Part shown: one piece after another, positions 1-27,634 of the stretch
How positions within the stretch are numbered: the first letter of the stretch is position 1
Layout: each line of letters opens with the position of its first letter
Origin: Candidatus Methanomethylicia archaeon
GTDB taxonomy: Archaea > Thermoproteota > Methanomethylicia > CALHIW01
DNA length: 27,634 bases
Assembly: GCA_038845975.1 (NCBI GenBank)
Contig: JAWBQF010000031.1
Span: forward strand, 1-27,634
Reading direction: 5' to 3'
Translations under genes and position numbers: made by a program
Notes under the pieces: model-generated
The model's database searches: none
Told to the model about the DNA's origin: nothing
Seen by the model: the letters and a program-made list of their open reading frames with translations, nothing else

Positions 1-220
1 ATTCCTCTTTCATCCCTAATCCATAAGATTAGGTAATTATCATAGAATATTGCAATGTTCCCACTCCATGGTGATTTGAAAGTAATGGTGTAGTTTCCCC
101 CAGCTAAATATGTTACATTATCTACCTGATTTATTCTCTGCCATCTTTTTACTGTAGGATTAAAGAAGCTTCACGTGGAAAATATGTGACGTCAACCAAT
201 GGTTTACCATACACTAGTAA
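1..220 (-). pseudogene. Frameshifted fragment of a probable surface/pilin-associated protein, running off the window start
   Basis: Minus strand reads FFNPTVKRWQRINQVDNVTYLAGGNYTITFKSPWSGNIAIFYDNYLILWIRDERG. An in-frame TGA precedes it, and an upstream segment (LLVYGKPLVDVTYFP) is in another frame. The family guess rests only on the beta-rich character and the DERG end. Confidence 0.3.
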
Positions 221-639
221 TAACTGGCTTAACAGGTAAAGCTTAGAGAATGCTAGTTGAATCATAGCATTATGCAAGTCATTAAGGGATTAAGATCCTA
301 ATTGATTAATATATTCTTAATATTACCAAAAGATCACCGTAATTACGGATTCATAAAAGCTTACATCACCACTCACAATTATTTTAAAGTTGTATATTCT
401 AGAGAATATTTTATTTGTTACAACTAAATTATCTATGGAATTGGACACAAGAGCTATTTTACAAAAATATTCATCTATAAGGTAGTCTATTAGCCTTACA
501 TGAGCCTTTATGTAATTCCCATATTCGCCAAAGTATATTTAATTAACGCTGCGTGAAACCAATTGTAAGCCTATGACCATGATTTGATGCTTTCACCTCC
601 TGTTTCAGATCAAGCAAGGCAACACTCAACACAATCACA

Positions 640-1042
640 TACATCTCGTCTAGAAACTCTATGGGTATTCTTCTTGGCTTTAGTCCTTCTGGCGTAAATA
701 CTATGTCCCATAAGTCTATCTCTGGCCTGCCTATAATAAGCTCGATGTATCTCCTAAGGTTTCTGCAACTTCGAATACGGCGCCGCCCAGCACATTAACC
801 TTGGAAAACCACGTCTACCATGCATCTCCCTATGGTCTTTAACCTTCCCTCCTCATCCGCTATTCTAAGCTAATATGGCTCTTTTAGGGTATAAAAACGC
901 TAAGTATATCTGTAAGCCTTTTAGAGATTATGCTCTTGCTAGCACCAGTATCTACAAGCGCCTTAACCTCAATAAATCTATCTTCACACCTCAGCTTAAC
1001 CTCAGCAAAGACCTGCTCAGGCTCATAGTACTCATTACACAC
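640..1042 (-). pseudogene. Retropepsin-like (clan AA) aspartyl protease pseudogene
   Basis: Manual minus-strand translation gives EQVFAEVKLRCEDRFIEVKALVDTGASKSIISKRL (DTG at 944-952), then LRIADEEGRLKTIG and ELIIGRPEIDLWDIVF, broken by stops and frameshifts. Not in the ORF track. Confidence 0.75.
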
Positions 1043-1389
1043 TTGTACCGTAGAAATATTTAATTCTTACAGTATTACATCACCGAGTATTAGAGAATAC
1101 GGTAATATTCTAAATTGATTCTTTAAGTATAAGTCTCTTAAGTTATTGTAAGTATAAACCATTATCTCTTTAAAGCGTATACATGAGGTTTCTCTAACAC
1201 AAGGCATGTTTATACCGGGATTTGTAAAAATCAATTATGGTTTAAGAAGCTATAAGTATGGGAAGATAGTTGAAAGTGTTAAACAATTTATTGCTAACTG
1301 AAACTCGTAGATTTAAACTTTCTTCATCAAGAAAGTTATTGGAGAGTAAAGTAGTTGAACTAATGATGTATAATGTAGTTTTATTATGT

Positions 1390-2346
1390 TTATTTTAGAA
1401 TCCATTTTATTGTTTCATCTTTAATCTCTTTAACAACCCCGTTTTTTTCAAGGTAGTGGAGATGGGCTATTGTTTCACCGATAATGAACCATCTTTGAGT
1501 TGTTGGTATTTCCTCCCAGCTACTATATTTTATATCCCAGGATATGTATGGTGCTATTTGCCAAGCGTTTTTTACTCCGCTTCTTAATGCGTCAATAACT
1601 TCTCTAAGTCTTCTTTCATGGTGTTTTTTAATCCCTAGTATTCTACTCTTAATATCTCCTTGGAATCCTCTATGTCCTGGAAGTGTTAGGTTTACTTTAA
1701 GCATATATATTTTATCGAGGCTTCTAAGATATTCACTAAGTGATTCATATCCCTTCCAGTAGGAAATGTTTGGTGTAATGTCGAATAGTATGTGGTCGCC
1801 TGAGAATAGTATTTTCTTCTCTTCATCGTAGAGGCACATGTGGCCTGGAGTATGTCCGGGAGTTAAAACTGTTTTTAAAGTGTATTCTCCATATTCAAGA
1901 ATTTCCCCATCTTTTACTGGATGGAATTGGATATTGCTTGAATATTTAATTCCTGGATGAACTGTTAAAATCTTTTCAGCATCCTCTTTTGGGAAGCCGT
2001 TCATCTTAAGATATTCTAAAACCTCAAGCCAATGCTCTAAGCTTCTAGATTTCTCCATGATTTCAGCATCAATACCACTCATGTAGACCTTGCTTGTTAA
2101 TCTACCTGTAAGACCAATATGGTCTGCATGGAGATGTGTAGCGAAGTAATCTGCATATCTGAAATCAACTTTAACCTCATTTAATGCTTCTATAAGTTTA
2201 ACATAGCATACATCCATATTAAACCCTGTATCAATTATGAGGGATTTCTCAGCCTTAATAATGTAGGAGTTAACTGTTTTAAGAGGATTTCCTGGAAGCG
2301 GAATCTCAACCTTAAAAAGGTTTGGAAGTATTTTAGCTATAGACAT
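1390..2346 (-). CDS. MBL-fold metallo-hydrolase
   Basis: THLHADH (HxHxDH), TPGHTPGH, FSGDH and LPGH motifs; C-terminal helical/wHTH-like extension typical of this family. Confidence 0.92.
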   Translation of the reverse strand: MSIAKILPNLFKVEIPLPGNPLKTVNSYIIKAEKSLIIDTGFNMDVCYVKLIEALNEVKVDFRYADYFATHLHADHIGLTGRLTSKVYMSGIDAEIMEKSRSLEHWLEVLEYLKMNGFPKEDAEKILTVHPGIKYSSNIQFHPVKDGEILEYGEYTLKTVLTPGHTPGHMCLYDEEKKILFSGDHILFDITPNISYWKGYESLSEYLRSLDKIYMLKVNLTLPGHRGFQGDIKSRILGIKKHHERRLREVIDALRSGVKNAWQIAPYISWDIKYSSWEEIPTTQRWFIIGETIAHLHYLEKNGVVKEIKDETIKWILK

Positions 2347-2412
2347 TACCTACACCAACTACTCAATAAAGAACTCATCCTAGAATGTTTATAAGCTTTT
2401 CTAGCTTGAAGA

Positions 2413-2462
2413 GGATCTGGCAACTTAAGAAGAAAGCTACAATATACTAAGTTGCCACGTCC
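2413..2462. mobile_element. 50-bp IS6-derived MITE, copy 1
   Basis: ggatctggcaactta...taagttgccacgtcc inverted ends; core shared with copies at 5611 and 10858; no convincing target-site duplication (TSD). Confidence 0.75.
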
Positions 2463-2638
2463 TGGAGGCATTACCCTATCAAATTTAGAGGTTCCTATTG
2501 TATTCTAGTGGATGATTGTTATATGTATTGACTTGATTTACATGATATAGAGTTATTATAAATCTAGTAGAAGCTAATCAAGCAACTTATGAAGAATTTA
2601 GTACAGTATTTTAAGATAAATTCCAGCTCTACTCCTTA

Positions 2639-3046
2639 TTAAATAAAGATTATTTCATTTTTTAAATCTATGAAGTGTTTATCACCAGTTATAATTTTTG
2701 CATTCTCTCTTCGTGCAGTAGCTAGTATGATTGAGTCAGCTAGCCCCCATCCCTTAACTATTCTTCTCCTTTCTATATCTATTTCCCCAGCTAATCTTGC
2801 TATTTCCTCAGTTAAGTCAACTATTAGAGTTGAGGTTTTTATGAAGTCTAATTTATCCTCTCTTCCCGTTACTGTTTCTCTTCCAGCTAAAACTTCATTT
2901 AGTAGTTTTCTACTGATTTCTGCAACAACTATTGTAGGTGTTGCTGAATCCCTCTTCTCAATATAGTCTTTCGCAGTATACCCCCTCCTAGACCCTATAA
3001 AATACTCCATCCATGCATATGAGTCTATTATGAAATCATAGTTCAT
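2639..3046 (-). CDS. vapC: VapC/PIN-domain toxin
   Basis: IIDSYAWMEYF, VVAEI, LADSIILATA and ITGDKHF PIN motifs; overlaps the upstream antitoxin. Start taken at MNYDF (ORF track extends to 3061). Confidence 0.92.
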   Translation of the reverse strand: MNYDFIIDSYAWMEYFIGSRRGYTAKDYIEKRDSATPTIVVAEISRKLLNEVLAGRETVTGREDKLDFIKTSTLIVDLTEEIARLAGEIDIERRRIVKGWGLADSIILATARRENAKIITGDKHFIDLKNEIIFI

Positions 3047-3236
3047 GAAGTTCCGCCTCATCCTCCTCCTTGAACGGGGTTAAATTTGGGTTTGAACCAA
3101 ATAGAGAATTTCGAACTTTATACTTTTCACTCACCATGATTCTTATAAGTTCATCATAAGTTTTAACATTTATTCTCTTCATCAATTCCTTCAAGATCCT
3201 TACTGTCTTCTTACTAACCTGTATTGTAGTTTTCAT
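3036..3236 (-). CDS. vapB: VapB-type antitoxin (RHH-like)
   Basis: MKTTIQVSKKT...KTYDELIR...SLFG with an acidic C-terminus, coupled to vapC. TATA-like GTTTAAGT at 3260-3267 favours the start at 3236. Confidence 0.85.
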   Translation of the reverse strand: MKTTIQVSKKTVRILKELMKRINVKTYDELIRIMVSEKYKVRNSLFGSNPNLTPFKEEDEAELHEL

Positions 3237-3238
3237 AA

Positions 3239-3267
3239 TATAGCTATAGCTATAGCTATACTTAAAC
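3239..3267 (-). promoter_or_regulatory. vapBC promoter: TATA box plus 22-bp palindromic putative operator
   Basis: Perfect palindrome tatagctatagctatagctata (3239-3260) between the TATA-like box and the ATG. Confidence 0.55.
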
Positions 3268-3536
3268 ATTTCGAACATCATTAATACATCTTTTACTCCT
3301 ACTTTAACAACATAATTCTGATGCTGACTTACAGTGAAGCTTCCAAATTCATTATGGTATTTTAAGTCGCTGCTGAATCATAGTTTTAGATTCAATACGT
3401 TTACTCTAAATACTATATGGAGATGCTTTATTTCTCAAGTAAATGATTATTGCTATTAGCTAGCTACATGTTAAATTATGTTATGATTTGCTTTCTTGAC
3501 TATGGTGTATAGATTCTCACGTTACATTAAGCCTTG

Positions 3537-4334
3537 TTAAGTAGTGGTTGTAGCACCTATAGCCTCTTTTATTCTTGCTTTAAGTAGTGCTGCTAGCTTC
3601 TGCTGGTCAACTAGTTTAATACCGTCCTTAGCCAGTACATATGGTATCCAGATAGGTGTTGTAGGTACTCCCCTCATCTTCTTAACCATAAGCTGTTTTA
3701 TAGGTATTCCTAGCTGTTGGAGGTTTGGATCTAAGCCAATATCTATAACTCCATCAACTAAATATTCTAAATTCCTCTTTAACTCTATTGAGTCGCTTGT
3801 AGTTGTATGTAGTGTTGCGAGGGTTAGGATTTTTCTTGCCTTCGACGTTACAGCTCTAACTATCTTTATGAGGTTTATAATTCCTCTAATATCAAGTGTA
3901 AGGATAAGTTCATTTATGGAGTCAATTATTAAGACTCCTTTACTACTTATATTCATTTCATCTATTAGGTCTATTATTGCCTTAATAATGTTTTGAGGAT
4001 CTTCTGTCCTTACTTCTTTAGCTACTAACTCATGGCTTCTCCTCATGGGGCCAAGCCTCCATGAGAAGCCATCAATAAATCTAAGTAAGCCGCCTTTAGC
4101 AATTAAATCAATATTTAAAAGCCTAAATGAATCCATAATTGCGAATGGATCATCATCTAAAGCTAGGTAGATAACAGGCTCCCTCATTTCAATAAACGTC
4201 TTAGCAACATAGTAGGTTATTACAGACTTCCCTGAACCAGCATCACCACTAATTAGAATAAAGGAGTTACGTAGAATACCTTCAGGAGCACCAATATCAA
4301 TAGGTATAATACCTGTTTTAATAGTTTCAGACAT
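3537..4334 (-). CDS. KaiC/RAD55-family single-domain ATPase
   Basis: KTGI N-terminus, Walker A GDAGSGKS, Walker B LIIDS, EYLVDGVI and VKKMRG motif. Confidence 0.9.
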   Translation of the reverse strand: MSETIKTGIIPIDIGAPEGILRNSFILISGDAGSGKSVITYYVAKTFIEMREPVIYLALDDDPFAIMDSFRLLNIDLIAKGGLLRFIDGFSWRLGPMRRSHELVAKEVRTEDPQNIIKAIIDLIDEMNISSKGVLIIDSINELILTLDIRGIINLIKIVRAVTSKARKILTLATLHTTTSDSIELKRNLEYLVDGVIDIGLDPNLQQLGIPIKQLMVKKMRGVPTTPIWIPYVLAKDGIKLVDQQKLAALLKARIKEAIGATTTT

Positions 4335-4999
4335 GAATCAATAATAGTTATTAACTTAAAAACTTTACTATAGGTAGATATTATATCATTTTACCCTCTC
4401 TGCTAGAATCTTTGCTTTATCTATATCTCCATTTTCCACATGGTGTCCAGCCATTCAGTAATATGTAGCCTCAATTATAGTATGCTAGGCATATACAGCC
4501 TCCTACATGTTCTAGTTAATAATTCTAACACTCAGCTTTACAAAACCATATATACTAAAGCTTCATTTAAATTTGAAAGGGAAAGGTAGGGGTTATGAGG
4601 TAAAGCAACTGGAACTAAAGATATAATGATTAAAAGCTAAACACCTATAGCTGGAGAAATTTTAGACTAGACTTCTAAAGGCCTTCTTGAAGAACTTAAA
4701 CCCTACAATGATCTTCATCGAGAAAGTATTGAGTAAGAAGATGATTAAGGAGATACTAGAGAAGGGAAACAACTCCTACATAAAGACTGGTAGCAACAAC
4801 CAATAGCGAGGTATACTACAGCCAGAAATAGGAGTTGTAAAATATATAGCGTGCAAACACCAATATGGAGACAATAATAAAAACGACGAGAAATCAACAA
4901 TAAATTCAATCCACTTAATTAAGATAGAATTAACATAGCCTAAACAAATGACCTCAAAACATTAGGCTTTCATAATTCATTTATCATATATAAATGTTA

Positions 5000-5554
5000 T
5001 TATGGCTTTTCAAGGAATTTCCTTACAACCTTCTCTAGGTTGTCTACTGATCTTTTAAGTTCACGTCTTGTTTTTAATAGTTCACGTCTAGTTCCTATAA
5101 GCTCTTTAGATATTATGTCGTAGCGATCAGCCATATCTTTAAATTGCCTATTCATATCTTGATGCATTGATTGTATACTTTCCTTTAGGTCTTGATGCAT
5201 ATTCTTAATGTCTTGTCTTATTGCTATTGCTATGTTGAGGGCTGCCATTAGTCTTTCACCCATTTCCTCCTCTACGGTTCCGTGCTTGATGTCGAAGTAT
5301 TGGTATTCACCTGTAGCCGGCTCTTCCCCTACTATTTTTATGTTTTCCACAGCTATTAGGTCCTTTTTAACATTTATTTGCTCTATGAAACTTCTTAATG
5401 TCTGCTCTTCAGCTTCACATATTATTCTTACAGTTTCATCCCTTAAATTCTCCACGTAGCCCTTAACATTCAGTTTTCTAGCTATGGATTGAACATAGTC
5501 TCTATAGCCAACCTTCTGTACAGTACCATAAACTATTATCTCAGCCCTAATCAA
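5000..5554 (-). CDS. Acylphosphatase with C-terminal coiled-coil extension
   Basis: GTVQKVGYR and GYVENL catalytic motifs in the first ~90 aa, then ~90 aa of heptad-like sequence. TTG start with a TATA-like box ~20-25 bp upstream. Confidence 0.85.
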   Translation of the reverse strand: MIRAEIIVYGTVQKVGYRDYVQSIARKLNVKGYVENLRDETVRIICEAEEQTLRSFIEQINVKKDLIAVENIKIVGEEPATGEYQYFDIKHGTVEEEMGERLMAALNIAIAIRQDIKNMHQDLKESIQSMHQDMNRQFKDMADRYDIISKELIGTRRELLKTRRELKRSVDNLEKVVRKFLEKP

Positions 5555-5610
5555 GACTAACCAATACTATACTTAAATAGAGACATATATGTTTTTCCTT
5601 AATTTATAGC

Positions 5611-5660
5611 GGAGGTGGCAACCTGAGAAGGAGGTTACAATATGCTAAGTTACCAGGTCC
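5611..5660. mobile_element. 50-bp IS6-derived MITE, copy 2
   Basis: ggaggtggcaacctgag...ctaagttaccaggtcc, flanked by the 9-bp direct repeat atttatagc/atttacagc. Confidence 0.8.
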
Positions 5661-6934
5661 ATTTACAGCATCTTGCCAAGTGAGGTGGAAGTGAAACCTA
5701 CAGTTTAAGTTTAGAATTCAGCTCTAAACTGGAATTATTACATGTATCTACATAGGGTGGAGTAGTATTCTACATGTAAATTCGTCTCAGGCTAACGAGA
5801 GTTTCATGAGTTTTCATGTAAGTGTTGAGTTTCCAACTTGACAAAACCGGTAGAGACTTCAGCTTAGTATTTATCCTCCATATTCTTATACTACACGCTT
5901 ATTAAGATCCCTCATTCCATGCAGATTCATGAATTTCAGAGTTAAACCATAAACTTAATAGTATGTTAACGCTTTAATATGGGCTCACTTAGTAATAATA
6001 GGCTGAATTGTTTGAAGGAGGGATTGACTAGGAAACTGTTGAGGTTCCCTCTCTTTCTTCCCGGAAAACTATTGTTACATTGATAGCTGCTTTAAGCTTT
6101 ATTGTGGTAGCTTGCTTACTGAAACTGGAGTCTTACAGAGTATATTCACTATGCTTAGTTGCCCTATCATTCCTACTTATATTTACTGATTTTAGTGTAA
6201 GTCCGGCTTTAACATGGCTTTACATGTTATCTACTAGAAATTTATTTGGTAAGAGTAGGCCTTCATGATTTTATCATGCTTAAAGGGTTAAATCAATATT
6301 AATTCAGGAAGAAGTGAGTAGACTTGAATTTGGAGCGAGTAGTATTGGAATGGTATTAATGGCTTAGCTGAGGACTTAATGGTTTAATGAAATCTTAATT
6401 GACCTCCCCTCTAAAAGATTATAACACGTGGGGGTATACTCTGTTATTCAGATTCTTAAAATCATTAGCTTCACATAGTAGGTATCATACTGAGATAGCT
6501 ATAATAGGCTTAAAGCCTTATTAAGTAGGAGTATTGATGATTTCACTTGGAATGATGTTAATACTCTGGATGGATTTCAGAGAATAGAAAAATATTATGA
6601 AACAGATGATGGAAATATGTAAGCTATTACTTGAAGGCTAGAATCCTATAGCTACGTTAAGAGGGGCTTATACTGTCGAGATGGAGATAAGAGGGGGTTA
6701 AATACCCTTATTGGGCTTAATGAAATGTAATTGAGGGAATTACTTATTCTCTATGGAACTAGTATTTGGGGATCTCACTATTTTACCCATGCAACATTCA
6801 TGGAAACCTCACCAGTAACAATTTATAACGTAGCCAAATAGCAAGCCCTCCAAGTTTTATAAACTATATTAAGTCTTTCCATTTTTTAAGGGAATTTAGC
6901 AAACCGTAAAACTTTAAACAACTGAAAGTATAAC

Positions 6935-7327
6935 ATGTTAGTGACTGTTATGACTGTAAAGTTGAGGTTTGTAGTTCATGAGCATGATGCGAAGAAAGCA
7001 GGACTACATTACGATCTTAGGCTTGAATCAAACAGCATTCTTAAGGATTGGGCTTTTAGAAAAGCACCACCAGAAAGTATGGGGATTAAAAGATTTGGTA
7101 TTGCCCAGGAAGACCATGACCTATTATGGTTAGACTTTGAAGGGGAAATTAGGGAGGGCTATGGTGCTGGAACGATGAAAATATGGGATAGAGGATTTTA
7201 TGAAGTGATTAGGAAAACGGATAAAGCCATTGTTTTAAAGTTTTACGGAAATAGACTTAAAGGAGAATATATGCTTATACCTTTTAGAAACGGTTGGTTA
7301 TTCTTCAAGGCAAAACTCCACAACTAA
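6935..7327 (+). CDS. Stand-alone LigD-type DNA 3'-phosphoesterase (PE) domain protein
   Basis: FVVHEHDA, LHYDLRLE, EDH, FEGEI.EGYGAG.M.IWD.G.Y and G.RLKG.Y motifs of the LigD PE family. Confidence 0.92.
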   Translation: MLVTVMTVKLRFVVHEHDAKKAGLHYDLRLESNSILKDWAFRKAPPESMGIKRFGIAQEDHDLLWLDFEGEIREGYGAGTMKIWDRGFYEVIRKTDKAIVLKFYGNRLKGEYMLIPFRNGWLFFKAKLHN

Positions 7328-8357
7328 ATAGGTTACCCTATATTAAAGGACTTTACACTCTTCATTTATGGAAATATATCTGAGGTTGAGGAGATAATTT
7401 TAGAATGTTGCCTAAATCTAGTTGAATGTAAACTTACGAGAGTTTCCAAGTATGGATAGTTTAAGAGGAATTAATAAGCGCTTTTATTAAGCCTCTTCAT
7501 AAACTTCTTAAATATAAAGGACATAATGGAGAGCATCATAGCTACTAACCAGATTAAACGGTATCTTTATATTAACCGCCATCCTTCTGAAAGAATAATC
7601 CAAGAAGTATGTCCAAAATTCATTAATAAGGAATAGCTCTAATGTAAATTTCACCAGAGAAGTGGCTATACGGGCTTTGTTCTCGTTATGGTGCTTGTTA
7701 GCAAGCTTGTTTAAGCCTATCCCGATCCAGTTTATTAATGAGTTAGTTCTTCCAGTATCTCTCCGCCGTACCTTTACTGATGCTTTATCAAGATCGTTAA
7801 AATATTTCTAACCTTTCCTCTATAGCAATTATTTCACCACGATTAGCTTCACTATGATTTATTCGAATATATGCTTTAGGATGAGGTTATTATCGTAATA
7901 GCATTGACTAAAGCTCCTCTTTATTGTTTACAATCGCTCCAACCGGTTTTGAATTGAATGCGATAGCGGTTGGATGAATTGTGCCAGCCTCCCATAAGCA
8001 ATTTAGTATCGTTAATTATGGGAGGTTATCTTGACCTCATGATTAATATTATAAGCTTCTTCCTTTAATTTTTGGATAGCCCATATAAATAATAGTGTTC
8101 TATCAACTCTAGATTTTACATCATTTCACCACTCCCTACTGGAACCTTATCCGTACTCCACATAGCATCCAATCGTTTAGATACAATTCATACAATGAAT
8201 GAACCTTAATATTATACTTTAAATATGCTTCTAACTAGATGTTTCAGTATTAAGCTTGAATTGAATTCTTAAACTAATGTCTATTAATGATCTTATGGCT
8301 TTTCCAAAAGCTTTAATTGGAATGGTGTAAGCTAGGAGGTTATTGGGTTTCCATTAG

Positions 8358-8633
8358 AGTATGAGGAGGAGGGAATAGTAGAGGATGTGAAGACCATTTT
8401 CACAAATTTTATCGGCGAATCCCGTCTTCTTGTAAAACTTAATCAGTTAAAGCTTATTCCACTAAGCTTTAAAGTTATCATTGAGACTGTAAACTATGTG
8501 TTTAAGCATAGGGTTTACATAGCCGACACCATACAGGTAGCATTAGCCAAAAATTTGATGAGCCTCTCACATACGATAAGATGTTAGCTCAAATAGCAAG
8601 CAATGAGGATTTAAAGGTAGTTGAAGTGTATAA
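8358..8633 (+). pseudogene. PIN-domain (VapC) toxin pseudogene, C-terminal part
   Basis: KHRVYIADTIQVALAK, then after a frameshift LTYDKMLAQIASNEDLKVV; N-terminus missing. Confidence 0.75.
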
Positions 8634-8814
8634 AAGATGCTTTAATAGGGACAAAAATGTTAGATTTTCTAAAATTCTTAAGTTCAAGTAAGATCTTTTA
8701 AGCAAGCAAAAGCTTTATGTTGTTAAATAATCTTCTAGAAACAATTATGATTGGAAGAAAAGAATTTAAAATATAACCTAACTCAGCCTCTCTAATGGAG
8801 CGATTTGTTTAAAA

Positions 8815-9261
8815 CTAGTTGTCTACGTTTACACTATAGAGTTCGAGAAGAAGTTTAGCGCAGAGCTCATAATGTCTTTTAGCTTTTTCATAGGCTACTG
8901 GTGCATAGTCTTTAAAGTATTCTGCATCTAATCCCTTCTCATATCCATATCCAGCTAATCCTCTTAACTCTGCAAGTTCGGAGATATTGCTAGCGAGTTC
9001 ATTGATTATTGAGAGAAACCATGTTGGAATACCTTCTATCCTGGAAATACGTTTAAAGACTATGCTTACATCATGTTCTCTTGGATACTCTATTCCTAAG
9101 GCTATTAGGACGGCTTTAGATACTTGCTCAACAGCCATTTGTGAAGAGTAAACTACATCGTCCCATCTCTCATCCTCTAAGGCTTTAAACGCTCCTCTTA
9201 ACCATCTTTTACCTCTTTTTAAAGCGGATGTGGCAAGGTCTATGTTTGTAAGTTTATTCAA
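8815..9261 (-). CDS. HEPN domain protein (MNT-HEPN pair)
   Basis: SQMAVEQVSKAVL, YPREHDV and R-x4-Y (RGLAGY); overlaps the upstream MNT gene. Confidence 0.9.
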   Translation of the reverse strand: MNKLTNIDLATSALKRGKRWLRGAFKALEDERWDDVVYSSQMAVEQVSKAVLIALGIEYPREHDVSIVFKRISRIEGIPTWFLSIINELASNISELAELRGLAGYGYEKGLDAEYFKDYAPVAYEKAKRHYELCAKLLLELYSVNVDN

Positions 9262-10018
9262 GCGTTATCACTTCTCCAGCTTTCAAATCCTTTAGAATCC
9301 AAAAGAATTTATGATTTGGTAGTGTAATTCTCATTGAACCCATTTCCTCCAACCTCTTCCTTAAGGACTGGAGTATCCTGGTTAAAAAGCTGTCTTTATC
9401 GTAGAGGATTACTCCATCGATTACAGCATCCAAATACATCCTGTTAAACTTCTTAGCCTCCTCTATGCTTAATGGATGGTTTTGAATTATTGGCCAATAG
9501 CCAGCTTCTAATGCATTTTTATACTCTAAACTTTCCTCCAGTTTTTCCTTCGCCCTCCTAAGCTCTTTAACCCTATTCCAAACAGGTTCATCACTCCATC
9601 CTCTAGCTATCACAATTACATCTATATCGCTGTCCCTACTCCAATCCCCTCTAGCTATGGAGCCGAAAAGCATAATGCTTACCAGCCTATCCTTTAATAG
9701 CTCATTTAATATTTCACAATATCTTCTAATTAGAGGAATGAAGTGCATGTGGGGAATTCTCTCTAAATTCTCAACCTTAAATTCTGATGAGTATAGAGTT
9801 CTATGTAATTCCTCTAAAATTTCACATACTTTAAACCCCTTCTGAGTCAACCTATAACCTCCATCACCCCTTTCCACTAATCCAAGATGTTCAAGCTTTC
9901 CTAACTTAAGTGATAGGGTTCTAGGGTTTCTAATAGCAGACTTTAAATCCTTGAATCTAGCTACCCCCTCCACCTTTAGTAGAGATAAGAGTTTGAAAGA
10001 GAGCTCGTTAAACATCAT
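9254..10018 (-). CDS. wHTH-fused minimal nucleotidyltransferase (MNT)
   Basis: N-terminal RFKDL...NPRTLS.KL..LE..GLVER...YRLT.KG wHTH; LFGSIARGD...SDID motif; ILYDKD.FL. Confidence 0.9.
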   Translation of the reverse strand: MMFNELSFKLLSLLKVEGVARFKDLKSAIRNPRTLSLKLGKLEHLGLVERGDGGYRLTQKGFKVCEILEELHRTLYSSEFKVENLERIPHMHFIPLIRRYCEILNELLKDRLVSIMLFGSIARGDWSRDSDIDVIVIARGWSDEPVWNRVKELRRAKEKLEESLEYKNALEAGYWPIIQNHPLSIEEAKKFNRMYLDAVIDGVILYDKDSFLTRILQSLRKRLEEMGSMRITLPNHKFFWILKDLKAGEVITLE

Positions 10019-10229
10019 AGCTAAGTATAACTAATTATATTTAAAGTTTACTTTTCTATATTATCTATAATAAATGCTATACAGATAAGCTATATGGAAG
10101 ACGGCCCCAAGGCTGCTGTAATAGTATTGCTTTAGTCAACGTCTACAAATAGTGATCTATCATTTTAAGCCAGATGCTTTATCATGCAATGCTTATAAAA
10201 TGGTTACATAAATGTTTACAGTGATGTTT

Positions 10230-10480
10230 ATGGCTAAACAACAATAATACTTAGGGAAGACATTTACCAATCACTTAGAGCTGGCTAGAAACATTTCAAA
10301 CCTAATAAATAAAATTTTAATTGAGTATTTTGCAAGAGGAAAGCATGTTGGAACCATGAAACTAACTATGTTAGCAATTTAAGAGGCCATAGGGATCAAT
10401 TATGAGGTATGTCATCAACATACATTTAGATAGAGTATTTTATTGGAGCGAAAGCTAGGAAAAGCTAAACCCATTGAAGA
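10230..10480 (+). pseudogene. Degenerate vapBC pair
   Basis: Frameshifted TIILREDIYQ...RNISNLINKILIEYF antitoxin, followed by an MRYVI...IEYFIG...KAKP.IE toxin N-terminus resembling the intact vapC. Confidence 0.6.
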
Positions 10481-10789
10481 TGCTTGGTTAAGGTAAAGCT
10501 TCAGATAATAGGGCTTCAGCAAGACGATAAATGAACCTAGACTACTTTCAGCTAGGCTTCTCCTTCAAAGCAAGCCTCTCTAAATGGATAATCACTGTTA
10601 AACAAGCAAAACCTGGCCTCAACTAGCTTTGCAAGCATATAGACCTATCAACCTTTAAAATATCAACAATTCCTCCATTAACAAGATACATAAAGAAAAT
10701 AGCTAATTTATCCGAATTTAGCAAGAAGCTAGCACGCTATCTAAAGCGGTTAGGTGAGGATGTCAGTAATTAAAGCATTTGCCGGTAAT

Positions 10790-10848
10790 GATACTGTCAA
10801 GTAGCATATAGTAAGCTCATAGAATTTAAGGCTTAACTTGACAATATC
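10790..10848. mobile_element. 59-bp TIR mini-element (IS6-like ends)
   Basis: gatactgtcaagt ... acttgacaatatc (12/13 inverted); flanks gccggtaat / gttggtaac differ only by C/T transitions. Confidence 0.65.
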
Positions 10849-10857
10849 GTTGGTAAC

Positions 10858-10907
10858 GGACCCGGCAACTTAAGAAGAAGGCTACAATATGCTAAGTTGC
10901 CAAGTCC
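10858..10907. mobile_element. 50-bp IS6-derived MITE, copy 3
   Basis: ggacccggcaacttaag...ctaagttgccaagtcc; 8-bp TSD ttggtaac/tcggtaac; ends match the IS at 26320-26953. Confidence 0.85.
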
Positions 10908-10915
10908 TCGGTAAC

Positions 10916-10974
10916 GGCTCTATGAACTTTAGATATGGAAGTTTATATAGCTGATAACTTAAGTTCACAGAGCC
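10916..10974. mobile_element. 59-bp TIR mini-element (IS6-like ends)
   Basis: ggctctatgaactt ... aagttcacagagcc (13/14 inverted); right flank runs directly into truncated tnpB with no TSD. Confidence 0.75.
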
Positions 10975-12074
10975 GGGAGTGCTTAGATAAAGCCGTTACA
11001 GCAAATATAAGCTCAAGAAAAAGACTACATGAGGTAATCTACGGTAAACTAAGATTCAAATATCCTCATTATCTGTCACACTACATTTACACGGCTATAA
11101 CGCAGGCTTTGGCGATGTTCAAGTCGTATAGAAGGATGTCTAGGAAGAGGAAAGACATCAGCCTTCCAAGAATTGAAAACCTAAACACGATTCTCTTAGA
11201 TGATACTCATCTCTTCTGGTTTAGCTGGGGAAGCTTAAAGTTAGCCACGCATAAGGGACACATCACAATACCTTTCAACGTCCATGAATACTCGAAGAAG
11301 TTCTGCAGCTGGAGGGTTAAAGGCTCAAGGCTTGTGAAGAGGGGATGAATACTATCTTCACGTCTCCTTTAGGACAGTAGTTGGGGAGAGGAGGCATGAA
11401 GGTTTTCTCGGCGTAGATATCAATGAGAGAAGCATAGATTTAGCAGTCATAAAGCCAAGTAAAGTTAGGTTCATTAAAATCGATATGAGTGAAATGAAGT
11501 ACATCAGGGATAGGTATTTCAAAAAGAGGAGGATTATCCAAAGCAGAACCTTAGGAAAGGCTAAGCTACTAGTAAAGTATTCTGGAAGAGAGAAGAGGAG
11601 GGTTGACGATATACTCCATAAAGCAACGAAGGTAATAGCTAGCATTGTAGCTGAAGAAAAAGTTAAACCAGTCATGGAAAATTTGAAAATATCCGGCAAA
11701 GAATACGATATGGAAGAAAGATCAATAGGAGACTTCATAGATTACCTCACGTAGTCTTTTTCTTGAACTTATATTTGCTTACCGTTTAGAAAAACACAGT
11801 CATATATTTCATACAAAGTAACGGAGAAAGGGTTCAAACCAGAAACTGTTGAAGCGAAGAATACCTCTCAAACATGTCCGATATGTGGCGAGTTGAATAA
11901 GCCGAATGGACATGTCCTTAAATGCAAACGGTCGGCTTCCAAGCGGATAGGCATTTGATAGCCGCTTGGAACATAGCCGCAAAACTCCTCATGCGCCGTC
12001 CTTTACCGTTGGCGGCGAAAGCCATCTATGAAGCCTTTAAGGCAGAGGTGGAACAGATAGTTATAAAGTGTTAG
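10975..12074 (+). pseudogene. tnpB: IS200/IS605-family TnpB pseudogene (5'-truncated, frameshifted)
   Basis: RuvC I LGVDINE, RuvC II VMENL, zinc ribbon TSQTCPICG, RuvC III ADRHLIAAWNI; frameshifts near 11345, 11690, 11750 and 11930. Confidence 0.92.
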
Positions 12075-12321
12075 CTATCCGACAACGGTAAGTTATCAGT
12101 TAAATTATGGATGAATATGCTTGATGTGAAGGCTACATAGTCGTAAACATAGCTTCAATTAACTCACATTCACATCAACCATAAATCCTACACTAACAAT
12201 CATACTTACAATACAGCATTAGCAATATATGATGTTGGAATCATGGAGAGTATTACCTAATGTGGGGAAGCTGGTAGGATCTAGAGCGTTAAGATTAAAA
12301 GTATTCCAGATATTTATGTTT

Positions 12322-12402
12322 ATGGCTAGAATTGGAAGAATTGAGAAGTGTAGAAAGCCGAGAATTGGAAGAGTTGTTGAGGGTAAGCTGAGATGGCGGT
12401 AA
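12322..12402 (+). CDS. Small basic ORF or remnant (26 aa) overlapping the downstream gene start
   Basis: MARIGRIEKCRKPRIGRVVEGKLRWR*; in-frame 12-bp repeat agaattggaaga; stop overlaps the 12393 start region. Confidence 0.3.
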   Translation: MARIGRIEKCRKPRIGRVVEGKLRWR

Positions 12403-12809
12403 GAGTAAGAGTTAATATAAGTGTAGGTGATAAGTCTCTAGAGGCTGTAGCACTTATAAACTCAGGGTTTGAAACTGAGGAGCCGCAGATATTGATTCCG
12501 ATGAAAGCCTTAAGAAAACTAGGTCTTAAGCTAACAGGAGCTGTTGAGGACATATATGATACTGCTGGAGGACCAACTAGAGTCTGGATATATCCTGAAA
12601 AAGCTAGGATATCAATAATAGAGAGTAAGGGTAAAGTAGTTAGTGAAGCTATAGCGGATATAGTCATATCAGCTATAGAGGATGAAGTACTGATAGGTGA
12701 TAAACTAGCAGGAGCTTTAAAAATCATGGTGGAAGACTTCACGGAGGGCATATGGAGAATTAAGGGAGGAAGAAGGAGGAGAAGTGAAAAACCACAGAGA
12801 TGGAGATAA
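12393..12809 (+). CDS. Retropepsin-like (clan AA) fold protein with Asn at the catalytic Asp position
   Basis: AVALINSGFE (cf. ALVDTGF), ILIP, TAGG flap and EVLIG motif. Confidence 0.8.
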   Translation: MAVRVRVNISVGDKSLEAVALINSGFETEEPQILIPMKALRKLGLKLTGAVEDIYDTAGGPTRVWIYPEKARISIIESKGKVVSEAIADIVISAIEDEVLIGDKLAGALKIMVEDFTEGIWRIKGGRRRRSEKPQRWR

Positions 12810-13634
12810 CAGGATTACCAGCCTACTACTCCTAGTAGCTAAAATGCTTTGTAAGCATTATTATCTCTATAATATGATGTTCTATCAACTCATCATTTAA
12901 CATTAGGTTTACATCCTCCAGCAACTTGTTCCTCATTATGAATAGCAATAATTTATTGAGCTCCTTCACAAGTCCTAGAATACTTAGCAACCTCCCATAA
13001 CTGATTAAACTATATAATACATTATGATAAATCAAAGCCTAAGCATAAACATATTTAATCAGTAGATGCTAATATCTGCTTTAGATGTTAAGTATGGATG
13101 CCTACCTTAATGATTGTGTTGAAGATAAATATTAGAGTGTAACGTCTTCAACATCTGGAGCTATTGAAGTTTCTAGTGGTCAGTGGAATATATGGTCAGC
13201 ATTATTAAGACTATATATGATAAGATTGCTGGGAGGAATTATTGAGGATTTGCTGTTATTGTTGGTGAGTAACTAGGGCTATTAGTTAGGTGGATTGAAT
13301 ATTATGTTAGCGATTTTATTAGCTTATGTTGGGGATTAGGGAGGTATAGACTGATAAATATCATGGCAGCAAGAAGAACTCTATCATGTTATTAGTAATG
13401 TGTTTAAAGTCTTCCTGTAAGCTTGATTCAATATTTGGTTTTTAAAGTGTATGAGGGCTTAGCGGAAGCGGGAGCTTACTGATTCTGTAATATTTTAAAT
13501 GAAGTTGTGATGTATAGGTATTATGGAGGGTTGTTTAAAGTTCCTATTGATAAGATCATGTTAGCTACTGAGGATGAAACCTAAGTATATTATATACTAT
13601 GATGGGTTACTGTGTTGTGGAGTTGATGATTGCA

Positions 13635-14909
13635 TTATAATGTTATGGTTTTTGAGGTTGGTAGGAAGATGAAGTCTAGGAGGTTTATTGCTTTAATCTG
13701 TGGATTGATTTTCCCTGTTTCCCCATTGTAAATAATGACTCCAAAGTCTACTTTAAACTTTTCAATGAAGTATACTAGGTTTTTAATATCGTTTTTATCT
13801 AGGGTTTTCTTGTATTTAACCTCTACTGGAATTATCCTCCTATTTCTAATTATGAAATCCACTTCCCTACCACCCTCCCTCCAGTAGTTTTGAGTATTTA
13901 TTTTTGATGCTACAGCACACTCAACAACTCTACTTTCCTCTATGTTTGGATTGAATGGGAATACTAGAGATACATCGTATGGATATATTTTTCTTAGCTT
14001 TCTAGATTCAGATAGGATGGAGGCTCTGAAGTTTTTAATTATTGTTATTAGCTTTGCAAACTCTAGTAGGAATATATGCCATTCCAATGTTTTCTTATGT
14101 ATTCTTAAGCTTTTAGATAGGGAGTCTATATTTAGTATCATTCCAGGCTCTCCATAGAAAATTTCCAGTAGGTTTTCTAGAAGCTTTGAATTAACGTTTT
14201 TAAATGTATCAGGTAAATCTATTTTTAAAATCTTCGCCAGTATATTCTCCCTTATATACTCAAATATTCTTCTATCCTCCTCCCAGTTAACTATTTCCGG
14301 ATATGGTTTTTTAAAGTAGTTATTCAGCTCCAACTCTATCTCACCTTTATACAGCTCATAAACGTCAATTCTCCTATTATACTTCAACTCATAATATTCC
14401 TCAAGGGATAATGGCTTCACCTCCTCTAGAAAGTATCTTCCAGCTAGATCAGTTACAGCTTCGGAAATTAGCTGTAGGGATGCTGAGCCTGAAACTATGA
14501 ATTTTATCTTTGGGAAATTATCGTAGATAATTTTTATTTTTGAACTCCAATCCTTTAGCTTCTGTATTTCATCCAGAAACACAAATATATTCTCACTCCT
14601 CCAATCTATCTTCACGATTTTCTGAAAGCTACTTAAAATATCAGTTATATCCTCAATCTTCACGTCAAAGGAGAAGTATAGAATTCTTCTAGGATCAACA
14701 TTCTCTTTAAGTAAGTCGTCAATAAGCTGAAACATCAATGTACTCTTCCCCACCCTTCTTAAACCAACTATAATTGTAATCTGTCTATACCTCATTAAAT
14801 CCTTTAGATTGCTAAAGCATTTCCTACGGTAAGGTTTAACTCTATCCCCACCTACCCTTCCAGTTCTCCACCATTCATTTAGGAGAATTAGTAATTCATC
14901 CAACTTCAT
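13635..14909 (-). CDS. AAA_14 / DUF4143 ATP-binding protein
   Basis: Walker A GLRRVGKST, Walker B FLDEIQ, VSGSAS, LAGR and the C-terminal EVDFII...IPVEVK PD-(D/E)XK-like domain. Confidence 0.92.
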   Translation of the reverse strand: MKLDELLILLNEWWRTGRVGGDRVKPYRRKCFSNLKDLMRYRQITIIVGLRRVGKSTLMFQLIDDLLKENVDPRRILYFSFDVKIEDITDILSSFQKIVKIDWRSENIFVFLDEIQKLKDWSSKIKIIYDNFPKIKFIVSGSASLQLISEAVTDLAGRYFLEEVKPLSLEEYYELKYNRRIDVYELYKGEIELELNNYFKKPYPEIVNWEEDRRIFEYIRENILAKILKIDLPDTFKNVNSKLLENLLEIFYGEPGMILNIDSLSKSLRIHKKTLEWHIFLLEFAKLITIIKNFRASILSESRKLRKIYPYDVSLVFPFNPNIEESRVVECAVASKINTQNYWREGGREVDFIIRNRRIIPVEVKYKKTLDKNDIKNLVYFIEKFKVDFGVIIYNGETGKINPQIKAINLLDFIFLPTSKTITL

Positions 14910-15399
14910 AAGAATACTTTATGGAACGAATATTTAAATTTTTAGTTCACAATATAGAACGAATATTAAAATAATATACTATAATGGATAAATGGATAAA
15001 TGTTAAGCTTGAATAATCTAAACCTAACTTGACTTAAGAAACTTCCCAACTAAATCCTACCCTTAAATCAATTTATACTATCTTACTATGCCTCTAACCA
15101 CTATGAATCATATACTGCTCTACTTCTAAGCCCTATATACTCTAGATTTACATGCTTACTTATTAAACTAAACATCAAGAATTCCAATATGTAAAAGCTT
15201 AACGTAAACCATACATTACTTTAAGATTATAGTTAATAGAGGGAATAATGTAGAGACTTAGACAGCTCAGCATAGTAAAGTGGAATTTGCCTTGGAAATT
15301 TTGCTTGAGCTAGTTATGTCTGTTCTGATTGCTAATATAAGGGAGGCTTAAACCTAGGCTGATAGTCCTATTTAGATGAGGGTTAAGTAGCAGTTCCTG

Positions 15400-16130
15400 G
15401 GCTTTGTTAACTTAATCATGTTTTATCACCTCTATTTTGGTATTGTATCTTCTATGAATTCCTTAGCTTTTATTTTCCTGTTAATCCATGTTTGTTTAGT
15501 ATGTATGCTATTGACTTCATAAGCATTAATGCATGCTCATTACCGCATTTATCCTTCATGCATGGTATGTAGTTATCGAATAGCTTAGTTCTATCCTATA
15601 TACTGTATTATTCTCTCCATTAGATTCCTAACTTCTAAACTATACAATTCATATTTTAATTTTAATATTCTCATGATGCTTTATAATAATGAGCGCCATC
15701 ACTTAATACAACTATATTCCATAAATAGCTCTAATCTTCTTAAGGAATGTTAGAGATGTAAGCATGTTGCAACATCACAAACCCATATGTAGAGAATCCT
15801 CCTCAATAATGGCTCGAATGCAACATAAACAACCTTACTCTTAGAACCTACACTTATAATAGTATCATCAACCACAATCCTAACATCCCTCCTATCAAAT
15901 TCAAATAGGAAGCTTAAAGATCTAAACCACGATAATATAGAATAATTCCTAACAATAATGAAGCTTAGAATATCTGAAGCCATTCTAGATGAACATGAAC
16001 GAAAATATATATAAGCAATAAACAACTAGAGTAAATGGAGTTCTCTCCCTAACAAACTTAACAACTTTAACTATATTAACACCATAAATAGGGGAGAGAA
16101 CTCCCAAATAAATCTAAAGTTAACAAAGCC
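15400..16130 (-). mobile_element. IS6-family element type A, copy 1 (degenerate transposase)
   Basis: Perfect 14-bp TIR ggctttgttaactt; minus-strand IVVDDTIISVG...VYVAFEP DDE-like segment; homologous to 21626-22311; no TSD. Confidence 0.88.
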
Positions 16131-16136
16131 ATAAAC

Positions 16137-16850
16137 GATGCTGTCCGAAATTTAATAATTATTCTTCTTTCTTTACTGGAATTTCACTTTTACAATAGGA
16201 ATATTTGAGCATCTTATTATATCCTTTTCTAGAAGTGAGAATTTAATTCTTTGCTTTTTGATTTTAAATTAAGCCATCTAGAATAAACTCTTTTACTGGA
16301 ATTTCTTTTTATAATTAGGACATGGCAAATTCTCTTGCTTCATTTAACCAATATATGAGCTTTAAAAGAGATTGATTCTCTTCATCGTTATTCCATCTCT
16401 TAAGTCAATAGCCTCTTAAGAATTTGCAAAATTAATGTTGTTAAAAAAGGATTTATCCTTTGTAGTAGCTAAAGAATCTTTTAATAAGATTCTCCCTGTT
16501 AAGTACTTATAAGGAATTTCCTGTCTTCAAAACCTCCTTATACCAATATCCACTAGGAAAGTTATTTTCTCACAAGCCTTCATGATTTTATTAACAAACA
16601 CTCGTGATTAGATGATTCCTTGCTGTAAATAATTGAGAGCCAAGGAATTTCCCTCCTTAACAACATATAAACTTTTTACCATTCGATTTAAAGAATCCAT
16701 GGCTATTAGCTCTCTATTTTTCCGAAAATTGAGCTCTATGGCTTTAGCAAGCTTATTTACCTATTCCCAAATCGAAGATTTACTAGCTTCTTACCCTATA
16801 ATTTAAGCTTCTAGATGTTTTCTATAGGAACTCATCTCTAAATTCCATAT
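16137..16850 (-). mobile_element. IS6-family remnant type D
   Basis: Fragmented minus-strand SSYRK, SKSSIWE, RELIAMD and TARNHLITRVF; left end gatgctgtccgaa resembles ggttctgtccgga at 26962; right end not found. Confidence 0.6.
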
Positions 16851-17078
16851 CTTAAATATATTATTATGCATGCTACAGTAAAATCATACTAGTTACCATT
16901 ACCTAGATGTTGAGACCTAGTTGAAAATATTACCGCTTAGGTATTATTAAGCTATAGCCTTAATATGCTTAATCATAAATAGCGTAATCTTAATTCATTA
17001 ATGCTATTGTTGAAGATAGGTTAAATCATGAATTCTTAAGTATAGATAAATTTAAACAGATAACTGCTCTAATATATT

Positions 17079-17741
17079 ATGTTTGTTAATTTATATATTC
17101 CAAGTGAATATGAGGAGCTTAAAAGAATTCCCGGCGGCGGACTTACATTAATTAGAGGGGAGCCTGAATCGTACTACTACTTGGTTGGGAGATATATTTT
17201 GTTTAATCATTGTATGAATGGGGGAAGAACTCTATATATTGCTCTTGATGAGAACATTGAGGATATTAGGGAGTCTATGGCTACTCTAGGCATGAATATT
17301 AATGTTTTCGAAGCTAATAGACAGTGGGTTTTCATGGATCTATATAGTAAACGTATTGAAAGCTTTACTGAGAAGGAGCTTCTCAAATATGTTCAGAATG
17401 GTTTCTGGACAGCTCTAGATAGCCTATCAACATTCCTACTGGAGTTTATTCAAGTTGAAAACACGATATCATTTATTAAACATTTATCAAGCATTTTTAG
17501 GCTAAGTAATGGCCTTCATATCGCATACGTGATTCCAAGCCTTCATGATGTAAGAATAAATGTACTCCTCAAGCAAGCTGCAGATATAGTTATGGATTGC
17601 TCATATAGTGAGGAGGGGGGAACTATATCTAGGCTCTTAAAGATAATTAAGATTAAACGTAGACCATTTCATGGAATTATGATACCGTTCATTATAACAA
17701 GCTATGGAATATCCTTTGAGATCACTACTAGACTCGCATAA
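17079..17741 (+). CDS. KaiC/RAD55-like protein with degenerate Walker A (probably inactive ATPase)
   Basis: IPGGGLTLIRGEPESYYY (no GKT), LYIALDEN, ALDSLS, ADIVM, RLLKIIKIK, PFIITSYGI. Confidence 0.82.
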   Translation: MFVNLYIPSEYEELKRIPGGGLTLIRGEPESYYYLVGRYILFNHCMNGGRTLYIALDENIEDIRESMATLGMNINVFEANRQWVFMDLYSKRIESFTEKELLKYVQNGFWTALDSLSTFLLEFIQVENTISFIKHLSSIFRLSNGLHIAYVIPSLHDVRINVLLKQAADIVMDCSYSEEGGTISRLLKIIKIKRRPFHGIMIPFIITSYGISFEITTRLA

Positions 17742-17782
17742 TCAGCTATTAATGGTTAGCTATTTGTTAATCCTAATCATAG

Positions 17783-18646
17783 TTATAGTATTAGTAAGTT
17801 AAAGATTATTACTGATATTATTGATAAGATAAGTGAATGTCTTAGACCTACTAGTGAATATCCTGTTCCTATCTTGCCAGCTATTATTCCTCCTACTAGC
17901 GATTCAATAAATGATGAGTAGTATAGGACTGACTTGTAGAAGTTTATGTTTAGTAGTCCCCTCATAAATGTTACCTCCTGAGCTCCTACAAGTAGTGGAT
18001 ATAGAAACATCCTCACTAGCACGTAGGATACAGCTAAGTATATTATCACCGCAGTATAGATTACCAGTACATAGGGCTTCATTGATGTTATTCTTTCAGC
18101 CTCGTATTCAGCTGTGGATAAATATAGTTTTGACGCTGATTCTAAAACCTCATTAACCCTTCCTCCACTTTTAAGCGCCTCAGAAAGTATTATTGAAGCC
18201 ATTTTAACTCTAGGTGATGGAAGCCTTTCACCGAGTTTAAGGATAGCCTTATCTATTTCTACACCTAGCCTAAACATTACTACAACTCTTCTAAGCTCAT
18301 ATGAGAGGGAGCCATAGTTCATTTTTGAAACCTCCTCTATAGCTCTTGGAAGTGTAAGTCCTGACCTTACCGATTCAGCAAGATCTCTAAATAGATCTGA
18401 AAGATGAAGCTCCGCGCTTCTAACCCATTTATAATTTATATATTCAACTATTGATGGTGAAGCTATGGATACTATCAATCCAAACATTACCATATTATTT
18501 ACATTACTATCTAGGGGAATAATATATGGTAATTTAGGCCTATACATCCCGGTAATTATTGGTGAGATTATAATTAGTATTGAGGATATAATTGAGGCAA
18601 TCCATACAGCTATTCTCCACTTCCTCTTAAAGAATAGAGCCGGCAT
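17783..18646 (-). CDS. Type II secretion system F-family (TadC/FlaJ-like) membrane platform protein
   Basis: FRDLAESVRSGLTL, YGSL..EL, SGG...EVLE, MKPY and GIIAGKI with several TM segments. Confidence 0.92.
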   Translation of the reverse strand: MPALFFKRKWRIAVWIASIISSILIIISPIITGMYRPKLPYIIPLDSNVNNMVMFGLIVSIASPSIVEYINYKWVRSAELHLSDLFRDLAESVRSGLTLPRAIEEVSKMNYGSLSYELRRVVVMFRLGVEIDKAILKLGERLPSPRVKMASIILSEALKSGGRVNEVLESASKLYLSTAEYEAERITSMKPYVLVIYTAVIIYLAVSYVLVRMFLYPLLVGAQEVTFMRGLLNINFYKSVLYYSSFIESLVGGIIAGKIGTGYSLVGLRHSLILSIISVIIFNLLIL

Positions 18647-18954
18647 TATATCCTCTTATTTACTGTATATTTATTTATACTTCATGATAAATATAAACTT
18701 TACAGCATACGTTCCTAAATCGCTAACATACACTGATTGTAAGATAATCTTCAAAATATGAGTCCCATATAATTAATTTTATTTAGATGATTTTCTAAAC
18801 TCTACATCATCTAATATAACATATCACGTATTAGTTTAAGTGTAGAGATGTGGTTTCTAGACAAGTAGTACCTAACTACATGCTATGAAACTCCATATGT
18901 ACTATAGGTTCTCAACAAATCTTTAAGATGGTAAATCCATGAATTTCATATGAT

Positions 18955-19863
18955 CTATATTGATCCTAGAAATGCATCGATAATTATGAGGAATACAATA
19001 CCGATAAAAGGTATGCCTATAAATGTTAAAATTAATAGTGTTACTGCTGGATCTATTAGGAATCCTCCAAGCATTGATATTATTATGAGTATTATTATGA
19101 GTATTATTGGACCTACAACAACTAGAGCTATATACATTTCAGCTAAATATGTTAAGTTATCTATTACTCTTCTTAACTGATCCCTCTTCTTAGCTATAAG
19201 CTTTTCATATGTATATAGGAAGTACGATCTTAAATCCCCACTTGTAATTATGGTGTTTATGACTCCGTTAAGAATTGATGCCAGCGTTCCTGATGGGGAG
19301 CTTACTATAGCATTTCTTAAAGCTGTAACTATATCTTGACCGAAAACATGTACATCCCTTATAATAAGTCTAGCAATATGTGTTAGTATCGGCTCCGGTT
19401 GAAGCTCAACAGTTCTCTCTAGTATGTGCTCAATTGAAAGTCCTGCTGAAGCAAGACCAGCTATATATCCGGTAGCATGAGGTAAAATTAGTTCAAGCCT
19501 TCTCCTTAGGGAGCTTACACGATATACTGGATTAGCTATCAGAATCCATACCGTAATGCCTGTAGCTATTAAGCCTAAAAGAACGCTTAGAAGTATAGAT
19601 ATGGTTAATGGGTAATGTAGGATGAAGAGATGTATGCTCATACCAAGAATGAATAGTAGTGTAAACGCAAGTATTGATAGGAATAGAATTAATGATATGT
19701 AAGCATTAAAGTATAGTGGTATTAATGATTTAGAGTAGAATTCTCTAAATGCCTTAAATCTACTCGATACTTTCTCAGCTTGATTCTTAAATATCCTATG
19801 TGCTAAACGGATAAGTACATTATGTCGCTTAACAGTAAAACTTATCTTTTCGATTCTACTCAA
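18955..19863 (-). CDS. Type II secretion system F-family (TadB/TadC-like) membrane platform protein
   Basis: LPHATGYIAGLASAG, FGQDIVTAL, SPS, SGDL and LAEMYI..VVGP; coupled to the ATPase gene. Confidence 0.92.
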   Translation of the reverse strand: MSRIEKISFTVKRHNVLIRLAHRIFKNQAEKVSSRFKAFREFYSKSLIPLYFNAYISLILFLSILAFTLLFILGMSIHLFILHYPLTISILLSVLLGLIATGITVWILIANPVYRVSSLRRRLELILPHATGYIAGLASAGLSIEHILERTVELQPEPILTHIARLIIRDVHVFGQDIVTALRNAIVSSPSGTLASILNGVINTIITSGDLRSYFLYTYEKLIAKKRDQLRRVIDNLTYLAEMYIALVVVGPIILIIILIIISMLGGFLIDPAVTLLILTFIGIPFIGIVFLIIIDAFLGSI

Positions 19864-21397
19864 CTATACCAATCCTTACCCGTTCATATATACTCTTAGG
19901 ATTATAGTAGAATGCTCTAATAATTTTCGAAACGTCCCCGAAGCTTCTGATATTGTTTTTAATCATCCACTTCAAAACCTCAATTCTCCTCTTATATTCG
20001 TCAAGAACCTCCATAGGACTAATCTGTCTAATACTAGCTATCTTATTCAGAATATAGCTTTTACCTGTATATGTAAATGAATCGCTTAAAGCATCCCATT
20101 TAAATAATGGATTCATAATAACCTCATTACTTCTAGGATCAACATCTACAATCTCCACAACATTTAATACTCTACGCTTAATATCCCCTCCAATCTTAGT
20201 TCTACCTGTAAGTATTAGCGTGTTTATGAGCGGAATAAGCTGTCTAGGAATATCCATAGGCTTAGTTTCAAGTCTTCTAATAGCAACCTCAATTCCCTCA
20301 GCATGAATTGTACATAATCCACCATGACCTACAGATAATGCCTGGAAGAATGTATATGCCTCCTCCCCTCTTACCTCACCAACGATAATATAGTCTGGAC
20401 GCATTCTTAAGGAGGATTTTAATAGATCGAATAACGTAACATCCTGAACACCGGGCTGAAAGCTTGGTCTTGTAACTAGTGGAATCCAGTTTTCATGTGG
20501 AAGCCTCAACTCTCTCGTCTCCTCAATGGTTATGATTTTAGATTCAGGTCTAATAAATGTAGCTATAGCATTTAGAAGTGTTGTTTTACCTGATGCTGTA
20601 GCTCCACATATCATTGCCGACCTTATATTCTCAATTAAAATCCATAGGTAGGCACTTATATCCGTAGATATTGTTCCGTAATTTATCAAGTCAATAATTG
20701 TAAAGGGCTCCTCCCTGAACTTCCTAATTGTAAATGTTGATCCCTTCTTGGAAACCTCCTCGAGAGTTAAATGTATCCTATATCCTTCAGGAATAGATCC
20801 CTCAACGATAGGCTTAGCAATAGATATTTGTTGACCAGCCTTATATGCAAGCCTAACAATCATGGAGTTAAGCTCATCAACGCTTTCAAAAACAATATTT
20901 GTCGGTAGAGTTTCATAAAGTCGATGCCAAACATAAACCGGAATATTAACACCATCACAGCTAATATCTTCAATATTAGGATCCCTAATTAAGCATTCAA
21001 GCTTACCATACTCTAATAAATCCCTAAAAACGTAGTATAGTATCTTATCGATTGCCTCCTTAGCTATACCTATACGATAATCCTTAATTATGGCTTTGGT
21101 TTTCTCCTCAATCCACTTCCTAACATCAACTTCCTCTATTCTTTCAAACTTTTCAGCTGCCTCCTCCCTAAGAATATTCTTAATCCTATTAATCGCTATA
21201 ACCTCATTAGGTAAAAGATCTGGCTCGATAACATAATACTTTAACTTACCATCAGGCTCGATAACAATACCTGCATAAGTATATGGAGGCTTAACGAGAT
21301 AAAAATCCTTAAAAACCAATTCCCCAGTAACTTTCGGCTTAGCCTCCTCAACAATAATCTTCTCAACAGCCTTACGTCTAAGCCTAAATAAAGGCAT
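19856..21397 (-). CDS. Type II/IV secretion system ATPase (FlaI/TadA/VirB11-like)
   Basis: DPNIEDISCDG, FTIRKF, Walker A GATASGKTT, TIEETREL, LRMRPDYIIVGEVRG and His box GH...TIHA. A TATA-like box at ~21419-21428 favours start 21397; the ORF extends to 21418. Confidence 0.95.
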   Translation of the reverse strand: MPLFRLRRKAVEKIIVEEAKPKVTGELVFKDFYLVKPPYTYAGIVIEPDGKLKYYVIEPDLLPNEVIAINRIKNILREEAAEKFERIEEVDVRKWIEEKTKAIIKDYRIGIAKEAIDKILYYVFRDLLEYGKLECLIRDPNIEDISCDGVNIPVYVWHRLYETLPTNIVFESVDELNSMIVRLAYKAGQQISIAKPIVEGSIPEGYRIHLTLEEVSKKGSTFTIRKFREEPFTIIDLINYGTISTDISAYLWILIENIRSAMICGATASGKTTLLNAIATFIRPESKIITIEETRELRLPHENWIPLVTRPSFQPGVQDVTLFDLLKSSLRMRPDYIIVGEVRGEEAYTFFQALSVGHGGLCTIHAEGIEVAIRRLETKPMDIPRQLIPLINTLILTGRTKIGGDIKRRVLNVVEIVDVDPRSNEVIMNPLFKWDALSDSFTYTGKSYILNKIASIRQISPMEVLDEYKRRIEVLKWMIKNNIRSFGDVSKIIRAFYYNPKSIYERVRIGIVE

Positions 21398-21625
21398 AAA
21401 AATATATATTCCAAACATATTTAAAACTTACTAGATTAGCTTCGGGATACCATCAACCTAGATATAAACGTATAGAGCTAATAGCTTAAAGAGTAGACTT
21501 ATATTCCCATAAACTCTAGCCTCCATCAAACTCTAACCGGCTAATTTAAGCTAACTTAATGTTAGCTATGTGTTCATGAAGTCTTGTTTTCTTCAACTCA
21601 CACGATTCCTACATCTAAATCTACA

Positions 21626-22311
21626 GGCTTTGTTAACTTAAGCATGTTTATCACCTCTATTTTGTTATTGTGTTTCTATGAATTCTTAGCTTTTATTTTC
21701 CTTATCCATGTTTGTTTAGTATTATATTATTGATTTTATAAGCATTAATACATTTTCACCATTACATCTATCCTTCATGCATGGTATATAATTATCAAAT
21801 ACTCTATCCTTAACATACTGTATTACTCCTCCATTAGATTCTAACCTCTAAACTATATAATGTTTTTTAATATTTTACATGATGCTTATAGTATTGAGCT
21901 CCATCACTTAATACAATTATATTCCATAGATGGTTTTAATCTTTTAATGTTAGGGATGTAAGTATATTTGAAACATCACAACTCACATATAGAGAATCCT
22001 CCTCAATAATGGCTCGAATGCAACATAAATAACCTTACTCTTAAAACCTACACTTACAATAGATCAACTATAATCCTAACATCTCTTTTATCAAATTCAA
22101 ATAGAAGCTTAAGATAAACCACGATAATATAGATACATAACCTAAAATAATAAAGCTTAAAATATCTAAGCCATTCTAGATGAATGGAAATATTAAGCAA
22201 TAAACAACTAGAGTAAATGGAGTTCCCTCCCTAACAAACCTAACAATTTTAACCATATTAACACCATAAATAGGGGGAGAACTCCCAAATAAATCTAAAG
22301 TTAACAAAGCC
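21626..22311 (-). mobile_element. IS6-family element type A, copy 2 (degenerate)
   Basis: Same 14-bp TIRs as 15400-16130; perfect 8-bp TSD aatctaca; many small deletions relative to copy 1. Confidence 0.92.
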
Positions 22312-22385
22312 AATCTACAATACATAATGTTTAAATTTAACTATGAATTTATTAAAATAGTATGCATGGATTATTAATTAGGCTG

Positions 22386-22443
22386 TTTATGGTTATAATA
22401 GGTTTTTCATGGATTTTATGGTTATAATAGGTTTTTCATGGAT
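22386..22443 (+). repeat. Perfect 29-bp tandem duplication
   Basis: tttatggttataataggtttttcatggat x2. Confidence 0.95.
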
Positions 22444-22762
22444 TTATATTGAGTTAGCATATTGGTTTTTCTTTGATTATATGTTTGAGTACCTCTTCGC
22501 AATTATTTTAGGCGCCTCACTGCTTGTTATCTTAAAATATGTTATTAACGTTGATGTTTCCCAGGAGCTAATAGTTATCCTAATAATCGTTCCTGTAGCT
22601 ATTATGATAAGTTGGATTGGGAAATTATATTTTCCGGATTTATTTACAAATATTATTCTTCTTAATTTTATTATCCATGTTATAGTAGGCTACATACTTC
22701 AAGACTTTATTATTAGTCTCCTTCTAGTATTTGCTACTAGAAGCTCATCAAAAGGAGCTTAA
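22409..22762 (+). CDS. Hypothetical membrane protein (~4 TM)
   Basis: Strongly hydrophobic 117-aa ORF; the ancestral start is probably 22362, before the 29-bp duplication. Confidence 0.6.
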   Translation: MDFMVIIGFSWIYIELAYWFFFDYMFEYLFAIILGASLLVILKYVINVDVSQELIVILIIVPVAIMISWIGKLYFPDLFTNIILLNFIIHVIVGYILQDFIISLLLVFATRSSSKGA

Positions 22763-22912
22763 AATAGCTACCTATAAAATAATAGCCTCATAGATTATAC
22801 TTCATTTATGTTGCTCCATCTTAAAGTTTATTTAGGGTTTCTAAGTATGTATTCCTCATATGGATAGGATATTAAGCTTCTTATCATCTAGAAGATAGGT
22901 AATACTACTATA

Positions 22913-23680
22913 GAACTCATTGTAAACCTCAAGTATATTATTATGCTACTTGTATGGACTAGAAATGTTAATGCTAGCCTTTCATATCTTATGGTTATTT
23001 TCTAAGTAATATTATCCATCAAAGAACCTTTCAATAGCGTCCTCCATTTATTTATATTCCCCCATCAAATTTATATGGTCTTCTATGTCTAGCTTACTTC
23101 TTGAGTTGAAATCTATGTTTGCTTTTACTCTTAAGGTATTCTCCTATCCTCCTAATCTATGCTAATTCATCTATAACTCCTTAGATCTCCTCTAGTCCTA
23201 TCGTGCTTAAACATTACTTAGGAGCTTTATGAAGTGCTCGGAGCCGTATTCATTGATTGCTAGCTTGAAGGCTTACGTAGAGCTTTAGGCAATACGATAA
23301 CGTAAATCTTCATGCCCTTAATATGCTTATATCATCGTATTCAACTAGTTCTTCCTAACCTTAATCGCTGTTCACTGCAATCCTATCAAGACTTAAGAAT
23401 AACCCTTATTAAGAAGTTAAGTATTTTCCTCCATACGCTTAGCTTCATTTACTTCTTAAGCTCTCTAAAAGCTATTAGGTAATGTCCATACCTAACGGCA
23501 TATCCATCCAACGACAACCAGTAACAAGTACGTATAAAATACATTCAACAAGCATATTATCAATTTTAGGCCCCTAGTCCAGCCTAAGAGAAAACGGAGA
23601 CTTAATAAGCCTCATTCATCATTAAGCTCACGAAAATTCATGGAGAAAGGTAAAAACTTAAATAGTTTTGCAATGAGTTC
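22913..23680 (-). mobile_element. IS5-family (IS427-like) remnant
   Basis: TIR gaactcattgtaaa / tttgcaatgagttc (13/14); fragments MNFRELNDE, ILYVLVTGCRWMDMP, AIERFF and KITIRYERLALTFL; ATA on both flanks. Confidence 0.88.
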
Positions 23681-24087
23681 ATAGATAGCCATAGAGGCTA
23701 ATTAGATGATATAATGGTTACAATGAATTCAAGATGAGGATAAAGTATGAGGCCAGTATACTACGAATAAGATAGGACAGATCAGGAGGTGATGATGTAG
23801 AGCAACATATCTAAATCTTCAGAAACGGATAGAACAACATCATACTATGTAAAAGCTGCAAAAGGTTAAAATAAGGGATTAATGTATTGCTAAACATTCA
23901 GAGAGCATTACAATACATGAAGGCTAAAGGCAATGCTAAACATAATAATATTCACATACGTAACAGTACATTTGGAATAATAGTTAGAAATTTAGACAGT
24001 ATATACGATAACATCCTCATAATCTAAATCCTGATAACCCTAAAATCTATACTGCCTGTACGCATTACTATACTAACAGTTTAAGAA

Positions 24088-25263
24088 TTATCCTTGCTCA
24101 AAGCAATCATATGTTTCAAGATTTAGATCAGGCATATATTTCCAATCTTCCTTTTCAACATTTTTAACCTCCACACATATCATTCCTTGGCTTGGTAATT
24201 TAAATTCTGCATATCCATCTCCTCTCGTAGTTTCCTCCATTCCTCCTCCGCTAACTGTAATCGTTACCTTTGCGCCGGGAACTCCTTTTCCATCGATATC
24301 AACTATTTTTACACGTGCATATAGCGAATTCCCCCTCTCTTTGAAGGTTATTTCATAGACATATAATATCTTTAAATCTCTACCTCCAACTACTAAAGTT
24401 CTTGCCGAATACTCGTCTACTTGAACAATAATATTGTTGATGTTTATAGTTAGCGTTACGTTAACATCAACCCATATAAGTTCTTTCCCTTGTATAATAT
24501 TTTTATCAAACCGGTACCTAAAGGACATTGGTGTTCCATAACCCTCTCTTAGAGTTACATATCCATAGTTAAGTGTGGAGTCTTCAAGAATAAATGCAGA
24601 TGTAATATTTCCCCCCGTTTCGGAATTGTAGAATTTTATAGATGCCCCTATAATTATTGCTGTAACTCCTCTTAGATTTGATCTTTGTGTAACATATATG
24701 TGGAACGGATCTTTACCTAGAATTATTTTATCTGGAGGCGGCTGATCTGGTGAGAATACCGTGAAGTGTATGTGAGGTAGTATTTCTTTATGTATGTATT
24801 CTCTTAATGTATAGTGAATATATGCTTTATTTCCTCTTCTTGTTACAAGTATAAATGTATAGTTTTTAGTTGTATCTATGGTATAATCTATACCTACTCC
24901 TGTTTTTTCCTCTTGGGGTTTAAGATAAATAGCTGGATTAAACTGGAATACCTTATGGATGTTATCTGTTCTATTTATTATCCATAGCTGATCTACTTCC
25001 AAAGGTATTGTGCCCTGATTCTCAATAGTCATGTTTATTCTACTATATCTTGATGATATATTTATCCATAGCGTCTTTATTGCAAGTCTCTCCTGTATTT
25101 TCTCCCAGTCAAATCTATTCATCTCAATAACTGATAAATTATATATTCCTATATGTGTCATTACGTATAGTAGGAAAGCTATGGATAATACAAGTATAGA
25201 TAGGAAGAATAGAGTTCCTATCACCGAGGTTATTCCCTTACGGTCTCCATAACACCTCATCAT
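24088..25263 (-). CDS. Large pilin-like protein / minor pilin adhesin with class III signal peptide
   Basis: DRKG|ITSVIGTLFF plus hydrophobic helix, QERL, N.G.I...V..LWI and VTRRGN; C-terminal GKGVPGAKVT...GDGYAEF Ig/transthyretin-like module. Confidence 0.85.
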   Translation of the reverse strand: MMRCYGDRKGITSVIGTLFFLSILVLSIAFLLYVMTHIGIYNLSVIEMNRFDWEKIQERLAIKTLWINISSRYSRINMTIENQGTIPLEVDQLWIINRTDNIHKVFQFNPAIYLKPQEEKTGVGIDYTIDTTKNYTFILVTRRGNKAYIHYTLREYIHKEILPHIHFTVFSPDQPPPDKIILGKDPFHIYVTQRSNLRGVTAIIIGASIKFYNSETGGNITSAFILEDSTLNYGYVTLREGYGTPMSFRYRFDKNIIQGKELIWVDVNVTLTININNIIVQVDEYSARTLVVGGRDLKILYVYEITFKERGNSLYARVKIVDIDGKGVPGAKVTITVSGGGMEETTRGDGYAEFKLPSQGMICVEVKNVEKEDWKYMPDLNLETYDCFEQG

Positions 25264-25666
25264 AACCCCCTCTAAGACTTACAGCTTTGACATAATATGT
25301 TTTATTCTCTATATTAAAGCTAGTATTACAGCTAATACCTTTAACCATATTAACCAAAACTTCAACTCTCCCCCCATCAATAACTACAGGAGTTTCATTA
25401 ACATAAATACCAACAATAGTTACAGGTACTCTCCCAAAATTATAAATATATACTGTAATCTTATTCGTACTATTTAATGCTATATTAACTATTGTAAACC
25501 TCTCTCTTAAAGCCTCCTCCTCCTCTTCAATCATAGATCTAAATATCGATTGCTGAAACTGAATTAAGCCTAAACCATGAAGATAAAGTAGGGAACTAAT
25601 ACCTACAACTACAAGTAGTAAAACCAACATACTAACGATGCTGCTTACCCCAATTCTATTCATCAA
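25238..25666 (-). CDS. Archaeal type IV pilin
   Basis: NRIG|VSSIVSMLVLLLVVV, ERFTI, VYIYNFG...I..IYVN and VKAVSLRG; overlaps the next gene. Confidence 0.85.
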   Translation of the reverse strand: MMNRIGVSSIVSMLVLLLVVVGISSLLYLHGLGLIQFQQSIFRSMIEEEEEALRERFTIVNIALNSTNKITVYIYNFGRVPVTIVGIYVNETPVVIDGGRVEVLVNMVKGISCNTSFNIENKTYYVKAVSLRGGYDEVLWRP

Positions 25667-26319
25667 TTACAACCATTAATAATATATGGATATGCTTAAA
25701 AAGCTTTCCAAAGGTATACTAAGCTAATCTCATAATGCCTTTAGAAATATAGCTTTATAAGCTACATCATATAGTGGAGTTATGAGGAGCTTGATCTAGG
25801 TTTTGCTAGAGGATTGTTAGGAGGTAATGGTTAAAATTATAAATCAATGCTTAACATCTCCTTATCAAAGACTCTACGAATCCACTTGGAGAAATTTAAT
25901 ATCTTTTATAAATCTTATTAACATAAAACCATTACCTGTTCAAAAGAATTGTAGTCCATATGAAACCATTTAGTAGCTGTAAACATTATCTGTTAATAAA
26001 TACTAATCAAATTTAGATGCTTATACTATTTCATCATATCTCCTACTAGATTTCAATTCAATTTATTAATATTTAATCCGTTGGAGGAATAAGGAAGTAT
26101 GAAGTAACGTTCAAAGATCAAACGCTTAGAAAGCCTCTAATAATTGGTTCCGCATCGATTAAGAAAGTAGCTAAAATCCCATCATTCTAAAATGGGAAAT
26201 CTATAAATATAGGTAATGCTCCACACAACAAGAAACATAATTATATAGCTACCTACAAATAATTCCTACCTCCGCTTACAGCTTAATCACAGCAAGATAA
26301 TGTTTACTTTTCTAATAAC

Positions 26320-26953
26320 GGACCCGACAACTTAAGTTTCACCTCCTTAAGTAGTTGTAGTATGTGAACATGTTGTAGATTAGTTCCAGCATACTATGCT
26401 CCTTCTCCACCTTATTCCTTGTTGTTTGGGTTTATCATTATGTTGTTGAAGAATGCTTGTTCTCCGTTAGAGATGAAAATACCGATTCCACAATACTTCT
26501 TCTCCGAATTGATGGTAATACCAATATTATTAATGCCTTTAAGTAATGGATATCCACTATTCGACTTTCCACTGCATAGTATTAATACTCGGCTAAGGAA
26601 TGATCTAGCCGAAAATGATCATGGATGAATCATCATACATACTATCTTGTCCCCCTCAACATCTAGATGAAATGTAGCTAATCCATTACCTTAACGTACA
26701 TATCATCAACAGCTATAAATCACCTAGGCTTAACATCCATGGATAGACAATCCATAACTTAACAACCCAAACATATTTCTTAAAACCTTCTTAGTGCCCT
26801 AGCATCCCTCCTAATACAATTGAACATAAAAGGATAAACAGAGAACCTTAAGCTCAAAGAAACCCTCTCAAATAAATGAAAACTCTCAACAACATCCCTC
26901 AAACATAAGATAAATAATAAAATACATAACTAAAACATTAAGTTGCAAAGTCC
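26320..26953 (-). mobile_element. IS6-family element type B (degenerate), putative parent of the 50-bp MITE
   Basis: TIR ggacccgacaacttaa / ttaagttgcaaagtcc; perfect 8-bp TSD ctaataac; fragments FELKVL, IAVDDMYVKV, RRSIVESVFSSL and FFNNI. Confidence 0.88.
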
Positions 26954-26961
26954 CTAATAAC

Positions 26962-27634
26962 GGTTCTGTCCGGATAAGATATGGGTTGAGAATAAGTTTT
27001 AATCTTTTCTTGTTTTTCTAAAGTATTGTTGCTATTCTTATCTTAAAATTGTGCTTAATATTTCAGTTATTCTTGCTTTTTTAAATTTAATGTTAAATAT
27101 GATGATGTGATAATAAGTCATCTCTTGCTTTTTTCTTTGTCTTATCTTAGAAATCGTAGTAGAGCTTAAAAGCTCTTAAGAAGCTGTTAGAGCTTAAAGC
27201 TAAGCTTTGTTCTCTCTTAGTTTTTAAGGGTATTCTTAAGTTAACGTTGATGTTATAGAGGAATATGCTTGTTCTATGCTTAGGTAAGCAAAGCCTTTCT
27301 ATTAAGCTTCCTTTCCATGAATTATATTTTCTTGCTCTAAGCTAATCTCTAATTTCTTCCTTAAGCTAAGAATCTTTATCCCTTATTATTCTTGGCTTGT
27401 TATATTTGTTAAGTATTTTGAAGGAAATCTGTTACTAAAGAACTCCTAGTGGATAAGCTCTATTCTACAAGCTTCTTAGTATTAATATTTATGATAGCAT
27501 AAACCCAAAATTTTAGCTTTGTGGTTTAATATTCATTTCTCATAATCTATATCATTAAATACTATGGTTATAGGAATGCTTATTAAGCTTTTCGTACTTT
27601 ATGTAAACTTGAATTTGCAAAATTTCGGAATTAA
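26962..27634 (-). mobile_element. IS6-family remnant type C (probably extends beyond the window)
   Basis: End ggttctgtccgga; minus-strand fragments INTKKLV, TRSSLV, KPRIIRDK, SLIER and KHRTSIFLYNINVN. Confidence 0.7.

Follow-up and report, generated by a model that had tools for sequence, protein, structure and literature searches.

How transposons choose harmless sites is, to our knowledge, well understood for only a few eukaryotic retroelements, hardly for prokaryotic insertion sequences (ISs), and not for archaea. Ty3 integrates at Pol III starts via TFIIIB, and the TRE elements of Dictyostelium integrate near tRNA genes. Clustered insertions can also arise at a target that is regenerated each time it is used, a principle that the available part of PMC5932611 describes for the tandem dimers of P elements, which are separated by the 8-bp duplication, for the tandems of R1, and for some dimers of bacterial ISs. 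As to the IS6 family, the available text of a review (PMC7986276) characterises its members by an 8-bp duplication, a length of 700-890 bp, and inverted ends that are short (15-20 bp), bear GG tips, and contain the motif cTGTt.

The locus considered here is a stack of three short elements at positions 10781-10974 of the window, i.e. the whole stretch of 27,634 nucleotides that was analysed, which is contig C31 of a 2.77-Mb archaeal assembly in 76 contigs (33.7% G+C, 93% complete). The stretch is also present in hot-spring metagenome runs.

Layout of the stack and its element families

Read directly from the sequence, three hairpin MITEs, named U1 (59 bp), U2 (50 bp), and U3 (59 bp), occupy positions 10790-10974, and the whole block from 10781 to 10974 runs in the order GCCGGTAAT - U1 - GTTGGTAAC - U2 - TCGGTAAC - U3, after which CGGGAGTGC follows (Table 1). 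An earlier, sequence-only reading of this DNA had reported three mini-elements with a repeated target sequence between them, and this layout is confirmed; the inverted-repeat arms of U1, U2, and U3, which correspond to the ends quoted in that reading, were also recovered by an independent inverted-repeat search (I3, I4, and I1, respectively). The three spacers, T1, T2, and T3, behave as that reading had stated, since they differ from each other by C/T changes alone, apart from one extra base in T2. Specifically, T1 and T2 match at 6 of 9 positions with C/T changes as the only differences, which makes the duplication of U1 in the stack an imperfect one, and the last 8 bases of T2 match T3 at 7 of 8. 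The view that all three derive from the duplication of a single 8-9-bp target is upheld. A fourth target copy is absent to the right of U3, where the next bases are those given above.

A search of the own genome with positions 10700-11400 found the 194-bp block once and matched U1, U2, and U3 separately at many places; the block, therefore, does not always occur as one unit, and its components are dispersed separately. The stack is not a misassembly because it is spanned in part by contigs of three other studies (X9 record 26, 10814-11054; X14 record 17, 10809-11068; X13 record 15, 10873-11189). No joint that skips a unit was found in the contigs from four runs, which drop rare variants and are hence silent on the absence of such joints.

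Table 1. Features of the window and element families of the genome (positions are those of the window; family rows carry no coordinates)
Feature	Positions	Strand	Remarks
U2 copy	2413..2462	+	promoter box 12-13 nt from the low-coordinate end
U2 copy	5611..5660	+	found by family search
T1, outer target copy, left 9-bp duplication of U1	10781..10789	.	GCCGGTAAT
U1, 59-bp hairpin MITE	10790..10848	+	ends GATACTGTCAAGT / ACTTGACAATATC
T2, middle target copy	10849..10857	.	GTTGGTAAC
U2, 50-bp hairpin MITE	10858..10907	+	ends GGACCCGGCAACTTA / TAAGTTGCCAAGTCC
T3, third target copy	10908..10915	.	TCGGTAAC
U3, 59-bp hairpin MITE	10916..10974	+	ends GGCTCTATGAACTT / AAGTTCACAGAGCC; right end is a rearrangement junction
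Degraded tnpB (IS607-type), without about the first 40 codons and without tnpA	10975..12074	+	fused directly to the U3 end
726-bp IS6-type IS	15400..16130	+	ends GGCTTTGTTAACTT; broken transposase gene on the minus strand
Second IS6-type IS copy	21626..22311	+	promoter box 13 nt from the high-coordinate end
634-bp element with U2-type inverted ends	26320..26953	.	candidate degraded parent of U2
726-bp IS family			ends GGCTTTGTTAACTT; 242 hits in the genome, two copies in the window
U4, unrelated hairpin family			22 copies (refined models, overlap removed)
U5, unrelated hairpin family			8 copies (refined models, overlap removed)
U6, unrelated hairpin family			37 copies (refined models, overlap removed)

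Iterated nhmmer searches of the own genome returned 10 copies of U1, 58 of U2, and 117 of U3, and refined full-length models gave 10, 54, and 105 copies after overlap removal. Both 59-bp units thus have other copies, and IS-sized elements with matching ends are available as their parents. The U1-type parent is 707 bp long (C7:63587-64293), has the same ends as U1, and is flanked on both sides by AAACTACAT, a 9-bp duplication. Elements of 600-750 bp carry U2-type ends, one of them lying within the window (Table 1), and the ends of U3 resemble those of the 726-bp IS (GGCTTTGTTAACTT).

The transposase remnant of the C7 parent matches PF13610 with 41.3 bits (cut-off 27) and the model NF033587, “IS6 family transposase”, with an E-value of 4.9e-15, while the best remnant of the 726-bp IS, a 145-aa fragment, matches NF033587 with an E-value of 2.2e-6 and, in BLASTP, the C7 remnant with an E-value of 2e-9, both remnants being fragments with scores under the full-length curated cut-offs. 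A Pfam search with the 145-aa fragment gave no match, and a protein atlas provided a weak PF13610 lead for the transposase. The transposase gene is broken in all 65 near-full-length copies of the 726-bp IS, the longest open frame being 145 aa, and for this reason the IS6 element system is regarded here as a fossil; no intact transposase gene was found in the 93%-complete assembly.

Compared with the GG tips and cTGTt of IS6 ends, the 726-bp IS fits both in its ends (GGCTTTGTTAAC) and in its length, U3 has GGCTCTGTGAAC, U2 has GGACCTGGCAAC, which is a partial fit, and U1 has GATACTATCAAG, without a GG tip. Moreover, the units are non-coding, possess IS-type inverted ends, occur as dispersed copies with duplications, and have relatives with the same ends, as is typical of MITEs. 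U1, U2, and U3 are IS6-type MITEs with IS-sized parents. Their assignment to IS6, which the sequence-only reading had made from the ends, is sustained by parents with the same ends, by remnants matching IS6 models, and by duplications of 8-9 bp. Its description of three unrelated elements with distinct types of ends holds in part: the families are separate and their ends differ, yet the pattern G[GA]NNCT[GA]NNAA[CG]TT is common to the inverted ends of U1, U2, U3, and the 726-bp IS, and the cores are not wholly unrelated, since the U3 model also matches the core that U1 copies have in the genome of the sister species. An identity of the hairpins with IS200/IS605 ends or with REP-like sequences had also been considered, and it was dropped after the 8-bp duplications and the IS6 parents emerged.

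Target duplications were scored as a match of at least 7 of 8 flanking bases around complete copies. Such a match is found in 22 of 42 copies of U2 (0.9% of shuffled pairs), in 19 of 67 copies of U3 (0.8%), and in 22 of 55 copies of the 726-bp IS (less than 1%). For the hairpin families U4, U5, and U6, the corresponding counts are 0/20, 0/8, and 2/33 (control 2%). The duplication of the U1 type measures 9 bp, also in the copies of the sister species (G001). The target logo drawn from 65 good duplications contains at most 0.24 bit at every position, so that the targets have no sequence bias and the suspected preference for TAAC is excluded.

The U1, U2, and U3 families were not found outside their own genus among the 62 genomes of the class that were searched, and the one other genome of the genus (62% complete) contains nothing that matches the left flank of the stack, so that no locus with 0, 1, or 2 units was obtained.

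Promoter distance and stacking across the genome

The flanks of many copies carry the motif ATAAAYTTTA, with the palindromic core TAAAnTTTA. In a search for ATAAACTTTA with at most 2 mismatches around 532 complete termini, the distance between the end of the motif and the terminus was 13 nt in 62 cases, 12 nt in 17, and 14 nt in 21, and every other distance from 0 to 60 nt was represented by 1-7 termini. When the inverted ends are used as anchors, the peak is a single base, at 13 nt for the IS (49 termini), U3 (10), and U2 (4) and at 14 nt for U1 (5), which in all four cases equals the length of the duplication plus 5. The core is present, with at least 6 of 8 positions at the exact place, at 35.8% of 321 termini versus 3.9% of 1605 control offsets; since the landmark normally lies on one side only, the former value points to most elements being adjacent to it. 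With the strict motif, at least one side is positive in 27/55 elements for the IS, 20/67 for U3, 10/42 for U2, and 4/9 for U1, that is, in 61 of 173 IS6-type elements versus none of the 61 elements of U4, U5, and U6.

Relative to the first ATG of 1422 long ORFs, the motif is most frequent 23-24 nt upstream. An ORF of at least 50 aa that reads away from the element begins 20-34 nt past the motif in 49 of 99 cases, and these promoter-adjacent ORFs are diverse host genes because the 64 that were collected form 63 clusters. If harmful insertions within genes were selected against, upstream regions in general could be favoured and the association with promoters exaggerated, but this could not yield a one-base peak with background levels at 15-60 nt. 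The TAAAnTTTA box is the general BRE/TATA promoter motif of the genome, and the 8-bp target thus covers approximately positions -47 to -40 relative to the start and directly precedes the BRE/TATA, 5 bp from the box. The positional rule, i.e. the insertion of IS6-type elements at a fixed distance from the promoter, is well supported and held with high confidence.

The TBP/TFB footprint has its upstream edge close to position -40. Tentatively, and with much less confidence than the rule itself, the archaeal IS6 clade may be positioned via the BRE/TATA as bound and bent by TBP/TFB, in a protein-mediated tethering, and not by a transposase that reads the motif or its shape. If this tethering were true, every integration would fall about 40 bp ahead of the transcription start, and Ty3/TFIIIB-type tethering would have a counterpart among prokaryotic DDE transposons. 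Each promoter would also keep an ordered record of successive family invasions, and the block at 10781-10974 would be one such record.

In the same genome, elements are repeatedly found side by side. The gaps between facing complete termini are of 4 bp (2 cases), 5 bp (1), 6 bp (1), 7 bp (1), 8 bp (7), 9 bp (3), 10 bp (2), and 12 bp (1), with none from 13 to 48 bp; a catalogue built on inverted ends only (536 termini) contains gaps of 6, 7, and 9 bp once each and of 8 bp four times, the next one being at 66 bp. In the range of 6-10 bp there are 14 pairs in which both termini are complete (19 in all), versus 0.31 expected from the random relocation of 411 IS6-type elements (mean of 1000 placements, maximum 3). 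The excess of 8-9-bp end-to-end spacing that the sequence-only reading had anticipated is, therefore, strong and genome-wide, and its argument that random targeting cannot explain the arrangement stands.

The 14 listed stacks combine U1, U2, U3, and the IS in varied orders and orientations and never include U4, U5, or U6. Within a stack, one sequence is commonly repeated in the spacer and the outer flanks: AGGATTTT is present three times in the stack at C6:49931, the stack at C10:33049 is arranged as U3-U2-IS with GATAATAA, and that at C3:143299 as U1-ATTTATAT-IS-ATTTATAT. Among the 14 stacks, the spacers are all different (GATAATAA, AGGATTTT, ATTTATAT, CTATTAG, and others). The stack at C2:156535 occupies an intergenic region from which two promoters diverge; U3 copies there abut both ends of U2, each U3 having its own duplication and lying 13 nt from a promoter box.

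A strict box is located 12-13 nt from the outer terminus in 5 of the 14 stacks, which provide 19 evaluable outer termini; stacks are not specially associated with promoters because 5/19 is approximately the share seen in single elements. Weaker TATA-like boxes were recognised by eye at that place in the stacks of C10, C2:63054, and C4:50218, and a recognisable box is absent in those of C13, C15:1, C76, and C31. In 7 of 8 comparisons (one-sided binomial 0.035), the target duplication is better preserved around the element on the promoter side, an age ordering that rests on few bases per duplication, scored by eye. The stack at C6:49931 is the opposite case, in which the promoter-side element has the poorer duplication.

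As for other genomes, in the sister species the box was seen by eye 13-14 nt away at 4-5 of 6 sampled loci. A genome from another family of the phylum (G251) harbours a 716-bp IS6-like IS with 37 distinct termini, the flanks of which have an AT-rich peak (0.69-0.72 vs about 0.48) at 19-27 nt and no sharp column, as no alignment column reaches 0.5 bit across the 37 termini. A PF13610 survey of 251 genomes of the phylum yielded mostly long open frames, and a scan for inverted ends and duplications recovered a clean IS at 1 of 30 loci, so that generality beyond the genus rests on this single genome.

Origin of the stack and competing explanations

The block at 10781-10974 is probably a fossil pile-up of three independent IS6-type MITE insertions into one 8/9-bp target, which was reused through promoter-distance targeting. 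According to this model, the IS6 clade would pick its target by position and make a staggered cut on the 8 bases (9 for U1) that lie 5 bp upstream of the BRE/TATA, placing the insertion at about -40 from the transcription start. A promoter of the form X-T-N5-box-gene would become X-T-A-T-N5-box upon the first insertion, with the promoter-side T again at the right distance, and the second arrival would convert it into X-T-A-T-B-T-N5-box, with the youngest unit nearest the promoter. As the duplication regenerates the target, later arrivals of any family would stack up; different families could share one site because what is common to them is the positional rule and not a sequence.

At the stack itself, no promoter box is present on either flank, so that the landmark explanation is borrowed from other loci of the genome, and we infer that the promoter rule caused the reuse of the target here too. 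The right flank retains traces of a later event. Specifically, the protein homology between the degraded tnpB that adjoins U3 and the TnpB of an intact paralogue consisting of tnpA plus tnpB (C14:45-1821) begins right at 10976, at about codon 41 (ECLDKAV... vs ACLDRAI...). In two contigs from two runs (X9 record 29 and X10 record 7), the upstream part of tnpB is intact, and 10975 is the exact position at which they depart from the window; the sequence on the left of the stack does not continue tnpB. The right end of U3 is a precise rearrangement junction without duplication, which accounts for the missing fourth target copy, and it is the signature expected of an IS6-type adjacent deletion or of recombination between two U3 copies. 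For the transposition of IS6 elements through cointegrates and adjacent deletions, this junction is the single hint. In the landmark model, an event of the adjacent-deletion or recombination type at the U3 terminus would have replaced the promoter side of the stack, fusing U3 to codon ~41 of tnpB and removing the fourth target copy; the promoter would be missing because the right flank was replaced. As to the order of arrival, the matches of 7/8 between T2 and T3 and of 6/9 between T1 and T2 are compatible with rightward growth.

The strongest rival explanation assigns the reuse of the target to the resident elements. A transposase at an existing inverted end would steer the next insertion to the abutting 8-9 bases and, with heterologous ends, the reaction would proceed as an ordinary insertion with duplication. 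Such end-directed targeting is a live rival, especially at 10781-10974, where the landmark is gone, although on the whole it is considered rather unlikely. The spacing peak coincides with exactly one duplication length, stacks without a visible promoter box exist, including the one at 10781-10974, and the related inverted ends of U1, U2, U3, and the IS make cross-recognition conceivable. In another lineage, moreover, a second IS6-like end is found 9-10 nt beyond a 716-bp IS6-like IS (L050), and the available text of the review offers precedents in IS26, which targets the IS-flank junction of a resident copy, and in IS911 and IS30, which insert beside inverted repeats (PMC7986276). However, the IS26-type targeting described there requires identical ends and leaves no duplication (PMC7986276), and the promoter rule already explains most termini. 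By a rough estimate, if a few hundred promoters with the strict motif received about 100 insertions, the number of double hits would be close to that of the stacks seen, which makes an extra attraction unneeded. Lastly, end-directed targeting predicts either side equally, yet the promoter side has the better duplication in 7/8 of the comparisons, as predicted by the landmark model and not by the end-directed one. The sequence-only reading had proposed a site- or end-directed pathway in which different IS6-type elements reuse one target: the reuse and the separate insertions are borne out, whereas an end-directed pathway is not required, since promoter distance and a regenerated target suffice by the rough estimate given above.

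The possibility that the GGTAAC-like 8-9-mer is itself a strongly preferred target is extremely small: every duplication-forming transposon regenerates its target, and P-element dimers occur at the sites that best match the consensus according to the available part of PMC5932611, but the logo of 65 elements nowhere rises above 0.24 bit and the spacers of the 14 stacks all differ, so that target duplications almost devoid of consensus and variable spacers exclude a sequence hotspot. It is just as improbable that the 194-bp block is one composite unit, a structured RNA, or a regulatory array (cf. BIME), as its three consecutive hairpins with regular short linkers could suggest, because the block occurs once and its units occur alone many times with their own duplications, the families are combined differently in other stacks, as regards both order and orientation, with the full IS taking part as well, and neither an Rfam search at gathering score nor a tRNA scan yielded a match in the window.

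Meaning of the promoter rule and comparison with known systems

Since the distance between terminus and core promoter is sharp to a single base, target choice becomes directly testable with purified TBP, TFB, and transposase. The rule explains the presence of an element at about -40 of dozens of host promoters and likely matters for upstream regulation. Moreover, mixed MITE arrays could simply be read as time-ordered records of insertion, and the IS6 family gains MITEs of 50-60 bp.

With Ty3 and the TRE elements, the IS6-type elements described here share a fixed short distance from an initiation landmark, a safe-haven placement upstream of genes, and the repeated use of a site. Ty3 and TRE are, in contrast, eukaryotic retroelements with a demonstrated tethering, whereas in this archaeon the elements are of the DDE IS6 type and the reading of the landmark is putative.

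Fixed-distance promoter targeting by archaeal IS6 elements and mixed MITE arrays sharing one duplication in archaea were both searched for in the literature, and no report was found within a scope that covered few subscription journals and included the available parts of PMC13343696, PMC6640164, PMC11602168, and PMC6563490. The suggestion of the sequence-only reading that the arrangement is undescribed has, therefore, to be divided: the available part of PMC5932611 already documents the reuse of a regenerated target by P elements and by some bacterial ISs, while IS6 integration at a promoter distance is without a report found. In other words, stacking by repeated insertion is a known principle, and promoter-distance-directed integration by an archaeal IS6 clade may be new, the missing report being no proof of novelty.

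The closest relatives are IS6/IS26 elements as presented in the available text of the review (PMC7986276). The likeness comprises the 8-bp duplication, a length of about 700-730 bp, GG tips, (c)TGT(t) in U3 and the IS, DDE remnants that match IS6 models, and a rearrangement adjacent to an element end (PMC7986276). The differences are that the MITEs here measure 50-60 bp, the two IS6 MITEs given in that text being of 227 and 336 bp; that the U1 type has 9-bp duplications and starts with GATAC instead of GG; that all the IS copies here are dead; and that fixed-distance promoter targeting is not described in the available part of the review (PMC7986276).

REP/BIME arrays, as far as the available part of PMC2817692 describes them, are similar in that different short palindromic units form intergenic arrays. 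REPs are, however, linked to a Y1 (RAYT) transposase and have no 8-bp duplications (PMC2817692), whereas the units here have DDE-type ends and duplications; with duplications of 8-9 bp and IS6-type ends, the stack does not belong to the REP/BIME class.

The targeted conservative reaction of IS26 and the reactions of IS911 and IS30 likewise place a new copy directly beside a resident end, according to the available text of the review (PMC7986276). These reactions need identical or cognate ends, and that of IS26 leaves neither duplication nor spacer (PMC7986276). Unlike in these reactions, the elements stacked here are heterologous and a full duplication lies between them, and most insertions adjoin promoters and not elements; the ends being heterologous and the spacer corresponding to one full duplication, the stack is not a product of IS26-type targeted conservative insertion.

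Lastly, P-element dimers and R1 tandems resemble the stack in the way it would have been built, as successive insertions enter the same target and one target copy is kept per junction (PMC5932611, available part). In those systems, a single element inserts at the sites with the best consensus (PMC5932611), whereas here three families, without a consensus, share a distance from a landmark.

Sequence bordering the stack

The stack of three IS6-type hairpin MITEs (U1-U2-U3, 10781-10974) lies between a probably decayed stretch and a pseudogene. On its left, the ~760 bp at 10019-10780 contain no open frame of at least 40 aa on either strand and probably represent decayed sequence, which fits the many short broken frames of the window. 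On its right, the degraded IS607-type tnpB pseudogene (10975-12074, forward strand) has a sole paralogue in the same genome, namely the tnpB of an apparently intact IS607-type pair (see table). The pseudogene also carries an internal inverted repeat of 42 bp (11000-11041 versus 11738-11779, 95% identity; locus L010), and in contigs from two runs position 11041 is joined to 11600 in "opposite strands" configuration; taken together, the inverted copy and the joint suggest an inversion or an alternative arrangement within the pseudogene.

Apparent IS6-type decay and additional hairpin families

The 726-bp IS6-type element of this genome has a broken transposase gene in all 65 near-full-length copies (e.g., window 15400-16130), among which the longest open frame reaches 145 aa and the divergence between copies ranges from 8 to 25%. 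As far as this assembly (93% complete) shows, the element seems to have spread in an old burst and then to have decayed completely.

Three further hairpin families populate the genome (see table). Their copies lack 8-9-bp duplications, none of the three families shows promoter adjacency, and no U4, U5, or U6 is a member of the stacks of this genome. One U5 copy is lodged within the U1-type IS on contig C7.

Coordinates and properties of the IS607-type pair and the hairpin repeats (C, contig of the assembly; e.g., example copy)
Feature	Location	Description
IS607-type pair, apparently intact (L002)	C14:45-1821	tnpA serine recombinase, 208 aa; tnpB, 393 aa
U4 hairpin repeat	e.g., C19:2290-2348	~57 bp; ends GGGCTTTGAGAAGC; 22 copies
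U5 hairpin repeat	e.g., C7:63610-63665	~56 bp; 8 copies
U6 hairpin repeat	e.g., C11:28497-28586	~80 bp; ends TCTGAAAACTC; 37 copies

Promoter box and leaders

Across the 1422 ORFs of at least 200 aa in this genome, the promoter box TAAAGTTTAT peaks 23-24 nt 5' of the start codon and again, more broadly, at 30-34 nt. Such spacing suggests transcripts that would be leaderless for the most part, together with a short-leader class.

Stack-like arrangement in another family

In G251, a genome from another family of the same phylum, a 716-bp IS6-like IS (locus L050, contig C41) is flanked by a perfect 8-bp duplication (TAATCCAT), and a second IS6-like end (GGTACTGTCAAGTT) occurs 9-10 nt beyond the IS. 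This arrangement (~1451-1475) is a stack-like neighbour located outside the genus.
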